Of a stretch of DNA of 43,313 nt, positions 1 to 43,313 are shown one piece after another (positions within the stretch are counted from its first letter, which is position 1; each line of letters starts with the position of its first letter). Location of the stretch: UHGV virus genome UHGV-0213395, one strand, 5' to 3'. This DNA comes from a virus. The notes under the pieces were generated by a model. That model did not search any database and was not told where the DNA came from. It worked only from the letters and a program-made list of their open reading frames with translations. The position numbers and the translations under genes are program-made.

Positions 1-6
1 ATAAGC

Positions 7-1137
7 ATGGCCCGGAAGAAAATAACCGACGAACAGTTACAGGAAGAATTGAACGCCGGTATGAAGAATATCGACATCGCCCGTAAATACGGCATCTCAG
101 ACCGAGTTATTCGTATCCGTAAAGCGAAGCTGGCTAAGAAAGGTGTAGGCCACGGGCGCGACGTCAGCCACCTTGTGCCAGATGGCTACAAGATTAAAGG
201 GACGTCGTCTCTGGTAGACGAGTTCGGCAATACTAAGTTGCAATGGGTTAAGACAGACACCGACGCTGAACGTCAGGTCGAGTTGATGAAAGCCGTGATT
301 GAAGGCATGAAGTCAGAGATTACGCCAGTTGCGCCGGCTAAAGCGACTCGAGCCAAACGCGACGACAAGCTACTCAATCTTTACACGGTATCTGATTTCC
401 ATCTCGGTATGCTTGCCTGGGCCGACGAGAGCGGCGACGACTGGGATATAAAGATTGCGGAAGACCTGTTCTCTCGTTGGTTCGACGCGGCGTTTCAGAA
501 AGCACCGGATGCAGGAACAGGAGTTATTAACCTGCTGGGTGATTTCGCGCACTTCGATAGTCTGGATGCCGTTACACCTGAGTCGCGTCACGTGTTGGAC
601 GCAGACACTCGCTACCAGAAACTCGTCCGCTACATGATTCGTATGGTACGCCGTGTTGTAGATATGGCACTGGTTAAACATAAAAATGTTCGCTTGCTTA
701 TCGTACAGGGGAACCATGACCCTGTAGGCTCTGTATGGCTGGCTGAAATGTTCACAGTTTTATATTCGAACGACAGCCGAGTGATTGTCGATACGTCGCC
801 GGATGTTTACAAGATGGTGCAACACGGAAAAACGACGTTGTTCTTTCACCACGGGCATAAGGCGCGATTCGATGCTATCGAACCGGTTATGATTGCCAAA
901 TTCCGCAAAGCGTTCGGTGAGAGTGTCTATAGCTACGCCCACGTAGGCCACCTGCACCACCAGAAGATTGTAGAAAGCCGTAACATGATTGTTGAGCAAC
1001 ACCGCACCTTAGCGGCTAAAGACGCCTATGCCTCCCGCGGCGGGTGGATGTCAGGCCGTAGTGCAAATGTAATTACTTATAGCGCCGAATATGGCGAGGT
1101 CGCACGTTTAACTATTTCACCGGAGATGCTGGGATGA
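7..1137 (+). CDS. HTH domain fused to calcineurin-like metallophosphoesterase (376 aa)
   Basis: ATG at 7 preceded by GAGGA at window end 43309-43313. N-terminal basic HTH-like segment (ARKYGISDRVIRIRKAKL); phosphoesterase motifs DFH, GDFAHFD, GNHD, HHGH, GHLHH. Antisense to flanking tail genes. Confidence 0.7.
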   Translation: MARKKITDEQLQEELNAGMKNIDIARKYGISDRVIRIRKAKLAKKGVGHGRDVSHLVPDGYKIKGTSSLVDEFGNTKLQWVKTDTDAERQVELMKAVIEGMKSEITPVAPAKATRAKRDDKLLNLYTVSDFHLGMLAWADESGDDWDIKIAEDLFSRWFDAAFQKAPDAGTGVINLLGDFAHFDSLDAVTPESRHVLDADTRYQKLVRYMIRMVRRVVDMALVKHKNVRLLIVQGNHDPVGSVWLAEMFTVLYSNDSRVIVDTSPDVYKMVQHGKTTLFFHHGHKARFDAIEPVMIAKFRKAFGESVYSYAHVGHLHHQKIVESRNMIVEQHRTLAAKDAYASRGGWMSGRSANVITYSAEYGEVARLTISPEMLG

Positions 1138-1364
1138 CTTCAAAATACAACCGAACAATGACAAACACTCACGGCAGCACTATGACCGTAGACGTTTACG
1201 ATGTTCTCCGTGCCTTCGACATCCGTGACCCCGCACTACAGCACGCATTGAAGAAGTTATTGTGCATGGGTCTTCGCGGGCATAAGGACACCGGAACCGA
1301 CTTAGCAGAAGCAATTGAAAGTCTGGAGAAGTTACGGGAGTATCGAAGTAATATTGATGAGTGA
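1134..1364 (+). CDS. hypothetical protein (76 aa), coupled to upstream phosphoesterase gene
   Basis: ATGA start/stop overlap with preceding ORF; followed by terminator hairpin at 1369-1388. Confidence 0.55.
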   Translation: MTSKYNRTMTNTHGSTMTVDVYDVLRAFDIRDPALQHALKKLLCMGLRGHKDTGTDLAEAIESLEKLREYRSNIDE

Positions 1365-1368
1365 GAAA

Positions 1369-1388
1369 AAGGCCCCGAAAGGGGCCTT
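1369..1388. terminator. bidirectional rho-independent terminator (AAGGCCCC-GAAA-GGGGCCTT)
   Basis: Perfect 8-bp GC-rich stem between convergent genes; A-run upstream gives a U-run on the minus strand, AGTTTTA downstream on plus. Confidence 0.7.
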
Positions 1389-1392
1389 AGTT

Positions 1393-2565
1393 TTATGCGT
1401 AGGTGATACGTTGAATTACGATAGACGACTGGTACTGATTGCCGGTAGCCTGGCCTTCAATGGACTGAGTGATTGACTCAGGCCCACCAATCTCAGGTGT
1501 AACCGCCGTAAGCTCTGCACGTTTCAAACTGAAAGACATAGCCCCGTTTACCCCTGCCAGAATAGAGTTAATCTCTACCTGCTGCTCGTTGATAAACTTC
1601 TGAATCATCGCCATGTCGTACAGCTTGCCAGAGATAGAGAATGTGTTAGCTGCGCGTCCACGTTCGACGAACGCCACGCTACTGTTACCGAGTTCGAACT
1701 GCGCGGAAGCTCCGTTGTCGTTGGTGATGGTGAGAGTATCGCAACGCAACGGCGTGGAGCCATCGAACACCGACACATCTACCGACGAGAACGGCTCATC
1801 GGTGAACGTAACCTGAGAGAAATCAGAGCCAGACGGCGGCGCGGTAAGAATCTCCTGACTCAGGCCGATGAACGGGAAGCTGCCGGTGACCATGGCGTTA
1901 ACCGCCTGCTCTACGGTAAAGCCAGAGATTTCCACACCTTTGGTCAGCATGTACGCGTACGGGTTACCACACTGGCCCTTGAACCACGTCAGGATGGAGA
2001 ACGTCTTACACGCGTTACCGGTTTCCAGCTTGTCGCCAGTTTTTGCGTCAGTGGTTACTGTCTCTGCTGTCAGCGTGTGCTGAATACCTGCGCCCGTAAC
2101 TACCAGAGCGGAAACCGCGGTCACGATAAACGGTTTTGCGTTGTCGCCGGTTAAGCCGGTGAACGCAATAAGGTCGCCAACTTCTACACCGTCAGTAATG
2201 AAGCTACCGGCAGCGCGGGTGAATGTTTTACCTGCTGGGGCGACCGTAATTTTGGCGCCAGTAATCTCTACCCCAGCTTGCCACGTAGAAGTCATCGCTC
2301 CCGCAAGGAAATCATCCTGGCTACGAGAGCTAAGTTCGATGGCATACTCCCCGCTAACCTGCTTGTTACCGGTTCGGATGGATGTAGTTTCACGGCTGCC
2401 GTCCAGTTCGTTGGAAGTCAGTGCATCGCGGGTTACAGCGGGAACGCCGCCCGTGTTACGCAACGGCGACCATACCGGGTTAGTCGGTGTTACGCCAGGG
2501 GTAGTTTCCACCACATAGAATTGCGCGGTATTCGCGCCCTTAAAAGGAGTTGTAGCCATATTCAC
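1393..2565 (-). CDS. major tail (tube) protein candidate (390 aa)
   Basis: Last large gene of the head-neck series, in the position of the tube protein ahead of chaperone and tape measure genes; Thr/Gly/Val-rich. Positional call. Confidence 0.5.
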   Translation of the reverse strand: MNMATTPFKGANTAQFYVVETTPGVTPTNPVWSPLRNTGGVPAVTRDALTSNELDGSRETTSIRTGNKQVSGEYAIELSSRSQDDFLAGAMTSTWQAGVEITGAKITVAPAGKTFTRAAGSFITDGVEVGDLIAFTGLTGDNAKPFIVTAVSALVVTGAGIQHTLTAETVTTDAKTGDKLETGNACKTFSILTWFKGQCGNPYAYMLTKGVEISGFTVEQAVNAMVTGSFPFIGLSQEILTAPPSGSDFSQVTFTDEPFSSVDVSVFDGSTPLRCDTLTITNDNGASAQFELGNSSVAFVERGRAANTFSISGKLYDMAMIQKFINEQQVEINSILAGVNGAMSFSLKRAELTAVTPEIGGPESITQSIEGQATGNQYQSSIVIQRITYA

Positions 2566-2975
2566 AGCCTCTTGGTGAATGCAATAAAGTTAATTGACAA
2601 TGGTCGTTTGGCCCATCCGTTTTCTACAATCAGCGGCCCCAGGCTAACCGATTGAACCTCGGCGCAGATGTCGTTACGCGAAAATGACTTACCTGCTTTA
2701 AACGCCGTGTTAAGTAAGTCTGCCATTTTATTGATTGGCGCGCTACCTTTCACCGATGCGTAGTTAATGTCTACCTGATAAATACCAGAGCGTTGCTCAG
2801 TGAAGAACAAATCCGCCTGCTCGGTATCTGCCAGTAGCATGTAACTCGCCAGATACGGCGTATCGGTTGACGTCGGCGCGTCGATGTTTTCAAGCGCAAC
2901 CTTGATGCCGTTGGCGGTTCCGAAGGCTACCAGCGGAACATCGAACGCTTTTGTTAAGTCCTCAAAGTAGCCCAT
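2562..2975 (-). CDS. tail terminator / tail completion protein candidate (137 aa)
   Basis: Position immediately upstream of major tail gene; 4-nt overlap with neighbours. Positional call. Confidence 0.45.
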   Translation of the reverse strand: MGYFEDLTKAFDVPLVAFGTANGIKVALENIDAPTSTDTPYLASYMLLADTEQADLFFTEQRSGIYQVDINYASVKGSAPINKMADLLNTAFKAGKSFSRNDICAEVQSVSLGPLIVENGWAKRPLSINFIAFTKRL

Positions 2976-3475
2976 TATTTATACTTCCTCGCTTCTTCTT
3001 CGAGCAGTTTATTGAATCGCTGAACGTTAACCCGGACAACACCTTGCGGAGCCTGAAGGGAATATCCGTCTGTGGTTGTTCTGCTGGGCGCTTTCGGCCT
3101 CAATGGGCCAACAAATTTAGAGCCTAAGTTAGAAGGACGCTTAGGGCCATGGAAGCCGGTAGCGTAACCCCCGAACTCTATAACTTCCGCATACGGCAGA
3201 TTATTTGTCAGGGTGAACTCGCTCCAGTCGGGTAAACCAGACACGGTAGAAACCATGGCACTTATTGCGTTCGCCCCGCTAGGGTCAGTACCGCGGCTTG
3301 TACCGGAAGCGGGGGTACTGCCAGAGGCCATCCAGTTCATTCGGAACCGGCCTGTATCTACCGGACTCGCCTTTATAATAGCGGAAAACAGCTTGATAGA
3401 CACCTGACGCATCACCTTCTCAGGGTTCTTCTTCGCCTTTTCCACGAACTTAGAGACATCAAGCGCGAAACTCAT
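2975..3475 (-). CDS. HK97 gp10-like tail component (166 aa)
   Basis: Contains DTGRFR...LPYAEVIEFG resembling the HK97 gp10 family signature; coupled to neighbours. Confidence 0.5.
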   Translation of the reverse strand: MSFALDVSKFVEKAKKNPEKVMRQVSIKLFSAIIKASPVDTGRFRMNWMASGSTPASGTSRGTDPSGANAISAMVSTVSGLPDWSEFTLTNNLPYAEVIEFGGYATGFHGPKRPSNLGSKFVGPLRPKAPSRTTTDGYSLQAPQGVVRVNVQRFNKLLEEEARKYK

Positions 3476-3831
3476 TTTCTCACCTGAATAAAATATGCCA
3501 CGACATCATCGTTAACCATCTTCTTCTCAATGGCTACGACCGACCATTGCTCGCCGCCGAATTGTACCTTGTCTTCCATCTTCGGAACGACACTACAATC
3601 CGCTTTAACAATCATGTCGCCAGCCTGAATCGTCGTACCGTTTACCAGCCCAGCGTTTACCGGAACCGGAACGGCCTTCAACGGCAGCGCTTCATCCGCA
3701 GACCAGACGTATTCACCGAGAACTTCATCCCACACTTTCGAGCCAGCGCGAACCAGAGCTACCGTGCTACCGAATTTGGTTAGCAGGCGTGTACCCACGC
3801 CCTGCATACGTTTGCTGAAAGCGGTGCTCAT
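3472..3831 (-). CDS. head-tail joining (head closure) protein candidate (119 aa)
   Basis: Start moved to in-frame ATG at 3831 with GGGGAG SD; the track start at 3918 lies in an AT-rich insert. Positional call. Confidence 0.45.
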   Translation of the reverse strand: MSTAFSKRMQGVGTRLLTKFGSTVALVRAGSKVWDEVLGEYVWSADEALPLKAVPVPVNAGLVNGTTIQAGDMIVKADCSVVPKMEDKVQFGGEQWSVVAIEKKMVNDDVVAYFIQVRK

Positions 3832-3959
3832 GTTGACTCCCCGCAAACCGCTAAAAATATAATTAGAGCTGTTGTTGATACCAGCGCAAACACTGATACC
3901 AAAAATTCGTACTTCCACAAAAAATCAGAGTTAATCCACATATTAATTATTTTACGCAT
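3828..3959 (-). CDS. small single-pass membrane peptide (43 aa), AT-rich moron-like gene
   Basis: MRKIINMWINSDFLWKYEFLVSVFALVSTTALIIFLAVCGEST; TAATG overlap with upstream gene and ATGA overlap with downstream gene; markedly AT-rich compared with flanks. Confidence 0.4.
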   Translation of the reverse strand: MRKIINMWINSDFLWKYEFLVSVFALVSTTALIIFLAVCGEST

Positions 3960-4573
3960 TACGCAGCCTCCAGTCTCGAAATAACCAGTAGCGCAGATGG
4001 TGCTGTGCCCCATGCAGTTACCGTAGCCGCTTGCGGGTATACGCCGCCGAAGTTACTCCCGGCGCTATCCCGCATAATCTGAACGGCAAACGTCTGGCCT
4101 GCGGTCGGGTTAATAACGACGCGGGATTCAATCGGGATTGTTACATCGGCGCTTACCAGTTTCGTGGCAGCTGGTGAGCCGTATTGAGCTCCGTTAAGAA
4201 GAATGCGCGATAACAGGATGGACGTGCCGCTGGCCCCTGTGCGCCCCGCCTGTAACTTGATGCGAACGGCGTAGTTACCCGCGGTGTTGAATGTAACCAG
4301 CCACGCAGCATTAATCATTACCGGGTCAGATGCACTACCCTGAGCAGAGCCGAACGATACCTGCAACGCCGTATCTACTGCGGTAGGCGCTTGCGCTACT
4401 GTCGACGCAGCGCGGAGAACTTCAACCTCTTTAACACCCGGAGTGGCGTAAATAGGTGAGTCAGCCATCTGGGTTAATACCCCGCGCAACTTCGCAGGCG
4501 TAATAAGTCCGGTCGTGTTGTCCGGTAGCTCGGAACCGATTAGCGTGAATATCTCTGATTTAGTCTTCGCCAT
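3959..4573 (-). CDS. structural protein of unknown role (204 aa)
   Basis: Intact ORF within the neck gene series, tightly packed with neighbours. Confidence 0.55.
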   Translation of the reverse strand: MAKTKSEIFTLIGSELPDNTTGLITPAKLRGVLTQMADSPIYATPGVKEVEVLRAASTVAQAPTAVDTALQVSFGSAQGSASDPVMINAAWLVTFNTAGNYAVRIKLQAGRTGASGTSILLSRILLNGAQYGSPAATKLVSADVTIPIESRVVINPTAGQTFAVQIMRDSAGSNFGGVYPQAATVTAWGTAPSALLVISRLEAA

Positions 4574-4575
4574 TT

Positions 4576-5088
4576 TTAACCCCGGTACACGTTAAACGAG
4601 AAACCATTGTTAAGACCGCCACACAATAACGGGCGTAAAGCGTCGTCAGCAGCGGTAATCGCGGTCGTAGCGCCACTGTTGCCATTGTTGAAGTAGGTCA
4701 CTGTTACCGCACCCTCGACACGCTCAGTCTGCACGGCGCGACCGTCTGAGTTAGCCCGGACTTCGGTGCCCTCGCCATATGTAGCGGCAGCGATTACCTG
4801 CGCAAGAATAACCTGTTTCGGGATTACATTGTTCGCGACAGGGAACCCGTTTAACGTAACGCCGGTGCGGGGGTATGCAAGAGACTGTTCGGCGGATACT
4901 CGACGACCGCACATCTGCGGTTCTGCAAGCCCTACATAAGTAGCACCGTTGCGTAAGGCCACCTCTGCTGCGGTATCGTCTTCCGGCAGCTCAAGGCCAT
5001 AATTAGCCGCTAACGCGCGGGCGTCAGCCAGACTAATGTAACTGTCGGCATTTGGGACGATCACCCCAGTTTCCACGATTAGCGGCAT
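4576..5088 (-). CDS. head-tail connector (gp6-like adaptor) candidate (170 aa)
   Basis: Position after capsid/decoration genes; N-terminal SYISLADARALAANYG resembles adaptor proteins. Weak call. Confidence 0.45.
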   Translation of the reverse strand: MPLIVETGVIVPNADSYISLADARALAANYGLELPEDDTAAEVALRNGATYVGLAEPQMCGRRVSAEQSLAYPRTGVTLNGFPVANNVIPKQVILAQVIAAATYGEGTEVRANSDGRAVQTERVEGAVTVTYFNNGNSGATTAITAADDALRPLLCGGLNNGFSFNVYRG

Positions 5089-5091
5089 AAA

Positions 5092-5271
5092 TTATTCCTC
5101 TGACTTACGGCGACGACGCTTAGTACCAACGCCGTTGTTGTGCGCTTCTTCATTGTCTGGTTGGGTTGCAACCAGTTCATCCGCTTCTACCACACCGCGA
5201 ACAGGCATCACCTGTCCGTCAACGATATCAACGTGGGTATACTTTTCGCGGATTACATAATTATCTGCCAT
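5092..5271 (-). CDS. small protein with basic C-terminal tail (59 aa)
   Basis: ATG at 5271 with AAGGAAAGG SD; ends ...GTKRRRRKSEE; below the 60-aa ORF-track threshold. Confidence 0.35.
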   Translation of the reverse strand: MADNYVIREKYTHVDIVDGQVMPVRGVVEADELVATQPDNEEAHNNGVGTKRRRRKSEE

Positions 5272-5307
5272 GACCTTTCCTTATTACGGCCCCGAAGGGC
5301 CGTTGTA

Positions 5308-5658
5308 TTAAGACACAGTTGCTACGGTGCTGCTGGAGATAATATTACCATACACATCGTGAACAACCACTTTATACGTGCCTGAATCTGCGGTAGTAGT
5401 GGACGCCTTCGCATAGGTAGCTGCGGTGGCTCCGTCGATGGCGTTGTTATCTTTGTACCACTGGTAGGAATACGGCTCCAGACCGCCAGTTACCACTACG
5501 GCAAGAGTCATAGTCCGCCCCACCGTAACTGCGGTGGTAGCCGCAAGCGCGGAAGAAAAAGACGCTGGCGAGATATTCGCCATATCGATTTCAACCTGAC
5601 CATCGGCAGGAGAATCATCAGAAACACCGGTAATACGACGTTTGATTACATCAACCAT
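5308..5658 (-). CDS. Ig-like domain protein (head decoration candidate, 116 aa)
   Basis: PYSYQWYKDNNAIDG...GTYKVVVHDVYG matches an Ig-like fold signature; lies just downstream of the capsid gene. Confidence 0.55.
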   Translation of the reverse strand: MVDVIKRRITGVSDDSPADGQVEIDMANISPASFSSALAATTAVTVGRTMTLAVVVTGGLEPYSYQWYKDNNAIDGATAATYAKASTTTADSGTYKVVVHDVYGNIISSSTVATVS

Positions 5659-5670
5659 TTTTAAGCTCCT

Positions 5671-5970
5671 TTAGCTTACGGTTCCTGCGTTTTTAAGCGC
5701 AGTCAACAGATTTGCTACGGTAGTGCGCAGCGCGGTAACATCGGTTCGGAGTTTGTTGTACTCCGCTACAAGGGCGTCGAACTCTTCCTTAGTCGGTGCC
5801 TCGGCGGACTGCGCTCCTTCACCAGCGGTAACCGCCGCAGGTGCGGCTACAGTAGCTGACTTTTTAACCCCACCAACTACGCTGGTAGTAGCAGGCGTGA
5901 CTGGGATATCAAAGTCGCCGAAATCGACATTCTGAAGGCTGCGCGGCAAGCCTTTTCCGGTCTTGACCAT
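5671..5970 (-). CDS. hypothetical head-associated protein (99 aa)
   Basis: AAGAGG SD before ATG at 5970; Ala-rich with C-terminal coiled-coil-like segment; directly after capsid terminator. Confidence 0.55.
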   Translation of the reverse strand: MVKTGKGLPRSLQNVDFGDFDIPVTPATTSVVGGVKKSATVAAPAAVTAGEGAQSAEAPTKEEFDALVAEYNKLRTDVTALRTTVANLLTALKNAGTVS

Positions 5971-5993
5971 AATTTACCTCTTAGTAAATGAAA

Positions 5994-6013
5994 AGAGGGA
6001 CCGAAGTCCCTCT
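5994..6013 (-). terminator. terminator/attenuator hairpin directly after major capsid gene
   Basis: AGAGGGAC-CGAA-GTCCCTCT stem followed on the minus strand by TTTCATTT. Confidence 0.55.
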
Positions 6014-6029
6014 CGATTATAGCTTAACC

Positions 6030-7079
6030 TTAAGCACCGACACCAGTTACCAGGAAGGCAATCGGTACGTGCTTGCGGTCAACCACACGGTTCCAGTTGG
6101 AGGCGTTCGCCAGGTCCTGCCAGGAAGCAGAACGTGCGACAGTCTTGGTGCCGTTACCGGTGATTACTGCGCTGGTGAAGCTGTAACCAAACGGATGTAG
6201 CAACCAGGTCTTACGGGTCCACAGGGTTTCAACGCCGCCGCCGTTGCCGCGGGACGCTTCGCGCTCGTATTCCAGCGGGTTGGACGGAGAACCTTCACCG
6301 TAACCGATAGCGCCGTTGCCGAAGATGATGGAGATGAACTTACGGGTCTGGCCAGTGCCGACTACGGTCATGCTGTCGTCAACAATCACGCGGTAGCCCT
6401 GGTAGGTGGCGAACATGGTGTTGTTGTCCGCGTCACGGATGAAGTCGATAAGCTGCTGCTTACGTGCCTGCGCATAAACGAAGCTATGCATCGCGATAGC
6501 CCCCAGCACTTCACCGCCGTTGCCCATCAGAGCATCGCCCATAGTCTGGGTAGCGTCGATGAACGCGCCCGCATCGAAGCCCAGAGTAGCAGACACGTCG
6601 ATAACCATGTCGTTCTGCTTGTGGTAAGCATCGGTAGCAGCTACGTTGTCGTTGTACAGACCGAGCGCGGTAGCAATCAGACGGCGTTGTGCCTGGCGCT
6701 GCCAGAAGTTATCCAGACGGGACGCTACGGATTGCAGCGGGTTCTGGCTGGTCAGTTCGACAGTCAAATCCGCCTGACCGAAACCTTCGTTCAGGTATGC
6801 AACGCGGGCCATCATCTCACCGGTCTGCACGTTACGCGGGGTGGCGATGTCCTGGTATACATCGTTCGAGTAGTTAGGCTCGATAGAGGTATCAATCGCT
6901 TTCCAGAACGGAATATTAGCGACGTTGGACGGGCCGCGGGCAATCTCGGCAGCGTACGGGGTCGGGGTCAGAATACCAGACTGGAAGAACGCGGTTTTTT
7001 CTACCGGGTCCTCGGTCATATAAGACGCCAGGACCGGGATGTTGCCAGTTACGATATCGCCGATAGTGGTAATTGCCAT
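6030..7079 (-). CDS. major capsid protein (349 aa)
   Basis: Follows scaffold gene by 2 nt; size and position typical of HK97-fold capsid; followed by a terminator-like hairpin. Confidence 0.65.
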   Translation of the reverse strand: MAITTIGDIVTGNIPVLASYMTEDPVEKTAFFQSGILTPTPYAAEIARGPSNVANIPFWKAIDTSIEPNYSNDVYQDIATPRNVQTGEMMARVAYLNEGFGQADLTVELTSQNPLQSVASRLDNFWQRQAQRRLIATALGLYNDNVAATDAYHKQNDMVIDVSATLGFDAGAFIDATQTMGDALMGNGGEVLGAIAMHSFVYAQARKQQLIDFIRDADNNTMFATYQGYRVIVDDSMTVVGTGQTRKFISIIFGNGAIGYGEGSPSNPLEYEREASRGNGGGVETLWTRKTWLLHPFGYSFTSAVITGNGTKTVARSASWQDLANASNWNRVVDRKHVPIAFLVTGVGA

Positions 7080-7081
7080 TA

Positions 7082-7783
7082 TTATTTCCTCAGGGCTTTA
7101 AGTTGCCGTTCAAATTCGGCAGGGTTCGATTTATACAGGGCTAAACGCTCTGCTTCACTCATGTCTTTAAACGCTGGTGCGGCCCCGCCGCCTTTGCTAC
7201 CGGAAGCCCCGCCGCCGGAAGCTGCATTTGCTTTGATCAAATGCGAAAACGCCTTGTGTTCGCGCAGGTATTTGCGGAACTGTTCCGGGTCAGTCGTGAT
7301 TACGTTACCGTCTGCACCAACAAACTTAGTAACCACATCATCGCCTTCGAACTCAGTCTTAACGAACGGCGCAAGAATGTCCACTGCTTCTGGGGTAATA
7401 AAGTCACCCGCGAAAGAGCCTAGCACCGCTTTACGTTCGCTGCCGAGGATACGCTCTGCCATTCTGGAGATGCGACCGTCTTTCTCGGCTAACACCGGGT
7501 CATACTGGCTACGAATCGTCTTTTCGAACTCATCCATCTTACCAGCGGCTTTTAACGCCTCCTGGTGCGCGCGCTGCCGTTCTTCTTCGGCCTCTTTTGC
7601 TTTGCGAGCGGCTTCTTTCTTCTCCGCCAACAATGCTTCCTGATTAGCCTTAAGCCCGGCAACTTCTTTCTCAATCAGCGCCTGAACTTCTTCAGCGGTG
7701 AACATTTTCGGCGCGTCACCGCCACCAGCTTTATCTTCTGCTCCAGCTTCTTCCTGGAACGGATAACGTAAAAAACGATTCAT
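7082..7783 (-). CDS. scaffolding protein (233 aa)
   Basis: Start moved to ATG at 7783 (AGGGGA SD). Ala/Glu/Lys-rich predicted helical protein immediately upstream of capsid gene. Confidence 0.55.
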   Translation of the reverse strand: MNRFLRYPFQEEAGAEDKAGGGDAPKMFTAEEVQALIEKEVAGLKANQEALLAEKKEAARKAKEAEEERQRAHQEALKAAGKMDEFEKTIRSQYDPVLAEKDGRISRMAERILGSERKAVLGSFAGDFITPEAVDILAPFVKTEFEGDDVVTKFVGADGNVITTDPEQFRKYLREHKAFSHLIKANAASGGGASGSKGGGAAPAFKDMSEAERLALYKSNPAEFERQLKALRK

Positions 7784-7865
7784 AGTCAGTATGTCCCCTG
7801 GACGTTGGAATCCGGGCCACCCGGATTTACATGTCAAGAATAAATTATTCCAACATGCAAGGCAA

Positions 7866-8129
7866 CTATTCCAGAATATTCCTCACGTAATCCTGCAACA
7901 TGAACACTTTCAGTCTCAGTTGCCGTACGCATTCAGCATTCTGAACGTCGACGGCCAAATCCTCATCAGCGTCGCTACTTGGCTGCGCCAGTTTGCACGG
8001 CGGCTGCATCATCGTCGTATCCGGGGATGGAATTGGCGTTGGCGACGGCGCGGGACTTGAGCTGCACGCGCTCAGGGTCAAAAGTGCACACGCTGCGACC
8101 AGGCGTTTTAATGTACTTAACGACTTCAC
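7866..8129 (-). CDS. o-spanin (Rz1-like outer-membrane lipoprotein, 87 aa)
   Basis: Signal peptide with lipobox LSAC, Pro-rich mature region; starts inside the i-spanin gene in another frame. Confidence 0.55.
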   Translation of the reverse strand: MKSLSTLKRLVAACALLTLSACSSSPAPSPTPIPSPDTTMMQPPCKLAQPSSDADEDLAVDVQNAECVRQLRLKVFMLQDYVRNILE

Positions 8130-8361
8130 GGGTAATCACCTCTGATTTCGTCTTGCCTTCGTTGTCAGCGGCGGCGGCCTTCGATTCATCCTGCTGCTGC
8201 CGTTGTGTTTTCTTCGCTAACTCAGCCTGTGCTTTCTGCTGTTGCTGCGAAACGAGATTAGCCCGGCCTTCGTTCCATCCGCTGCGATACTGGTAGATGC
8301 CGTGTGCGTAAACCAGGATGATGAAACATGCTCCTGCTACGACAGTTGCTTTAAGATTCAT
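7975..8361 (-). CDS. i-spanin (Rz-like, 128 aa)
   Basis: N-terminal transmembrane segment then charged coiled-coil region; overlapped arrangement with o-spanin ORF. Confidence 0.6.
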   Translation of the reverse strand: MNLKATVVAGACFIILVYAHGIYQYRSGWNEGRANLVSQQQQKAQAELAKKTQRQQQDESKAAAADNEGKTKSEVITREVVKYIKTPGRSVCTFDPERVQLKSRAVANANSIPGYDDDAAAVQTGAAK

Positions 8362-8680
8362 GTTTCCCCTTTCTCGATAAGTAAAGCCCCGCCATAAAGC
8401 GGGGCGCTAGTCCTTATCATTTAAACATAGAAACGGCGTAATCTCAGTAAACCAGTTACTTTTTACACAAGCAATAGAGTATGGCCCTTCCGAACGCGTC
8501 AGCGTAACTACACTCAGGACTTACGTCCCGCTCCGTTACCTGCCCGCGCCGCGGTCGCTTGTTCATACTTCACAAGCTCAGGTGGAGCTTATCATATTTT
8601 TAGTGAAAAGTCAACTATTCGAATAGTTTATTCCAACATTTACAATTCGGAGGAATAACTGGAATACGTAAATAAATAGT

Positions 8681-8709
8681 TTGCACACCCCAATATAATA
8701 GGGTACTAT
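8681..8709 (+). promoter_or_regulatory. sigma70-type promoter TTGCAC-N17-TACTAT (conserved early promoter, copy 1)
   Basis: Near-identical ~33 bp to copies at 42872-42900 (+), 20239-20267 (-) and 19065-19093 (-); AGGAGG SD and ATG at 8737 downstream. Confidence 0.55.
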
Positions 8710-8736
8710 TCAGTTAACTTAAACAGGAGGTGAAAA

Positions 8737-8940
8737 ATGTATGCAATTTGCGAAGTAGTTCAAGAGTTCGATGAAGAGTTCGACGGTGACTTGTGCCGGG
8801 TTAAAAAGGTTCTGCAGGTTTTCCCTGACGCAATGTCTGCTTACAAGGCATTAGATATATTTGAACCTGGAAGATACGGGGATTATGACACTGTTCTGAG
8901 GGTTGTCCATGAGCAGGATTTAAACACAAGATTCCGTTGA
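8737..8940 (+). CDS. small acidic protein (67 aa), moron-like antisense gene
   Basis: Own promoter and AGGAGG SD; terminator at 8946-8966; antisense to head operon; lower GC than flanks. Confidence 0.6.
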   Translation: MYAICEVVQEFDEEFDGDLCRVKKVLQVFPDAMSAYKALDIFEPGRYGDYDTVLRVVHEQDLNTRFR

Positions 8941-8945
8941 AAACT

Positions 8946-8966
8946 AAGGCCCCATAATGGGGCCTT
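8946..8966. terminator. bidirectional terminator (AAGGCCCC-ATAAT-GGGGCCTT)
   Basis: Perfect 8-bp stem followed by TTTAT; between convergent ORF ends at 8940 and 8970. Confidence 0.7.
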
Positions 8967-8969
8967 TTA

Positions 8970-9431
8970 TCATTCTGGCTTAGTAACCTTCGCCGCTTTG
9001 CTTACCGCCTCTACTCCATCGGCATCAGTAACTTTAACGAAGTATTCGCCGACCGCATTAACCGTCAGAGACAGAGCCTCCTCAGGCGCATTCACCACTT
9101 CCTTACCGTCTTTGTACCAGGTCAGAGAATACGGCGCTTTGCCTGCCTTAACCTCGACAGTGATGGTTGCGCTGCCGCCCGCCAGTTCAGCGTCCTGCGG
9201 TTGCGCAGAGAAATACACGTCGCCAGCGTCCGCCAGATACGGAATTTCATAAAGCATACCAGCGGCGGGCAACGCAATACCGGTTTTATCTGCAAACGGC
9301 ATATCATCTACCGGTGTACCGAGTACACTTTCGTCCTCAATAAATACCACGTTCTCGCCAGAGCCAGACACGCGGGCGTACTGGACTACGCGACGAGACG
9401 GTACGTCAGTTACTTTGAAAAAGCCCATCAT
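8970..9431 (-). CDS. Ig-like domain protein (153 aa)
   Basis: C-terminal APYSLTWYKDGKEV...GEYFVKVTDADG Ig-like signature, paralogous to the domain in 5308..5658. Confidence 0.55.
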   Translation of the reverse strand: MMGFFKVTDVPSRRVVQYARVSGSGENVVFIEDESVLGTPVDDMPFADKTGIALPAAGMLYEIPYLADAGDVYFSAQPQDAELAGGSATITVEVKAGKAPYSLTWYKDGKEVVNAPEEALSLTVNAVGEYFVKVTDADGVEAVSKAAKVTKPE

Positions 9432-10507
9432 TATTCCCCTTTCAGATAATCAGCAACACGTTTATCGAGTTCCGCCATCTGCTTAAGCGTGAGCGGATTC
9501 CCGAAACCATCTACAGATATTACGCGAAACTCTTCCGGCGATATACCGCTGTTACGGAAAATCTTACCTCGCACCGGGCCGAGCGCCTGGTCCTGAAACC
9601 ACGCCGGTTGTTGTTTAAGGAACTCGTAGTAAGTGGTGTCTGCGCTTACCTGAGTGCCACCTTCCGCGCCTTTAGCCGCGCGTTTTGCGCCTTTATCGAG
9701 GAAGTCGAACTCGGAACTGATTACCGGAGCCGTGCACGACCGGCAGTTCGGATGGGCTGGGGGCATCGGCCCCTTACCAATTTCCCACGTCATCCCGTCT
9801 CTGACCCTGCAAATTGTACTGGTGCGGCTGTCAAGCGTTGACACCCACTCGTACTTCTCGATGATGTCGTCGTTCTGGCGGTACGTCTCGTTACGGGCCT
9901 CGTTGGATACGTGGGACAGCGCGGTGCGGATTACCGTAGTCGCGTTACGTTCTGAGATGTCGGCTAGTCCACCAGCGCCAACAACATTCTTAACAATCTG
10001 CCGTGTGGTTTGACCTTGCACAAAGCCCATCTTAACTCCAGTTACAAGACGTGCTACTTCCGTTTCGCCCCATCCAGACATCAGCTTGGTGAAATCAACG
10101 GGCTTGTCGCTCAATGATAATGGTTGAAACTCGGCAGCGGCCCATACCTGCTCAGCGGTAGGCGTAACAAATTCCGCGTTTACGTTGGCGGTCAGTGTCT
10201 TTACGTTCCACTCCGCCTCATACGCCGCCAGTTCCTTAAGGTCTTCTGTCAGCTTTGTTTGCCAGTCACCCGTAAGCCCCGTCAGAGCTTCTTCAAGGTC
10301 ACGTAACAGTTTATTCAGCCGTGCGGTGCTGCGGCCGTCGTCGCCGAATAGCAGCACCTGCCGTTTGATTTCGTCCCGCATTTCCTGAATGAATGGTGCG
10401 AGGTCTTTTACTTCACCGGATGCGGCGCGTTGCAGCCAAATCTGGTGGCTGATTAGTGATGTCAGTAAGCTCATAGATAAACCCTGTGGCGCTAAAGTTA
10501 ATAGCAT
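9431..10507 (-). CDS. head morphogenesis (minor head) protein candidate (358 aa)
   Basis: Gene directly after portal, the usual place for SPP1 gp7/Mu F-type proteins. Positional call. Confidence 0.55.
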   Translation of the reverse strand: MLLTLAPQGLSMSLLTSLISHQIWLQRAASGEVKDLAPFIQEMRDEIKRQVLLFGDDGRSTARLNKLLRDLEEALTGLTGDWQTKLTEDLKELAAYEAEWNVKTLTANVNAEFVTPTAEQVWAAAEFQPLSLSDKPVDFTKLMSGWGETEVARLVTGVKMGFVQGQTTRQIVKNVVGAGGLADISERNATTVIRTALSHVSNEARNETYRQNDDIIEKYEWVSTLDSRTSTICRVRDGMTWEIGKGPMPPAHPNCRSCTAPVISSEFDFLDKGAKRAAKGAEGGTQVSADTTYYEFLKQQPAWFQDQALGPVRGKIFRNSGISPEEFRVISVDGFGNPLTLKQMAELDKRVADYLKGE

Positions 10508-10543
10508 ACTATAAGAAAGCCCCTTTCGGGGCTATAGGTGAAC

Positions 10544-12025
10544 TTACTGCTGAGTGGTGTCCTGTTGCTGCGCCGACTGCGGAATCTCTCCCGCTACCTG
10601 AGCAACAGAACCCAACGGCAGAGGTGCGTCTTCAATAGCGTTCTGAATGTCCTCATCTGTCCAGTCAGTCACACCTGCCTTGCGCAACGCAGCATAGTAA
10701 GCGGTGGCGGGTAGCAGGCCAGCGTTAATATCCGCCATCCACTGAGCGCGGTCCTGAGCTGTCATAGGTTGCAGGAAGAATTCCATATTCAGCTTGAACT
10801 CAATCTCAGTATCTTCACTAAGCCCAAGCATACCCGCAACCCAGCGCAACGCATCGGTATACGCCATGCTTACATTACGTGCTATTGTTGCCATGACTGA
10901 CGTGTCGGCGCCGCGTTGCAGGCGGGCCGATTCCGCGGTGATTTGCTGCGTCGGGGTGATAAGCTGCGCGCCAATCTGGATGGCCTGATTCTCTTTATCC
11001 AGCATATTCTGCTTGGCAAGGTTATTCTCCCCCGCCTGGACAAGAAACGCATTACCTCCGTAACCGATGTTATGGCCTGAGCGCGACCCCATGCGCACAC
11101 CGTGAGGGTTGGCCTCTTTCCACTGTTCCATGCTCATGTTCTCGCCGGGGGCGATAAACAGCGTGGGCTGGCCTACAACGAAGCTCGACTCCTCATTGTC
11201 CGCGCTGTTGCGGAAATGCCCGATATTAAGCTCAGCCAACGGCAGCAAAGGAGCATCGTCGATGGTCGCATCGTTGTTGCTTGCGCCAATGAATGTGAAC
11301 GGGATTTTGCCGCGTAACTGTTCGCCAAGTTCCGGGAAGATTTCGATTACTTCATCCTGTGCGCCACCTTCGGCATCGAAGCGGTAGATGCGCTGGCGGT
11401 AGCGACCGTCAATCAGGTCAAGGACGCGGTATTGCTCGCCGAATTTTGTTTCAAACTCAGCGCCTGGTTCCGAGTATTCCCATGCCTCACGCAATACAAC
11501 CATCGTCACGCGGTTCACTGAACCGATGCGGGTGAGTCTCCAGTTGATAATGTTCTCCGCGGTATAGAATGCGATTACCGGGTTTAATAATCCCGCGTTC
11601 TGCTCTGCCGCCGTTGCTGCGGCTGTTTCCGGGGCGTCCACCAGCAACCCGCCACGGCCTATCGAGTTAATCTCCATCAGCGTATCCTGCGCGTGCTGCC
11701 ACAGCCCGACACCTGAACCGTCAGCGTTGTGCAACAGGTACTCAAGTTCAGGCGGGATAATCTGCTCAGGGTCTTTGCGCATCACTGACCCCGTCATCCC
11801 CGCCAGCGTGCGTTTGGTGAAATTGTAGCAGATAGCGCCGTTCTCGTATTCTTCCTGTCGCTGTGCTGCGTAGGTCTGGTCAGGCTCGTTCTTCCCGACG
11901 TTGCGCAGATAGCGGATAAGGTCGCCTTCAAGAGCGTGGCGTACCTTCTGCCATTTATCGAAGTGATGCAGCCATTCCCGGTGTTTTGTCTTAACACCCT
12001 GATTCTGACCGTTCATAGTTAACAT
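10544..12025 (-). CDS. portal protein (493 aa)
   Basis: Large ORF immediately downstream of large terminase; size and position typical. Confidence 0.65.
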   Translation of the reverse strand: MLTMNGQNQGVKTKHREWLHHFDKWQKVRHALEGDLIRYLRNVGKNEPDQTYAAQRQEEYENGAICYNFTKRTLAGMTGSVMRKDPEQIIPPELEYLLHNADGSGVGLWQHAQDTLMEINSIGRGGLLVDAPETAAATAAEQNAGLLNPVIAFYTAENIINWRLTRIGSVNRVTMVVLREAWEYSEPGAEFETKFGEQYRVLDLIDGRYRQRIYRFDAEGGAQDEVIEIFPELGEQLRGKIPFTFIGASNNDATIDDAPLLPLAELNIGHFRNSADNEESSFVVGQPTLFIAPGENMSMEQWKEANPHGVRMGSRSGHNIGYGGNAFLVQAGENNLAKQNMLDKENQAIQIGAQLITPTQQITAESARLQRGADTSVMATIARNVSMAYTDALRWVAGMLGLSEDTEIEFKLNMEFFLQPMTAQDRAQWMADINAGLLPATAYYAALRKAGVTDWTDEDIQNAIEDAPLPLGSVAQVAGEIPQSAQQQDTTQQ

Positions 12026-12037
12026 TGAATAATCCTC

Positions 12038-13309
12038 TTAAAGTGCGAAAGTCACCGGGACGTTAATAACTGGTTTGCGAATCGGCATTTCATACGCGAT
12101 AGGGTATGTGGTTCCATCATTCTGGTGGTCCACACCGCCTGATTTATCCGGTTCGCCGTTCTTGTCGTAAGCCTGTTGCTCCAGGCATCGTGCGGTAACA
12201 GGGCAAGCCTGTTCATTAATCATGACCATACCAGATTCAAGCGCCTTATTCATCGCCGCTACGCGGTCTTTAACCGGTGGGTTTGTCGATTTAGCGCGCA
12301 CTTCGAAGCCGGCCTGCTGTAACTGGGCAATATCAGATGTGCTGGCGTTGTTACTTTTACGGTTTTTACCGCTTGCGTCGGGGTACATAACGATATAGTG
12401 GCCCTTACTTTTCCAGCGCTCTGTTACGGCTCTCACCACATCGGGCGTATCGAACATATCCACCAACTCGGCGACTGCATGCCAGACTTTGCCACGTTGC
12501 ACGTAAACTGTACTAGCCATGTGGCCTACGTTAAAGTCCTGCCCGATATACAGAGTCTCGCCTGGTTTTATTGTTTCGCGGCTGCTGTTTTTCCTGCGGT
12601 CATAGGCGTAATAGACAGTCCCCGCCGTCAGGTTGACGAACTCGCCGTTGATGTAGGCGTCAATCAACTGACCTGGGTATGTGTCGCGTAACGACTGCAC
12701 ATAATCTTCTGGCAGGAACGGGTTAGACAGGGTGGACGCCTGAATCATCTCGTAGCCTGGATTCTTTTTGACTACCCAGCGGTCATGTACGAAACGGAAT
12801 CCTTCCGGGGTAGTGAACACGGAAACGGTATTAGCAGGTTTCGGTGTAATAGGTTTATATGTCCGCGGCAACTGGCGGTTACGGGCGATGACTTTGTTCC
12901 ACGCGTGCTCGGCGTGCTCCATGTTAAGGGTGTCCAACTCGTCGATTTTCGCACGAAACGATTCGTAGCCAACGATTCGTGCTGGATTATCAAGTGTACG
13001 CAGAACAAAATCCCCAAATTGTCCGGAAGACGTATAGATTATGTTGTCAGACTTGTTGTATTTGTACCGGATACCCCAGTCGGTGAGCTTTTCTTCCATA
13101 CGCGGTGCAAGGATGAGGCGCACCAGGTCATAAGTCGGCTCATACATGGCGATGATAGAATCGCTACCACCTTCCATGCTGTCGAGTAGTGCAGAGTTGC
13201 ACATAACTTCGGATTTACCCGTACCGAAGCCAGCTACGAATGCCGGAAACTTGCAATGCATACCGAGAAACGCGCCTTGCGGCTCCGTTGCCGTGATATT
13301 AACGTTCAC
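12038..13309 (-). CDS. terminase large subunit (423 aa)
   Basis: N-terminal Walker A-like GFGTGKSE; overlaps small terminase ORF; precedes portal. Confidence 0.75.
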   Translation of the reverse strand: MNVNITATEPQGAFLGMHCKFPAFVAGFGTGKSEVMCNSALLDSMEGGSDSIIAMYEPTYDLVRLILAPRMEEKLTDWGIRYKYNKSDNIIYTSSGQFGDFVLRTLDNPARIVGYESFRAKIDELDTLNMEHAEHAWNKVIARNRQLPRTYKPITPKPANTVSVFTTPEGFRFVHDRWVVKKNPGYEMIQASTLSNPFLPEDYVQSLRDTYPGQLIDAYINGEFVNLTAGTVYYAYDRRKNSSRETIKPGETLYIGQDFNVGHMASTVYVQRGKVWHAVAELVDMFDTPDVVRAVTERWKSKGHYIVMYPDASGKNRKSNNASTSDIAQLQQAGFEVRAKSTNPPVKDRVAAMNKALESGMVMINEQACPVTARCLEQQAYDKNGEPDKSGGVDHQNDGTTYPIAYEMPIRKPVINVPVTFAL

Positions 13310-13808
13310 CGGACACCACCTTAATTGTTACTTCGCTGATTGGCTCGTCGCGTACTTCTTCGGCGACAACTGTTTTATTCAGGCCCAGTTTCGCGGCAGC
13401 AAACGTAGCAGAGATGCCCGCGGCCCCCGTTTCAGTGAAGTATGCCTCTTCCAGCGCCTGTGCTGTCTCCCAGGCTTCTGCAAATGCGGGAATCTCACGC
13501 AGCCAAAGCTTAATAATCGGGATAGTGACTCCGATGTGTAAGGCGAAGCGGGCCAGTGACGGTGGTTTATCCTGAATCAGCGGGCGTTCGTCACCCTTAG
13601 ACGTAGGCACAAGCTCCCACGACGTGCGGTCGAAGAACTCGATTAGTGCATCGCAATAGCCCGGGTCCCACAACGCGGCGGAATTACGGGATGATTGATA
13701 AAGGCTCTGTCTACCGCGCGGTCGTTTACGGCGACGGTTTGCGCTAACAGCTTCTTCATGTGCAGCTTGTACCACCTCTGGCGATGGCTGCTTAAGTTTC
13801 AGCTTCAT
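13299..13808 (-). CDS. terminase small subunit candidate (169 aa)
   Basis: Start moved to ATG at 13808 (AAGGGGA SD); basic N-terminal region; first gene of the structural operon. Confidence 0.5.
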   Translation of the reverse strand: MKLKLKQPSPEVVQAAHEEAVSANRRRKRPRGRQSLYQSSRNSAALWDPGYCDALIEFFDRTSWELVPTSKGDERPLIQDKPPSLARFALHIGVTIPIIKLWLREIPAFAEAWETAQALEEAYFTETGAAGISATFAAAKLGLNKTVVAEEVRDEPISEVTIKVVSGER

Positions 13809-13874
13809 AGAATCCCCTTGCATATGCGTCTGACCATCAGAGCGCACCAGACGCGCCCTACGCGTCTAAAGGGA

Positions 13875-13903
13875 TTATATAAGGGGATTGGGCGGGATGT
13901 ACA
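13875..13903 (-). promoter_or_regulatory. candidate promoter for the structural operon (TGTACA-N17-TATAAT on minus strand)
   Basis: Consensus -10 TATAAT (rc of 13875-13880) with 17-nt spacer to a -35-like hexamer; lies between the early terminator and terS; palindrome AGACGCG-CCCTA-CGCGTCT (13849-13867) in the leader. Confidence 0.35.
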
Positions 13904-13907
13904 GAAA

Positions 13908-13925
13908 AGCCCTCCGTAGAGGGCT
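13908..13925 (-). terminator. terminator of leftward early transcription unit
   Basis: AGCCCTC-CGTA-GAGGGCT stem followed on the minus strand by TTTCTGT. Confidence 0.5.
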
Positions 13926-13938
13926 TGTGGGTTGGTTA

Positions 13939-14091
13939 TTCTGTTATATCGCCGCCGTCTACCAGTGCGATTGGTATTCTCACTTCACCGTTGAATGTTT
14001 CGGCATACCAGAACTTTTCACACTGCGTTACGCTGAAAACATCGAGTTCTGACGTAGCCCCTGTTTTCCAGTAGATAGTTAACTTTTTCAT
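13939..14091 (-). CDS. small hypothetical protein (50 aa)
   Basis: ATGA overlap with upstream gene; MKKLTIYWKTGATSELDVFSVTQCEKFW...; last ORF before terminator. Confidence 0.3.
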
Positions 14092-14348
14092 TCTCCACTC
14101 TCCTCTTTAGCAATACGTTGCTCAGTTTTAGTGATACCACGGCGCGTGAATAACACCGGGCTAGTCTTAACGTGCGTCATCAGACGATTGTTATAAATTA
14201 CGTGGCGCTCACAATCAACGTCTTTACTGTACTTAGCAATCGTCATTTCGTTGATACCGGTTTGTCGGCATGTCTCCGCCATCGTACCAAATTCTTTAAT
14301 CAGGTTAGGAATGCTGGTAATCATCCTAAGAAATTCCTCGTTGTCCAC
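14088..14348 (-). CDS. putative HTH DNA-binding protein (86 aa)
   Basis: HTH-like segment MAETCRQTGINEMTIAKY; last sizeable gene of the early unit, just upstream of the terminase genes. Confidence 0.5.
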   Translation of the reverse strand: MDNEEFLRMITSIPNLIKEFGTMAETCRQTGINEMTIAKYSKDVDCERHVIYNNRLMTHVKTSPVLFTRRGITKTEQRIAKEESGE

Positions 14349-14493
14349 ATCGCATTCGGATATTTGTTATCGCGGTCCTGCACCACGGCGACCATGTTAC
14401 CACGTTGCACCAGGCAGAAGTGACGCTGTTGCTCGCCGTTGTAACGGCGCCAGATTGCTTCTTCGATTGCTGCGTTGATGTCGCTGAACATTA

Positions 14494-14574
14494 GTATCTA
14501 CCCCACAGAAAACCGACCAATAGCCCAATGAAGTAACTAAGACCAACCAGACTTATAACAACCTCAAGACTCAT
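14494..14574 (-). CDS. 26-aa hydrophobic peptide (possible small membrane protein)
   Basis: MSLEVVISLVGLSYFIGLLVGFLWGRY; purine-rich SD upstream; TAATG coupling to next small ORF. Confidence 0.2.
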
Positions 14575-14578
14575 GCTC

Positions 14579-14776
14579 TCACCCCACTATCTCATCGCCA
14601 AGCCACGCCGTTTCTCGTATATCGTCTACTACACACGCAGCGTGCTCGCGGCTAATCGCAAAAATGTAGAAACTGAACTTCTTCCCATCGGCGTCGATGT
14701 GGTTAACCGAGTAAGGTTTCCACAGGACGCCATCGATAACTACCGGCTCAGGCGTGCTCATCTGGCGCCTCAACAA
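14579..14776 (-). CDS. hypothetical early protein (65 aa)
   Basis: ORF in densely packed early operon; true start may be the internal ATG at 14761. Confidence 0.45.
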   Translation of the reverse strand: MLRRQMSTPEPVVIDGVLWKPYSVNHIDADGKKFSFYIFAISREHAACVVDDIRETAWLGDEIVG

Positions 14777-15056
14777 GACAACTCAGCATGTCAGTAATCT
14801 CCGTCTCAAGCCGTTTTCCTAACGCCGATTTAGTGCAGTGTTCGGCCCACTCCCCGGATTGCAACAATCCAATCATATTTTCTATGTCAGACGCGATGGC
14901 TTGTAGCTCTTTAAACGCCTCTAGAAGTTCTTTATACGCCTCCAGTTGAAACTCACCGTTAATTGACAGTTGCCCGCCTAACGTCTGTTTCTCCGACTCA
15001 AGCACCATAATACGGCGCTCGAGCGATGCAATTGTGATTTTAGGCATTGGTGTCAC
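14748..15056 (-). CDS. hypothetical coiled-coil early protein (102 aa)
   Basis: Intact ORF; heptad-like Leu/Glu-rich composition. Confidence 0.5.
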   Translation of the reverse strand: MTPMPKITIASLERRIMVLESEKQTLGGQLSINGEFQLEAYKELLEAFKELQAIASDIENMIGLLQSGEWAEHCTKSALGKRLETEITDMLSCLVEAPDEHA

Positions 15057-15225
15057 CTTTGTTCAGGTTGAAGCGGTTAATCAGTTCGCGGCGCGTCTCA
15101 TAAAGCGACTCCACCATTTGCTCGGCTACCGCGATTTTATTATTCAGGACGCACATCACGTGGCTAATGTCTACGCCGCCGTTAACGGCCTCTACCATCA
15201 TCTTTTCATATTCACGGTCAGTCAT
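15040..15225 (-). CDS. hypothetical early protein (61 aa)
   Basis: Intact ORF in operon, overlapping neighbours. Confidence 0.45.
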   Translation of the reverse strand: MTDREYEKMMVEAVNGGVDISHVMCVLNNKIAVAEQMVESLYETRRELINRFNLNKGDTNA

Positions 15226-15226
15226 T

Positions 15227-15379
15227 TTTACGCTCTCCCCACATGCGGTTGAGATACTTGTTCTTGTCCGGCCCAGGGAAACTGTTACGTTGCATCAGTT
15301 CCTCGCGTGTCGGGAACGGGGTGTTACTCACCTTACGGCCTACTCGTAATGGTTGGCTTACTTGACCTTGTTCGCTCAT
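15227..15379 (-). CDS. small hypothetical protein (50 aa)
   Basis: ATGA overlap with upstream ORF; fills the gap between track ORFs. Confidence 0.35.
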
Positions 15380-15573
15380 TCTACAACCTCCCATTTAACG
15401 CCGTGGAAACCATCACCGTCATCGTTACCAAAGTCTATGAAAATATGGCAGTCGTCGTCGGAGTCTATATAACCGAAACCAGTAGCTGTCGGGTTGTATA
15501 CATCATACACTTTACCCTCTGTGACATAGTCAAGGGTGGCTAACCAGAGAATTTTAGCGGCTTTAACTTTCAT
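15376..15573 (-). CDS. hypothetical acidic early protein (65 aa)
   Basis: Intact ORF, 4-nt overlap with upstream gene. Confidence 0.45.
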   Translation of the reverse strand: MKVKAAKILWLATLDYVTEGKVYDVYNPTATGFGYIDSDDDCHIFIDFGNDDGDGFHGVKWEVVE

Positions 15574-15818
15574 TTCTTCTCTCCTGCATAAGCTGCTTTC
15601 AGTGTCTGCATAGCAGCGAACCAGAACGCATCCGCAGGGATATTGCGGCTCAGGTTACTAACGGCGATACGCGCCATCAGTTGTGCGTCTTTGAATGCTT
15701 CGGTATCTGTGATTTTCATTGGAAATTTACGCATAGCAACCGGGTCATTACCCATAGTCCATGCGATACATTTGGCTTCAAGTTCCTCGGTTATTGCGAT
15801 TGTCTGTACGTTACTCAT
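15570..15818 (-). CDS. hypothetical early protein (82 aa)
   Basis: ATG at 15818 with GGAG SD; first gene after the promoter at 15852-15880. Confidence 0.5.
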   Translation of the reverse strand: MSNVQTIAITEELEAKCIAWTMGNDPVAMRKFPMKITDTEAFKDAQLMARIAVSNLSRNIPADAFWFAAMQTLKAAYAGEKK

Positions 15819-15851
15819 CTTCTCTACTCCGTTCTCGTTGTCGATGGAGTA

Positions 15852-15880
15852 AATATAATAGGGTCGTAGGTAATAGTCAA
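15852..15880 (-). promoter_or_regulatory. promoter TTGACT-N17-TATATT on minus strand
   Basis: Located between the strong terminator at 15902-15934 and the ATG at 15818; contains CCCTATTAT half-site related to the operator motif. Confidence 0.4.
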
Positions 15881-15901
15881 CTAGTCATTGCAGAAAATAG
15901 A

Positions 15902-15934
15902 TAAAAAAAATCCCGGCTGGGTCAGGGCCGGGAT
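15902..15934 (-). terminator. strong rho-independent terminator downstream of endolysin
   Basis: 8-bp GC stem (ATCCCGGC/GCCGGGAT) followed on the minus strand by an 8-nt U-run. Confidence 0.75.
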
Positions 15935-15998
15935 AAAACTGGAGAGCAGAGGTATGGAACAGGAGGTGATTTAAGTATCGTCGGATTAGTCTCAGGTG

Positions 15999-16484
15999 TC
16001 AACCTTTCACCGCGCGCCCGATAGCCTCTGCCTCTTGCCACGGTTTACCGTCGAACAGCGCCAGACGACCGGCGGTACGACGACGCAGTCCAAGTAACGG
16101 TCTGCCGTTCTGGTTGATGAACAGTGTCAGCTTAGCCCGCAGCGTTGCAATATCACCAGAACGCAGTGCCTTACCCGTGCCGGTAGTAGCAGCAATCACA
16201 CCAGCACCTGCGTTGTATACCAGGTCGCACACTGCATCGAACTGTGCCTGTGTCAATGAATGGTGTGCTGCTGCGTCAACCGCAGCTACGGCCTTAGCCA
16301 TATCACGATTCAGTAACAGGAGGCCTTGTCCCGGGGTGATGGTCTTGCCTGGCGTTACGTCTGGCCCATAATGACCGTACCCAATAGTCAGGTACTTCTC
16401 ATTTGGCGTAGCACGATACGCAGTTCCGCGGAATCCCTCGAACGCGGCGGTGAATTTGATGCCATTGTTGCTAATGTTTCTCAT
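15999..16484 (-). CDS. endolysin, phage lysozyme (GH24/T4-lysozyme-like, 161 aa)
   Basis: N-terminal FEGFRGTAYRATPNEKYLTIGYGHYG lysozyme signature; adjacent to holin genes. Confidence 0.8.
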   Translation of the reverse strand: MRNISNNGIKFTAAFEGFRGTAYRATPNEKYLTIGYGHYGPDVTPGKTITPGQGLLLLNRDMAKAVAAVDAAAHHSLTQAQFDAVCDLVYNAGAGVIAATTGTGKALRSGDIATLRAKLTLFINQNGRPLLGLRRRTAGRLALFDGKPWQEAEAIGRAVKG

Positions 16485-16574
16485 AAAGCACCTTCCCGTA
16501 ATTTATGGTTCGCGAAAACTCCGGTATCGGGGTCGTGGTGTAAAACCTCGCGCAGCTTATCTGCGGTAAGTCCA

Positions 16575-16847
16575 TTATCTGAAATATTTCGAGACACGCT
16601 TATGTCCTCCGTATGACAGCCACGCCTGACGAATCTGGCGCAGCGCAACTAATGTGATTAATGTCTCAGGCAGCGTCGGAGACATGCTGCCCTGTAACAG
16701 GTGGATACATCCTGCGGCGCAGACAATAGCAGTCAGGATATAGAGCACCCGGCCAAATAGCCCGTCGTCAACGCTGGGATGATACACATTAAACAGCGAT
16801 GTGCCTCCGATTGCCAGCATACCGCAGAACCAGAATAACTCATTCAT
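16575..16847 (-). CDS. second holin / antiholin candidate (2 predicted TM segments, 90 aa)
   Basis: Start moved to internal ATG (MNELFWFCGMLAIGG...); two hydrophobic stretches; lies between holin and endolysin. Confidence 0.45.
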   Translation of the reverse strand: MNELFWFCGMLAIGGTSLFNVYHPSVDDGLFGRVLYILTAIVCAAGCIHLLQGSMSPTLPETLITLVALRQIRQAWLSYGGHKRVSKYFR

Positions 16848-17148
16848 CCGGGCCTCCTCGACGTGCGATGTATTCTCCGGCGACGATACCGGACAGACGG
16901 GAATAGATAGGCATCCAGAGAATAGCGATAATGAAGCCCAGGCCTGCGATTTCACGGTCGCCCGTGATTCCAAACCATTGAGCTGCGAGAGGTGCGCCAA
17001 ATACGGCGCAAGTGAAGCCAGTTGCAATAAAGCAGAAGCCGTCGATAGGGCCGGAAATAGCGGACTTATGTTGCCTTAGTCCGATTACCCCTCCGGCTAG
17101 TGCGGCAGCGAGAAGCCACCCCGTCACTGTTTCAGTAAATTTATCCAA
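16840..17148 (-). CDS. holin candidate (3 predicted TM segments, 102 aa)
   Basis: Three hydrophobic segments and charged C-terminus; apparent TTG start 7 nt after GGAGG; first gene of lysis cassette. Confidence 0.55.
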   Translation of the reverse strand: MDKFTETVTGWLLAAALAGGVIGLRQHKSAISGPIDGFCFIATGFTCAVFGAPLAAQWFGITGDREIAGLGFIIAILWMPIYSRLSGIVAGEYIARRGGPDE

Positions 17149-17223
17149 GATGAATCCTCCAGGTGCGTATTAAGTATGCAGTAACTGGAGGATAGCACGG
17201 GTAGGAATTATCTTAATAACGGT

Positions 17224-17517
17224 TTATTTATGACGCCAGATGTATTGTCGTCTCTGCGGTTTAGTCGGAATATCATCGTACCCCAGCGATTTCCAGTAAT
17301 TAAATAGCCGGTTCGCGATAGCTGCGCGTTCCTTTGTTTTAAACTCTCCTAGATTCACGGCCTTTCCGTTCTGGAATCCACAGGCGCGGATAGCTTTACG
17401 CCGTTCTTGTATCTCTGGGTACAGCGCGTTACGGCGGCGCTTGTGTATACGTGTCTTCGCTCTCGGTGACAGCGGCGCAAGGCCGCTTCGTTTCAGGATG
17501 TCAGTTGCTAACGACAT
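17224..17517 (-). CDS. hypothetical basic protein (97 aa)
   Basis: Start moved to ATG at 17517, 1 nt past the stop of the upstream paralog gene. Confidence 0.45.
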   Translation of the reverse strand: MSLATDILKRSGLAPLSPRAKTRIHKRRRNALYPEIQERRKAIRACGFQNGKAVNLGEFKTKERAAIANRLFNYWKSLGYDDIPTKPQRRQYIWRHK

Positions 17518-17786
17518 CACTCCACCCCTTCCACATGTGTAACTGACCCACAGTTCGCGCACTCGACGTAATCAGGGTACTGGTCTTTGTATTTCTGTAG
17601 CTCGGCGTTTACTTCTGCCAGTCTCGACACAAGCCCTTCTATTTCCTTGTCGTCGTCGGCTAGACGTTCCTGGTAATAGTCGTCCAGTTCCTTATAGCTG
17701 TCGTACTCTACATAATCGCCGTATGCGTACTCAGCCATCTCAGGCTCTGGCAGGCCCCACGCTTTTACCTCATATCTCTGTACCAT
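17517..17786 (-). CDS. small protein, tandem paralog B (89 aa)
   Basis: Starts MVQRY, ends ELQKYKDQYPDYVECANCGSVTHVEGVE; C-terminus identical to neighbour A. Confidence 0.5.
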   Translation of the reverse strand: MVQRYEVKAWGLPEPEMAEYAYGDYVEYDSYKELDDYYQERLADDDKEIEGLVSRLAEVNAELQKYKDQYPDYVECANCGSVTHVEGVE

Positions 17787-17989
17787 TACTCCACCCCCTC
17801 CACATGTGTAACCGACCCGCAGTTCGCGCACTCGACGTAATCCGGGAACTGGTCCTTGTATTTCTGTAACTCGGCTTCAACTTCCAACAGCTTTAGGTCA
17901 AGATTCTGGTAGTCCTCAAACTTAACCCACTTCCCGTGGCGGTCAATGAAATGGTTGTCGGACCCATACTTAGAATATCTCTGTACCAT
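17786..17989 (-). CDS. small protein, tandem paralog A (67 aa)
   Basis: Start moved to internal ATG (MVQRYSKYG...); ends ELQKYKDQFPDYVECANCGSVTHVEGVE. Confidence 0.45.
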   Translation of the reverse strand: MVQRYSKYGSDNHFIDRHGKWVKFEDYQNLDLKLLEVEAELQKYKDQFPDYVECANCGSVTHVEGVE

Positions 17990-17990
17990 G

Positions 17991-18212
17991 TTATTTCTCC
18001 TGTTTTCCAAGTCGCTTAGGTGAGCAGATAGCGCGTACCTCTGAATCGTTGGGCTTGTCACCCTGAAACAGAAAGTGCGCGTTCTCTGCGGCGCGTGCAG
18101 CTGACTGGCACGCCTCCATCGAGTAAAACGTTTCTGATGCCGCGAGTTGCATCTGGCCTGCGGACAGTACCCAGATAAAGAGGATGCTGGTCATTCGGTT
18201 ATCCATCCACAT
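17991..18212 (-). CDS. small protein with N-terminal hydrophobic/signal-like segment (73 aa)
   Basis: MTSILFIWVLSAGQMQLAA hydrophobic stretch near the N-terminus; overlaps neighbours. Confidence 0.4.
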   Translation of the reverse strand: MWMDNRMTSILFIWVLSAGQMQLAASETFYSMEACQSAARAAENAHFLFQGDKPNDSEVRAICSPKRLGKQEK

Positions 18213-18604
18213 TTAATACAATGACGGTGCACCCCGCTTTCAGGGTATATGTATTCAAAGTCGTGGCGGCACTCCTGCGTATCTTCCTTACGGCAACCAG
18301 ATTGCTCCGGCGGTACAGGCGTCTGTGTGCACCGACAATTTACCGTTGGCCCGGGCGCATGTTCGCCAACCACGTAGCGCTGGCCTGCGGAAACGTACCC
18401 ACCTTTGCGGATAAGTTTATACGCCTCCACGTCACCCGTAGCTTGGGCCAGAGCCAGATGCAACTCCTTAATCTGCGCCGAAGCATCACGTAACTGGTTT
18501 TTAAGTGACTGCACCTCATGCGCCATGTCTTCGCACTGGTTGTTATTTACCTGCTGCCGTAGCTGGTCAATCAGGTACTCGAATACTTCGTTTTTAGTGT
18601 TCAC
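18191..18604 (-). CDS. coiled-coil plus Cys-rich zinc-finger-like protein (137 aa)
   Basis: N-terminal heptad region; C-terminal CRC...C...C...CIKCG cysteine cluster; GTG start. Confidence 0.55.
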   Translation of the reverse strand: MNTKNEVFEYLIDQLRQQVNNNQCEDMAHEVQSLKNQLRDASAQIKELHLALAQATGDVEAYKLIRKGGYVSAGQRYVVGEHAPGPTVNCRCTQTPVPPEQSGCRKEDTQECRHDFEYIYPESGVHRHCIKCGWITE

Positions 18605-18621
18605 TCTGTCTCTCCTCTCGT

Positions 18622-18900
18622 TTATTCAACAGCGCCTGTTATTGCTATAAGCCCCGTGTTACCGCGGCGGCGATACTTACGAATCACCGTTTTAAGCTCT
18701 TCGTGACTACTCTGATGCCCGAAAGTGATCGGCAACTCTTCGCCGCCAGACATCCCGAACTCAGTGTCTGTAGGTTTGTTCCGCCACCCCTGAATAAACC
18801 CGAAACGGTCACGAGTTATATACCTGTAGTTGTTAGGGAGGGGCAACTCCAGCCCCTCAAAATCAATGGTCACGGTGTAGCTTCTAAAATTCATAGTCAA
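18622..18900 (-). CDS. hypothetical early protein (92 aa)
   Basis: Intact ORF (TTG start in track; ATG at 18894 also possible). Confidence 0.5.
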   Translation of the reverse strand: MTMNFRSYTVTIDFEGLELPLPNNYRYITRDRFGFIQGWRNKPTDTEFGMSGGEELPITFGHQSSHEELKTVIRKYRRRGNTGLIAITGAVE

Positions 18901-19033
18901 TTACCCCGAACTCATTGATGATTTGAGCCTTGTAGAAGTTGCCGTTCGAGGCCAGGCGGTACGCCTGCGCCATAGTCATCTCGCGATAAGTTGCGGCGCT
19001 GTTTTCGAATTCCATAATCATCAAAGTAACCAT
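18884..19033 (-). CDS. small hypothetical protein (49 aa), first gene after promoter copy 3
   Basis: ATG at 19033 with GAGAGGAGAGA SD; directly downstream of conserved promoter 19065-19093. Confidence 0.4.
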   Translation of the reverse strand: MVTLMIMEFENSAATYREMTMAQAYRLASNGNFYKAQIINEFGVIDYEF

Positions 19034-19064
19034 ATTCTGTCTCTCCTCTCGTTTGTGTAAATGA

Positions 19065-19093
19065 ATAGTAGCCTATTCTATATTAGTGTGCAA
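19065..19093 (-). promoter_or_regulatory. conserved early promoter, copy 3 (TTGCAC-N17-TACTAT, minus strand)
   Basis: rc reads CTTGCACACTAATATAGAATAGGCTACTATTCA; same architecture as the other copies. Confidence 0.5.
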
Positions 19094-19170
19094 GTAAATT
19101 TTATTGGTGTTTGTATTGTTGCGTCTCCTGCAATAGTCGCTTCGATTGTTGCGTTTGGTGAAATAGAACA

Positions 19171-19206
19171 AAAATGAGAAAAATGATACGCTGCTGTGTA
19201 GCAGCG
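19171..19206 (-). terminator. rho-independent terminator after DUF551-like gene
   Basis: CGCTGCT-GTGT-AGCAGCG stem followed on the minus strand by a U-rich tract. Confidence 0.6.
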
Positions 19207-19210
19207 TAGG

Positions 19211-19435
19211 TCACTCAGTAAAATCCCAAACTATTGTTACAGTATAACATAACACTTCTGGCGGCTCGGGTAACGGCATCCAGTGGGAGATATCACCGTG
19301 GTATAAACTCTTCGCTGGTCCCCAGTAGCCATCTGAATTAACACGCATAACCTCACAACCGACAAAACCATCAGTTACAAGAACGTATTCATAAGGCTCC
19401 GGCATCCGCTCGCTACACTTAATCCACTCGCTCAT
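19211..19435 (-). CDS. DUF551-like protein (74 aa)
   Basis: N-terminus MSEWIKCSERMPE resembles DUF551 family proteins common in enterobacterial phages. Confidence 0.5.
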   Translation of the reverse strand: MSEWIKCSERMPEPYEYVLVTDGFVGCEVMRVNSDGYWGPAKSLYHGDISHWMPLPEPPEVLCYTVTIVWDFTE

Positions 19436-19438
19436 ATC

Positions 19439-19582
19439 TCACCTCGTATTCACCACCGTTTGCACACCAGCTTTCCACGCCCGCCACGCGAGACGCGTCT
19501 TAACGTTCAGGTACTCTTTCTTCGAACCCTTGTTAACCGGCAGACCCTCGACTACGGCCCACCGTTCAAATGCTCCTCTCAT
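19439..19582 (-). CDS. small hypothetical basic protein (47 aa)
   Basis: ATG at 19582 with GGAGGA SD; fills the gap between track ORFs. Confidence 0.35.
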   Translation of the reverse strand: MRGAFERWAVVEGLPVNKGSKKEYLNVKTRLAWRAWKAGVQTVVNTR

Positions 19583-19585
19583 AAC

Positions 19586-19786
19586 TTAGTCCTCCAGAAC
19601 CTCACACTCACAGGAGTGCACAACCACATATCCGGCGTCACATTCGATAATGAACATATCGGAACCAGCAAGGGAAACCTCAAACTCATCACCTACCGAA
19701 ACTCCCCAGTAACTAAGCGACAAATCGTCACCATCGCGCGGGTCCACATAATCAACATCAGTTATACGAATTCTCATTAACGGCAA
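19586..19786 (-). CDS. small protein, member of tandem paralog pair (66 aa)
   Basis: Shares M..I.ITD..Y...GD...GV.VGD.FEV pattern with the adjacent 19777..20016 gene. Confidence 0.5.
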   Translation of the reverse strand: MPLMRIRITDVDYVDPRDGDDLSLSYWGVSVGDEFEVSLAGSDMFIIECDAGYVVVHSCECEVLED

Positions 19787-20016
19787 CCTCCCTCAGAGTC
19801 GTTGGCACGAGCATCATGATTCGATGCCGTTGTGTATATTTCCGCTTCGGCCTTAGTTACTGGCACTTTGTTGCGTCCAACCTTAATCCACCAACCGCCT
19901 GATACAGTACCAAGCACATCAAAAACGTCACCTATATTTACGCCTATTCTTTCCAGAGTATTGTCGCCACCTTTTTCGTAGGCAACTGTGTTATCCGTAA
20001 TTATGATTTGCATCAC
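19777..20016 (-). CDS. small protein, member of tandem paralog pair (79 aa)
   Basis: MMQIIITDNTVAY...IGVNIGDVFDV; shared pattern with downstream neighbour. Confidence 0.5.
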   Translation of the reverse strand: MMQIIITDNTVAYEKGGDNTLERIGVNIGDVFDVLGTVSGGWWIKVGRNKVPVTKAEAEIYTTASNHDARANDSEGGCR

Positions 20017-20204
20017 TTCGCCCCTTTGAATTTAAAATTGTTGCCGATGAGTTCTAAATTATCGCGTGAGGCGAACCCAGTTTTCTTTCTTACCAGACCC
20101 CATACGTCAACCAGATTATCCTCGTCATACTCGCTCTCGTCCTGCAACACTAATACATATTGCCCTCCGCGTTTAGTTTTAACCAACTGACCCTTCTTAA
20201 ACAT
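20013..20204 (-). CDS. first gene of leftward early operon (63 aa)
   Basis: Start moved to ATG at 20204; purine-rich SD; directly downstream of promoter copy 4. Confidence 0.5.
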   Translation of the reverse strand: MFKKGQLVKTKRGGQYVLVLQDESEYDEDNLVDVWGLVRKKTGFASRDNLELIGNNFKFKGAK

Positions 20205-20238
20205 AACCCTCACTCCTCTGTCTCGTTTCGATAAGTGA

Positions 20239-20267
20239 ATAGTATCCTATTATGTTGGGGTGTGCAA
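20239..20267 (-). promoter_or_regulatory. conserved early promoter, copy 4 (TTGCAC-N17-TACTAT, minus strand)
   Basis: rc reads CTTGCACACCCCAACATAATAGGATACTATTCA, differing at about 2 positions from the plus-strand copies. Confidence 0.55.
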
Positions 20268-20626
20268 GAGAATAGTTACGTTGCCGTTGTGATTCTTTCG
20301 AAACTGTTGTGCCTTTATTCTTATTACTTGGTAACTAAAGGGCAGGCCCTAAGCCTGCCCAATAATCGTTACATTTTTACGGTTGCGAATCTACGGCACA
20401 TTAAGAAACAGTAGATATTTCAGCGGGTTACTTCTTTAAATGAGATTTAGATACACTTATCCTTAAACCACAAGGCAAGCATCTCAGCTGTCTGGGAGGG
20501 GTTGACGAATCCCTCGGGGAGGGTTCGTCAACTCCGTAATATATACAAGTCCCAAAACCATTATACAAACATGTGTCAAGAACTTTCAATAACTTTTTTG
20601 TAAAGATTAAATATTGCAGGGATTGG

Positions 20627-20655
20627 TTGCTTTTACATTCCCGCTATCCTATACT
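20627..20655 (+). promoter_or_regulatory. rightward promoter TTGCTT-N17-TATACT
   Basis: Sits about 30 nt upstream of AGGGGA SD and ATG 20687 of the first rightward gene. Confidence 0.45.
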
Positions 20656-20686
20656 CGGTTTCACTAAACAAACAGGGGATATAAAA

Positions 20687-20869
20687 ATGCAACATTACAT
20701 GACACAGAATGAGGTAGCCGAGCGTATCGGGGTGACACGTCAGACCATTAATAACTGGTTGCGCAGCGGCAAATTCCCTGACTGCTGTATTAAGGTTATG
20801 GGCCGCCGTTTACCGGGAACATTTGACCGTAATAAAGTCGAAGCATGGATTAAGGAGAACGTGAAATGA
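20687..20869 (+). CDS. small HTH DNA-binding protein (AlpA/MerR-type, 60 aa)
   Basis: MTQNEVAERIGVTRQTINNWLRSGKFP HTH signature; start moved to ATG 20687; first gene of rightward operon. Confidence 0.6.
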   Translation: MQHYMTQNEVAERIGVTRQTINNWLRSGKFPDCCIKVMGRRLPGTFDRNKVEAWIKENVK

Positions 20870-21156
20870 AAGGCGTAATTTTCCACAATAAAGCAGAAAA
20901 CGAAGTGTATATGGTTCACTCCGTGGCCGGAGAGTTCGCTTTATGCTTCAATATCTCTTGCCATCTTGATACCTACCGGCCTTTCTGCGTAGAAACAGAA
21001 ATGAAGCTAATTAGCTTACGCCAACTAAGCACCATGTCGGCATCGCTTAACGTAAGAGATAATCTCGAGTATATCGACTTCTATTTCGGCGATGATTTGG
21101 TCGAGGAATATTTTGAAGAGTATAAAAATTTGCTGGAAGGGTTGGCTAAACGGTAA
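20866..21156 (+). CDS. hypothetical protein (96 aa)
   Basis: ATGA overlap with upstream gene; intact ORF. Confidence 0.55.
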   Translation: MKGVIFHNKAENEVYMVHSVAGEFALCFNISCHLDTYRPFCVETEMKLISLRQLSTMSASLNVRDNLEYIDFYFGDDLVEEYFEEYKNLLEGLAKR

Positions 21157-21225
21157 AAAGAAACCCCAACGCCAGAACGTCGGGGCTAAAGTACAAATCA
21201 TCAAAGTAAGCATAAGGATTATACA

Positions 21226-21354
21226 ATGACAAAGTTAATAGTTCCACAGCTACGCCGCCAGAAACACGGCGCTGACTTCTTCGCACCGGTAAAGATGAAC
21301 CGCGCAATGCGCCGTATGCAGGAAGCCTTAGAACGTGCGGAGAAAAAGAAATGA
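21226..21354 (+). CDS. small basic protein (42 aa), coupled to helicase-primase
   Basis: AAGGA SD; ATGA overlap with start of 21351 gene. Confidence 0.3.
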   Translation: MTKLIVPQLRRQKHGADFFAPVKMNRAMRRMQEALERAEKKK

Positions 21355-23585
21355 ATATTGTTTTTGCAACGCTGCGTAACACATTCGATAAAAACCCTGT
21401 AGCGCGTGAGATGCCGCTCGAGCAGTTTGTGGAGTATGTCTGCGATACATCGAAGCGTTTATCCGTGGACCCGTCATGGACTAAGGAAGAGTACGACGCG
21501 GCCAAGATTAAACAGAAAGCTATTGCGCCTGTTGGCGGTCGCCGTAAGAACGCTATTCTGGAAGACAGTGTGGTTAAGTTCGATTTTGACCATCTCAACC
21601 GTACTCAGTACCGCGACCTTACCCGCAAATTCAAGAACGCACCGTTCTTCAATATTCTGCATACAACGGCATCGCATCAGCATGTGTGTAAAAACGGAGA
21701 TTACGCTTTCCGCGTTCTGGTTCCAGCTCGCACGCCGTTTAACTCTAACGACGCGTGGATGGTGCAACGTGCTATTTGTGCAGAGTTAGAAATAGACGAA
21801 GCGTTGCGCGACCACTGCACGGAAGATGGCAACCGCCTTATCTACCTGCCGCACAAAGAGTCGAAGATAACGGTTACAGAAGGGCGTGTTATCCGTGCCG
21901 AGCGGTACATCAAGAAAGCCGAAGAGATGGGGTTGCGTAAGCGTGAGGCTAAAACACTTGCCGCTGATGAGCATGGGCTTAACGCGGATATAGCACACTT
22001 CTGCGAAGCCGAGCTTGGCCTTGACGCTTTATCTTCCGGGCGCGGGTACGAAGTGCCATGCCCTAACGAACATCTGCATACAGGCAAGGGCTCCACCAGC
22101 ATAATGCTCGACGGTAAAGAAGTGCGCTTTGTCTGCCAGCATACAAACAACGGCGCTTGCACCGAGCTTAACCGCCGACAGCATTTGGCCCTGCGTATGT
22201 GCGGCCTGCCAGACGAGCTTAACGTAGACAAGCAACCTATCAGCATTAACAGCATTCGTGCGGCTCTGCCTGATTTACCGGAAGAAGAGATTGAAGAACT
22301 ACACCGCACAGAGAACGAGGACCCAGTAACTTGCAGCCTCGACGACCTGGAAGACGACGAGGACTCAGAGGAGGACTCAGAGGGGGACGGGTTACCGGAG
22401 CCGGTAAAGGCTGATTTCGTCGTTGAGGGGTACATGCCGTCGGATTGTATCTGGGATATCGTCGGGGAATCTGGCACGTACAAATCGTTCTATACGCTGG
22501 GGATGATGTACCTCAGCGCCGCCGGGTACAGGTTTGCGGGGGCGGATACCCAGCGTTGCCACCATTTCTATATTGATGGTGAGGGTGGCGCAGCTACACG
22601 CACCCGTATTGATGCACTAGCGGCTAAATATGGCGGGGAAGGTAAAGATTATGTACACGTCATCGATATGGGCGAAGTCGGCAAACTTAAAAGCCTGATT
22701 AAGTTAATGCGCGAAACTGCTGGCGACGAGCCAATTGGCATGGTTGCGTTCGACACCCTTAACCAGACCCTGGCACTGACGATTGATAAGTTCGACGAGA
22801 ACAGTTCATCAACAGCAATCGGCATGGGTAAAGTTATCGCCATTCTGAAAGAAGTACGCGATGCAACTAAAGCCGCAGTAGGCGTTGTCCACCATACGCC
22901 GAAGGGTGGAAAGAAAGCACGCGGCAGTGGGGCGCTGTATGCGGGTGTTGACGTGGAACTGACAATCGAACGTGCAACCGACCGTCAAATAAACGTATAC
23001 CACTCGAAATTTAAGCACGGTCCTCAACAGAAAACGGTTGGCATGGTGCTGGAGTCTGTGCAGTTCCGCGAAGCTCCGCCGCCGAAAGAGTACCGTGCGG
23101 TTGAGTTCCTGGGGGGCACAGAAGAATACGGCACAATCGTAAACCTGGACCTTCCTGAACCACACAAGGCGCTTGTGTTGATGCCGTGGGGTTTCGAGCC
23201 GTTCAAAACTGACGAGGAGAAAGAGCGGGAAGAAGGGTTGACGAAAGAAGGTAAGCAAAAAGTAAAGGAAGAAGTTAAACGCGGCAGGGATGAAGTAAGG
23301 AAGGAGTCAATACTTTCGGCACTGGAAGACCTGCAACAGTCAGATGACACAGGTCGCGGTTTTACTCAGCAGCAGATAGTGGCTCGTTCCGGTGACTTCT
23401 CTGTGACTAACACCCATCTTGATAAAATGTTGAAAGATGGAGAACTAATGCTTGGTTGCGATGCTAACGGCGAAGTAGTACCGAGAACATATCGTATACC
23501 CGAAAGAATAGGGGATAGATTAAGGCCGAAGACACTATACGAACCAAATGAGATGCTGGTGGTGACAGAGGAGGATTTGGAATAG
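21351..23585 (+). CDS. DNA helicase-primase (primase-like N-terminal region with RecA/DnaB-like NTPase domain, 744 aa)
   Basis: Walker A GESGTYKS and DnaB/RepA-like region; acidic C-terminus ...VVTEEDLE. Confidence 0.7.
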   Translation: MNIVFATLRNTFDKNPVAREMPLEQFVEYVCDTSKRLSVDPSWTKEEYDAAKIKQKAIAPVGGRRKNAILEDSVVKFDFDHLNRTQYRDLTRKFKNAPFFNILHTTASHQHVCKNGDYAFRVLVPARTPFNSNDAWMVQRAICAELEIDEALRDHCTEDGNRLIYLPHKESKITVTEGRVIRAERYIKKAEEMGLRKREAKTLAADEHGLNADIAHFCEAELGLDALSSGRGYEVPCPNEHLHTGKGSTSIMLDGKEVRFVCQHTNNGACTELNRRQHLALRMCGLPDELNVDKQPISINSIRAALPDLPEEEIEELHRTENEDPVTCSLDDLEDDEDSEEDSEGDGLPEPVKADFVVEGYMPSDCIWDIVGESGTYKSFYTLGMMYLSAAGYRFAGADTQRCHHFYIDGEGGAATRTRIDALAAKYGGEGKDYVHVIDMGEVGKLKSLIKLMRETAGDEPIGMVAFDTLNQTLALTIDKFDENSSSTAIGMGKVIAILKEVRDATKAAVGVVHHTPKGGKKARGSGALYAGVDVELTIERATDRQINVYHSKFKHGPQQKTVGMVLESVQFREAPPPKEYRAVEFLGGTEEYGTIVNLDLPEPHKALVLMPWGFEPFKTDEEKEREEGLTKEGKQKVKEEVKRGRDEVRKESILSALEDLQQSDDTGRGFTQQQIVARSGDFSVTNTHLDKMLKDGELMLGCDANGEVVPRTYRIPERIGDRLRPKTLYEPNEMLVVTEEDLE

Positions 23586-23594
23586 GTAAAAAGA

Positions 23595-23613
23595 AAGGGG
23601 CTTTAAGCCCCTT
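23595..23613 (-). terminator. terminator hairpin at end of XRE regulator gene
   Basis: AAGGGGC-TTTAA-GCCCCTT; U-run on the minus strand; the regulator stop codon lies in the loop. Confidence 0.5.
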
Positions 23614-23818
23614 CACCTAACGCCAGCCACTTGGCGTCTACTTCCAGAACTTCCGCCAGTTTGAACAGCGTTGCCGGGCGGACGTCCTGAGTTACTCCAA
23701 GTGCCAGTTGGTTAATCGCGCCCTGGGAAACGCCGGTCAGGGCCGCCAAACGGCGCTGGGAGATGCCGAGTTCTTTGCGGCGTTGTTCTACACGGATGCC
23801 TAGTTCAGATGGTTGCAT
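23603..23818 (-). CDS. Cro/CI-type (XRE family) HTH transcriptional regulator (71 aa)
   Basis: GISQRRLAALTGVSQGAINQLALG HTH_XRE signature; AAGGAG SD; antisense and monocistronic within the replication module. Confidence 0.75.
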   Translation of the reverse strand: MQPSELGIRVEQRRKELGISQRRLAALTGVSQGAINQLALGVTQDVRPATLFKLAEVLEVDAKWLALGEGA

Positions 23819-23882
23819 GTCAATTACTCCTTAGTCAGTTGATATGTGAATAGTACCATATTAATTATTTTAGAAAAGCCCA

Positions 23883-23911
23883 TTGACATGTGAATAGTTC
23901 GCTATTATAGT
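23883..23911 (+). promoter_or_regulatory. promoter TTGACA-N17-TATAGT with AATAG-N4-CTATT operator-like palindrome in the spacer
   Basis: Consensus -35, 17-nt spacer, good -10; near-identical architecture at 26566-26594; drives the gene at 23943. Confidence 0.55.
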
Positions 23912-23942
23912 TAGCCCATACCAAACGAGAGGAGAGAAACAA

Positions 23943-24443
23943 ATGTTAGAACAATTCTTAAAATTACTGGAACGTTTCGTAGTTGCACATGAACTGATTG
24001 CTGCGAACAGTGCGAAACAGTCAGCACAAGTTGCAGCGCCGTTAGAAGTAGAGACGGTAGTGTATACCAAAGAAGCGGTAGCTGAGTGCGAAAAAGAAGC
24101 AACAAAAGAAATCCCTGTTGAAGGTGAAGACATCGTTGACGCTAAACCAGCAGAAGAAGAGAAGCCGAAACGCAAGCCGCGTAAAGCTAAAGTAGAGGAG
24201 CCGACTCCAGAACCAGAAGAAGAGAAAGAAGAGGTCGATTACCAGTCTCTTCGTGACCAGATTCAGGCTATCGACGATGCAATTAACGAAGGTCCTAGCG
24301 ATGCTGCGTGCGACGATTCCGATGAACTGCTGGAGGAGTTCACCGGTAAGAAAATGAAGATTGCCGCGATTAAAGACGAAGACCTGGCTGAATACCTGAA
24401 ACGCCTGACGGCGATTAAGAACAAGTATTTCGAAGAAGAATAA
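23943..24443 (+). CDS. highly acidic low-complexity protein (166 aa)
   Basis: GAGAGGAGAG SD; Glu/Asp/Lys-rich central region; terminator at 24452-24470. Confidence 0.6.
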   Translation: MLEQFLKLLERFVVAHELIAANSAKQSAQVAAPLEVETVVYTKEAVAECEKEATKEIPVEGEDIVDAKPAEEEKPKRKPRKAKVEEPTPEPEEEKEEVDYQSLRDQIQAIDDAINEGPSDAACDDSDELLEEFTGKKMKIAAIKDEDLAEYLKRLTAIKNKYFEEE

Positions 24444-24451
24444 TTTATCTG

Positions 24452-24470
24452 GCGGCCTCCGGGCCGCTTT
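24452..24470 (+). terminator. rho-independent terminator
   Basis: GCGGCC-TCCG-GGCCGC followed by TTT. Confidence 0.5.
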
Positions 24471-24486
24471 AACAGAGGGTCGTAAT

Positions 24487-24759
24487 ATGATTTACCAACT
24501 CTACCGAGGTATTGACCGACGGGATAACACAGAGGCGTTGTGGCTGTTGCGTGCGCCGTCCGGCGCGCACCAGATGGAAGAGATGGCCTACCTCGGCAAA
24601 GTACCGAAGCCGAAAGATATAGGCCGTCACCTGTCGCAGATTAAGCGCACGACATTCGTTAAAAGTGACTTTTATGTCTTCGAGTCGATGTATAGCTGGG
24701 CGATGCATTGTGACCACAAGACACGACATTTAATTGACCAGTGGGAGAACCGGGTATGA
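24487..24759 (+). CDS. hypothetical protein (90 aa)
   Basis: AGAGGG SD; intact ORF. Confidence 0.55.
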   Translation: MIYQLYRGIDRRDNTEALWLLRAPSGAHQMEEMAYLGKVPKPKDIGRHLSQIKRTTFVKSDFYVFESMYSWAMHCDHKTRHLIDQWENRV

Positions 24760-25103
24760 CGGATAAATGGTGGCTTAATCTGCGTAGTGGTGACAAGGTT
24801 TACACCGTCGGTGACCGCAGAAAGAACAGCGGCGTAGCTACTGTGCTACAAAACGGCAAAAAGTACATCCACATTGCGCATGAAGCTCGAGCACTCCGCG
24901 TGAATAAATCGTCTGGAAGACTTGAGGATTACCCGAAAACATTAATATACAAAAGCGAAAAGCATCACATGGCCACTGTTGACGCAAGACGTAAGTTCGC
25001 AGGAATGCTGCAACAGTTAAGCGACTTACATCGTGATGATTCTTTCATCCCCACAGAAGAACAGCTACAGGCATTAAACTTGTATTTGGAGAGTTTACGA
25101 TGA
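24756..25103 (+). CDS. hypothetical protein (115 aa)
   Basis: Start moved to ATG 24756 (ATGA overlap with upstream stop). Confidence 0.55.
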   Translation: MTDKWWLNLRSGDKVYTVGDRRKNSGVATVLQNGKKYIHIAHEARALRVNKSSGRLEDYPKTLIYKSEKHHMATVDARRKFAGMLQQLSDLHRDDSFIPTEEQLQALNLYLESLR

Positions 25104-26380
25104 TTCTAAAAGAACGCGGCGGCAATAACGACGTACACGCCTTACTGTCACCGTCAGGTGCTAAAAAGTGGTTAACCTGCGCCGCATCACTGGCCTGTGA
25201 AAAGGATATTCCTGACACGTCCGGTAAAGCTGCGATATTAGGCACGGCAATGCACACCATAGCCGAGATACACCTTAACCAGTACATCAAAGGCACTGCG
25301 TTGCCATTAGAACGTGAAGTCGGCGCTTATGTACTGGACGAAGGAAAAGGCCAGATTAAGGCGTTAATCAGCCCTATGAAAGGCGCGGTACTGATTACGG
25401 CTGACATGATTGAACAGGTTCGCAAGTACACCGACTACTGCAAAGCGATTATCGATGTAGCGACTTACGCCAAGCTGGAAATGCGTGTCAATCTTACTGA
25501 GGTATTGCATCCGGGCTACAAAGTACCTGCTGAGAGTGAAGAAGGTAAGGAGGATGATTTAGAGACATTCGGGACAGCCGACTTAGTGGCGGTTATAGAA
25601 GGCTTTACAGGTGAAAGTAACTCCGCGATGCTCATTATCGGCGACCTTAAAACAGGACGGCATCGCGTCGAAGCGAAAGAAAACAAGCAGCTTATGCTTT
25701 ACGCTCTCGGTGTTTATCGTCGACTCAAGAGACGTTATAACATAACAACCGTTCGTCTGGTCATCTTCCAGCCTTACGCTGGGGGCGCGACAGAGTGGGA
25801 CATCTCGGTTGAAGGACTGGAACTGTTCGCTAAGTTCGCACAGAAACGCGCGCTGTTAGCGCTTGATGCGTATTTCCGTGGCAAGAAGAACCTGAAAGCG
25901 TCGGACTTCAAGCCATCGGTAGATGGTTGTCAGTGGTGCCGGTTCTCTGAACAATGCGCTGCGCGTACAAAGACGGTTAATTCTGTACTGGCGGAAGAAC
26001 TGGAAGACGACTTTGTGCTGGAACTGACGCCGGAGCAACTCGTAGCTGAGTATGAGAAGTTGCCGCTGTTGCGCCAGCACATCGACAAGGTTGAGAAAGC
26101 TATGGCGGCCGCGTTGCATTCAGGTAAGAAAGTTCCTGGTTACAAGTTGGTTGAAGGCCGCCCAGGTAATCGTGCATGGAAAGACGCGGAGAAAGTAACA
26201 GAACTCTACGGCGACAAGCTGACTAAAGAAGTGCTCATGTCACCTACCGAAGCTGTTAAAGTCATACCGGAAGAAGAACTGAAAGACTTCATTACCCGTA
26301 AGCCAGGCGCACCATGTGTCGCAACGGCAGACGACAAACGTCCTGAGTGGAATCAGGTAACAGAGGAGGATTTGGAATGA
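25100..26380 (+). CDS. PD-(D/E)XK nuclease with Cys cluster (RecB/Cas4-like recombination exonuclease, 426 aa)
   Basis: GTADLV ... IGDLKTG nuclease motifs; cysteines at WLTCAASLAC and CQWCRFSEQC; C-terminus ...QVTEEDLE. Confidence 0.65.
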   Translation: MILKERGGNNDVHALLSPSGAKKWLTCAASLACEKDIPDTSGKAAILGTAMHTIAEIHLNQYIKGTALPLEREVGAYVLDEGKGQIKALISPMKGAVLITADMIEQVRKYTDYCKAIIDVATYAKLEMRVNLTEVLHPGYKVPAESEEGKEDDLETFGTADLVAVIEGFTGESNSAMLIIGDLKTGRHRVEAKENKQLMLYALGVYRRLKRRYNITTVRLVIFQPYAGGATEWDISVEGLELFAKFAQKRALLALDAYFRGKKNLKASDFKPSVDGCQWCRFSEQCAARTKTVNSVLAEELEDDFVLELTPEQLVAEYEKLPLLRQHIDKVEKAMAAALHSGKKVPGYKLVEGRPGNRAWKDAEKVTELYGDKLTKEVLMSPTEAVKVIPEEELKDFITRKPGAPCVATADDKRPEWNQVTEEDLE

Positions 26381-26580
26381 TTCAAGTAAATGAAATGCCC
26401 ACAGATAAAGATTTTGTGATGATATGGCGCTGGGGCGGTTATATCCATTCGGAATCGTTTACGTTCCTGAACGGCACGATGGTGCGATACAACCATGTGG
26501 AGGATGAATTCGAACCCGTTGATATGAATGATTTCGAGAACATAGTCCGTATTGCGAAATTTTATTTGACACCTGAATAG
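26377..26580 (+). CDS. hypothetical protein (67 aa)
   Basis: ATGA overlap with nuclease stop; the GAGGAGGA SD lies inside the nuclease C-terminal codons. Confidence 0.5.
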   Translation: MIQVNEMPTDKDFVMIWRWGGYIHSESFTFLNGTMVRYNHVEDEFEPVDMNDFENIVRIAKFYLTPE

Positions 26581-26594
26581 TTAGCTATTATAGT
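26566..26594 (+). promoter_or_regulatory. promoter TTGACA-N17-TATAGT with operator-like palindrome (second copy)
   Basis: TTGACACCTGAATAGTTAGCTATTATAGT; drives the SSB-like gene at 26648. Confidence 0.5.
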
Positions 26595-26647
26595 TCTAAT
26601 CACTGGCCGGGCAGCTCCCGGAGTAAACTTAAAAGCGAGAAATCAAG

Positions 26648-27274
26648 ATGGGCATTAAACTGAATCTGCGTAAAGTAAACACTGCATGGGTTAACGTATT
26701 CGAACGCGAAAAAGACCGTGAAAACGACGACGGCTCAATCACTAAAGGCCAGTACAGCGCAACTATCATCCTGCCGTCTGACCATGCTCAAATCGACGCG
26801 CTCTACGACACCGTTTACGCTGTGGTTGAAGAAGCGTTGGGTGCAGCCGCCGCAGAGAAATGGATGAAGTCAAACTACGGCGAAGGCAAGCACATGGATA
26901 AATGCGCGATTAAGGACATCGCCGAGCGCGACAATCCGTTTGAAGACTTCCCGGAAGGTTTCTACTTCAAAGCGAAAGCGCAGAAACAACCTCTGATTGT
27001 AACATCTAAAAAAGGCGAAACTCAGGTAGAACCAGACTTCAATGTAGAAGGCGAACAGATTGAAGGTGAACAGGTGTACAGTGGCTGCGTCGCTAACGTA
27101 AGCGTTGAAATCTGGTTCAGCCAGAAATATAAAGTACTCGGCGTTAACCTGCTGGCAATTAAGTACGTTGGCGAAGGTAAAGCGTTTGGAGGCTCTAAAG
27201 TTGCTGCAAGCGTCGACGACCTGGAAGACGACGAAGAAGATGAAGCACCGCGCCGCGAACGTCGCCGCCGTTAA
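26648..27274 (+). CDS. SSB-like ssDNA-binding protein candidate with acidic C-terminal tail (208 aa)
   Basis: Sits between nuclease and polymerase as in DUF2800/DUF2815/PolA-type modules; C-terminal DDLEDDEEDE then basic tail. Confidence 0.5.
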   Translation: MGIKLNLRKVNTAWVNVFEREKDRENDDGSITKGQYSATIILPSDHAQIDALYDTVYAVVEEALGAAAAEKWMKSNYGEGKHMDKCAIKDIAERDNPFEDFPEGFYFKAKAQKQPLIVTSKKGETQVEPDFNVEGEQIEGEQVYSGCVANVSVEIWFSQKYKVLGVNLLAIKYVGEGKAFGGSKVAASVDDLEDDEEDEAPRRERRRR

Positions 27275-27293
27275 TATCTGAATCAATTTAACT

Positions 27294-27316
27294 AAGGCCC
27301 TTCATTGGGCCTTTTT
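27294..27316 (+). terminator. rho-independent terminator
   Basis: AAGGCCC-TTCATT-GGGCCTT followed by TTT. Confidence 0.6.
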
Positions 27317-27333
27317 ACTAAGGGTCGAAAATC

Positions 27334-27489
27334 ATGTTTTTCTGTAAGCACGTATACCGATATATGAAACCGCTTCCGTGGTACGCGGATGAGTACCGCG
27401 CCGGGTACAGGCATGTGTGGATTTGCCGTGATTGTATGAAAATAAGACTCAGCGAAACGAAGGCACTGGATTTAAGGAAAAAGAAATGA
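27334..27489 (+). CDS. small Cys-containing protein (51 aa), coupled to DNA polymerase
   Basis: AGGGT SD; MFFCKH...ICRDCM; ATGA overlap with polymerase start. Confidence 0.3.
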   Translation: MFFCKHVYRYMKPLPWYADEYRAGYRHVWICRDCMKIRLSETKALDLRKKK

Positions 27490-29666
27490 GCTACTTATAC
27501 CTGGACTTTGAAACATTCTCCGAAGCCGATTTAAAGAAAGTCGGCTCCTACGCTTACGCCGAACACCCGACTACCGAAGTGCTTATCTGCACATATGCTT
27601 TTGACGACGAGCCTGTGCGGGTATGGGATTGCACCGACGGCAGCGACATGCCGGGTGATTTGCACCGCGCACTGCGCCGCCTGGTTAAGCCGAACAGTCG
27701 TATTAAGATGGTGTGGCACAACGGCTCAATGTTCGACAGGCTCATCATGAAACACTGCTGGGGCTTTGATATTCCCGTAAGCAACACCATTGATACGATG
27801 ATTTGGGCGTTTCGTCACGCGCTGCCGGGTTCACTTGATGCGCTGTGCGAAGTGCTGGGCGTGTCTGCAGACAACGCGAAAGATAAACGCGGCAAGGCTC
27901 TGATTAAGCGTTTCTCTAAACCGACGCCGAAGAACTACAAAATCCGCCGCTACACCGCAGAAACTCACCCTGACGAGTGGGCGATGTTCATCAGGTACGC
28001 CGTGAGCGACATCACTGCGATGCGTGAAGTCTTCCATAAGCTGCCGCGTTGGGGTAACTCCGAGTTCGAAGACCGTGTACTGGAACTGGACCAGTTGATT
28101 AACGACCGTGGGTTTAAGGTTGATGTGACGCTGGCGGAAGCCGCGATTGAAGCCGTGGAAAAACACAAGGCCCAGCTACAGGAAGAAGCACAGCGCAAAT
28201 ACGGCGGCTCGCTTACTGGTAAAGACTTCCTGCCGATTCTGCGTGAACTTGCACCAGCGCACCGCATCCACAACGCGCAGAAGTCTACGCTTAACGACCT
28301 GTTGGCGGATGATGATTTACCGGACGACGCACGCACGATTATCGAAATGCGCCTCGGGGCCGCGTCCACAGCGTCAACGAAATATAACCCGCTGCTGTTA
28401 GGGCGCTCGTCGGACGACCGCCGTCGTGGTTGCATTCAGTACGGCGGAGCCAAGCGTACATTACGATTTGCCGGTAAAGGATTTCAGCCGCAGAACCTCG
28501 CGCGTGGGTACTATCACGATGATGAACTGGATAAAGGTATTTCAGCGTTACTTAAGGGCCGCGCGCATCGCCGTTTCGATGTCGCTAAGCTAACGGCATC
28601 GACGGTGCGTAGCTGCATTATCCCGGAAGCCGGAAAAAAGTTTGTCGTCGCCGATTACTCTAACGTTGAAGGTCGGGGGCTTGCGTGGCTGGCAGGCGAA
28701 GAAACCGCGCTAGATACGTTCCGCGCCGGGCTGGACATTTACTGTGTAACCGCGGGTAAGATGTTCGGCATGGAGCCGGATTACATTAAGAAGGAACGCA
28801 AAGACTTGCGCCAGATTGGTAAAGCCTGCGAGCTTGGCCTCGGCTACGCTGGTGGTGTTGGCGCTTTCGTTCAGTTTGCTAAGAACCTCGGACTTGACCT
28901 TGTTGATATGTCAAAAACAATGGACGGTACTTTCCCGGACCACATCTGGGCGGCTACTGCACGCGGCTATGAATGGGCACGTATTCAGGAAGCCAAGCGA
29001 CCGCCGCGACCCGGGGAGAAGGATGACCGACCATCGTATATTCTTGATAAGAAAGTGTGGCGTACCTGTGACGCTATCAAGCGTATGTGGCGAGAGTCAC
29101 ACCCTGAAACAGTAGCTTTCTGGCGAGATATTGAAGACGCAGCTATGGCCGCTATCCGCAATCCAGGTAAAGAGTTCACCGCGGGGCCTAGGGGGGTTAA
29201 GTTTTCGCGCAACGTAGAGACAGACAACAACGGCAACAAAGTCGCCGGCTGGTGGTTGCGCATGACGTTGCCGTCGGGTCGCGTTATGTCTTATCCGGGC
29301 GTCGGGTTAAGCGTGTCGAAAGAAACAGACGAAGATGGAAAAGTGTCTACTAACGTACGCATCAAGTACCAGGGGGAGAACCAGTTAACCCGTCAGTGGG
29401 GCTTCCAGTACACCTACTCTGGTAAACTCGTGGAAAACTGTACTCAGGCGCTGTGCCGTGATTTGCTGGCCAATGCACTGCTGAACGTTGAAGCAAACGG
29501 CTATCCTATTGTGCTTCACGTACACGACGAAATTATCTGCGAAACACCAGATACGCCAGAATACAATGTTGCAGAGCTTGAGCGGTTGATGTGCGAATTA
29601 CCGGAGTGGGCGGAGGGGTTCCCTCTTGTAGCGGAAGGTGCGGAGATGAAGCGTTATGCCAAGTAA
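27486..29666 (+). CDS. family A DNA polymerase with N-terminal 3'-5' exonuclease domain (726 aa)
   Basis: Exo motif YLDFETFS; Pol A motif A VVADYSNVEGR, motif B RKDLRQIGKACELGLGYAGG, motif C VLHVHDEIICE. Start moved to ATG 27486 (AAGGAAAAAG SD). Confidence 0.85.
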   Translation: MSYLYLDFETFSEADLKKVGSYAYAEHPTTEVLICTYAFDDEPVRVWDCTDGSDMPGDLHRALRRLVKPNSRIKMVWHNGSMFDRLIMKHCWGFDIPVSNTIDTMIWAFRHALPGSLDALCEVLGVSADNAKDKRGKALIKRFSKPTPKNYKIRRYTAETHPDEWAMFIRYAVSDITAMREVFHKLPRWGNSEFEDRVLELDQLINDRGFKVDVTLAEAAIEAVEKHKAQLQEEAQRKYGGSLTGKDFLPILRELAPAHRIHNAQKSTLNDLLADDDLPDDARTIIEMRLGAASTASTKYNPLLLGRSSDDRRRGCIQYGGAKRTLRFAGKGFQPQNLARGYYHDDELDKGISALLKGRAHRRFDVAKLTASTVRSCIIPEAGKKFVVADYSNVEGRGLAWLAGEETALDTFRAGLDIYCVTAGKMFGMEPDYIKKERKDLRQIGKACELGLGYAGGVGAFVQFAKNLGLDLVDMSKTMDGTFPDHIWAATARGYEWARIQEAKRPPRPGEKDDRPSYILDKKVWRTCDAIKRMWRESHPETVAFWRDIEDAAMAAIRNPGKEFTAGPRGVKFSRNVETDNNGNKVAGWWLRMTLPSGRVMSYPGVGLSVSKETDEDGKVSTNVRIKYQGENQLTRQWGFQYTYSGKLVENCTQALCRDLLANALLNVEANGYPIVLHVHDEIICETPDTPEYNVAELERLMCELPEWAEGFPLVAEGAEMKRYAK

Positions 29667-29787
29667 ACTGATTATCGCGGTACTGGCGGGATTTGCCGCC
29701 GGTGTCTACTGTCACGAGGGACAATACGGCATGATGGTTGCCATATTGGGCATGTTCATCGCAATTTATATGTGGGTGCTGGAATGA
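29656..29787 (+). CDS. small membrane protein (43 aa)
   Basis: ATG overlaps 3' end of polymerase gene; hydrophobic IIAVLAGFAAGV ... VAILGMFIAIYMWVL. Confidence 0.3.
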   Translation: MPSKLIIAVLAGFAAGVYCHEGQYGMMVAILGMFIAIYMWVLE

Positions 29788-29873
29788 AAATTTACTGGTT
29801 TTATGAAGACGACTGCCGAATCTGCCCGCGCTGCGGGATTGAGCATACGAAACGTGAGGGGTGCGTATTATGA
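29784..29873 (+). CDS. 29-aa zinc-ribbon-like peptide
   Basis: CRICPRC ... EGC cysteine pattern; ATGA coupling on both sides. Confidence 0.25.
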   Translation: MKIYWFYEDDCRICPRCGIEHTKREGCVL

Positions 29874-30022
29874 CAATGTTTGTATTTAGGACCATAGTAA
29901 CCATGCTCGCACTGTTACTCGGTGCGGGAATAGCTGCTATGTTCTGTTACGGCCTGTTCTTTCAGTTTGCCGGTGTTGCCATTCTAGGCTGGGTTTTCCT
30001 TACCTGGATGCTGCGGTCATGA
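29870..30022 (+). CDS. small membrane protein (50 aa, 2 predicted TM segments)
   Basis: Hydrophobic throughout; ATGA overlap with VRR-NUC start. Confidence 0.3.
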   Translation: MTMFVFRTIVTMLALLLGAGIAAMFCYGLFFQFAGVAILGWVFLTWMLRS

Positions 30023-30351
30023 CTAAAGAGGGCCGCATCCAGAAATACGCAAAAGAGCGATTCGAGGCCATTGGTGGCCTCGTTCGTAAACTTTCCTACG
30101 AAGGACGTTCAGGCGCTCCTGACCTGCTGGCAATTCTACCCGGCGGCATCGTCTGGTTCGTCGAGGTGAAGAAAGACGAAAACACTAAGCCAGACCCGCA
30201 CCAGCTACGGGAACACGAGCGTATACGTAAACGTGGCGCAAATGTTTTTGTCGTTGGTTCGATAAAACAGATTGACACCCTAATAGCAGACTATTATAGT
30301 AAGCACATACCCCAACAATATAAGGAATTTAGAAATGAAACACGAATATGA
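30019..30351 (+). CDS. VRR-NUC domain nuclease (110 aa)
   Basis: PDLLAI ... VEVKK PD-(D/E)XK core in a ~100 aa protein. Confidence 0.65.
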   Translation: MTKEGRIQKYAKERFEAIGGLVRKLSYEGRSGAPDLLAILPGGIVWFVEVKKDENTKPDPHQLREHERIRKRGANVFVVGSIKQIDTLIADYYSKHIPQQYKEFRNETRI

Positions 30352-30526
30352 CCGCAAACCAGCACGTGACATCGTACCAGGCGACATGATTTTCAACGTT
30401 AAGACCCGTCGTCCTGTTGCCGTTGATACGGTGTTCGTCGAGTCGAACGGTAAACTGGTTATCGAAGATGTAACGGGTAACGTTACGGCGTTCGGGCGTA
30501 AAGAGCTGGTGCTGGTGGCAAAATGA
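30335..30526 (+). CDS. hypothetical protein (63 aa)
   Basis: Intact ORF overlapping neighbours. Confidence 0.45.
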   Translation: MKHEYDRKPARDIVPGDMIFNVKTRRPVAVDTVFVESNGKLVIEDVTGNVTAFGRKELVLVAK

Positions 30527-31317
30527 ACTATTACAACGAATGGGATAAAGGCGCAGCCGCGTGGCTGCGTGAATTAATAAAACAGGGTCACATACCTTTT
30601 GGAGTTGTAGATGAAAGAAGCATTACCGAAGTTAGACCAGAAGACCTTGACGGGTTCACCCAGTGTCATTTTTTCGCGGGTATCGGCGGCTGGCCTCTCG
30701 CGCTCAGACTTGCGGGAGTTTCTGAAGATACGCCTATATGGACGGGAAGTCCGCCTTGCCAACCGTTTAGCACGGCAGGAAAGCAACTCGGACAGTTCGA
30801 CCAGAGACACCTCGCACCTGTGCTCCTCGACCTCATCAGCGAGTGCCACCCTCCAGTCATCTTTGGGGAGCAGGTTGCGGCAGCAATTGCAAAATCGTGG
30901 ATGTGCGATTTACAAACTCACCTGGAAAGAGAAGACTACGCCGTCGGGTTTGCCGTACTCCCAGCTTGTAGCGTCGGCGCACCGCACAAAAGGAATCGAT
31001 TGTTCTTCGGAGCGCAGCAACTGGCCAACACCGTGTGCGAACAACTCGGCGGGAGCAGGCCATCAGGGCAGGAACGGGGGCCACAATCTGCAAACAGAGG
31101 CATCTCTGACACAGCCAATCCGCCTAACGGGTTCTGGTCAGATGCTGACTGGCTCGGATGCCGGGATGGAAAATTCAGGCCAGTTGAACCCAGCACATTC
31201 CCGCTGGCTAATGGGGTACCCGCCAGAGTGGGACGATTGCGCGGTTACGGCAATGCTATCGTCCCGCAAGTAGCCGCTGAATTTATAAAGGCGTTCATGG
31301 GGGCCGTAAATGAGTAA
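30523..31317 (+). CDS. DNA cytosine-5 methyltransferase, apparently frameshifted (motifs split between two frames)
   Basis: Frame 1: motif I FAGIGGW, motif [10 protein letters not shown], motif [13 protein letters not shown]. The +1 frame (ORF 30611..31273) carries WPTP and [18 protein letters not shown] (motif IX-like). Confidence 0.55.
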
Positions 31318-32734
31318 GTTTCAAAGGCGCGAATACCAGAAGCTAATGACTTCGTTCATGTTGCGGCACCATCGCTGTAATATTTGGGCGAGCATGGGCG
31401 CCGGGAAGACTGGCAGCGTACTGTGGACATTAAACCGACTGTTCCGCAACGGGCAGCTTACAGAAGAGGACCGCGTGTTAATCCTCGCCCCGTTGCGCGT
31501 TGCATCAGGCACATGGCCGGCGGAACAAACTAAGTGGAATTTCCCATGTCTGCGTGTCGTAGACGCGACCGGTTCAGAGAAGCGCCGCATCGCGGCGCTG
31601 GAGTCGGACGCTAACGTGGTGTGCACGAACTATGAGGTAATAGAGTGGTTGATTGACTACTACGGCAAAGACGACTGGCCTTTTACCGTTATCGTTGCCG
31701 ATGAAAGCACGAAACTGAAGTCATTCCGCAGCCGTTCAGGCGGCAGCAAGAGGGCAAAGGCGCTTAGTAAAGTGGCATTTGGCAAAGTTAAGCGTTTCAT
31801 TAACCTGACTGGCACGCCGTCACCAAACGGCCTCAAGGACTTGTGGGGGCAGAACTGGTTTATCGACGCAGGCGAGCGCCTGGGGTCATCGTACACAGCA
31901 TTCACCGACCGCTGGTTTAACTCGGTACAGAAAGGGAAATCTGCGATGGCCCGTGAATACCACGCACGCCCGGGTGCGGATAATGAAATTCACCAGAAGA
32001 TGAAGGACATTAGTCTCACGATTGACGCCGCCGAGTGGTTCGGGTGTGAAGCGCCGATTATTGTGCCGGTTGAAATCGACCTGCCGAAGAAAGCACGTCA
32101 GGCGTACATCGATATGGAGGAGAAGTTATTCGCGGAACTGGAAAGCGGAGAAGTTGAAGCGGCTAACGCTGCGGCGAAGACGTCGAAGTGCCTACAGATT
32201 GCCTCCGGTGCCGTGTATGTATCGGGGCCAGATGGCGAATCAACCAAAGAATGGGAGAAAGTGCACGACACGAAACTTGATGCGCTCGAGTCCATTGTTG
32301 AGGAGTTACAGGGGGCACCGTTACTGGTGGCCTATCAGTTCAAGCACGAACTGGAGCGCATCCTTAAGCGATTCCCACAAGCACAGGCGTTTTCCAAAGG
32401 CGCGAAGGGTAATAAGCAGATGGAAGCGTGGAACCGCGGCGAAATAGAAATCTTATGCGTACACCCTGCGTCAGCCGGGCATGGTTTGAATTTACAGGAC
32501 GGCGGCCATCATCTGGCGTTTATTTCACAAGGCTGGAATCTTGAGCACTATTTGCAGGTTGTCGAGCGCATCGGCCCTGTTCGCCAGAAACAAGCTGGGC
32601 ACGAGCGCCCGGTGTTCCTTTATCACATAGTCGCTAAAGACACGCTGGACGAGGTTGTTGCCGCGCGTACCGACGAGAAGAAATCGGTACAGGAAGAGTT
32701 GCTTAACTACATGAAGAGACGAGGTAAGAAATGA
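31310..32734 (+). CDS. SNF2/DEAD-like superfamily 2 helicase (474 aa)
   Basis: Motif I MGAGKTGS, motif II VIVADESTKLK, C-terminal helicase domain. Confidence 0.75.
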   Translation: MSKFQRREYQKLMTSFMLRHHRCNIWASMGAGKTGSVLWTLNRLFRNGQLTEEDRVLILAPLRVASGTWPAEQTKWNFPCLRVVDATGSEKRRIAALESDANVVCTNYEVIEWLIDYYGKDDWPFTVIVADESTKLKSFRSRSGGSKRAKALSKVAFGKVKRFINLTGTPSPNGLKDLWGQNWFIDAGERLGSSYTAFTDRWFNSVQKGKSAMAREYHARPGADNEIHQKMKDISLTIDAAEWFGCEAPIIVPVEIDLPKKARQAYIDMEEKLFAELESGEVEAANAAAKTSKCLQIASGAVYVSGPDGESTKEWEKVHDTKLDALESIVEELQGAPLLVAYQFKHELERILKRFPQAQAFSKGAKGNKQMEAWNRGEIEILCVHPASAGHGLNLQDGGHHLAFISQGWNLEHYLQVVERIGPVRQKQAGHERPVFLYHIVAKDTLDEVVAARTDEKKSVQEELLNYMKRRGKK

Positions 32735-32868
32735 ACATCATAGCCCCGATTCCAGCATTGCAAAAACGTATCAAGGAACTCGAAGAGGAGGTTCTACGCC
32801 TACGGCAACAGAGAGATGCCGCTAATGCGCAACTGGCGTTTGTGCTGGAGAAGTTATCAGAAGAGTAG
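32731..32868 (+). CDS. small coiled-coil protein (45 aa)
   Basis: ATGA overlap with helicase stop; heptad-like KELEEEVLRLRQQ; followed by terminator. Confidence 0.3.
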   Translation: MNIIAPIPALQKRIKELEEEVLRLRQQRDAANAQLAFVLEKLSEE

Positions 32869-32872
32869 AGAA

Positions 32873-32893
32873 AAGGCCCCATTATGGGGCCTT
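32873..32893. terminator. bidirectional terminator (AAGGCCCC-ATTAT-GGGGCCTT)
   Basis: Perfect 8-bp stem between convergent helicase-operon and tailspike gene ends; T-rich on both sides. Confidence 0.7.
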
Positions 32894-32897
32894 AGTT

Positions 32898-34829
32898 TTA
32901 AGCTATAGATGGAGTTTGACGCCAATTCGCCCCGTCAAAAACGTACATTATAGTGTCTCCGCCCGCAATGGTCTTACCAACCGCCCCGTTATTTGCGATT
33001 CCACCAGACCCTGGATTATGGTTCATAACGAACGAGATAGCGGATGCGTTTCGGATTATTAGAAGAAAACCTGGCTTAACCGGCTGACCATAGTCGTCAT
33101 TAATAGCAATACTGCTGAATGAACTGCCGGCGGATATCGCGGTGACAGACACAACCCCAGAGGGCCCCAAACTGTCGCCAACAATCATTGTAGCCGCAGC
33201 GCCGCTAAGATTCTGTTCTTTATACCCCGGCCTAGGTTTGCCGTTTCCTATTACTTTCGCCTTAACAGATGATAATCTATTATTAAGATAACTGTTACCG
33301 AGATTCATTGTCATTAGGTCACTGCGGTATTGACGGACTAGTTGGATATTTGACCCGCTAAAAAGCCCTACGGCGGCGCTAACCTCAAACGCAGTATCGG
33401 CGGGAGCGCCAGGTTTCAGGGACCCATAGAATCCTGTTACCATCAGTTGTTCACAGAAACCTGCAGCCATAAATTTCTGGCTATTTACTGCGGTTATACT
33501 ATCTAAACTAACATTGTGCAACGTGCCAGCCGAAGTGCCTTCGACGAGCACATCCGCATAAGTAGATCCTGAATAATTTGCCCCAACAATTTGCACGTCA
33601 TTAGCTACGTTTTCGGACTTAATCCGCATATGTATAGCGGAATCGATGCTTTGTAAGTTTGCGCAGGTAATACGCTCAAGTTGTGCGGTTGTGCTGTAAA
33701 TCCAAACACCTTGACTGGAAACACCATTACCGACATTAATGTGCCCGTCCAGCACCACATTTTTTGCCGTGCTGAACTCACTATCAGATTTAATGATAAC
33801 GCCAGTATCACAGCTTACGGTTATTACGCCTCTGGCAACAACGTTTCTTGACTTAATCGCGAGGCCAAAAAGATTATAACCGCCAGTTATTTGAGATACA
33901 TGCGCGGAATCGTAGCCTTCAACAAGAACGCTGTGGTACGGGTCCGAACCGGAAAGGCCCGCGGCAACTACATCTTGAACAATACAAGACCCACCAGCAT
34001 AGTTATCGGTCGATAACACCAGACAATCTCCGGGGGAGCCTGTAGGCCTACGCACACCAAGTGACTTAATAATCACCTGGCTTGCGGAAAATCTTAAATT
34101 GCCAATTATAACAGACCCGTTAGACATAGAATTGGAGATAAGATTGTAATCAGGACGTCTGTCACCGATTATTGTTACGGGTGAAGTTATAATACCGCCA
34201 TTCCAAACATAAGATTTTGCGGGGATTCTTAACGCGATACCGTTGCTTGAGCAATAGTCAATAGCCTGTTGCAAAGGCGCGGTGTCGTCGGTAACACCAT
34301 CACCCACCGCGCCGAAATCATCGGGTGTCATATACCCTATTTTGAAATGGTCAACCTCGCCTTGCACTGTGCGACCCGAAGACGTACCGACTAGCCCTGC
34401 GCCAGTGCTTAGGGCCAAATCACGGCGCAATGCAGCTTCACTAACGGAAACCCATGCGGTCTGGCCTACTCCGCCCGTAGACGCCGGGGTTGAAGATGCC
34501 GGGATGGTTTTTGGCAGGGCACCTTTCCATGCATAATAGTTGCCGTCGCCTGATGGCCCTGGCCACAACACCGCCAGGTCAGCGTCGTTAACGCCCAAAG
34601 TCCCACCTGTTTCGAATGTGAATGGCGCAGGTCTGAACCCGGCGTCACGCAACACGGCCGGGAGCGTCTTCTGAGTCTGCCCTGTAACCTGATTTGTCGC
34701 GTAATCGATATCAGCACCCGTAGCTACACCGCCAGCTTTACCGGTGATAACCTCGGCTTCAAAAATTTGGTGTTTCTTGGCGGTTTGTAAATCCGCCAGG
34801 CTTAAAACGTCACCGCATCCGCTTGACAT
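32898..34829 (-). CDS. tailspike / tail fibre with beta-helix (pectate-lyase-like) domain candidate (643 aa)
   Basis: Last gene of tail module; Gly/Asn/Ser/Thr-rich repetitive composition typical of right-handed beta-helix receptor-binding proteins. Confidence 0.6.
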   Translation of the reverse strand: MSSGCGDVLSLADLQTAKKHQIFEAEVITGKAGGVATGADIDYATNQVTGQTQKTLPAVLRDAGFRPAPFTFETGGTLGVNDADLAVLWPGPSGDGNYYAWKGALPKTIPASSTPASTGGVGQTAWVSVSEAALRRDLALSTGAGLVGTSSGRTVQGEVDHFKIGYMTPDDFGAVGDGVTDDTAPLQQAIDYCSSNGIALRIPAKSYVWNGGIITSPVTIIGDRRPDYNLISNSMSNGSVIIGNLRFSASQVIIKSLGVRRPTGSPGDCLVLSTDNYAGGSCIVQDVVAAGLSGSDPYHSVLVEGYDSAHVSQITGGYNLFGLAIKSRNVVARGVITVSCDTGVIIKSDSEFSTAKNVVLDGHINVGNGVSSQGVWIYSTTAQLERITCANLQSIDSAIHMRIKSENVANDVQIVGANYSGSTYADVLVEGTSAGTLHNVSLDSITAVNSQKFMAAGFCEQLMVTGFYGSLKPGAPADTAFEVSAAVGLFSGSNIQLVRQYRSDLMTMNLGNSYLNNRLSSVKAKVIGNGKPRPGYKEQNLSGAAATMIVGDSLGPSGVVSVTAISAGSSFSSIAINDDYGQPVKPGFLLIIRNASAISFVMNHNPGSGGIANNGAVGKTIAGGDTIMYVFDGANWRQTPSIA

Positions 34830-34841
34830 ATAGAGTCCTCT

Positions 34842-37409
34842 TTAATTAAAACCATTGCTGAATCCGTCGGAGAAACCGCTGCCGTATGGCGCGACGCCGT
34901 CGTATTTATAGAATCCGTCATCATAGTTGTAGCCCGTAATCTTGACCGTGCGGTCGTCGCCGGGGTCGATTGAAGAAACAACTATCTTCTGAGCATTATG
35001 CCTTGCTTCGTTGCCGAATGAAAACTCAGTTTTTAGCGCACTATTCCCCGTGTAGATTGCCTCCTCCGGCGCGGAGAGCATAATCACTTCGCGGTCGTGG
35101 CTTCCTTTGATAACAGAAATACTCTGCACAGAGCCGTCGCGCTTCTTAAGAATGATGGAATGGTCATCACCAGGAGTAAACGTAACCGGCTGCGACAGCG
35201 TAAGCGTAAGCCCATTAACGGCGACAACATAACCATCCTGCGGCGCGATGCGGGAGCCTTTAACCACGCTGATTACGCCGCCGGGAGTAGCTAGAGCGCC
35301 TTCTTCGGTAGCTTCGAACTCTACGACAACTTTACTTAACGCATTGCGCTGGTAGCGACGCCACGCCAGCCAGTACGCTTGCTGATAGTTACGTACACCC
35401 TTCGATTCGTACTCCTCGGTGTTCGCGCCGAGTTCTTCCGGGATATAAATCGTCTCCTGTACGTTTGTATCCGGGTCAATGTACGAGAACGACAGGCTAT
35501 CGTAGGTTGTCGAATCGTTGAACGTGCGCGTCCATTTCTCCGTACCGGTCGTTTTGCTGCGGTGGGTGAAAACCATCTCAGGCCCCGCAACAGGACGGTC
35601 GAATCGCAGCATAATATCAGCACCTTTACGGTATGCCGTACAAAACACGGCTTCCGCGATGGTCTGAACGATGTCTTGCATGGTTGTGTCGTAGTCGTCG
35701 AATGTGTAGCAGAACTGCCCGGCTAATTCACTGTCAAAATACGACTCAATTTCTTCCTGCACGGCAAGTAACTTGTCCATATTTGCCGTTGTCAGTTCCA
35801 GATTACCCACCACAGGGTCACGCGCCAGCCTGATTAGCGACTGCACGGCCTGAGTGTTCGGTGTCATTACCGTATCGAATACGCCGTTACCTAAGTATTT
35901 GTAGCACATCTCGGTAGCAATCATGCGCAGTTCCGGTTCTGACACCTCCGCGGCACGTGGCGTTTGTTTACGAGCGCAGTGTACGGTGGTTCTGTTGCCG
36001 TAGTGTGGGGTTGTGTCCAGAGACTGCCCGTACAGATTAGTGAAAGTAACCTCATCACTAACAGTACCTTCAAAATCTTTATCGGTGTCGGAAACACGAC
36101 GCATACGGGCGCGGAATCTGGAAGCAGTTGGTAAACTTCCGTAAAGAGTAATACCTGTGTAATCCGTGTTCCGGCCTGTTACGGTTCCTTGTACAGTAAA
36201 TATATCACCTACAGGCTGTTTCAGCTCATCAACCATCTGGTATTGCAGTTCCACTGTCACTGAAGCGCGGTTATAGTCGCCGTTGTATTTATACATGCCG
36301 TTGCTGGCGGCGACATTGGCTACAACACGGTCGACAGTACCGCGGGTGATGTACGCCCATTCAGAGAGAGAAGCCGCGTAAGTGTCCGCCGGGCCTATAA
36401 GATGGTTACCCTCTTCACCTATAAACCACACAGACGCCCCTAGCTGGTTCCATACTGATTGATTTGTACTGACGTCCACAATAAGGGTGGTTTCACTAAC
36501 CGAAAGAACCGTGTACCTCCCGTCCAGGTTAACCTCATTACCCAAAGACCCTGGGGTTGTATCTGCATATACGTTATCGAAGTATGCCAGGTCCCCGACC
36601 GCCAAAAACTCATCGAAACCAGCGTCATCGCCTACTACAACGCCGGTTGTTCCCTGCCGCTGGACAGTGTAGTCCTGCACGTCTATAGCGATATCATTAG
36701 GGGCGGGAAGAACAGCGCCATCGACATCGGCGTTTTTAAATGTAACGTACAATTTCTGGTCTATAGGGTCGCCGATATGCAATTGTGGTGTGCTGGTGTT
36801 ATTCGGCGAAGTGTAAGGAGAATACACCGTCACCGACGAGCCAGTTATCTCGCTGATTCGGGTATCTGCCTCAGTTACACCGTCTTCCTCAATATGCAGA
36901 TACCCTCGACCGGCGTCATAGTACGCATATTCAATAAGCGCACCCGCGGCATTAAACACCTTATATGTCTGCATCAGGTCATTGGGGATGGTCTGCACTG
37001 TCCCGCAGATATCATAGGAACGCTCATAAGGTCGTGGCTTGTTTGAGCGGTCGGTGAGACTGTTGTTAGGCGACGTAGCCTGATTGTTGGTAGCGGAATA
37101 ATTAGCGTTAGCCGCTGTGTTTAGCCCGAACAATTTGGCGATTGGCTTAAGGATGAAACTGAATACACTCCCGATGGCGTCGCCAATGCCGCCGCCAGCG
37201 CCCTCAATAATGTGGTACACGGCGTCCTCGTCTTTGAGCGCGTCGAAGTCGTCTGTAACATCAGTATCATCACCAATCTCGCCAAGATAGACGCGTACCG
37301 GAACGCCGTCCGGGATACGGTTAACGACAAACTCCATCGGCATCCCGACGTGTTTTGTACGGTTGAAAGCGCCATCAGCGTTTCGCGTGTAGTGCAGGAT
37401 TATCGCCAA
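34842..37409 (-). CDS. central tail fibre / host specificity protein (lambda J-like, 855 aa)
   Basis: Large tail-tip gene following the K-like peptidase gene; lambda-type order. Confidence 0.6.
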   Translation of the reverse strand: MAIILHYTRNADGAFNRTKHVGMPMEFVVNRIPDGVPVRVYLGEIGDDTDVTDDFDALKDEDAVYHIIEGAGGGIGDAIGSVFSFILKPIAKLFGLNTAANANYSATNNQATSPNNSLTDRSNKPRPYERSYDICGTVQTIPNDLMQTYKVFNAAGALIEYAYYDAGRGYLHIEEDGVTEADTRISEITGSSVTVYSPYTSPNNTSTPQLHIGDPIDQKLYVTFKNADVDGAVLPAPNDIAIDVQDYTVQRQGTTGVVVGDDAGFDEFLAVGDLAYFDNVYADTTPGSLGNEVNLDGRYTVLSVSETTLIVDVSTNQSVWNQLGASVWFIGEEGNHLIGPADTYAASLSEWAYITRGTVDRVVANVAASNGMYKYNGDYNRASVTVELQYQMVDELKQPVGDIFTVQGTVTGRNTDYTGITLYGSLPTASRFRARMRRVSDTDKDFEGTVSDEVTFTNLYGQSLDTTPHYGNRTTVHCARKQTPRAAEVSEPELRMIATEMCYKYLGNGVFDTVMTPNTQAVQSLIRLARDPVVGNLELTTANMDKLLAVQEEIESYFDSELAGQFCYTFDDYDTTMQDIVQTIAEAVFCTAYRKGADIMLRFDRPVAGPEMVFTHRSKTTGTEKWTRTFNDSTTYDSLSFSYIDPDTNVQETIYIPEELGANTEEYESKGVRNYQQAYWLAWRRYQRNALSKVVVEFEATEEGALATPGGVISVVKGSRIAPQDGYVVAVNGLTLTLSQPVTFTPGDDHSIILKKRDGSVQSISVIKGSHDREVIMLSAPEEAIYTGNSALKTEFSFGNEARHNAQKIVVSSIDPGDDRTVKITGYNYDDGFYKYDGVAPYGSGFSDGFSNGFN

Positions 37410-37765
37410 AATTCAATCTCCGTGTACGTGTCTCTGAGATCCGCCAGCCTGTCAAGCCGTACCTGACGGGACGCAAGCTCGCAATGGCTCACCATCCCGT
37501 CGAAGTAAACTCCTGCGTGCCACACGATACGACCGCCGCGGCGATACCCCATAAGCACCGCACAGAAGTTTTCAGGCTTATCAATTTTTGTAAGTCCCTT
37601 CGTGTTGCGATGTCCTTCGTCGAACGCTTCGTTAATCGCCGTTGGGCTTGCAACGTCGAACGCCGGGGTTTCTAACCCGGCATCGGCCCGTACAATGCGA
37701 ACGTGATGCCAGCAATTGCGCTTGCGAAAGTCGTAAGGTATGCCCGTGTAGTCGTTAATATTCAT
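37400..37765 (-). CDS. NlpC/P60-family tail assembly protein (lambda K-like, 121 aa)
   Basis: Cys-His-containing NCWHHV ... HAGVY arrangement; position between L-like and J-like genes. Confidence 0.55.
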   Translation of the reverse strand: MNINDYTGIPYDFRKRNCWHHVRIVRADAGLETPAFDVASPTAINEAFDEGHRNTKGLTKIDKPENFCAVLMGYRRGGRIVWHAGVYFDGMVSHCELASRQVRLDRLADLRDTYTEIEFWR

Positions 37766-38277
37766 GTGGTCAACAGGCCGCGTAATAACGGTATCTCTTT
37801 AGGTGTCATCAGTATACCAGTGCTTCGCTGGTTCAGCATAGGTGTACCAACATCCGCGGAGAACTCGCCCTTCTCCTGGTTGATGGCCTGCAACTCATAC
37901 ATGACAGGACCGTCAGCCGGATAAGACAGGTCTGTGCTGACGTAACGACGGAAGACGAACTTCGGCAACTCGGTGTTACTCATAGGGATTTTATCCATCT
38001 CATCGTCAAGTTGATTGAGAATATCCGGTAAAGTAAACGTAGTCGTCTGGTCCATATCACTGTTGTTAGCCGCCCCCGACGCCTCCATCGGGGTTGGCTC
38101 GAACGTGATAATTTCGCCTGTCTCCAGTGTTGCCGTGAGTTCCTGTAGCCCACGAACAAGATAGTACGTCTTTGACAACAACGGGTGGCTGATTTGCAAC
38201 GTGATGTAGTCCATCTCGCCGTCGGGATTTGAGGCCAGCTTACGGCGATAGGCGGCTTCTACAGATTCCTGGCTCAT
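37762..38277 (-). CDS. minor tail protein (lambda L-like position, 171 aa)
   Basis: Position in tail-tip cluster; overlapping stop/start with neighbours. Confidence 0.45.
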   Translation of the reverse strand: MSQESVEAAYRRKLASNPDGEMDYITLQISHPLLSKTYYLVRGLQELTATLETGEIITFEPTPMEASGAANNSDMDQTTTFTLPDILNQLDDEMDKIPMSNTELPKFVFRRYVSTDLSYPADGPVMYELQAINQEKGEFSADVGTPMLNQRSTGILMTPKEIPLLRGLLTT

Positions 38278-38280
38278 AAA

Positions 38281-39681
38281 TTAACCGTCCACATTAAAAT
38301 CAATACGAGTGATGTACTTGCTACCCCACGCGGAATCAGCCTGCGGGATGGTTGCGTAATCATCTGCCGCCAGAACGTTTACCACAGAGCCGTCGGAATA
38401 GGTAATGTCGATGCTTGTCGCGCCGTTCATTGCCACTTTTGCTGATGCCGTTGGACGAGTTACCGGTGACTCCTCGGTCACTATCGGGGAGGAGGCAAAC
38501 TCTGAAGGCTCCATCTGGATTAGGGCTATAATGAACCCACTGACATCATCCCCTGTGAAGGTGAGGGAGTTAGACGGAGACAACATGTTTATCTGCGAAT
38601 AAATCAATCCGCCGGAGTCGTTAGTGTCCGCTGACATTGAAACGTGATACCACCCACCACCAAGATTGCTTACGAACGACCTTGAGGTGTCGCCTGATAT
38701 CAAATAGCCGGAGGCTAAGTCAACATAGGCATACTGGAAATTATCTAAAGCGGCTCGGTTGCCGATGACTACCGCTGCCGACTGGTACTCATCTGCTTTT
38801 ATAATAGCACTAATAGAGTATCTTGTTTCTTGTTCTGGGGCCTCTGCCTTGTTTATATAATGGTTACCTGATACCGACGTTGCGGTTAATTTAGCAGCAT
38901 AAGTTTCTTGGAATAACGCCAAAGAACTCGCCGTGGTTGTTGTTCTGGTACGTGAAAATGATGTAGATAGTAAGTTGTTAGAATGTTCTACCACATTGGT
39001 AGCAGCCTTTTCCGGCGGCACACGCCCAACTGCAGTTCCGTCAATAAACGTAAGAGGCCATTCATTAGTGGCGGACTGCACAAGATTGCCGTTGCGGTTG
39101 ATGTAATAAACCTGCGGCCCTTCATACACAATGCGGCTATCAAGAGTCGACGCCAGAAGGTTAATCGGCGGATATCCGGCAGGGCCTTCATTACTCCAGA
39201 TTCGTGGAAACGTTGATTGCGCGGTTCCGTAGGCTTTAAGGAAACACCCCAGCCCGTCACCATAGCAACCATACAAATCCGGCAGATTATTGACAAGACA
39301 CTGGTTCTCGAGGTCCTGGAACGGGGATTTCTCGGCGGTTGCCGTGAAAGTAATCGTCCAGTTAATGCCGTCTTCGGTGGACTCCGCGATGGTGGACGTG
39401 ATGGTTACCTGATAATCTTCAATACCCATGCCGAAGTCATGCGCCATCCAGAAACTTGACGCGCCGCCGTCCACTTTCTCAAGGAACGACAGGAACGCCT
39501 GTCGCCCTAGTGCAGATGTAATCAGAGTTACGCTTATTGGGAACACATCATAATACGTGTCACGGCCTTGACGCACTCCGCCACCGGCTAAATCTACACT
39601 CCAGACGTTGTTGCGTCTGGTCATTGAGTAGCCTTTCGATACCACCGGCTTAAGGCTACGTGGGAAATATAAGTCGCTCAT
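38281..39681 (-). CDS. tail tip protein (distal tail protein candidate, 466 aa)
   Basis: First gene after tape measure, 1-nt overlap with its stop. Positional call. Confidence 0.5.
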   Translation of the reverse strand: MSDLYFPRSLKPVVSKGYSMTRRNNVWSVDLAGGGVRQGRDTYYDVFPISVTLITSALGRQAFLSFLEKVDGGASSFWMAHDFGMGIEDYQVTITSTIAESTEDGINWTITFTATAEKSPFQDLENQCLVNNLPDLYGCYGDGLGCFLKAYGTAQSTFPRIWSNEGPAGYPPINLLASTLDSRIVYEGPQVYYINRNGNLVQSATNEWPLTFIDGTAVGRVPPEKAATNVVEHSNNLLSTSFSRTRTTTTASSLALFQETYAAKLTATSVSGNHYINKAEAPEQETRYSISAIIKADEYQSAAVVIGNRAALDNFQYAYVDLASGYLISGDTSRSFVSNLGGGWYHVSMSADTNDSGGLIYSQINMLSPSNSLTFTGDDVSGFIIALIQMEPSEFASSPIVTEESPVTRPTASAKVAMNGATSIDITYSDGSVVNVLAADDYATIPQADSAWGSKYITRIDFNVDG

Positions 39682-42008
39682 TATTTAAACCCCGGCGCAT
39701 TTCTTGTGGCCTTGCGGGCCTTGCTAATCTTACTGTTACTGTTCTGCAAAGAGGCAGCCACTTGCTCCTCGATGATGATACGCAAACGGCCTTCATCATC
39801 TTGCTCAGTGGATACGTTGCCGATTTGAGAACTCGTGTTGTTTACGATAGTAACATTAGACGGTCCGGAAGAAGACCCGTTTTGCCCCATAATTTCTTTC
39901 ATCTGCTGTGCGGTGCGTACACGTGACGCACCAGCGGGCATGATAACTTCTGGTTTACCGCGTTCGGCGATGGTTGAAGCCTGCCCCGCGGATAACTGTC
40001 CGCCCTGTTCACGTGCGGACCTGATAGCGGAAATCTGCGCCATACCCGCCCCAACGGCAGCAGCGGCAGCTACAGGAGCCAGGAACGGGCCAACTACAGG
40101 GATAGCCGCTGTTGACTTATACGCCTCAATAGCCGCGGTGTACGTGGCTATAGTGGCCTGCACGATAGCGAATGCCTTGTACGCGCCAGAAGCCTCGCCC
40201 AAAGCCGAACCGATGTTTGAGGCCATGTTACCGAAGGCCGTTGCCGTTGCGTCGGCACGCTTCGTGGCGTACTGCTCGTTGATGGCATTAAGCGCAGCCT
40301 GATACTGCTTCTCACTAATCAAACCCTGCTCGCGGTACTTATCTGCTACCGACAGTTTCTGCTGTTCCTGGATGTCGAGAAGCTCAAGCTCAGCGGCGTT
40401 CTGACCCATAATCTGGGCCATGAAGTCGTCGCCTTTCTGCTGCTTTTCCTGCTGCTCTTTTCTTTTCTTATCCAGTTCTTCCTGTCTGGCCTGCTCGGCG
40501 GTGAGCATAATTTGAGTTTTGGCGTTTTCGTACTGCTGCTGGCTTATCGTTCCGGCGCGGTTGAACTCTTCAAGTTTCGCCAGTTTCTGTTCTTCTGCCG
40601 CTGTGATACGTGAAATTTCGTCTCCGGTTGTGCGGTCGACAGTAGCCAGGAAATCTTCCGCCGCTTTTTTCTGACGTTGTGCCGCTGTTTCTTCGCGTTT
40701 GGCTTGTGCCGCCAGACGTTCCTCGTTCGATTTAGCCTCGCGGTCGGCCTTCTCTTTCTCGGTCTTGTCAATGCGGGCGATGTCTTGCTGCGCTTCCGCG
40801 TCGCGGGCCGCATTATACGCGGCTATCTGTTCTTTGGTGACGGCTTCACGTTTAGCGAACGCCTGTTTATCAAGTTCAGCTTGCGCCCGGATACGCTCAC
40901 GGTCGCTTAAGATGGCGATTTGCTGGTTTTTGACGATAGCTTCGTTCTGTTCCTGGAATCTCTGCGTGGTTGAGTTGACGTTGCGACCAAGATTCTTTTG
41001 GGCCTCTGCCGCCGCGTTTGCTGACTTCTCCGCGTTCTCCAGTGCCGTGGCGTTCTTGTTGGCGTTGTCCGTCAGGCGGATAAGTTCCGGGTTCAACTGT
41101 TTTGTGTTACCGAGCCAGTCGGTAAACACATCGGCGATGCGACGGGCATTCTCGGCGGTTGGCTCTTTGTTAAACGCACTCTGCGCCGCTATCATCTCCA
41201 GCGCCTGGTCACGGTTAACTCCGAACTTACTGCTAAGCTCCGCGATATTCTGCGCCAGCATGTTGACGCCTACGATGTTGCCCTCGTAAGTGCCGCCGAG
41301 TTTTTCTAATGTGTCGCCTACATCTGCGCCCTTAGAGACTAATGCATCATACTGGCTAATCGCCGATGCCGTGGAGGCTTTCCACGTTTCCCATGATTCG
41401 GCATCTTCACGAACAGCTTTAGCGGTTTGCTGCGCGATAAGGTCCGCGTTAGCCTTAGCCAGAGCAAGCTGAGTCTCCGCTGCTTCTCTGCTGATTTGGG
41501 TAAGCTGGATAAGGCCGTCTGTCAGCTCGAGAGAGCCAGATGCCGTTTGCTGGAAAGTATCTTTTAACTGTTTCTGCGCGGCTTCGAGGTCTTTTGAACT
41601 GCCTTCTGCTTCGGTTAGTGATTTATACAGTACTCCACCAACAGCCGACGCTAGTGCGATTACGGCCCCAAGCACAGCACCACCAGGGCCGAAAGCACCC
41701 GCAAGTTGCGAACCTTGCTGGCCTATTGCCACAAATGCTGACGTACCGGATTGCAGCTGGACAACCATGTCCTGCACCTGGAAGCCTACCTGCCCGGCAG
41801 CGTTACGGAACTTAGCGAAACCGTCAGAAGCCGCTTTAGACGTAGCGGAGTTTACTTTATTAACGTCCGGAGTCAGCTTGTTTACCGCGGTATCAGCGCG
41901 GTCTGCAGACGACGCCATAGCGTCAAGCTGTTTGGCAGCTACGTCAGCACCTTCTGTTTTTACTCTGGCGATTAGGGAAGCCGTATCAGCCATCTTCTCT
42001 GCCCTCAA
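39681..42008 (-). CDS. tail tape measure protein (775 aa)
   Basis: Long Ala/Gln/Glu/Lys-rich helical protein with a Gly/Ala-rich hydrophobic C-terminal region; preceded by chaperone ORF pair. Confidence 0.8.
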   Translation of the reverse strand: MRAEKMADTASLIARVKTEGADVAAKQLDAMASSADRADTAVNKLTPDVNKVNSATSKAASDGFAKFRNAAGQVGFQVQDMVVQLQSGTSAFVAIGQQGSQLAGAFGPGGAVLGAVIALASAVGGVLYKSLTEAEGSSKDLEAAQKQLKDTFQQTASGSLELTDGLIQLTQISREAAETQLALAKANADLIAQQTAKAVREDAESWETWKASTASAISQYDALVSKGADVGDTLEKLGGTYEGNIVGVNMLAQNIAELSSKFGVNRDQALEMIAAQSAFNKEPTAENARRIADVFTDWLGNTKQLNPELIRLTDNANKNATALENAEKSANAAAEAQKNLGRNVNSTTQRFQEQNEAIVKNQQIAILSDRERIRAQAELDKQAFAKREAVTKEQIAAYNAARDAEAQQDIARIDKTEKEKADREAKSNEERLAAQAKREETAAQRQKKAAEDFLATVDRTTGDEISRITAAEEQKLAKLEEFNRAGTISQQQYENAKTQIMLTAEQARQEELDKKRKEQQEKQQKGDDFMAQIMGQNAAELELLDIQEQQKLSVADKYREQGLISEKQYQAALNAINEQYATKRADATATAFGNMASNIGSALGEASGAYKAFAIVQATIATYTAAIEAYKSTAAIPVVGPFLAPVAAAAAVGAGMAQISAIRSAREQGGQLSAGQASTIAERGKPEVIMPAGASRVRTAQQMKEIMGQNGSSSGPSNVTIVNNTSSQIGNVSTEQDDEGRLRIIIEEQVAASLQNSNSKISKARKATRNAPGFK

Positions 42009-42347
42009 ATATTCCGTCTAAGCCCATGATAACCTCGGCTTCGAACAAACTTATGCCGTAACCGGCGACATCACGAAACGCTACCAAATCTTGCCATTTG
42101 AGCGCATCGCGCGGGATTATAACGATAGTATCATCTGTTTCGCGCTGTAGGAATTTAATGGCACGGTATTTCTCGAACACGTCGATAAGAGAAACGGGGC
42201 ATTCTGGCCCCGTCGCTTCTTTCATCTGCGGTTCTTTAATCACGCCCATTGCAATCAAAGCCGCCTGGTGGCCCGCCGCGATGTCGTCGAATTGCTTACG
42301 TTTGTGGCGGTCGACAAAGCACCATTGCGCAAATTCATACAGCGCTT
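41986..42347 (-). CDS. tail assembly chaperone T-frame extension (expressed by -1 frameshift from the G frame)
   Basis: -1 frame is open from the G stop through to an overlap with the tape measure start; the track start is only a TTG. Confidence 0.45.
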
Positions 42348-42764
42348 TTACTTTTCCGAGAGTTTCTCACGGCTATCGGTGTGATGCTTAACTACGGCCT
42401 CTGCCAACCCACTGTACTGGTCGAACAGGTTAGCAAGCGCCTCTTTGCTGAATGGTTCGTCGAATGACCAACCGGTGACGATTTCCACGGCAAGCTGCTT
42501 GTTCAGGTCCATCACCCGCCAGCCCTTCTCATCATTATAGCGCGCCCAGTTATTCAGCGCCTCGCACTCTTTATCTAATGGCGCAAGTTCTTCCGTAAGG
42601 CGTCGAATTGCCGTTGTGTAGGCACGGCCCGCACGAACACCAGCGTCACAATCGGGGCCGATGACCTGCAACCATTCACCGGAATCTTTACCACTGGGCA
42701 GAAGGATAGGCATTTTAGTACCGGCGGCGTGGCGGTCGGCAAAATAGAAATCAGAAAGTTTCAT
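42348..42764 (-). CDS. tail assembly chaperone (G-like, 138 aa)
   Basis: Immediately upstream of tape measure; ends ...SEK with GGAAAAG heptamer at the stop. Confidence 0.55.
   Translation of the reverse strand: MKLSDFYFADRHAAGTKMPILLPSGKDSGEWLQVIGPDCDAGVRAGRAYTTAIRRLTEELAPLDKECEALNNWARYNDEKGWRVMDLNKQLAVEIVTGWSFDEPFSKEALANLFDQYSGLAEAVVKHHTDSREKLSEK
42351..42357 (-). other. candidate -1 programmed frameshift site GGAAAAG
   Basis: Heptamer is rc of plus CTTTTCC, occupying the last two G-frame codons before TAA; the -1 frame is open downstream. Confidence 0.4.
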
Positions 42765-42871
42765 TCTTTAGTCCTTTGGTTAAGAGGTTACTGGTTATGG
42801 TTAATGCGCCAGGCGGGAACCACCCGCTTTTCGTGTGCGACACTAGGCGCAAACTTATTCTAGCACACTAC

Positions 42872-42900
42872 TTGCACACCCCAATATAATAGGGTACTAT
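42872..42900 (+). promoter_or_regulatory. conserved early promoter, copy 2 (TTGCAC-N17-TACTAT)
   Basis: Identical over ~33 bp to the copy at 8681-8709; GAGG SD and ATG 42929 downstream. Confidence 0.55.
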
Positions 42901-42928
42901 TCACATGTAACTTACTGAGGAAATAATT

Positions 42929-43255
42929 ATGCGTAAATTAGTACTAGCTCTGGGTTTTATGTCTTTTGCTACTTTTGGGGCCCCGTGCGAACAGGTATTT
43001 AGTGAATCTGTTCTTATGACTTCTGGTGTGCTTGATAAAGCCGACCCTACTATTGTAAAGGCATTTAAGGACTCCACAGTCCGTGAATGCGAGGCCGCCG
43101 TAGATGTCGGTAAATCGGGCCTACCTCCGCAAGCCGTAACATACACGGTAATACGTTCGGTAGAGAAAACCGGAGACGCGTTTTACAGCCTTCTGACAGC
43201 CACCCGTCTGCAAATGGTAATGACTGGATGGGCAATAGGCGCAGAAAGTAAATAG
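42929..43255 (+). CDS. small secreted/periplasmic protein (108 aa, signal peptide)
   Basis: MRKLVLALGFMSFATFGA then PCEQ: cleavable signal peptide without lipobox; two Cys in the mature part; lower GC than flanks. Confidence 0.6.
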   Translation: MRKLVLALGFMSFATFGAPCEQVFSESVLMTSGVLDKADPTIVKAFKDSTVRECEAAVDVGKSGLPPQAVTYTVIRSVEKTGDAFYSLLTATRLQMVMTGWAIGAESK

Positions 43256-43313
43256 TTGCCTTTATTTAAAGGAATCCACTGTGGTTAAATAGGACAAATC
43301 CTAAGCACGAGGA

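What the first reader, a model, noticed from the sequence alone, without database searches (positions are those of the whole stretch)
23846..23911. Operator-like palindrome AATAG-N4-CTATT at seven or more promoters, including both sides of the Cro-like gene
The inverted repeat occurs at 8697-8710, 42888-42901, 19066-19079, 20240-20253, 23849-23862, 23893-23906 and 26577-26590, plus a related perfect palindrome at 8613-8628. It overlaps the -10 in the TTGCAC-type promoters and sits in the spacer of the two TTGACA-N17-TATAGT promoters. Two copies lie in the divergent region between the XRE regulator gene and the acidic-protein gene. This looks like a regulon controlled by a single dimeric DNA-binding protein.
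Basis: seen in the sequence. Interest (0 to 1): 0.7.

Follow-up and report, generated by a model that had tools for sequence, protein, structure and literature searches.

The report
Cro-like operator on phage promoters
A 14-bp palindrome (AATAG-N4-CTATT) lies on the core of almost every strong host-type promoter of this lytic Kagunavirus coliphage and is most likely the binding site of the phage's own 71-residue 434-Cro-like repressor; this is an ordinary kind of circuit, and published genome papers have mislabelled the motif as a "phage RNA polymerase promoter".

Summary
AATAG-N4-CTATT occurs 7 times exactly, against 0.03 expected, and is by far the most over-represented 5-N-5 palindrome in the window. 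The window is a Kagunavirus genome (Guernseyvirinae), 99.6% identical to Escherichia phage Bas72 over the 10 kb compared, at about 51% GC, so it is not AT-rich.

Every exact copy lies 26-58 bp upstream of a start codon, inside a sigma-70-type promoter with a 17-bp spacer. It takes three registers and either orientation: over the -10, across the spacer into the -10, or (one-mismatch copies) over the -35.

The half-sites are kept at orthologous promoters in all Kagunavirus and Jerseyvirus loci examined, while the central 4 bp vary. A third Salmonella-phage lineage (St162) lacks the motif and instead carries an enriched TATTA-N6-TAATA palindrome at analogous promoters.

The best candidate reader is the 71-aa XRE protein (23603-23818, minus strand). 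Its closest solved relative is 434 Cro, whose operators have the same 14-bp layout, and two sites sit in its own divergent promoter region. The AlpA-like HTH_17 protein is less likely: its recognition helix has three alleles with no change in the motif. No binding or transcription data exist.

Published papers list these sequences as "phage RNAP promoters", but no RNAP gene is present. Verdict: a new member of a known kind, of moderate interest.

The parts
23893..23906 (.). Exact operator AATAGTTCGCTATT, in the spacer of the class B promoter and overlapping its -10 by 1 bp. It lies in the XRE / gene-23943 divergent region.
23883..23911 (+). Class B promoter TTGACA-N17-TATAGT (11/12 match to consensus), driving gene 23943-24443 and the replication arm.
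23849..23862 (.). One-mismatch operator AATAGTACCATATT. On the minus strand its half-site GTACTATT supplies a TACTAT -10 (23850-23855) 30 bp upstream of the XRE start codon. Alternatively it lies at about +1 of the minus-strand promoter TTCACA-16-TAAAAT (23894..23867).
23603..23818 (-). XRE / Cro-C1-type HTH gene (71 aa). This is the proposed operator-binding repressor.
23594..23614 (-). Intrinsic-terminator-like hairpin directly after the XRE stop codon, making XRE a stand-alone antisense cassette.
26576..26589 (.). Exact operator AATAGTTAGCTATT inside class B promoter 26566-26594 (+), upstream of the ssDNA-binding protein gene 26648.
30282..30295 (.). Exact operator AATAGCAGACTATT inside class B promoter 30272-30300 (+), upstream of gene 30335 and the methyltransferase and helicase genes.
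8697..8710 (.). Exact operator AATAGGGTACTATT over the -10 of class A promoter TTGCAC(8681-8686)-N17-TACTAT(8704-8709) (+). The promoter drives the opposite-strand insert gene 8737-8940.
42888..42901 (.). Exact operator shared by two opposed promoters: class A on the plus strand, TTGCAC(42872-42877)-N17-TACTAT(42895-42900), towards 42929 and the metallophosphoesterase operon; and a class B-like promoter on the minus strand, GTTACA(42911-42906)-N17-TATATT(42888-42883), towards the tail genes.
19064..19077 (.). Exact operator over the -10 of the minus-strand class A promoter TTGCAC(19093-19088)-N17-TACTAT(19070-19065), upstream of gene 18884-19033.
20238..20251 (.). Exact operator over the -10 of the minus-strand class A promoter TTGCAC(20267-20262)-N17-TACTAT(20244-20239). 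This is the first promoter of the leftward arm (gene 20013-20204).
15872..15885 (.). One-mismatch operator (minus-strand reading ACTAG-TTGA-CTATT) over the -35 of the minus-strand class C promoter TTGACT(15880-15875)-N17-TATATT(15857-15852), downstream of the lysis genes. The imperfect half-site is conserved in every Kagunavirus locus that covers this promoter. Jersey-type loci carry the mirror-image variant.
8606..8619 (.). One-mismatch operator (minus-strand reading AATAG-TTGA-CTTTT) over the -35 of minus-strand promoter TTGACT(8614-8609)-N17-TAAGCT(8591-8586). It overlaps the perfect palindrome at 8613-8628.
20687..20869 (+). AlpA-like HTH_17 gene (56-60 aa). This is the rival candidate reader; its own putative promoter carries no operator.

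Best explanation
The palindrome is the operator of a phage-encoded transcription regulator, most probably a dimer of the 71-residue XRE protein, which resembles 434 Cro.

Proposed sequence of events:
1. On infection, host sigma-70 RNA polymerase fires the phage's strong promoters. These are three near-consensus TTGACA-N17-TATAGT promoters of the replication arm, and TTGCAC-N17-TACTAT promoters of the leftward early arm and of two opposite-strand inserts.
2. XRE is made from its own small antisense cassette.
3. As XRE accumulates it binds the 14-bp sites, which cover the -10, the spacer/-10 junction or the -35. This occludes RNA polymerase and turns these promoters down.
4. XRE also turns down its own promoter region, which carries one perfect and one imperfect site 43-45 bp apart.
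5. Promoters with conserved imperfect operators (class C, ahead of late genes) would be repressed least. That could give a graded early-to-late shift without any phage RNA polymerase, sigma factor or antiterminator.

What is shown: the sites, their positions, their conservation and their lineage specificity; and the family and predicted fold of XRE.
What is inferred: that XRE is the binder, that it binds as a dimer, that the effect is repression, and the temporal logic.
For: Enrichment. The motif has 7 exact copies against 0.03 expected and is the top palindrome in the window.

Position. All exact sites lie 26-58 bp upstream of start codons, inside sigma-70-like promoters with 17-bp spacers. 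The three class B promoters are three of the only four 11/12 consensus matches in the window.

Register. The -10 hexamer starts at palindrome position 8 (class A), 11 (Jersey site 16957) or 14 (class B). In class C the -35 hexamer lies inside the palindrome. The element is also used in the opposite orientation in class A and class B.

Conservation. The motif is present in all Kagunavirus and Jerseyvirus loci examined and absent, even at one mismatch, from nearly all loci whose XRE homologue is 45% identical or less; the only matches there are single one-mismatch hits at chance level in L003 and L034. Orthologous promoters keep the half-sites and vary the central 4 bp.

Lineage specificity. St162 has no such motif. 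It has TATTA-N6-TAATA at 8 sites against 1.0 expected, at analogous promoters. That palindrome is not enriched in the window. St162 has an XRE homologue but no AlpA-like gene.

The XRE protein. It matches Pfam HTH_3 at 49.7 bits against a cutoff of 23. Its best PDB sequence hits are 434 Cro (also 71 aa), the 434 repressor N-terminal domain and P22 C2. The AlphaFold2 model has five helices, and its top Foldseek hit is 434 Cro (2cro; TM 0.70/0.75, 40% identity). The HTH is invariant across variants sharing 77-100% identity.

The rival protein. The AlpA-like recognition helix has three alleles within Kagunavirus (TRQTINN, TRRTLNN, S[TP]MTLNR) while the motif is unchanged. The flanking base (G/T in Kagunavirus, T only in Jersey) follows the XRE type, not the AlpA allele.

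Distribution. The exact class B element is confined to Guernseyvirinae among 2.9 million viral contigs, apart from 19 isolated single hits.
Against: - There are no binding or transcript data for any Guernseyvirinae phage.
- The AlpA-like gene co-occurs perfectly with the motif: both are present in Kagunavirus and Jerseyvirus and both absent in St162. Co-occurrence alone therefore cannot exclude it.
- XRE is only 48% identical between Kagunavirus and Jersey. Its recognition helix differs (SQGAINQ against SQSLITH) although the core operator is the same. Jersey and St162 have similar helices (SQSLITH, TQSAISH) but different palindromes.
- Kagunavirus operators are systematically asymmetric in the flank (GAATAG...CTATTA), which is unexpected for a simple homodimer.
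- The site in XRE's own promoter is only a good half-site plus a degenerate half.
- The comparisons are not phylogenetically independent, and the site logos were built from exact matches.
Confidence: 0.6

Rival explanations
1. The same operator is read by the 56-60-aa AlpA-like HTH_17 protein (20687-20869) rather than by XRE. This protein would be made from an operator-free promoter at the start of the rightward arm.
For: The gene co-occurs exactly with the motif: it is present in 443 Kagunavirus and Jerseyvirus records and absent from the St162-type phages that lack the motif. It is about 80% identical between Kagunavirus and Jersey, matching the conserved core motif. It matches HTH_17 at 35.1 bits against a cutoff of 27.
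Against: Within Kagunavirus it has three recognition-helix alleles (R-to-T/P, Q-to-M and N-to-R changes) with an identical motif and flank. Jersey's allele (TRRTLNN) is shared with some Kagunaviruses whose operator flank nevertheless differs from Jersey's. Small HTH_17/excisionase-type proteins lack a dimerisation module and classically bind direct repeats (from knowledge). St162's analogous palindromes would need a different reader.
Confidence: 0.12
2. The element is an intrinsic, duplicated promoter module read only by host RNA polymerase. Its symmetry would come from -10-like sequences (TACTAT, TATAGT, TATAAT) on both strands and from bidirectional promoters. No dedicated regulator would be involved.
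For: Each half-site contributes to a -10-like hexamer. At 42888 the palindrome serves promoters on both strands, and 20238 and 23849 have weaker opposite-strand matches. Class A and class B sites share extended flanks (TGAATAGT...CTATTATA), as expected from module duplication.
Against: In class B the AATAG half lies in the spacer, where sigma-70 makes no base-specific contacts, yet it is kept across genera. The register relative to the -10 and -35 shifts among classes. Most sites have no credible opposite-strand promoter. A lineage infecting the same host uses a different palindrome.
Confidence: 0.1
3. Another phage protein reads the motif. Candidates are the NinH-like protein (14088-14324, minus strand), the HTH-like N-terminus of the 376-aa metallophosphoesterase (7-1137), or an unrecognised small early protein.
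For: There is a weak Phage_NinH match (E = 5.5e-5, below the cutoff) and weak GerE/HTH signals in the metallophosphoesterase N-terminus. Many small early proteins have no family assignment.
Against: The NinH-like protein is 64% identical to Jersey's and 69% to St162's. The metallophosphoesterase is 85% and 76% identical respectively, and its HTH-like segment is more alike between Jersey and St162 than between Jersey and Kagunavirus. Neither follows the motif change. Neither gene is adjacent to paired sites.
Confidence: 0.08
4. The motif is a promoter for a phage-encoded RNA polymerase. This is how PHIRE-based genome papers label it.
For: The fBC-Eco01 paper lists seven such sequences as 'Phage RNAP promoter' with consensus tgAATAGTa-ccTATTat-T. 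The Golestan paper reports seven PHIRE promoters.
Against: No RNA polymerase or sigma gene appears in the Bas72 annotation or in my Pfam scans, and all large ORFs have other assigned functions. The element is palindromic, is used in both orientations, and is embedded in canonical sigma-70 -35/-10 pairs.
Confidence: 0.01
5. The motif is a binding site for a host transcription factor or nucleoid protein that the phage has recruited.
For: No direct evidence. AT-rich palindromes can attract host factors (from knowledge).
Against: The motif follows phage lineage, not host. Jersey and St162 both infect Salmonella but carry different palindromes, while Jersey shares its palindrome with the E. coli Kagunaviruses.
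Confidence: 0.04

Closest known systems
Phage 434 Cro / 434 repressor and their 14-bp operators (ACAA-N6-TTGT)
   Same: The protein has the same length (71 aa). 434 Cro is among the best PDB sequence hits (E about 1e-5) and is the top structural hit (TM 0.70-0.75, 40% identity). The operator is a 14-bp palindrome with conserved outer bases and a variable centre, and it overlaps core promoter elements in a divergent control region (434 operator layout from knowledge).
   Different: The half-site sequence differs (AATAG against ACAA). No CI partner, integrase or lysogeny module is present. Sites are dispersed at ten or more promoters round a strictly lytic genome, rather than forming two tripartite operators. 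Binding is untested.
Dispersed-operator phage regulons (P1 C1 operators; mycobacteriophage L5 gp71 'stoperators')
   Same: One small repressor would have many copies of one short site scattered over the genome at or near promoters (from knowledge).
   Different: Those sites are asymmetric and belong to temperate-phage immunity repressors. Here the site is palindromic and the phage is lytic.
Restriction-modification controller (C) proteins and C-boxes
   Same: They share the small XRE fold: C.AhdI and C.BclI are among the fold hits. They are autoregulatory, and their palindromic sites overlap a promoter (from knowledge).
   Different: C proteins control one operon and both activate and repress it. 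Here many promoters carry the site, and there is no sign of activation geometry.
'Phage-specific promoters' reported for Kagunaviruses fBC-Eco01 and Golestan (PHIRE)
   Same: These are the same sequences: PP1-PP7 of fBC-Eco01 Table S2 are the homologues of the window sites.
   Different: Those papers call them promoters for a phage RNA polymerase, which these genomes do not encode. They did not note the dyad symmetry, the overlap with sigma-70 hexamers or the link to the XRE gene.
Pseudomonas aeruginosa AlpA antiterminator and its AlpA-binding element in the promoter spacer
   Same: A regulator-binding element lies between the -35 and the -10, and the phage protein carries the annotation 'AlpA-like'.
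   Different: P. aeruginosa AlpA is a Q-like protein whose DNA-contact residues lie at positions 128-142. It forms a ring in the RNA exit channel, and its element is the 6-bp sequence GGGACG. The phage protein is a bare HTH_17 of 56-60 aa. The resemblance is in name only.

Membership tests
Cro/C1-type HTH (Pfam HTH_3), 434-Cro-like | HTH_3 domain above the Pfam gathering score | tested here: met
   49.7 bits against a cutoff of 23, E = 3.9e-13.
Cro/C1-type HTH (Pfam HTH_3), 434-Cro-like | Five-helix 434-Cro/repressor fold | tested here: met
   The AlphaFold2 model (pLDDT 77) has helices at 5-17, 21-28, 32-39, 48-57 and 62-66. Its top Foldseek PDB hit is 2cro, with 1pra, 3cro and P22 C2 also high. 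Sequence hits to 434 Cro and repressor have E about 1e-5.
Cro/C1-type HTH (Pfam HTH_3), 434-Cro-like | Palindromic operator of about 14-18 bp with conserved outer half-sites and an uncontacted, variable centre | tested here: met
   AATAG-N4-CTATT has invariant halves, and the N4 centre takes more than 15 different sequences across loci.
Cro/C1-type HTH (Pfam HTH_3), 434-Cro-like | The protein binds the operator as a dimer | not testable with these tools
   This needs EMSA, footprinting, or protein-DNA complex modelling.
Cro/C1-type HTH (Pfam HTH_3), 434-Cro-like | Operators in the regulator's own promoter region (autoregulation) | tested here: inconclusive
   There is one exact site and one one-mismatch site in the 124-bp XRE / gene-23943 intergenic region. 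The XRE-proximal site is a good half-site plus a degenerate half in both genera.
Lambdoid immunity switch (Cro + CI + lysogeny) | A partner CI repressor and an integration module | tested here: not met
   No CI, integrase or second XRE appears in the Bas72 annotation or in my scans. The group is described as strictly lytic.
Phage-RNAP-specific promoter (literature label) | The genome encodes its own RNA polymerase | tested here: not met
   No RNAP or sigma gene was found. All ORFs over 600 aa are the DNA polymerase, primase-helicase, tape measure, tail protein or tailspike.
Phage-RNAP-specific promoter (literature label) | An asymmetric, unidirectional element at a fixed distance from the transcription start | tested here: not met
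   The element is palindromic, is used in both orientations and in three registers, and always lies within sigma-70 -35/-10 pairs.
Q/AlpA-type antiterminator loading site | A Q-like protein able to form an RNA-exit-channel ring | tested here: not met
   The AlpA-like protein here is a bare HTH_17 of 56-60 aa. P. aeruginosa AlpA is far larger, with DNA-contact residues at positions 128-142.
MerR-type spacer-binding activator | An over-long (19-20 bp) spacer and a coiled-coil dimerisation helix | tested here: not met
   All motif-bearing promoters have 17-bp spacers. The HTH_17 protein is too short to carry the coiled coil.

The most novel reading that the evidence does not exclude
A strictly lytic siphovirus subfamily may run its whole transcription programme on host sigma-70 polymerase plus one 71-aa Cro-like protein. 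Nearly every strong promoter would carry the same operator. Temporal order would be encoded by operator quality: perfect sites at early, replication and opposite-strand promoters, and conserved one-mismatch ACTAG half-sites at late promoters. Helically phased paired sites (43-45 bp apart in Kagunavirus against 55 bp in Jersey) would also contribute. Operator and regulator would co-diverge between lineages (AATAG-N4-CTATT against TATTA-N6-TAATA).
Probability: 0.3. Interest if true: 0.55.

Novelty: new member of a known kind. Interest (0 to 1): 0.4.

Why it matters
Kagunaviruses (BASEL phages Bas70-76, and CM001) are becoming model phages and engineering chassis, yet nothing is known about how their transcription is controlled. 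Published genome papers label this element a promoter for a polymerase the phages do not encode.

Reading it as a Cro-type operator has three practical consequences:
- It gives a simple circuit that can be tested with one protein and about ten sites.
- It corrects the existing annotation.
- It identifies promoters and a repressor that could be reused, or that must be avoided, when payloads are inserted.

Conceptually it is a familiar mechanism in a lytic setting, not a new principle.

Tried and rejected
- Phage-RNAP promoter (the literature label): rejected, because no RNAP or sigma gene is present.
- P. aeruginosa AlpA/Q-like antitermination, with the element in the spacer: considered because of the name and the position, then rejected on protein size and architecture.
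- MerR-like spacer activation: rejected, because the spacers are 17 bp.
- Bidirectional -10 symmetry as the source of the palindrome: it holds at 42888 and weakly at 20238 and 23849, but not at the other sites.
- CRP-like TGTGA reading of the flank: there is no second half-site.
- RNA hairpin reading: the element lies upstream of the predicted transcription starts, and a 5-bp stem is too weak.
- SS3e (L050) looked like a natural XRE replacement, but it is a one-base frameshift, probably a sequencing error, so it is uninformative.
- Co-occurrence analysis over 64 IMG/VR loci could not separate XRE from the AlpA-like protein, because no lineage has the motif with only one of them.
- The large protein search returned only close XRE relatives (77-97% identity), all in Kagunavirus-like contigs.
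- Rfam and tRNA scans of the window found nothing.
- Literature searches found no transcriptome or regulator study of Guernseyvirinae.

Full report
**What the window is.** The 10 kb around the finding is 99.6% identical to Escherichia phage NicoleGrasset_Bas72. Hundreds of Kagunavirus and Jerseyvirus (Guernseyvirinae) genomes also match it. The whole window aligns to the reverse complement of the Bas72 record.

The genome has two divergent arms:
- A rightward arm (about 20.7-32.7 kb, plus strand) carries the AlpA-like gene, primase-helicase, replication and recombination genes, a methyltransferase and a helicase.
- A long leftward arm (minus strand) carries small early genes, lysis genes, terminase, head and tail genes.
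- Three small units run against the flow: XRE (23603-23818, minus), gene 8737-8940 (plus), and the 42929-to-1364 metallophosphoesterase operon (plus).

**Anatomy.** Every exact copy lies 26-58 bp upstream of a start codon. Each is embedded in a sigma-70-type promoter with a 17-bp spacer.
- *Class B* (23883, 26566, 30272; plus strand): TTGACA-N17-TATAGT. These are three of the only four 11/12 consensus matches in the window. The palindrome occupies spacer positions 5-17 and its last T is the first base of the -10.
- *Class A* (8681 and 42872 on plus; 19093 and 20267 on minus): TTGCAC-N17-TACTAT. The -10 lies inside the right half of the palindrome. The extended element (TGAATAGT...CTATTATA) is in the opposite orientation from class B.
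- *Class C* (15880 and 8614 on minus): TTGACT-N17-TATATT or TAAGCT. A one-mismatch palindrome spans the -35 (ACTAG-TTGA-CTATT; AATAG-TTGA-CTTTT).
- At 42888 the same palindrome serves a class A promoter on one strand and a class B-like promoter (GTTACA-N17-TATATT) on the other.

The element therefore slides relative to the polymerase contact hexamers and flips orientation. An operator would behave this way. A sigma contact would not.

**Comparative evidence.** In Salmonella phage Jersey the palindrome sits at the orthologous promoters, with 4 exact copies plus one-mismatch copies. The centres differ and there is yet another register, TTGCAT-N17-TATTAT.

Across 64 IMG/VR loci recovered with an XRE alignment, plus three Logan contigs:
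- Every Kagunavirus or Jerseyvirus locus has 2-6 exact copies.
- No locus whose XRE homologue is 45% identical or less has an exact copy. Only L003 and L034 have a single one-mismatch match each, which is chance level.
- Alignments of orthologous upstream regions show the half-sites retained while N4 and the flanks vary.
- The class C site keeps exactly one weakened half (ACTAG) in both genera, but on opposite halves. That suggests selection for an imperfect site.
- The two sites next to XRE are 43-45 bp apart in Kagunavirus and 55 bp apart in Jersey, a difference of one helical turn.

St162, which represents a third Salmonella-phage lineage, has no AATAG-N4-CTATT. It has TATTA-N6-TAATA at 8 sites against 1.0 expected, at analogous promoters. 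That pattern is not enriched in the window.

Because Jersey and St162 share a host but not a motif, a host factor is unlikely and a phage-encoded reader is likely. The exact class B element is essentially confined to Guernseyvirinae among 2.9 million viral contigs: 51 of 70 stretches carry marker genes of the subfamily, and the rest are isolated single hits.

**Who reads it?** Only three proteins show HTH signals: XRE (HTH_3), the AlpA-like protein (HTH_17), and a sub-threshold NinH-like protein. There is also a weak signal at the N-terminus of the metallophosphoesterase.

XRE is favoured for these reasons:
- Its best solved sequence relatives are 434 Cro (also 71 aa), the 434 repressor N-terminal domain and P22 C2.
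- Its AlphaFold2 model (pLDDT 77) has five helices, and its top Foldseek hit is 434 Cro.
- 434 operators are 14-bp palindromes with conserved outer bases and a variable centre (from knowledge). That is the layout seen here.
- Its gene sits beside two sites in a divergent control region and ends in its own terminator.
- Its HTH is invariant over variants sharing 77-100% identity.
- It is the only candidate that is present in St162 and has also diverged strongly there (40% identity).

The AlpA-like protein co-occurs perfectly with the motif, so it cannot be excluded. However, its recognition helix exists in three alleles within Kagunavirus with no change in the motif. The flank base (G/T 50:50 in Kagunavirus, T only in Jersey) follows the XRE type, not the AlpA allele. 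The NinH-like protein and the metallophosphoesterase do not follow the motif change either.

There are caveats. The XRE recognition helices of Jersey and St162 resemble each other more than either resembles the Kagunavirus one, which does not map simply onto the operator differences. The Kagunavirus operator flank is systematically asymmetric. All these comparisons are phylogenetically correlated.

**Mechanism proposed.** XRE dimers would occlude the -10, spacer or -35 of the phage's sigma-70 promoters. That would damp early, replication and opposite-strand transcription as XRE accumulates. XRE would also autoregulate, and late-type promoters with imperfect sites would be least affected. Repression is inferred only from position. 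No activator geometry is seen, and the class B promoters are near-consensus, so they should not need activation.

**Relation to the literature.** The fBC-Eco01 paper found seven of these sequences with PHIRE. It listed them as "Phage RNAP promoter" with consensus tgAATAGTa-ccTATTat-T. The Golestan paper likewise reports seven PHIRE promoters. Neither genome, nor this one, encodes an RNA polymerase. I found no operator interpretation and no transcript or binding data for the subfamily. The P. aeruginosa AlpA antiterminator, whose binding element also lies in a promoter spacer, is a much larger Q-like protein, so the shared name is a coincidence.

**Verdict.** The finding is real and statistically overwhelming, and it is best explained as a dispersed Cro-type operator regulon. 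It is a new member of a known kind. Its value is mainly in correcting published annotations and in giving a tractable circuit in emerging model phages. Confidence that it is a phage-protein operator is about 0.8.

Noticed in passing
window 20335-20589, minus strand: An 11/12 sigma-70 match, TTGAAA-18-TATAAT (20589..20560), is one of only four in the window and corresponds to HP3 of the fBC-Eco01 paper. It points into a 219-nt stretch that folds unusually well (-68.4 kcal/mol, z = -3.8), with a strong hairpin at 20503-20534 and a terminator-like hairpin at 20360-20340. There is no Rfam hit. Bas72 annotates two tiny plus-strand ORFs here, one of which starts at a GTG inside the 20238 operator. 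This may be a non-coding RNA in the central control region.
   Followed up: partly
window 26600-26623 (5' UTR of gene 26648): A hairpin, CACTGGCCGGGCAGCTCCCGGAGT, lies between the class B promoter and the ssDNA-binding protein gene (Enc34 / gp2.5-like). It is conserved almost base for base in Kagunavirus, Jerseyvirus and even the St162-like loci, where the promoter itself has diverged. It could be a translational autoregulation site.
   Followed up: no
window 19115-19124 and 19145-19154: The direct repeat ATTGTTGCGT occurs twice, 30 bp apart, just upstream of the class A promoter at 19064 on the minus strand. Similar TTGTTGC strings occur at the same place in Jersey. It may be a site for a second regulator.
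   Followed up: no
window 23849-23906; L002 around 35812-35880: The two operators in the XRE control region are 43-45 bp apart in all Kagunavirus loci and 55 bp apart in all Jersey-type loci. The one-helical-turn difference keeps them on the same face of the DNA relative to each other.
   Followed up: partly
window 15872-15885; L002 42338-42351: The late-type promoter downstream of the lysis genes keeps one weakened half-site (ACTAG) in every locus. It is the left half in Kagunavirus and the right half in Jerseyvirus, as if an imperfect operator were being selected.
   Followed up: partly
window 7-1137 (plus strand), residues 1-50: The 376-aa metallophosphoesterase, annotated as a DNA repair exonuclease, has an N-terminal segment with weak HTH signals (GerE E = 0.0036, HTH_24 E = 0.034). 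Its operon is driven by the operator-bearing promoter at 42872.
   Followed up: partly
L003 (Salmonella phage St162) 13003, 13664, 16785, 26798, 33415 and other sites: St162-type phages carry their own enriched promoter palindrome, TATTA-N6-TAATA (8 sites at up to one mismatch against 1.0 expected), in the same 16-bp frame as TAATAG-N4-CTATTA. NCBI files St162 under Kagunavirus, although it lacks both the AlpA-like gene and the Kagunavirus motif.
   Followed up: partly
L050 (Salmonella phage SS3e) around 10000-10070: The XRE gene of SS3e carries a one-base insertion (GAAATCCGGCATGGG against GAAATCGGCATGGG) that frameshifts it. In this 2004-era sequence it is probably a sequencing error rather than a natural knockout.
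   Followed up: partly
L038, sites 932, 4256, 4873, 11780, 12262, 12875: A high-GC viral contig with a 44%-identical XRE homologue carries six copies of the palindrome GCACC-N-GGTGC (part of CGGCACCnGGTGCCG). I did not check whether these are terminators or another operator set.
   Followed up: no

What the first reader, a model, noticed from the sequence alone, without database searches (positions are those of the whole stretch)
29656..30022. Chain of three tiny coupled ORFs (membrane, zinc-ribbon, membrane) between polymerase and VRR-NUC nuclease
Three overlapping-stop/start minigenes of 43, 29 and 50 codons fill the gap. Two are strongly hydrophobic and one has a CxxC...C zinc-ribbon-like pattern. 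Membrane micro-proteins in a replication operon are unexpected; they may tether replication to the membrane, or act in host takeover or superinfection exclusion.
Basis: seen in the sequence. Interest (0 to 1): 0.45.

Follow-up and report, generated by a model that had tools for sequence, protein, structure and literature searches.

The report
Three coupled micro-genes between polymerase and nuclease
The three tiny genes are real and under selection: the middle one is a zinc-knuckle-like micro-protein kept by almost every phage of this subfamily, while the two hydrophobic ones are optional, swappable extras of unknown function, so they are unlikely to be needed for DNA replication.

Summary
The window is a Kagunavirus (Guernseyvirinae) coliphage. 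o1 (29656-29787, 43 aa), o2 (29784-29873, 29 aa) and o3 (29870-30022, 50 aa) tile the gap between the family A DNA polymerase and the VRR-NUC nuclease, with an 11-nt overlap and then three ATGA overlaps.

All three evolve as protein-coding genes. pN/pS is 0.17-0.24, like the flanking polymerase and nuclease, against 0.86-2.2 in shifted frames, and no relative has a stop codon.

They are already annotated as hypothetical proteins (phrog_10404, phrog_38225, phrog_14925) and have no homologue outside the subfamily.

New here:
- o2 is core, present in about 444 of 452 related genomes and often unannotated. It has a CPxCG knuckle and C-x2-C-x3-H-x5-C spacing.
- o1 (about 222 genomes) and o3 (about 121) are dispensable hydrophobic accessories.
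- The gap is a cassette slot. Relatives carry other tiny hydrophobic peptides, a 64-aa Cys-rich protein, HNH endonucleases or nothing, always plugged into the same two ribosome-binding "sockets".

An essential membrane tether for replication is disfavoured. An accessory role at the cell envelope (superinfection exclusion, host takeover or counter-defence) is the best guess but is untested. Interest is modest.

The parts
26566..26594 (+). Sigma-70-like promoter (TTGACA-17-TATAGT, 11 of 12) upstream of the gp2.5-like SSB gene. Probable start of the transcription unit SSB / 51-aa ORF / polymerase / o1 / o2 / o3 / VRR-NUC.
   Evidence: consensus scan only; function is inferred. No terminator-like site on the + strand lies between it and 30351.
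27486..29666 (+). Family A DNA polymerase. The start is taken as ATG 27486, as annotated in relatives. Its last 11 nt overlap o1.
   Evidence: NCBIfam DNA polymerase I / exonuclease-polymerase hits; annotated as DNA polymerase in relatives.
29642..29645 (+). SD1: GGAG, 10 nt upstream of the o1 ATG and inside the polymerase 3' end. This is the first 'socket'. It serves o1, or the o1N::o2 fusion where o1 is deleted.
   Evidence: Read from the sequence. A GGAG/GAGG is kept at this position in 53 loci, including those where an HNH gene precedes o1 instead of the polymerase.
29656..29787 (+). o1: 43-aa hydrophobic micro-protein (phrog_10404). It has two hydrophobic segments (5-19 and 24-42) around a near-invariant polar loop, YCHEGQYG. 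Accessory gene.
   Evidence: pN/pS 0.24, 42 unique sequences; conservation; Hessa dG -2.3 for residues 26-42; about 222 of about 452 genomes; no homologue outside the subfamily.
29784..29873 (+). o2: 29-aa Cys/His micro-protein (phrog_38225) with a CPRCG knuckle. Candidate ligands are C14, C17, H21 and C27, with C11 as a spare. Core gene of Guernseyvirinae. It has no canonical SD of its own and starts in the ATGA overlap with o1's stop.
   Evidence: pN/pS 0.17, 47 unique sequences; about 444 of about 452 genomes; per-residue conservation; motif found only on Guernseyvirinae-sized contigs; best, non-significant PDB matches are zinc-ribbon knuckles.
29856..29861 (+). SD2: GAGGGG inside o2 codons E25-G26, 8 nt upstream of the o3 ATG. 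This is the second 'socket', used by whichever gene follows o2.
   Evidence: GAG in 42 of 42 and GGG in 41 of 42 unique sequences, while neighbouring synonymous sites vary freely (R24 uses 4 codons, C27 uses 2, G18 uses 4); all alternative cassettes start at the same ATGA.
29870..30022 (+). o3: 50-aa hydrophobic micro-protein (phrog_14925). Accessory gene. Its stop overlaps the VRR-NUC start (ATGA), and VRR-NUC has no SD of its own in this arrangement.
   Evidence: pN/pS 0.24, 23 unique sequences; conservation; about 121 of about 452 genomes; no outside homologues; AF2 gives one continuous helix 2-49, pLDDT 93; dG -1.4 for residues 8-26.
30019..30351 (+). VRR-NUC-like nuclease, annotated in relatives as a Holliday junction resolvase (110 aa). 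It is the downstream anchor of the slot.
   Evidence: phrog_93 endonuclease E 1.6e-32; phrog_5702 Holliday junction resolvase E 3.6e-19. (Pfam VRR_NUC E 0.0024, below the curated cut-off). Annotations in relatives.

Best explanation
Shown: the 367 bp hold three real protein-coding micro-genes. They lie inside one transcription unit (gp2.5-like SSB, a 51-aa ORF, polymerase, o1, o2, o3, VRR-NUC) of a Kagunavirus.

Translation is organised around two fixed ribosome-binding 'sockets'.
- SD1 plus an ATG that overlaps the polymerase stop.
- SD2 (GAGGGG), embedded in the last codons of o2, followed by an ATGA.
- o1 and o3 occupy the sockets.
- o2 and VRR-NUC lack a canonical SD and start in ATGA overlaps, so they are most likely read by ribosomes finishing o1 and o3. 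This step is inferred.

o2 is a subfamily-wide core gene. o1 and o3 are dispensable cassettes that are deleted or replaced while the sockets are preserved.
- Deletion of o1 fuses its first 7 codons in frame to o2.
- Without o3, VRR-NUC or another cassette takes over SD2.

Inferred function:
- o2 is a small metal-binding (CCHC-like, CPxCG) knuckle. It probably acts in the cytoplasm with the replication and recombination machinery or on nucleic acid.
- o1 and o3 insert into the inner membrane during early or middle infection. They act as accessory envelope factors, most likely excluding superinfecting phage DNA, or otherwise manipulating or counter-defending the host envelope. They do not act as an essential replication tether.
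For: Coding status:
- pN/pS is 0.24, 0.17 and 0.24 for o1, o2 and o3, against 0.22 (polymerase C-terminus) and 0.19 (VRR-NUC). Shifted frames give 0.86-2.2. No stops appear in any unique sequence.

Coupling geometry:
- The overlaps -11, -4, -4, -4 are conserved in all loci with the window's architecture.
- The synonymous sites of SD2 are invariant in 42/42 and 41/42 sequences while their neighbours vary.
- SD1 is kept even when an HNH gene precedes o1.

Core versus accessory status:
- Among about 452 related genomes, o2 is in about 444, o1 in about 222 and o3 in about 121.
- o2 is present in 54 of 54 fetched loci.
- o1 loss is an exact in-frame fusion, MLSKLII+YYF..., at an 8-bp microhomology.

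Cassette slot:
- The position after o2 holds o3, a 25-aa or a 23-aa single-helix peptide, a 64-aa Cys-rich acidic protein (phrog_25645), a 165-aa HNH endonuclease, or nothing.
- This holds in phages whose polymerase C-termini are 97-99% identical to the window.

Membrane character:
- GRAVY is +1.3 and +1.6. Hessa dG is below 0 for o1 residues 26-42 and o3 residues 8-26.
- o3 is predicted to be all-helical with pLDDT 93.
- In the close relative Bas71, only the o1 and o3 homologues and the two holins are strongly hydrophobic among about 50 small proteins.

o2 ligands:
- C14 39/39, C17 38/39, C27 39/39, H21 37/39, C11 34/39. At least four of the five are present in every sequence.
Against: - No experiment or homology links any of the three to a function. 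Pfam, NCBIfam, PADLOC, PDB and Rfam give nothing significant.
- AF2 could not fold o2 (pLDDT 59), so metal binding and the knuckle fold are inferred from the pattern alone.
- The second hydrophobic segments of o1 and o3 are short and marginal. AF2 draws o3 as one 48-residue helix. Topology is therefore unresolved.
- Translational coupling is inferred from geometry and SD content, not measured.
- Exclusion or host takeover is chosen by elimination and by analogy with T4 Imm/Sp. A patchy distribution fits several other accessory roles equally well.
- Some Guernseyvirinae already carry an Imm-like gene elsewhere (PMC9409062), which makes a second exclusion function less necessary.
Confidence: 0.45

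Rival explanations
1. Membrane tether for replication or recombination. o1 and/or o3 would anchor the polymerase, VRR-NUC or replicating DNA to the inner membrane, as phi29 p16.7 and p1 do, possibly with o2 as the DNA- or protein-binding adaptor.
For: - Location inside the replication operon, translationally coupled to the polymerase and to VRR-NUC.
- An unrelated high-GC phage group (L055-L058) also has a 69-aa hydrophobic ORF ATGA-coupled directly upstream of its VRR-NUC.
Against: - o1 is present in only about 49%, and o3 in about 27%, of related genomes. Many Jerseyviruses keep only o2 in the slot.
- o1 and o3 have essentially no soluble domain to bind DNA or protein.
- o2 exists without any membrane partner.
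- The 69-aa ORF in the distant group is itself present in only 4 of 7 loci.
Confidence: 0.1
2. Lysis-timing or membrane-depolarising peptides. o1 and o3 would act like antiholins or holin modulators, or like type I toxin-type peptides that collapse the proton-motive force to shut off the host.
For: - They are small, very hydrophobic, helical peptides.
- The alternative cassettes in the same slot are 23-25-aa single-helix peptides resembling small toxins.
Against: - The lysis cassette (two holins, endolysin, spanins) lies elsewhere in the genome.
- There is no charged C-terminal tail typical of holins.
- There is no match to holin PHROGs.
- Expression alongside the replication genes would be early for a lysis function.
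Confidence: 0.12
3. Mainly a dosage device. The chain of minigenes would exist to meter ribosomes from the polymerase to VRR-NUC through successive termination-reinitiation steps, and the peptide sequences themselves would be unimportant.
For: - ATGA junctions are conserved.
- o2 and VRR-NUC lack their own SD.
- SD2 is under extra synonymous constraint.
Against: - Purifying selection on the amino-acid sequences is as strong as on the polymerase and VRR-NUC.
- Specific residues are invariant: the o1 loop YCHEGQYG, the o2 Cys/His set, and o3 C26-Y27.
- Coupling probably operates in addition to a protein-level function, not instead of one.
Confidence: 0.05
4. One functional unit. o1, o2 and o3 would assemble into a membrane-anchored zinc-finger complex, or would be the split remains of a single TM-Zn-TM protein.
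For: - They are adjacent, coupled and co-transcribed.
- Each hydrophobic peptide carries a single conserved Cys next to aromatic residues.
- Natural frameshift variants fuse o1'-o2 or o2-o3.
Against: - The three occur independently. All of o2 alone, o1+o2, o2+o3 and o1+o2+o3 exist.
- The three frames are distinct and stably maintained.
- No single-ORF homologue was found.
- o1 and o3 are not paralogues.
Confidence: 0.1
5. Not genes: chance ORFs in a spacer.
For: - They are very short.
- o2 falls below most gene callers' length limit and is unannotated in many records.
Against: - pN/pS is 0.17-0.24 and there are no stops across dozens of diverged sequences.
- The start and stop geometry and the SD sites are conserved.
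- Deletions preserve the reading frame.
Confidence: 0.02

Closest known systems
PHROG families phrog_10404 (o1), phrog_38225 (o2) and phrog_14925 (o3); 'hypothetical protein' CDSs such as Bas71_0041/0040/0039
   Same: Full-length matches with E 8e-32, 1.2e-21 and 2.7e-28. The coordinates and junctions are identical to those annotated in close relatives.
   Different: These families have no assigned function, so membership says only that the ORFs have been called before. o2 is missing from many annotations.
T7 genes 5.3-5.9, the cluster of small accessory genes between DNA polymerase (gene 5) and exonuclease (gene 6). Stated from my own knowledge.
   Same: The positional logic is the same. A gap between the replicative polymerase and a recombination nuclease is filled with tiny, tightly packed, largely dispensable genes, with an HNH-type gene among them.
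   Different: There is no sequence relationship. The T7 proteins are soluble inhibitors of host proteins (H-NS, RNA polymerase, RecBCD). Here two of the three are hydrophobic, and the targets are unknown.
Small superinfection-exclusion membrane proteins of lytic phages: T4 Imm (83 aa) and Sp. Cited in PMC9409062.
   Same: They are small inner-membrane proteins made early by a lytic phage. They are dispensable for growth and patchily distributed.
   Different: There is no homology: o1 and o3 hit only their own PHROGs, not phrog_1039. They are half the size. The exclusion phenotype is untested.
phi29 p16.7 and p1, membrane-associated organisers of phage DNA replication. Stated from my own knowledge.
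   Same: They are small membrane proteins encoded with replication genes.
   Different: p16.7 has a soluble dimerisation and DNA-binding domain and is a conserved part of its phage group. o1 and o3 are almost wholly hydrophobic and optional.
CPxCG zinc-ribbon knuckles and the retroviral-type CCHC zinc knuckle (C-x2-C-x4-H-x4-C); small phage zinc-finger regulators such as Mu Com and P2 Ogr. Stated from my own knowledge.
   Same: - o2 has a CPRCG knuckle.
- o2 has the same 14-residue Cys-to-Cys span (C-x2-C-x3-H-x5-C).
- Its best, non-significant PDB matches are zinc-ribbon knuckles: COX5B, Nop10, RpoM, S27ae.
   Different: - The His is displaced by one residue.
- There is no second CxxC.
- No Pfam zinc-finger model reaches its threshold.
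- The fold was not predicted with confidence.
- At 29 aa, o2 is far smaller than Com or Ogr.

Membership tests
Classical zinc ribbon (o2) | Two CxxC (or CxxH) knuckles on two beta-hairpins that together supply four ligands | tested here: not met
   There is only one well-formed knuckle, C14-P-R-C17-G. C11 forms an overlapping CxxC but is R or F in 5 of 39 unique sequences. The remaining candidate ligands are the single residues H21 and C27.
Classical zinc ribbon (o2) | Significant match to a curated zinc-ribbon profile | tested here: not met
   The best Pfam hit is A2L_zn_ribbon, E 0.022, 14.9 bits against a cut-off of 22.9. NCBIfam gives nothing. The best PDB sequence hits have E 0.27 or worse.
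Generic Cys/His metal-binding knuckle (o2) | At least four conserved Cys/His residues at fixed spacing | tested here: met
   C14 39/39, C17 38/39, C27 39/39, H21 37/39, C11 34/39. Every sequence keeps at least 4 of the 5.
Generic Cys/His metal-binding knuckle (o2) | Folded metal-bound structure, or metal binding itself | tested here: inconclusive
   The AF2 model has mean pLDDT 59 and no secondary structure. Metal content cannot be tested with these tools.
Holin / pinholin (o1, o3) | Small protein with at least one transmembrane helix | tested here: met
   Hessa dG is -2.3 for o1 residues 26-42 and -1.4 for o3 residues 8-26.
Holin / pinholin (o1, o3) | Encoded in the lysis cassette next to endolysin and spanins | tested here: not met
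   In the near-identical relative Bas71, the two holins, the endolysin and the spanins lie elsewhere (Bas71_0070-0072 and 0008-0009). o1 and o3 lie in the replication operon.
Holin / pinholin (o1, o3) | Charged, hydrophilic C-terminal tail, and membership of a holin sequence family | tested here: not met
   o1 ends ...WVLE and o3 ends ...MLRS. Their only PHROG hits are their own families of unknown function.
T4 Imm-type superinfection immunity proteins (phrog_1039) | Sequence membership of the family | tested here: not met
   There is no hit to phrog_1039 at E up to 1.
T4 Imm-type superinfection immunity proteins (phrog_1039) | Blocks DNA entry of superinfecting phage | not testable with these tools
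   This needs plating or DNA-injection assays on cells expressing o1 or o3.
phi29 p16.7/p1-type membrane replication organisers | Membrane anchor plus a soluble DNA- or protein-binding or multimerisation domain | tested here: not met
   o1 (43 aa) and o3 (50 aa) are hydrophobic almost end to end. The only polar stretch is the 8-residue loop of o1.
phi29 p16.7/p1-type membrane replication organisers | Conserved component of the phage group's replication module | tested here: not met
   o1 is in about 222, and o3 in about 121, of about 452 related genomes.
Known anti-phage defence or counter-defence proteins (PADLOC-DB) | Match to a defence-system protein model | tested here: not met
   There are no hits for o1, o2, o3 or the alternative cassettes.

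The most novel reading that the evidence does not exclude
The polymerase / VRR-NUC gap of Guernseyvirinae would be a dedicated plug-in socket: two fixed ribosome-binding sites and ATGA junctions. Unrelated membrane micro-peptides (o1, o3, the 23- and 25-aa peptides) would be swapped through it as weapons in phage-phage competition or against membrane-acting host defences. o2 would be a previously unrecognised 29-aa CCHC-type zinc-knuckle cofactor of the replication and recombination machinery, core to the subfamily yet invisible to most gene callers.
Probability: 0.2. Interest if true: 0.55.

Novelty: new member of a known kind. Interest (0 to 1): 0.3.

Why it matters
If the inference holds, there are three practical consequences.

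1. o2 is a universally conserved 29-aa gene in a phage subfamily used for therapy and synthetic biology (Kagunavirus, Jerseyvirus). It is missing from many annotations and from protein databases that drop ORFs under 30 aa. It would be an easy target for a first functional study of a core micro-protein.

2. o1, o3 and their alternative cassettes are a natural presence/absence series among otherwise near-identical phages, some of which are in the public BASEL collection. That series is ideal for testing what tiny phage membrane peptides do.

3. The conserved socket shows where small payload genes could be inserted in these phages with predictable, coupled expression.

None of this changes current concepts. 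It is an ordinary but cleanly resolved case of phage accessory micro-genes.

Tried and rejected
- **o1 and o3 as paralogues.** BLASTP gives E 0.47 and hhalign gives probability 0.7%. Rejected.
- **Antisense 123-aa ORF 29533-29904.** It carries stops in 13 of 17 sequences compared. Rejected.
- **Alternative +1-frame 28-aa ORF 29803-29889.** pN/pS is 2.2 and its length varies. Rejected.
- **Structured RNA.** No Rfam hit at E up to 1 in 29300-30400.
- **Database searches for function.** There was no significant hit for any of the three in Pfam, NCBIfam or PDB, or for o1 to o3 and the alternative cassettes in PADLOC. The weak EMC6, PufX and beta-dystroglycan hits are hydrophobic-composition matches below threshold.
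- **Distant homologues.**
  - The word-based search of 5.8 billion proteins for o1 and o3 found only 40-45 kb Guernseyvirinae contigs.
  - The HMM profile of o1 against 1.84 billion representatives found 4 hits, all in the family.
  - o2 was too short for the protein search. A padded query found only 11 proteins, because 29-aa ORFs are rarely called.
  - A degenerate DNA scan of IMG/VR for the o2 motif hit 44 contigs, all Guernseyvirinae-sized.
- **Structure prediction.** AF2 on o2 gave pLDDT 59, which is unusable, so no fold search was run. AF2 on o3 gave a single long helix, which is uninformative for a fold search.
- **Literature.** No paper in the held library discusses these ORFs. Papers on Kagunavirus and Jerseyvirus genomes and the BASEL collection do not mention them. 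One search was badly designed and returned nothing useful.
- **A recurrent small hydrophobic ORF next to VRR-NUC.** It was seen in one other phage lineage only. That is too few cases to distinguish from chance.


Full report
**What the window is**

The region 29000-30700 matches 451 phage records. The best are Escherichia phages Bas73 (98.8%), Bas74 and NTEC3 (97%), genus Kagunavirus, subfamily Guernseyvirinae. The more distant ones are mostly Salmonella Jerseyviruses.

All three fall in PHROG families of unknown function: phrog_10404, phrog_38225 and phrog_14925.

**Check of the observation**

- o1 runs 29656-29787 (43 codons) and overlaps the polymerase stop by 11 nt.
- o2 runs 29784-29873 (29 codons).
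- o3 runs 29870-30022 (50 codons).
- VRR-NUC starts at 30019.
- The last three junctions are ATGA overlaps.
- The upstream gene is a family A DNA polymerase.
- The downstream gene matches phage endonuclease and Holliday-junction-resolvase PHROGs. It matches Pfam VRR_NUC only weakly.
- o1 and o3 are strongly hydrophobic, with GRAVY +1.30 and +1.64. o2 is not.

**Are they genes?**

I fetched 70 loci from IMG/VR through the VRR-NUC protein, plus annotated GenBank relatives. Pairwise Nei-Gojobori counts gave the following:

| Region | Unique sequences | pN/pS |
|---|---|---|
| o1 | 42 | 0.24 |
| o2 | 47 | 0.17 |
| o3 | 23 | 0.24 |
| Polymerase C-terminus | 52 | 0.22 |
| VRR-NUC | 49 | 0.19 |

The two shifted frames of the same DNA gave 0.86-2.2. 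No sequence carries an in-frame stop.

The 123-codon antisense ORF across the region is interrupted in 13 of 17 sequences compared, 16 relatives plus the window itself. No Rfam family matches. The three minigenes are therefore real protein-coding genes under purifying selection.

**Anatomy of expression**

Two near-consensus sigma-70-type promoters (TTGACA-17-TATAGT) lie at 26566-26594 and 30272-30300. No terminator-like site on the + strand lies between them. The likely unit is therefore gp2.5-like SSB, a 51-aa ORF, polymerase, o1, o2, o3 and VRR-NUC. This rests on a consensus scan only.

- o1 has a GGAG 10 nt upstream of its ATG.
- o3 has GAGGGG 8 nt upstream of its ATG.
- o2 and VRR-NUC have no canonical Shine-Dalgarno sequence and begin inside ATGA overlaps.

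The GAGGGG lies in o2 codons E25-G26. Its synonymous positions are invariant (GAG 42/42, GGG 41/42), while neighbouring codons vary freely. This indicates a second constraint as a ribosome-binding site.

The GGAG or GAGG before o1 is kept even where an HNH endonuclease gene, not the polymerase, precedes o1.

I read this as two fixed 'sockets', with o2 and VRR-NUC translated by coupling to o1 and o3. That reading is inferred, not measured.

**Core versus accessory**

tblastn against about 50,700 phage genomes gives full-length matches as follows:

| Gene | Records with a full-length match (of about 452 holding this region) |
|---|---|
| o2 | about 444 |
| o1 | about 222 |
| o3 | about 121 |

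Matches to o1 include 103 Escherichia and 11 Kagunavirus records, the same counts as in the whole set, but only 106 Salmonella records out of 331.

o2 is often unannotated. It is nearly absent from the large protein collection because it is shorter than most gene callers accept.

Among 54 loci the architectures are:
- o1-o2-o3;
- o1-o2, with o2 ending directly at or overlapping VRR-NUC;
- o2 alone;
- o2-o3;
- o1-o2-[64-aa Cys-rich acidic protein, phrog_25645], with or without o3;
- o1-o2-[25-aa or 23-aa single-helix peptide];
- o1-o2-[165-aa HNH endonuclease];
- HNH endonucleases inserted between the polymerase and o1.

Phages whose polymerase C-terminus is 97-99% identical to the window carry different cassettes. 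Turnover is therefore recent.

Loss of o1 is an exact in-frame fusion of its first seven codons to o2 (MLSKLII-YYF...). It occurs at an 8-bp repeat, TGATTATC, present in Jerseyvirus-type sequences. This keeps o2 on o1's initiation site.

Every cassette after o2 starts at the same ATGA.

**What the proteins look like**

*o2*
- It is highly conserved. C14, C17 and C27 are essentially invariant. H21 is present in 37 of 39 unique sequences and C11 in 34 of 39. Every sequence keeps at least four of the five.
- The motif is a CPRCG knuckle with spacing C-x2-C-x3-H-x5-C.
- The best PDB sequence matches are zinc-ribbon knuckles (COX5B, Nop10, RpoM), but none is significant.
- Pfam zinc-ribbon models do not reach threshold.
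- AlphaFold2 gave an unusable model, pLDDT 59.

*o1*
- It has hydrophobic segments at 5-19 and 24-42 around a near-invariant polar loop, YCHEGQYG.

*o3*
- It is uncharged from residue 8 to 48, except for K/Q32, and has an invariant C26-Y27.
- AF2 draws it as one helix from 2 to 49 with pLDDT 93.

*Membrane insertion and relatedness*
- With the Hessa scale, one segment in each of o1 and o3 is predicted to insert into the membrane. The second segment is short and marginal. Topology is therefore open.
- o1 and o3 are not detectably related to each other.
- Neither has a homologue outside Guernseyvirinae. This holds in a word-indexed search of 5.8 billion proteins and, for o1, in a full HMM scan of 1.84 billion cluster representatives.
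- The o2 motif occurs in IMG/VR only on 24-45 kb contigs, nearly all the ones already fetched through VRR-NUC.

**Interpretation**

An essential membrane tether for replication, as in phi29 p16.7, is disfavoured. The hydrophobic genes are optional, they lack any soluble domain, and the one conserved gene in the slot is the soluble o2.

Holin-type function is unlikely. The lysis cassette is elsewhere, and the holin hallmarks are absent.

A pure 'spacer for coupling' role is contradicted by amino-acid-level selection.

What remains is an accessory envelope function for o1 and o3: exclusion of superinfecting phage, host takeover, or counter-defence. For o2 what remains is a core cytoplasmic function, plausibly nucleic-acid or protein binding within the replication and recombination module.

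The closest functional analogies are T4 Imm/Sp for the membrane peptides, and the T7 gene 5.3-5.9 cluster for the positional logic of small accessory genes between polymerase and nuclease. Neither is a homologue.

No paper in the held library addresses these ORFs.

**Verdict**

The feature is a well-behaved example of phage accessory micro-genes plus one overlooked core micro-protein. It is already present in databases as 'hypothetical' and has no known function. It is worth a modest follow-up because the BASEL phages provide ready material. It is not surprising to a specialist.

**Side finding**

The neighbouring methyltransferase gene (30523-31317) contains a 220-codon ORF nested in its +1 frame (30611-31273).
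- This nested ORF stays open in all relatives examined. It also stays open in Klebsiella, Pseudomonas, Vibrio, Burkholderia and Rhodobacter phages and in a 147-kb Salmonella phage, while the third frame is full of stops.
- Frame A carries C5-methyltransferase motifs I-VIII and X. Frame B carries a motif IX-like [16 protein letters not shown].
- It is therefore a known kind of arrangement. Different GenBank records annotate it inconsistently.

Noticed in passing
window 30523-31317 (+) and nested 30611-31273 (+): The C5-cytosine methyltransferase gene (264 aa, Pfam PF00145) contains a 220-codon ORF entirely nested in its +1 frame. Both frames stay open in 15 Guernseyvirinae relatives and in Klebsiella, Pseudomonas, Vibrio, Burkholderia and Rhodobacter phages and a 147-kb Salmonella phage, while the third frame has 13-25 stops. 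[quoted passage not shown] This matches the published alpha/beta architecture of M.EcoHK31I (PMC2836561). GenBank records annotate frame A, frame B or both..
   Followed up: yes
window 27334-27489 (+): A 51-aa Cys/His-containing ORF (C4-x-H6 ... C31-x2-C34) lies immediately upstream of the polymerase. Its stop overlaps the polymerase ATG 27486 (ATGA). pN/pS is 0.13 in 8 unique sequences, and it has no PHROG or Pfam family. The polymerase is thus flanked on both sides by coupled Cys/His micro-proteins..
   Followed up: partly
window 26566-26594 and 30272-30300 (+): There are two near-consensus sigma-70-type promoters with identical hexamers (TTGACA-17-TATAGT, 11 of 12). The second lies inside the 3' end of the VRR-NUC gene, just upstream of the 63-aa ORF 30335-30526..
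   Followed up: no
L002, L022, L047 (between polymerase and o1); L016, L025 (between o2 and VRR-NUC): HNH or endonuclease VII-type homing endonuclease genes (231, 171 and 165 aa) are inserted at the borders of the slot in relatives, including Bas73, the window's closest relative. Each insertion preserves the SD and the ATG or ATGA junction of the next gene..
   Followed up: partly
L029, L053 (25 aa); L044 (23 aa); L005, L006, L024, L034, L036, L041, L048, L049 (64 aa): Alternative cassettes occupy the o3 position. Two are unrelated single-helix peptides (MTMLTTIMIIVAVFLGVAVLSKVTD and MITIIAVLVALLLGAAIFSRIIG). One is a 64-aa acidic protein with a CxxCxH motif (phrog_25645, unknown function)..
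   Followed up: partly
L055-L058, about 2795-3004 (+): In an unrelated high-GC phage group (VRR-NUC 44% identical), a 69-aa hydrophobic ORF is ATGA-coupled directly upstream of VRR-NUC in 4 of 7 loci. A roughly 34-aa hydrophobic ORF may follow the nuclease. This could be a recurrent association or a coincidence..
   Followed up: partly
proteins P0149-P0157, P0076, P0083, P0160 (public assemblies): Several independent frameshift variants fuse a truncated o1 to o2, or o2 to o3. The o2 frame is stop-free across o1, because NTN codons cannot create stops in that offset. The variants may be natural o1 knock-outs or assembly errors..
   Followed up: partly
window 14491-14574 (-): A 27-aa ATG-initiated ORF, MSLEVVISLVGLSYFIGLLVGFLWGRY, has a predicted membrane-inserting segment (dG -1.25) in the region of small early genes. 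Besides o1 and o3, it is one of only three other such ORFs in the whole window..
   Followed up: no
window 27432 versus 27486 (+): The mechanical ORF list starts the polymerase at TTG 27432 (744 aa). Relatives annotate ATG 27486 (726 aa), which forms an ATGA overlap with the preceding 51-aa ORF..
   Followed up: no
window 30335-30526 (+): A 63-aa ORF (phrog_4879, unknown function) overlaps the VRR-NUC 3' end by 17 nt and is ATGA-coupled to the methyltransferase. The methyltransferase in turn overlaps the SNF2-type helicase start by 8 nt. The whole operon is a chain of overlapping or coupled genes..
   Followed up: no

Follow-up and report, generated by a model that had tools for sequence, protein, structure and literature searches.

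Nested overlapping genes in a Kagunavirus genome probably encode the two subunits of a DNA cytosine methylase

We describe a locus in a Kagunavirus, a phage of E. coli, at which two genes occupy the same stretch of DNA in different reading frames, one encoding a catalytic C5 cytosine methyltransferase chain (alpha) and the other a chain that is probably translated independently (beta), and at which the two nested products probably cooperate as the subunits of one DNA cytosine methylase. Across the family, each frame is conserved and maintained open, and purifying selection acts on the two in alternating segments; from this record we infer that the chains assemble into one enzyme, a reading to which we assign a probability of roughly 0.7. 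The stretch analyzed, hereafter the window, is the whole of UHGV virus genome UHGV-0213395 (43,313 nucleotides), and every feature discussed lies on the plus strand. The alpha ORF (30523..31317, frame 1) encodes 264 amino acids with motifs I, IV, VI, VIII, and X of a C5 methyltransferase catalytic subunit, and the beta ORF (30611..31273, +1 frame) encodes 220 amino acids, is wholly nested within alpha, and spans about 84% of its length; both had been placed exactly so in a preliminary description of this DNA.

The start ATG of alpha shares the sequence ATGA with the stop of the upstream ORF, and its own stop overlaps the start of a helicase gene at 31310. The locus is a solitary phage gene; its immediate neighbors include no restriction enzyme. 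In the protein collection, the exact alpha protein occurs on six contigs and the exact beta protein on 29, and relatives at 99% identity have the identical two-frame layout; thus, the layout is not an error specific to one record, contrary to the sequencing mistake that had been suggested. Beta appears in the annotation of relatives as "putative Mte8-like protein" or "methyltransferase"; the former label, used in K1G, may point to a Swiss-Prot entry name, although a look-up gave no match.

The alpha protein matches phrog_363 across residues 1–263 (E=2.4e-82) and Pfam PF00145 with 59.1 bits (cut-off 22), the latter match being limited to residues 72–163 and ending at motif VIII; its score against TIGR00675, 39.9 bits, is under the cut-off of 100.65. 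Motifs were assigned using FxGxG for motif I, PCQ with the catalytic cysteine for motif IV, ENV for motif VI, and QxRxR for motif VIII. Motif I (FAGIGGW, 30673–30693, AdoMet binding) and motif IV (SPPCQPFS, 30748–30771, catalytic cysteine) are invariant in distant homologs and align to M.HhaI; the third alpha codon position is the most variable at motif I, indicating frame-1 selection there. Motif VI (FGEQV, 30862–30876) has the variant form GEQV and aligns to the ENV region of HhaI, and motif VIII (PHKRNRLFF, 30982–31008) is the variant PHKRNR, aligned with QKRER in the motif VIII region of HhaI, and shows a ratio of third- to first-position variability (pos3/pos1, in alpha codons) of 1.76. 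The G, E, Q, and V of motif VI and the P, H, R, and R of motif VIII are invariant in distant homologs. Selection at motif VIII acts on frame 1, and the overlapping beta residues (ASAHRT, 30971–30988) are probably no more than a +1 reading of the motif.

Beyond motif VIII, no stretch of alpha is under alpha-frame selection until a conserved 12-residue segment at 31147..31182 (pos3/pos1 = 1.81), in which W, C, R, and D are invariant in distant phages; the intervening DNA at 31022..31111 reads in the alpha frame as a low-complexity linker. Frame-1 selection is again evident at motif X and its helix (31234..31287, pos3/pos1 = 1.94; motif X core, 31243–31272), and the alpha C-terminus matches motif X of an E. 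coli Dcm-family profile (hhalign, E=0.0076). When a beta C-terminal profile was compared with the same Dcm-family profile, one match was returned, TPRECARLMGFE at motif IX, and it was weak (E=0.2). Motifs IX and X are therefore not in one polypeptide with motifs I–VIII: motif X lies in alpha, and the sole match to motif IX lies in the +1 frame. In this respect, the preliminary description was borne out, having divided the motifs between frame 1 (catalytic motifs and a possible motif X) and a +1 frame with WPTP and a motif-IX-like segment; the +1 frame does carry the better motif IX candidate. Pfam detected motifs IX and X neither in the separate frames nor in a frame1-frame2-frame1 chimera, which gained nothing on PF00145 over alpha alone; BLASTP against E. 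coli Dcm was significant for the C-terminus of neither frame, and a PDB sequence search with the alpha C-terminus gave no match. An AlphaFold model of alpha from 95 sequences was unusable (mean pLDDT 38.8), probably because all alignment rows were at least 80% identical.

The two-frame layout is widespread. The C-terminal 121 residues of beta match 8070 cluster representatives at E<=1e-3, and a tblastn search with the beta C-terminus found 247 phage records. In ten fetched phage loci (L004–L013), the beta match always lies in the +1 frame relative to a long methylase ORF, and the lone annotated CDS in the beta frame among them is a short fragment in L010. Both ORFs turn up again in a wide range of phages and viral contigs, with hosts from many genera. 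Methylases annotated in Klebsiella, Xanthomonas, and Burkholderia phages are colinear with frame 1 from end to end. The preliminary description had set against its divided-motif view the prospect of homologs colinear with frame 1 and insignificant matches in the +1 frame; the colinearity was indeed observed, but the +1-frame matches are highly significant. Its proposal of an inactivating indel does not fit these data. That this is a pseudogene, or that an indel in the deposited sequence breaks a true single-frame methylase, is hardly credible given that both frames are under purifying selection and stay intact in all but a few of 77 diverse loci (75 of 77 in the +1 frame, from many host genera), that identical sequences occur on many contigs, that full-length frame-1 homologs exist in distant phages, and that the phage collection yielded no single-frame relative. 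The automated annotation of one prophage homolog (L094), which PGAP calls as two partial pseudogenes, speaks for such a reading at face value but shows how the layout looks to annotation software.

An open second frame could also arise passively, and the most skeptical account would treat the +1 ORF as an untranslated by-product of the amino-acid and codon composition of alpha. Over alpha residues 3–104, the beta sequence is in fact without selection of its own, as this account would have it. Stop codons argue strongly otherwise. Across 83 loci, the median open share of alpha is 90% in the +1 frame and 20% in the +2 frame, and 75 of 77 distinct loci have no +1 stop at all, whereas synonymous shuffling that preserves the alpha protein sequence and codon usage predicts 3.5 stops and leaves only 4% of shuffles stop-free. 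For the alpha ORF of the window, 4.9 stops are expected and none of 100 shuffles is stop-free, against none observed (the +2 frame has eight), in agreement with the earlier judgment that the +1 ORF is not due to chance. Even in the N-terminal region, where the beta sequence is unselected over about 80 codons, the +1 frame is open in 76 of 77 loci against an expectation of 1.39 stops. Since several segments in addition carry a beta-frame codon-position signature and the beta cassettes described below are conserved as amino acids, a compositional origin can be given next to no weight.

Beta appears to have its own start. In the window, a GGAG sequence is followed by six nucleotides (TTGTAG) and an ATG at 30611 (30601..30613), and the TAG within this spacer is the last +1-frame stop before the ATG. 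The first +1-frame ATG lies 55–121 nt past the YYNE motif in 75 of 83 loci (70–121 nt in 74), and across these loci it is often preceded by a purine-rich run resembling GGAG or AAGGAG. Beta is thus probably initiated independently at 30611, behind the GGAG.

The codon-position record further indicates where each frame matters. Purifying selection switches between frames about seven times along the gene: alpha residues 3–104, a 16-residue motif, and motif X bear the frame-1 signature (third position most variable), whereas a hairpin, a QPIR..SG segment, and motif IX bear the beta signature (first alpha position most variable). The recurrence of the layout, the stop-free +1 frame, the conserved ATG, and this alternation together argue for two nested genes.

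The same evidence bears on programmed +1 ribosomal frameshifting, which would yield a trans-frame protein (alpha motifs I–VIII, the beta cassette, and motif IX), alone or beside the separate products. In phage genes expressed in this manner, such as the tail assembly chaperone G/GT, and in dnaX, a conserved slippery site provides a single switch point. Here, too, two frames feed products, but a conserved site is missing, selection moves back and forth between the frames, and the second one has a start of its own. The motif order in the DNA (VIII, WPTP, IX, X) would suit a frame1-frame2(-frame1) product, and four of 149 beta-family representatives are in-frame alpha-to-beta hybrids, one of which (P0246) switches directly after motif VIII; because the switch points differ in all four, however, we read these hybrids as sporadic indels. 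At the proposed junction (30982–31030), synonymous sites of alpha are free to vary (diversity 0.55–0.59), which leaves no conserved slip site. Moreover, beta-selected segments lie upstream of motif VIII and alpha-selected ones between beta-selected ones, such that about six frame switches would be required to make one polypeptide; the +1 frame is held open for about 80 unselected codons upstream and has its own ATG with GGAG; and the product would be without motif X unless shifted back, and the chimera scores no better on PF00145. We therefore consider frameshifting improbable, even though it was among the explanations offered initially, and the single switch placed within 31003–31021 is at odds with beta-frame selection that already starts at about 30883–30951, upstream of motif VIII.

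Beta matches phrog_1008 (E=1.7e-52) and belongs to no Pfam or NCBIfam family. Its first 80 or so residues are an out-of-frame reading of the alpha catalytic motifs and show no selection at the amino-acid level; the selected part starts with a helix and a hairpin, continues with a single W-P-T-P cassette, and closes with a C-terminal block whose end resembles motif IX. The helix (19 residues, 30845..30901) overlaps alpha motif VI, so that this DNA is constrained in both frames (pos3/pos1 falls to 1.41), and its motif is kept after an endonuclease insertion in P0171 and P0194. The hairpin (14 residues, 30908..30949) is mainly under beta-frame selection, the most variable position being alpha position 1, which is beta position 3 (pos3/pos1 = 0.74); in an AlphaFold2 model of beta it comprises strands 101–109 and 115–123. 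That model, built from 101 sequences, was unusable overall (mean pLDDT 48.8, with the C-terminal half below 50), and exceeded 70 only at about residues 81–120 (about 75–82). The C-terminal block comprises a 23-residue segment (31112..31180, pos3/pos1 = 0.72) that shows very strong conservation in the representatives of 50%-identity clusters, and the 18-residue motif-IX-like segment (31184..31237), where all three codon positions are constrained (diversity 0.26/0.16/0.23). As a single query against the PDB, the beta C-terminal sequence returned only a spurious weak match to a designed repeat protein (E=0.0079), and searches with its profile and with a motif IX plus motif X chimera gave no matches.

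Beta also contains a variable 30-residue W-P-T-P cassette (31022..31111), a candidate target-recognition module. In the window, WPTP begins at 31022, 14 nt beyond the end of motif VIII, and sequence at about 31033–31122 is swapped for other sequence in relatives that are otherwise 93–100% identical. Cassette sets differ between near-identical phages, and the modules are variable in number and exchangeable between motifs VIII and IX: beta proteins contain zero to eight W-x-[ST]-[PSTV] motifs, the window having one, and its cassette type is present in 29 of 269 beta proteins. Read as beta amino acids, cassettes are conserved between distant loci. The beta codon-position signature was seen in the widespread TTRDHKDG cassette, the window's own type being represented by two distinct copies among the fetched loci. 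In 70 of 70 loci, the alpha frame runs through the cassettes without a stop, where 1.66 would be expected. Multispecific C5 methyltransferases of Bacillus phages (SPR, phi3T, rho11s, and H2) offer a parallel, in that variable tandem target-recognition modules lie between motifs VIII and IX, and the gain, loss, or exchange of these cassettes alters the set of targets. We liken the two by module arrangement, and in this light the exchangeable beta cassettes look like target-recognition modules; the Bacillus phage enzymes, however, are single-frame polypeptides, whereas here the cassettes are in a nested second gene.

In-frame fusions join beta to a Dam methylase domain (P0121) and to endonuclease VII/HNH-type domains, and beta is also fused to a DUF2800 nuclease. 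The Dam and endonuclease VII/HNH-type fusions are consistent with a DNA-directed module, but partnership with unrelated enzymes could also suit a beta that does not serve alpha. Both ORFs might be expressed, with alpha acting as a small methylase in its own right and beta as a separate DNA-binding or regulatory protein encoded in the same DNA. The weak motif IX match of beta and its lack of a Pfam or NCBIfam family fit this account, as do the conserved C-terminal segments of alpha itself, and the alpha-frame reading of the motif IX DNA keeps a faint R..P.......G.P pattern, such that alpha might be self-sufficient. Nevertheless, alpha has after motif VIII no alpha-frame-selected stretch able to act as a target-recognition domain, the nesting is near-universal in the family, and exactly this layout encodes a heterodimer in M.EcoHK31I. 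We thus regard independent roles as unlikely and favor a joint alpha/beta enzyme.

M.EcoHK31I, an alpha/beta C5 methyltransferase of E. coli with the specificity YGGCCR (Lee, Kam & Shaw 1995, as described in PMC2836561 and PMC3404938), is the closest precedent, likened here by the description of its layout. Its beta gene lies inside alpha in another frame, as in the window; alpha has motifs I–VIII and X, beta has motif IX, and both are required (PMC2836561, PMC3404938). The motif pattern of the phage locus, with motif X in alpha, and its codon-position selection fit this division, but the match of the phage beta to motif IX is weak (E=0.2). The first 41 residues of M.EcoHK31I beta are dispensable (PMC2836561, PMC3404938), which may be compared with the unselected first 80 or so residues of the phage beta and with a locus (L023) that starts beta later. 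The target-recognition domain of M.EcoHK31I has been assigned to alpha, not beta (PMC2836561, PMC3404938), whereas the exchangeable cassettes here are under beta-frame selection, and the division of labor that we propose therefore differs from the precedent. M.AquI (CYCGRG) is likewise naturally two polypeptides split in the variable region, with motifs I–VIII in alpha and the rest of the variable region and motifs IX–X in beta (PMC3404938); unlike the phage locus, its split is sequential, is not described as nested, and puts motif X on the small subunit. Monomeric C5 enzymes such as M.HhaI and E. coli Dcm have the full motif set in one frame, which no single frame has here, although alpha can be aligned with M.HhaI and PF00145 over motifs I, IV, VI, and VIII, and with Dcm over motif X. 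A literature search found no description of this phage family as an enzyme of two subunits.

By analogy, a mechanism can be proposed. Alpha would be the catalytic subunit, its motifs I–VIII and X joined by the linker that is without alpha-frame sequence selection, and beta would be made separately in the +1 frame from the ATG at 30611. The two chains would assemble into one M.EcoHK31I-like enzyme in which beta supplies the small-domain elements missing from alpha, namely a target-recognition module and motif IX, and this enzyme would methylate phage DNA and so protect it from host restriction. The association of the chains, the role of beta in target recognition, and the protective function are each put forward here as suppositions. 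More tentatively, and with somewhat less than even confidence, we suggest that the phrog_363/phrog_1008 family as a whole may be made up of obligate alpha/beta enzymes whose nested beta sets specificity as a modular subunit with swappable W-P-T-P cassettes.

If specificity does reside in beta, exchanging cassettes within a nested gene would be a compact means of retuning protection against host restriction. Should the family-wide suggestion be true, phages could change or multiply their methylation targets by cassette swaps while the alpha frame stays open; two-polypeptide C5 methylases, so far rare exceptions (M.AquI and M.EcoHK31I), would be a common phage design; and beta would be a portable DNA-recognition module, recruited also by Dam and HNH domains. 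In annotation, pipelines usually call alpha only, and PGAP has no beta model and, as noted, splits one homolog into pseudogenes, so that a whole subunit is routinely missed or misread as a frameshift. The family, which numbers over 8000 beta clusters at 50% identity, would also be a large natural data set for studying the evolution of two proteins within shared DNA. Kagunavirus and Jerseyvirus phages are candidates for therapy, and the sites that they methylate therefore bear on host range. Natural heterodimeric methylases already serve as scaffolds for targeted methylation (PMC2836561). When E. coli genomes were screened for a copy linked to a restriction enzyme, there were 57 matches, and the one inspected is a prophage copy without a restriction gene nearby.

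The methyltransferase motifs divided between two reading frames in this Kagunavirus (Guernseyvirinae) genome, which is ~99% identical to Escherichia phages 590B and Bas73 across the region, belong to a conserved nested gene pair rather than being a product of damage, sequence error or frameshifting. Both open reading frames named in the preliminary description exist on the plus strand: alpha in frame 1 at 30523..31317 (264 aa), and beta, nested within it in the +1 frame, at 30611..31273 (220 aa). The proposed division of motifs also stands, and its coordinates were verified on the sequence. Alpha carries FAGIGGW (motif I, 30673-30693), SPPCQPFS (motif IV, 30748-30771), FGEQV (motif VI, 30862-30876), PHKRNRLFF (motif VIII, 30982-31008) and a 10-aa motif X segment (31243-31272), and beta carries WPTP (from 31022) and an 18-aa segment (31184-31237) in which motif IX is best placed. 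A small 63-aa ORF precedes alpha, its stop overlapping the alpha ATG (ATGA, 30523-30526), with a VRR-NUC nuclease gene farther upstream; on the 3' side, the ATG (31310) of an SNF2-type helicase gene overlaps the alpha stop (31310-31317). These overlaps at both ends suggest that translation may be coupled along the replication gene block. Alpha passes the Pfam PF00145 threshold over aa 72-163 only and is matched end to end by phrog_363; beta, for which searches of Pfam and NCBIfam returned no family, matches phrog_1008 and phrog_31772, which PHROGs likewise names 'DNA methyltransferase'. The beta ORF is annotated as a 'putative Mte8-like protein' in K1G, K1ind and fTaEco03, and most other records annotate alpha alone.

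The openness of the +1 frame was assessed in 83 loci, namely 70 viral contigs (from 80 fetched), 12 phage records and the window. The median stop-free share of alpha was 90% in the +1 frame versus 20% in the +2 frame. Against synonymous-codon shuffling, which preserved the alpha protein and codon usage of each locus, +1 stops were absent from 75 of 77 distinct loci versus 3.5 expected, and just 4% of shuffles were stop-free. For the window alpha, shuffling predicted 4.9 stops, and none of 100 shuffles lacked them, in agreement with the earlier view that the +1 ORF is very unlikely to be due to chance. The beta N-terminal ~80 codons, whose amino acid sequence is unselected, are open in 76 of 77 loci (1.39 stops expected), which can be understood only with a translation start upstream. 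The alpha frame is in turn open across the cassettes of beta (the W-P-T-P-type segments that vary between phages) in all 70 of 70 loci, versus 1.66 stops expected; therefore, alpha motif X must stay attached to the catalytic core. An inactivating indel, one of three explanations first offered for the split, is contradicted by this persistent openness and by annotated methylases of Klebsiella, Xanthomonas and Burkholderia phages, which align colinearly and at full length with frame 1 and share a strongly conserved C-terminus (DWLxCRDGKxRPVEPGTxPLxxGxPxRVGRLRxYGNA). A sequencing error, the second, is at odds with the recurrence of the exact alpha sequence on 6 contigs, and of the exact beta sequence on 29, in the protein collection.

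Selection on the two frames was examined through nucleotide diversity per codon position in a codon alignment of the 77 distinct alpha genes, where frame 1 selection should leave alpha position 3 the most variable, and +1 selection alpha position 1 (beta position 3). The dominant frame alternates along the gene. By the ratio of position 3 to position 1 diversity, alpha dominates at motifs I-V (alpha aa 3-104, 2.31), motif VIII (aa 146-163, 1.76), a 12-aa conserved alpha segment (aa 209-220, 1.81) and motif X to the end (aa 239-262, 1.94), and beta dominates at its 14-aa hairpin (aa 129-143, 0.74) and at QPIRLTGSG... (aa 197-208, 0.72); both are constrained at motif VI and the overlapping beta helix (aa 105-122, 1.41), and beta or both at beta motif IX (aa 221-238, 0.88, all three positions low). 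The widespread TTRDHKDG... cassette also bears a beta signature, with diversities of 0.37/0.33/0.52 at beta positions 1/2/3 (23 distinct DNA copies). We put the probability that both are functional coding frames at roughly 0.9. The third explanation, a +1 ribosomal frameshift within about 31003-31021, fares poorly against this pattern, as one polypeptide holding all selected segments would need ~6 frame switches; moreover, alpha synonymous sites at that junction vary freely (diversity 0.55-0.59), and this variability speaks against any conserved slip site.

The nested pair seems to be the norm in a very large phage family. The beta C-terminus matched 247 phage records by tblastn, including epsilon15, BcepC6B, Vequintavirinae and phages of Rhodobacter, Xanthomonas, Klebsiella, Vibrio, Pseudomonas and Erythrobacter, and an exhaustive search with its C-terminal 121 aa (E<=1e-3) matched 8070 cluster representatives. 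At 10 of 10 fetched phage loci (L004-L013), the match lay in the +1 frame of a long methylase ORF; the sole annotated CDS in the beta frame among them was a short fragment in L010.

M.AquI and M.EcoHK31I are exceptions among the otherwise monomeric C5 methylases (PMC3404938), and the nested alpha/beta kind is already known, if rarely cited; what is added here is its seemingly general occurrence across a phage family and the exchangeable cassettes of the nested gene. As published (PMC2836561, PMC3404938), M.EcoHK31I has motifs I-VIII and X on its alpha chain and motif IX on its beta chain, the division proposed here for alpha and beta, a comparison made by description. In comparisons with an E. 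coli Dcm-family profile, the alpha C-terminus yielded motif X (an 18-aa segment aligned to AYRQFGNSVVVPVFAAVA, E=0.0076), and the sole match of the beta C-terminus was a weak one to motif IX (a 12-aa segment aligned to TPRECARLMGFE, E=0.2). Between motif VIII and its 12-aa conserved segment, alpha has only a low-complexity linker without alpha-frame selection and therefore lacks a recognizable target-recognition domain. From this sequence anatomy and precedent, we infer that the locus encodes an M.EcoHK31I-type enzyme, and alpha and beta probably form an alpha/beta methylase together. Two other types of beta C-terminus were seen: phage Bas71 (L011, 883-1563) has ...ESYQADFARQLMGYPQEWDDC in place of a 19-aa ending, by eye nearer the classical motif IX consensus and accompanied by a different cassette, and Salmonella phage SalP219 (L012) has LNPQFPCWLMGFPLQWDDC.

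The first +1 ATG lies 55-121 nt past the YYNE motif in 75 of the 83 loci (70-121 nt in 74), often with GGAG or AAGGAG upstream; the candidate beta start in the window, on the plus strand at 30601-30613, reads GGAG-TTGTAG-ATG. In many loci a conserved alpha V-D-E is coded GTA GAT GAx (window 30598-30613), which reads TAG ATG in the +1 frame, so that the last beta-frame stop directly precedes the beta start; the Asp codon is GAT in 53 loci and GAC in 26. One viral contig (L023, alpha 1513-2550) is the sole locus with three +1 stops in the N-terminal part. Its beta starts ~190 nt later than usual, at an ATG 268 nt past YYNE, and retains the helix, hairpin, cassettes and motif IX, consistent with a dispensable beta N-terminus.

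Among near-identical phages, beta proteins differ by whole W-P-T-P cassettes and range from 220 to 342 aa. The motif W-x-[ST]-[PSTV] occurs 0-8 times per protein in 269 beta-family proteins, most commonly twice; the window beta, with one, is the minimal form, and its cassette type ([ST][TA]G[AP]GxxGRxGGxN[LI]Q) is found in 29 of the 269. The window is 93-100% identical to K1G, K1ind1 or L019 (a further compared locus) at 30523-31032 and 31123-31317 and unalignable at ~31033-31122, indicating a cassette replaced with sharp borders. The cassette starts (WPTPTANDYKGSG, WPTPTTRDHKDG) resemble what we take to be the variable-region start of monomeric enzymes, such as TRTLSARYYKDGAE in Dcm, although the likeness to Dcm was not significant by BLASTP. 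The beta cassettes recall the multispecific methylases of Bacillus phages, in which exchangeable modules stand in tandem between motif VIII and motif IX. If the analogy holds, beta would set the methylation target(s), in contrast to M.EcoHK31I, whose recognition domain is assigned to alpha.

Single-chain AlphaFold models of alpha and beta were too poor to use. That of beta was confident just at the helix and hairpin (~aa 81-120), which would fit a subunit folding on its partner and, equally, a shallow alignment. Sequence searches of the PDB with the beta C-terminus, the alpha C-terminus or a motif IX + X chimera gave no meaningful match, nor did Pfam with a frame1-frame2-frame1 chimera or BLASTP against Dcm, and we found no paper treating this phage family as two-subunit enzymes.

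Several relatives depart from the simple layout. In a Klebsiella phage KpV2811-like locus (L015, 1577-2935) and two others (L014, L016), the beta-frame ORF continues for 430-442 nt beyond the alpha stop into a region resembling, by eye, an endonuclease VII/HNH-type domain (CxxC ... HVDHCH ... CRGCN), and beta would there be fused with a nuclease domain. In two representative proteins, P0171 (547 aa) and P0194 (457 aa), the LQSSLxxRL helix of beta is the insertion point of an endonuclease VII/HNH-like domain (phrog_1035, phrog_3322), and the helix motif recurs past the insert, which could be a mobile endonuclease or intron ORF at alpha motif VI. In P0121 (497 aa), beta is in-frame with a Dam N6-adenine methylase domain (PF05869, E=4e-53), and in P0122 (758 aa) with a DUF2800 PD-(D/E)XK nuclease; these may be either genuine fusions or the result of read-through in gene calling. 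Among 149 beta-family representatives, four (P0123, P0143, P0169 and P0246) begin in the alpha frame and pass into the beta frame, each with its own switch point, and are taken to be variants with sporadic indels or errors of assembly; P0246, switching directly after motif VIII, is the protein that the preliminary description imagined. Automated pipelines can misread the family, as exemplified by an E. coli Ec1117 prophage (L094, 2908-4077), where PGAP calls the alpha homolog two partial pseudogenes ('missing C-terminus', 'missing N-terminus') and the adjoining MT-A70 methylase is marked 'frameshifted'.

What the first reader, a model, noticed from the sequence alone, without database searches (positions are those of the whole stretch)
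42765..43313. Window ends appear contiguous: an operon runs across the window boundary
The secreted-protein gene ends at 43255 and a Shine-Dalgarno GAGGA at 43309-43313 is followed, across the window junction, by a 6-nt spacer and the ATG at position 7. The tail module is likewise split (chaperone and tape measure at the right end, major tail protein at the left end). This is expected if the window is a circularly permuted, complete ~43.3 kb genome.
Basis: inference. Interest (0 to 1): 0.5.

Follow-up and report, generated by a model that had tools for sequence, protein, structure and literature searches.

The report
Arbitrary cut in circular phage genome
The two ends of this window are neighbouring bases of one complete Kagunavirus-type E. 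coli phage genome that was opened at an arbitrary point, between a ribosome-binding site and its start codon, which is ordinary for phages of this group.

Summary
The window is a complete 43,313-bp genome of a Kagunavirus (Guernseyvirinae) E. coli siphophage. Rotated to the terS start and reverse-complemented, it is collinear end to end with phage Bas70, and one 19.7-kb alignment runs straight through the old window junction. An in-silico join of the last and first 400 nt is found as a single uninterrupted piece in 32-33 phage records. It is base-for-base identical at the join to phages hz69 and fFiEco02. No related record ends there, and the window has no terminal repeat. The cut falls between the GAGGA Shine-Dalgarno (43309-43313) and the ATG at 7, and it breaks no coding sequence. 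The unit that straddles it is a conserved + strand cassette of three genes: a 108-aa signal-peptide protein, a 376-aa metallophosphoesterase and a 76-aa ORF. A promoter region and a strong hairpin terminator (1369-1388) bound the cassette, which sits antisense between the tail tube gene and the chaperone/tape-measure genes. Co-transcription is inferred and was not measured. Headful (pac) packaging is inferred from TerL relatedness and from published data on relatives. It cannot be shown without reads. This is ordinary and already known.

The parts
42765..42928 (.). Divergent intergenic control region between the tail assembly chaperone gene (-) and the 108-aa gene (+). It holds promoter-like sites on both strands (+ 42900-42927 TTCACA-16-AATAAT; - 42911-42883 GTTACA-17-TATATT), a conserved hairpin with a T-run at 42813-42833 (+), and the SD GAGGA at 42917-42921 for the 108-aa gene.
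   Evidence: Promoter scan. The region is almost invariant across 8 relatives and is kept in phages that carry a different first gene. Promoter function is inferred, and the number of scan hits does not exceed the shuffle expectation.
42929..43255 (+). First cassette gene: a 108-aa protein with an N-terminal signal-peptide-like segment (MRKLVLALGFMSFATFGA|PCEQ) and two conserved Cys residues (20 and 54). Function unknown.
   Evidence: ORF. PHROG 14165, unknown function, E 5.5e-55. No Pfam family. Hydrophobic N-terminus and Cys positions. 59% identical to the Jerseyvirus homologue, with both Cys kept. Found in 99 phage records, all Guernseyvirinae-type Escherichia, Shigella or Salmonella phages.
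43256..43313 (+). Right-hand part of the 64-nt intergenic spacer, which continues into positions 1-6. It contains the conserved block 43289-43313 and the Shine-Dalgarno GAGGA at 43309-43313 for the gene that starts at 7.
   Evidence: Sequence. Alignment across the join with 8 relatives. The block is conserved even where the upstream gene is replaced. No terminator and no structure beyond chance.
1..6 (+). Left-hand part of the same spacer: ATAAGC, the 6-nt SD-to-ATG spacer.
   Evidence: hz69 and fFiEco02 have the identical ...GAGGAATAAGCATG. Six other relatives have one extra G, giving a 7-nt spacer, as part of a linked haplotype.
7..1137 (+). Second cassette gene: a 376-aa calcineurin-like metallophosphoesterase, annotated in relatives as 'DNA repair exonuclease', phosphatase or DNA pol II small-subunit-like. 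It has an N-terminal extension of about 120 aa.
   Evidence: PHROG 704, E 1e-162. The Pfam Metallophos_2 and Metallophos matches are weak and below the curated cut-off. Annotations of relatives.
1134..1364 (+). Third cassette gene: a 76-aa ORF whose ATG overlaps the stop of gene 2 (ATGA), with GGAG 8 nt upstream. It matches only the C-terminal ~70 residues of longer PHROG families.
1369..1388 (.). Hairpin terminator (AAGGCCCC-GAAA-GGGGCCTT) with T-runs on both strands. It lies between the convergent cassette (+) and the tail tube gene (-).
   Evidence: + strand. (the same hairpin called on the - strand in hz69). Fold of -29.4 kcal/mol, z -6.46. Minus-strand T-run.
1393..2565 (-). Tail tube (major tail) protein gene.
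   Evidence: Pfam Phage_tube_2, E 8.3e-38. Annotated as tail tube protein in relatives.
41986..42764 (-). Tail assembly chaperone G ORF (42348-42764) with a -1 frame extension down to 41986, the putative G-T frameshift product.
   Evidence: Pfam Phage_TAC_4. Joined frameshift CDS annotated in fFiEco02, K1H and fPoEco01. Frames.
39681..42008 (-). Tape measure protein gene.
   Evidence: ORF. Annotated as tape measure in all relatives.
12038..13847 (-). Terminase genes: TerL at 12038-13309 and TerS at 13299-13847. Curated relatives (the BASEL records) start their records at the TerS start, and a pac site would normally be expected near here.
   Evidence: Pfam Terminase_6N and 6C. PHROG 3064 and 10250. 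Bas70 position 1 corresponds to window 13847. The pac location is an inference from general knowledge of P22, SPP1 and P1.

Best explanation
The window is the complete genome of a virulent Kagunavirus-type (Guernseyvirinae) E. coli siphophage. It was assembled as a circle and written out linearly from an arbitrary point. That point lies in a 64-nt intergenic spacer, between the Shine-Dalgarno GAGGA and the ATG of a metallophosphoesterase gene. Base 43313 and base 1 are therefore neighbours in the real molecule. The unit that straddles the cut is a conserved three-gene + strand cassette (108-aa signal-peptide protein, 376-aa metallophosphoesterase, 76-aa ORF). It is most likely transcribed from the divergent control region at 42765-42928 and ends at the bidirectional hairpin at 1369-1388. 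The cassette sits antisense inside the late structural gene array, whose order on the - strand (terS ... tail tube | cassette | chaperone, tape measure ... tailspike) is continuous only on the circle. The assembly closes because these phages package by a headful (pac) mechanism. Virion DNAs are then terminally redundant and circularly permuted, with no fixed ends. Shown here: contiguity of the ends, genome completeness, gene layout and its conservation. Inferred: co-transcription, promoter identity and packaging mode.
For: Closest relatives are Kagunavirus phages at 93-99% identity. In hz69 the two window ends map to 22201|22202, and in fFiEco02 to 15149|15148. The join is identical to both at base level. 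After rotation, 18 collinear HSPs cover 95.7% of the window and 95.6% of Bas70, and one 19.7-kb HSP crosses the old junction. The joined 800-nt query is a single piece in 32-33 records. More distant Kagunavirus hits (query 376-800) and Jerseyvirus hits (172-800) also cross position 400|401, and no record ends there. There is no terminal repeat or overlap. An in-frame TAA lies upstream of the ATG, so no CDS is cut. Cassette limits: promoter-like site, no terminator or structure in the spacer, ATGA overlap, strong terminator. The same layout occurs in Salmonella Jerseyvirus ST521_1PHIH2. Where gene 1 is swapped for an Imm-like gene, the promoter block and the SD block are retained, so the metallophosphoesterase gene stays behind the same upstream region. 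Packaging: TerL is 88.9% identical to that of Kenya-K52 and 41% identical, over 94% of the protein, to Dhillonvirus TerL. This mirrors what is reported for Kenya-K47, which PhageTerm called P1-like headful, with a circular-like restriction map and a broad PFGE band (PMC10783031). Jerseyvirus SeF1 gave 'redundant, random, permuted' (PMC9409062). Shashou was predicted pac (PMC6776780). fBC-Eco01 showed no termini (PMC9825357). K1G and K1H TerL cluster with headful packagers (PMC5582158).
Against: No reads or virion-end data exist for this genome, so the packaging mode and the absence of a physical end at the boundary are indirect. Numbers of sigma-70 and terminator scan hits do not exceed the shuffle expectation. 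The best-scoring + promoter hit (42900-42927) ends 2 nt before the ATG at 42929 and would leave no leader, so the true promoter is not pinned down. No transcript data exist. TerL has no detectable sequence match to any solved structure, so the link to model headful terminases rests on published phylogenies.
Confidence: 0.93

Rival explanations
1. The window boundary is a real physical genome end (a cohesive end, a fixed direct terminal repeat collapsed by the assembler, or a record deliberately opened at a mapped pac cut).
For: Sequence alone cannot exclude it, because no reads are available. Some GenBank relatives are flagged 'linear' (hz69, KMB35), although their ends lie elsewhere.
Against: The cut lies inside a ~30-nt block, between SD and ATG, that is conserved in both allele types. 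There is no repeat or overlap at the ends. No related record ends here. Relatives with termini analysis are headful/permuted or show no termini (PMC10783031, PMC9409062, PMC6776780, PMC9825357). The terminase genes, where pac sites usually lie, are 13.8 kb away.
Confidence: 0.03
2. The ends are contiguous, but the genes on either side are not one operon. The metallophosphoesterase gene would have its own promoter within or after the 108-aa gene, so the SD-ATG split is the only thing the boundary separates.
For: Operon status rests only on layout and consensus scans, which are weak evidence. The first gene is a swappable module, so the downstream genes must function with different upstream sequences.
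Against: No promoter-like site lies on the + strand between the start of the 108-aa gene and the metallophosphoesterase ATG in hz69 or in the window. The spacer is only 64 nt, unstructured and without a terminator. In the swapped allele the conserved sequence next to the ATG is only ~30 nt, which is enough for an RBS but not for a full promoter plus leader.
Confidence: 0.15
3. The window is an incomplete or chimeric piece (a prophage fragment or a mis-joined contig), and its ends only appear to match.
For: None found.
Against: The length matches the family range of 41-45 kb. After rotation every Bas70 module is present in the same order. The best relatives are virulent phages, and a complete set of structural, lysis and replication genes is present.
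Confidence: 0.01

Closest known systems
Kagunavirus genomes (Guernseyvirinae), e.g. Escherichia phages Bas70-Bas76, hz69, fFiEco02, K1H, XY2
   Same: 93-99% nucleotide identity and the same gene order. The same cassette (108-aa gene, metallophosphoesterase, small ORF) lies between the tail tube gene and the chaperone/tape-measure genes. The sequence across the window join is identical in hz69 and fFiEco02.
   Different: The linearisation point and strand differ: BASEL records start at terS, and others start elsewhere. There are mosaic differences in the early-gene region and in the variable segment after the metallophosphoesterase gene. There is a 1-nt indel in the SD spacer. The window itself is not in the phage collection; the best relative over 24 kb is 97% identical over 93% of the query.
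Headful (pac) packaging with terminally redundant, circularly permuted virion DNA, as in P22, P1 and SPP1 and as reported for Jerseyvirus Kenya-K47
   Same: The assembly closes into a circle without fixed ends. TerL is of the same type as in Kenyan Jerseyviruses shown to be headful (PMC10783031).
   Different: No experimental or read-level evidence exists for this genome. The pac site has not been identified. TerL has no direct sequence match to P22, P1 or SPP1 terminase structures.
T4 Imm-type superinfection immunity genes (Pfam PF14373) in the same slot of sister phages (fPoEco01, fBC-Eco01, many Jerseyviruses)
   Same: Same position: the first gene of the cassette, directly upstream of the metallophosphoesterase gene. 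Same size (~109 aa). Both are predicted to go to the cell envelope.
   Different: There is no detectable sequence similarity. The window protein has a cleavable-looking signal peptide and a helical soluble domain rather than the Imm membrane domain. A shared function is only a guess from position.

Membership tests
Kagunavirus / Guernseyvirinae genome | High nucleotide identity and collinearity over the whole genome with recognised members | tested here: met
   95-98% identity in 18 collinear HSPs covering about 96% of both genomes against Bas70. Top hits are all Kagunavirus records.
Kagunavirus / Guernseyvirinae genome | Genome size of 41-45 kb with siphovirus structural genes and a tailspike downstream of a J-like tail protein | tested here: met
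   43,313 bp. The tailspike ORF at 32898-34829 lies next to the 855-aa tail protein ORF at 34842-37409 and matches the Bas70 annotation. Family size range from PMC11990801.
Circular-closing assembly opened at an arbitrary point | The last and first bases are adjacent in independent related genomes, and the join restores coherent features | tested here: met
   The SD and ATG are restored with a 6-nt spacer, and the late-gene order is restored.
Circular-closing assembly opened at an arbitrary point | No duplicated sequence left at the two ends | tested here: met
   No prefix/suffix overlap of 4-400 nt. The head and tail k-mers are unique.
Headful (pac) packaged, circularly permuted, terminally redundant virion DNA | Read or end mapping shows no fixed termini (apart from a possible pac peak), with reads spanning every point | not testable with these tools
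   No reads are available. Relatives: SeF1 redundant/random/permuted (PMC9409062), K47 P1-like headful (PMC10783031), Shashou pac (PMC6776780), fBC-Eco01 without termini (PMC9825357).
Headful (pac) packaged, circularly permuted, terminally redundant virion DNA | TerL belongs to a clade of headful packagers | tested here: inconclusive
   TerL is 88.9% identical to Kenya-K52 and 41% identical to Dhillonvirus TerL, matching the relationships reported for headful K47. The clade assignment itself comes from published trees (PMC5582158, PMC10783031) and was not recomputed here. There are no PDB sequence hits.
Headful (pac) packaged, circularly permuted, terminally redundant virion DNA | Circular-like restriction map with a submolar pac fragment, and a diffuse PFGE band | not testable with these tools
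   This is experimental. It has been reported for K47 only (PMC10783031).
Bacterial-type operon (single transcription unit) | Same-strand genes with short gaps or overlaps, each with its own RBS | tested here: met
   The gap is 64 nt with GAGGA, the overlap is 4 nt (ATGA) with GGAG, and GAGGA precedes gene 1.
Bacterial-type operon (single transcription unit) | No internal terminator, and a terminator after the last gene | tested here: met
Bacterial-type operon (single transcription unit) | A single promoter upstream and one continuous transcript | not testable with these tools
   There are only consensus-level promoter candidates, and the hit count is within the shuffle expectation. No RNA data exist.
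T4 Imm-type superinfection immunity protein (for the 108-aa protein) | Match to Pfam PF14373, or sequence similarity to members | tested here: not met
   There is no Pfam hit even at E <= 1. BLASTP finds no alignment to the fPoEco01 Imm-like protein.

The most novel reading that the evidence does not exclude
The first gene of the boundary-spanning cassette (108 aa, signal peptide, conserved Cys pair, no known family or fold match) occupies exactly the slot that in about 350 sister phages holds a T4 Imm-type superinfection immunity gene. It could therefore be an uncharacterised periplasmic superinfection-exclusion or envelope-modifying factor, expressed from an antisense island inside the tail gene cluster. 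The evidence neither excludes nor demonstrates this reading. The window-end contiguity itself has no novel reading left.
Probability: 0.25. Interest if true: 0.35.

Novelty: already known. Interest (0 to 1): 0.07.

Why it matters
This result mainly matters for bookkeeping. The window should be treated as a circle, so features near 1 and 43313 (the RBS of the metallophosphoesterase gene, the three-gene cassette and the tail gene array) must be read across the join. A linear-only annotation would miss that the gene at 7 has its RBS at the other end. The result does not bear on any open biological question. Circular assemblies of headful-packaging phages, and this exact gene layout, are already documented in dozens of deposited genomes.

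Tried and rejected
The following leads gave nothing useful.

1. I looked for the window's own record in the phage collection, to read its topology and annotation. It is not there; the best relatives are 93-99% identical.
2. Sequence searches of TerL and of the metallophosphoesterase against solved structures gave no meaningful hits. A direct tie to model terminases was therefore not possible.
3. A single-sequence AlphaFold model of the 108-aa protein (pLDDT 69, all-helical) was compared with the PDB by Foldseek. The best E was 2.2, so nothing is usable.
4. Rfam at gathering threshold on the window and on the junction-spanning hz69 locus gave no family. The tRNA scan found none.
5. GC and AT skew follow the coding strand and show nothing special at the boundary.
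6. Literature searches for 'MB78 ... permuted' and 'Jersey-like ... circularly permuted' returned nothing in the held library.
7. I considered that the 1-nt difference at the join relative to Bas70 was a base lost on circularisation. I rejected this because hz69 and fFiEco02 share the same state together with linked flanking variants.
8. I considered the tool's best + promoter hit (42900-42927) to be the promoter. I did not adopt it because it would leave no leader or SD; TTGCAC-17-TACTAT at 42873-42901 is my own alternative reading of the sequence and is untested.

Full report
**Observation.** The coordinates in the finding are exact.
- The ORF at 42929..43255 (+) encodes 108 aa.
- The last five bases of the window are GAGGA (43309-43313).
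- Positions 1-6 are ATAAGC, and the ATG at 7 opens a 376-aa ORF, 7..1137.
- In the joined sequence the codons upstream of that ATG read TAA GCA CGA GGA ATA AGC ATG. The frame is therefore closed by a stop at 43302-43304, and no coding sequence is cut. Only the ribosome-binding site is separated from its gene.
The tail tube gene is at 1393..2565 (-) (Pfam Phage_tube_2, E 8e-38). The chaperone is at 42348..42764 (-) (Phage_TAC_4). The tape measure gene is at 39681..42008 (-).

**Identity of the sequence.** Both window ends match Kagunavirus-type E. coli siphophages (subfamily Guernseyvirinae) at 93-99% identity. The BASEL phages Bas70-76 are the closest over long stretches. The window itself is not in the phage collection.

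**Are the ends contiguous?** Yes, on several independent lines of evidence.
- In hz69 the last window base maps to 22201 and the first to 22202. In fFiEco02 they map to 15149 and 15148.
- A base-level alignment of the in-silico join with eight relatives shows that ...CACGAGGA|ATAAGCATGGCCCGG... is identical to hz69 and fFiEco02. Six other phages carry one extra G (AGGAAGTAAGC) together with linked flanking substitutions. The 1-nt difference is therefore a natural haplotype and not a base lost on circularisation.
- An 800-nt query made of the last 400 and first 400 bases is found as one uninterrupted piece in 32-33 records. More distant Kagunaviruses (query 376-800) and Jerseyviruses (query 172-800) also align straight across position 400|401. 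No record ends at this point.
- The window has no prefix/suffix overlap and no terminal repeat.
- After rotating the window to the terS start (13847) and reverse-complementing it, 18 collinear alignments cover 95.7% of the window and 95.6% of Bas70 (43,265 bp). One 19.7-kb alignment at 97.8% identity passes through the former junction.
- In related records the junction lies at many different coordinates (about 5 kb, 9 kb, 13-15 kb, 22 kb, 25 kb, 29 kb and 39 kb, on either strand). Linearisation points in this group are therefore arbitrary or set by convention.

**What straddles the cut.** On the - strand the late genes run in this order: terS (13847), terL, portal, head genes, neck, tail tube (ending at 1393), and then, across the join, chaperone (from 42764), tape measure, distal tail genes and tailspike (ending at 32898). 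This canonical siphovirus order is continuous only on the circle.

Between the tail tube and chaperone genes lies a 1.9-kb + strand cassette. This cassette is what the window boundary actually cuts.
- Gene 1 (42929-43255) has GAGGA 7 nt upstream.
- Gene 2 (7-1137) has GAGGA 6 nt upstream.
- Gene 3 (1134-1364) overlaps gene 2 by ATGA and has GGAG 8 nt upstream.
- The 64-nt spacer between genes 1 and 2 has no terminator-like site. It folds no better than shuffled sequence (z +0.63).
- Immediately after gene 3 comes an 8-bp GC-rich hairpin at 1369-1388 (-29.4 kcal/mol for the 81-nt stretch 1340-1420 that contains it, z -6.46). It has T-runs on both strands, so it looks like a bidirectional terminator between the convergent cassette and the tail tube gene.
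- Upstream, the 164-nt region 42765-42928 is almost invariant among relatives and holds promoter-like hexamers on both strands.

The same layout is present in the Salmonella Jerseyvirus ST521_1PHIH2: tape measure and chaperone (-), a 109-aa gene, the metallophosphoesterase gene and a 76-aa ORF (+), then the tail tube gene (-). Its 109-aa protein is 59% identical to the window protein, and both cysteines are kept.

The operon reading is therefore coherent and conserved, but it remains an inference. The counts of promoter and terminator hits are within the shuffle expectation, and the best-scoring + promoter hit would leave no leader.

**Gene products.**
- Gene 2 is a calcineurin-like metallophosphoesterase (PHROG 704 'DNA repair exonuclease', E 1e-162). 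Its Pfam matches are weak and below the curated cut-off.
- Gene 1 has a hydrophobic N-terminus ending in FGA|P, which aligns with SFA|H in the Jerseyvirus homologue. It has two conserved Cys residues and no Pfam family. Its PHROG has no assigned function. A moderate-confidence all-helical model found no significant match among solved structures. 'Secreted' is a reasonable reading.
- Gene 3 matches only the C-terminal third of longer PHROG families.

**Packaging.** TerL (12038-13309) carries Terminase_6N and 6C.
- It is 84-89% identical to TerL of many Salmonella Jerseyviruses, including Kenya-K52. It is about 41% identical, over 94% of its length, to Dhillonvirus TerL. The Kenyan study reports the same relationship for K47 (41.4% at 94% cover) and more than 90% protein identity among its Jerseyvirus isolates.
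- For K47 that study reports PhageTerm 'P1-like headful', an EcoRV pattern matching a circular map, and a broad PFGE band (PMC10783031).
- Jerseyvirus SeF1 gave 'redundant, random, permuted' (PMC9409062).
- Shashou, described as similar to Guernseyvirinae, was predicted pac (PMC6776780).
- Kagunavirus fBC-Eco01 showed no termini (PMC9825357).
- K1G and K1H TerL cluster with headful packagers (PMC5582158).

Headful packaging is therefore the expected mode, and it explains why the assembly closes. For this genome it is an inference, because no reads are available.

**Rivals.**
- A real physical end at the boundary is very unlikely. The cut lies inside a conserved RBS block, there are no repeats, no relative ends there, and the terminase genes are 13.8 kb away. 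Only read mapping can exclude it.
- Independent transcription of genes 1 and 2 remains possible (about 15%).
- An incomplete or chimeric window is excluded by the end-to-end collinearity.

**Comparison with what is known, and verdict.** This gene layout is annotated in dozens of deposited Kagunavirus and Jerseyvirus genomes. Circular assemblies opened at arbitrary points are routine for headful-packaging phages. The finding is correct and useful for reading the window as a circle, but it is ordinary and already known.

The only mildly interesting by-product concerns the first cassette gene, which sits in an exchangeable slot. About 99 records carry the 108-aa signal-peptide protein. About 350 carry an unrelated Imm_superinfect (PF14373) protein at the same place. 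The swap edges lie just after the conserved promoter block and at window 43289. By position alone, this hints at an envelope or exclusion role for the 108-aa protein.

Noticed in passing
window 42929-43255 (+); compare L009 2165-2494: The first gene of the cassette is an exchangeable slot. This window and 98 other Guernseyvirinae records carry the 108-aa signal-peptide protein. About 350 records, such as fPoEco01 and fBC-Eco01, carry an unrelated ~109-aa Imm_superinfect (PF14373) protein in the same place. The swap edges are sharp: one lies after the conserved promoter block, and the other is at window 43289.
   Followed up: partly
window 42798-42890 (+): A 30-aa ORF is annotated as a hypothetical protein in Bas70, Bas75 and KMB35. 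Its ATG is AAG in XY2, fFiEco02, K1H and SZH-1, so it is probably not a gene. The annotated start of the Imm-like CDS in fPoEco01 lies in this same conserved non-coding-looking block, because residues 1-34 of that CDS hit the intergenic region of XY2, BUCT789 and L AB-2017. That CDS may therefore be annotated too long. An internal ATG preceded by AGGAG would give a protein of about 60 aa.
   Followed up: partly
window 42813-42833 (+): A conserved hairpin, GCGGG-AACCA-CCCGC followed by TTTT, lies inside the divergent control region. It is oriented like a + strand terminator, although no + strand gene lies upstream of it. On the - strand it would fall in the 5' leader of the chaperone and tape-measure transcript. 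Its role is unknown.
   Followed up: no
window 41986-42764 (-): The tail assembly chaperone G ORF ends ...TCG GAA AAG TAA, with no canonical XXXYYYZ heptamer. The -1 frame stays open from there to 41986 and overlaps the tape-measure start. Some relatives annotate a joined frameshift product (fFiEco02, K1H, fPoEco01). The Shashou paper notes the lack of a canonical slippery site (PMC6776780).
   Followed up: partly
window 1134-1392: The segment between the metallophosphoesterase and tail tube genes varies among relatives. This window has only a 76-aa ORF that matches the C-terminal ~70 aa of ~235-aa PHROG families. K1H has a kinase-phosphatase plus a 184-aa protein. fFiEco02 and fPoEco01 have two small ORFs plus an HNH endonuclease on the opposite strand. 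hz69 has three small ORFs.
   Followed up: partly
window 1369-1388: This strong hairpin has T-runs on both strands and looks like a bidirectional terminator between the convergent cassette and the tail tube gene. If it is efficient on the - strand, the downstream tail genes (chaperone, tape measure and onward) would need their own promoter. A candidate lies at 42911-42883 on the - strand.
   Followed up: partly
window 12038-13309 (-): Two TerL types circulate within Guernseyvirinae. The window type is shared with Bas71 (99.8%), many Salmonella Jerseyviruses (84-89%) and MB78 (82%). A second type, only ~54% identical, occurs in phage Jersey, fPoEco01 and P AB-2017. The terminase module has therefore been exchanged across the two genera. 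In the BASEL records this TerL is annotated 'hypothetical protein', and terS is annotated 'terminase'.
   Followed up: no
window 43309-43313 + 1-9: The SD-to-ATG spacer of the metallophosphoesterase gene is polymorphic. It is 6 nt here and in hz69 and fFiEco02, and 7 nt (one extra G) in six other relatives. The state is linked to substitutions 12 nt upstream of the indel and at codon 4.
   Followed up: yes
window 7-370 (+): The metallophosphoesterase has an N-terminal extension of about 120 aa ahead of the catalytic domain. Residues 3-36 give a weak match to a PHROG of late transcriptional activators (E 8e-4) and, in my own reading of the sequence, look like a helix-turn-helix. This suggests a DNA-binding module fused to the phosphoesterase.
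   Followed up: no
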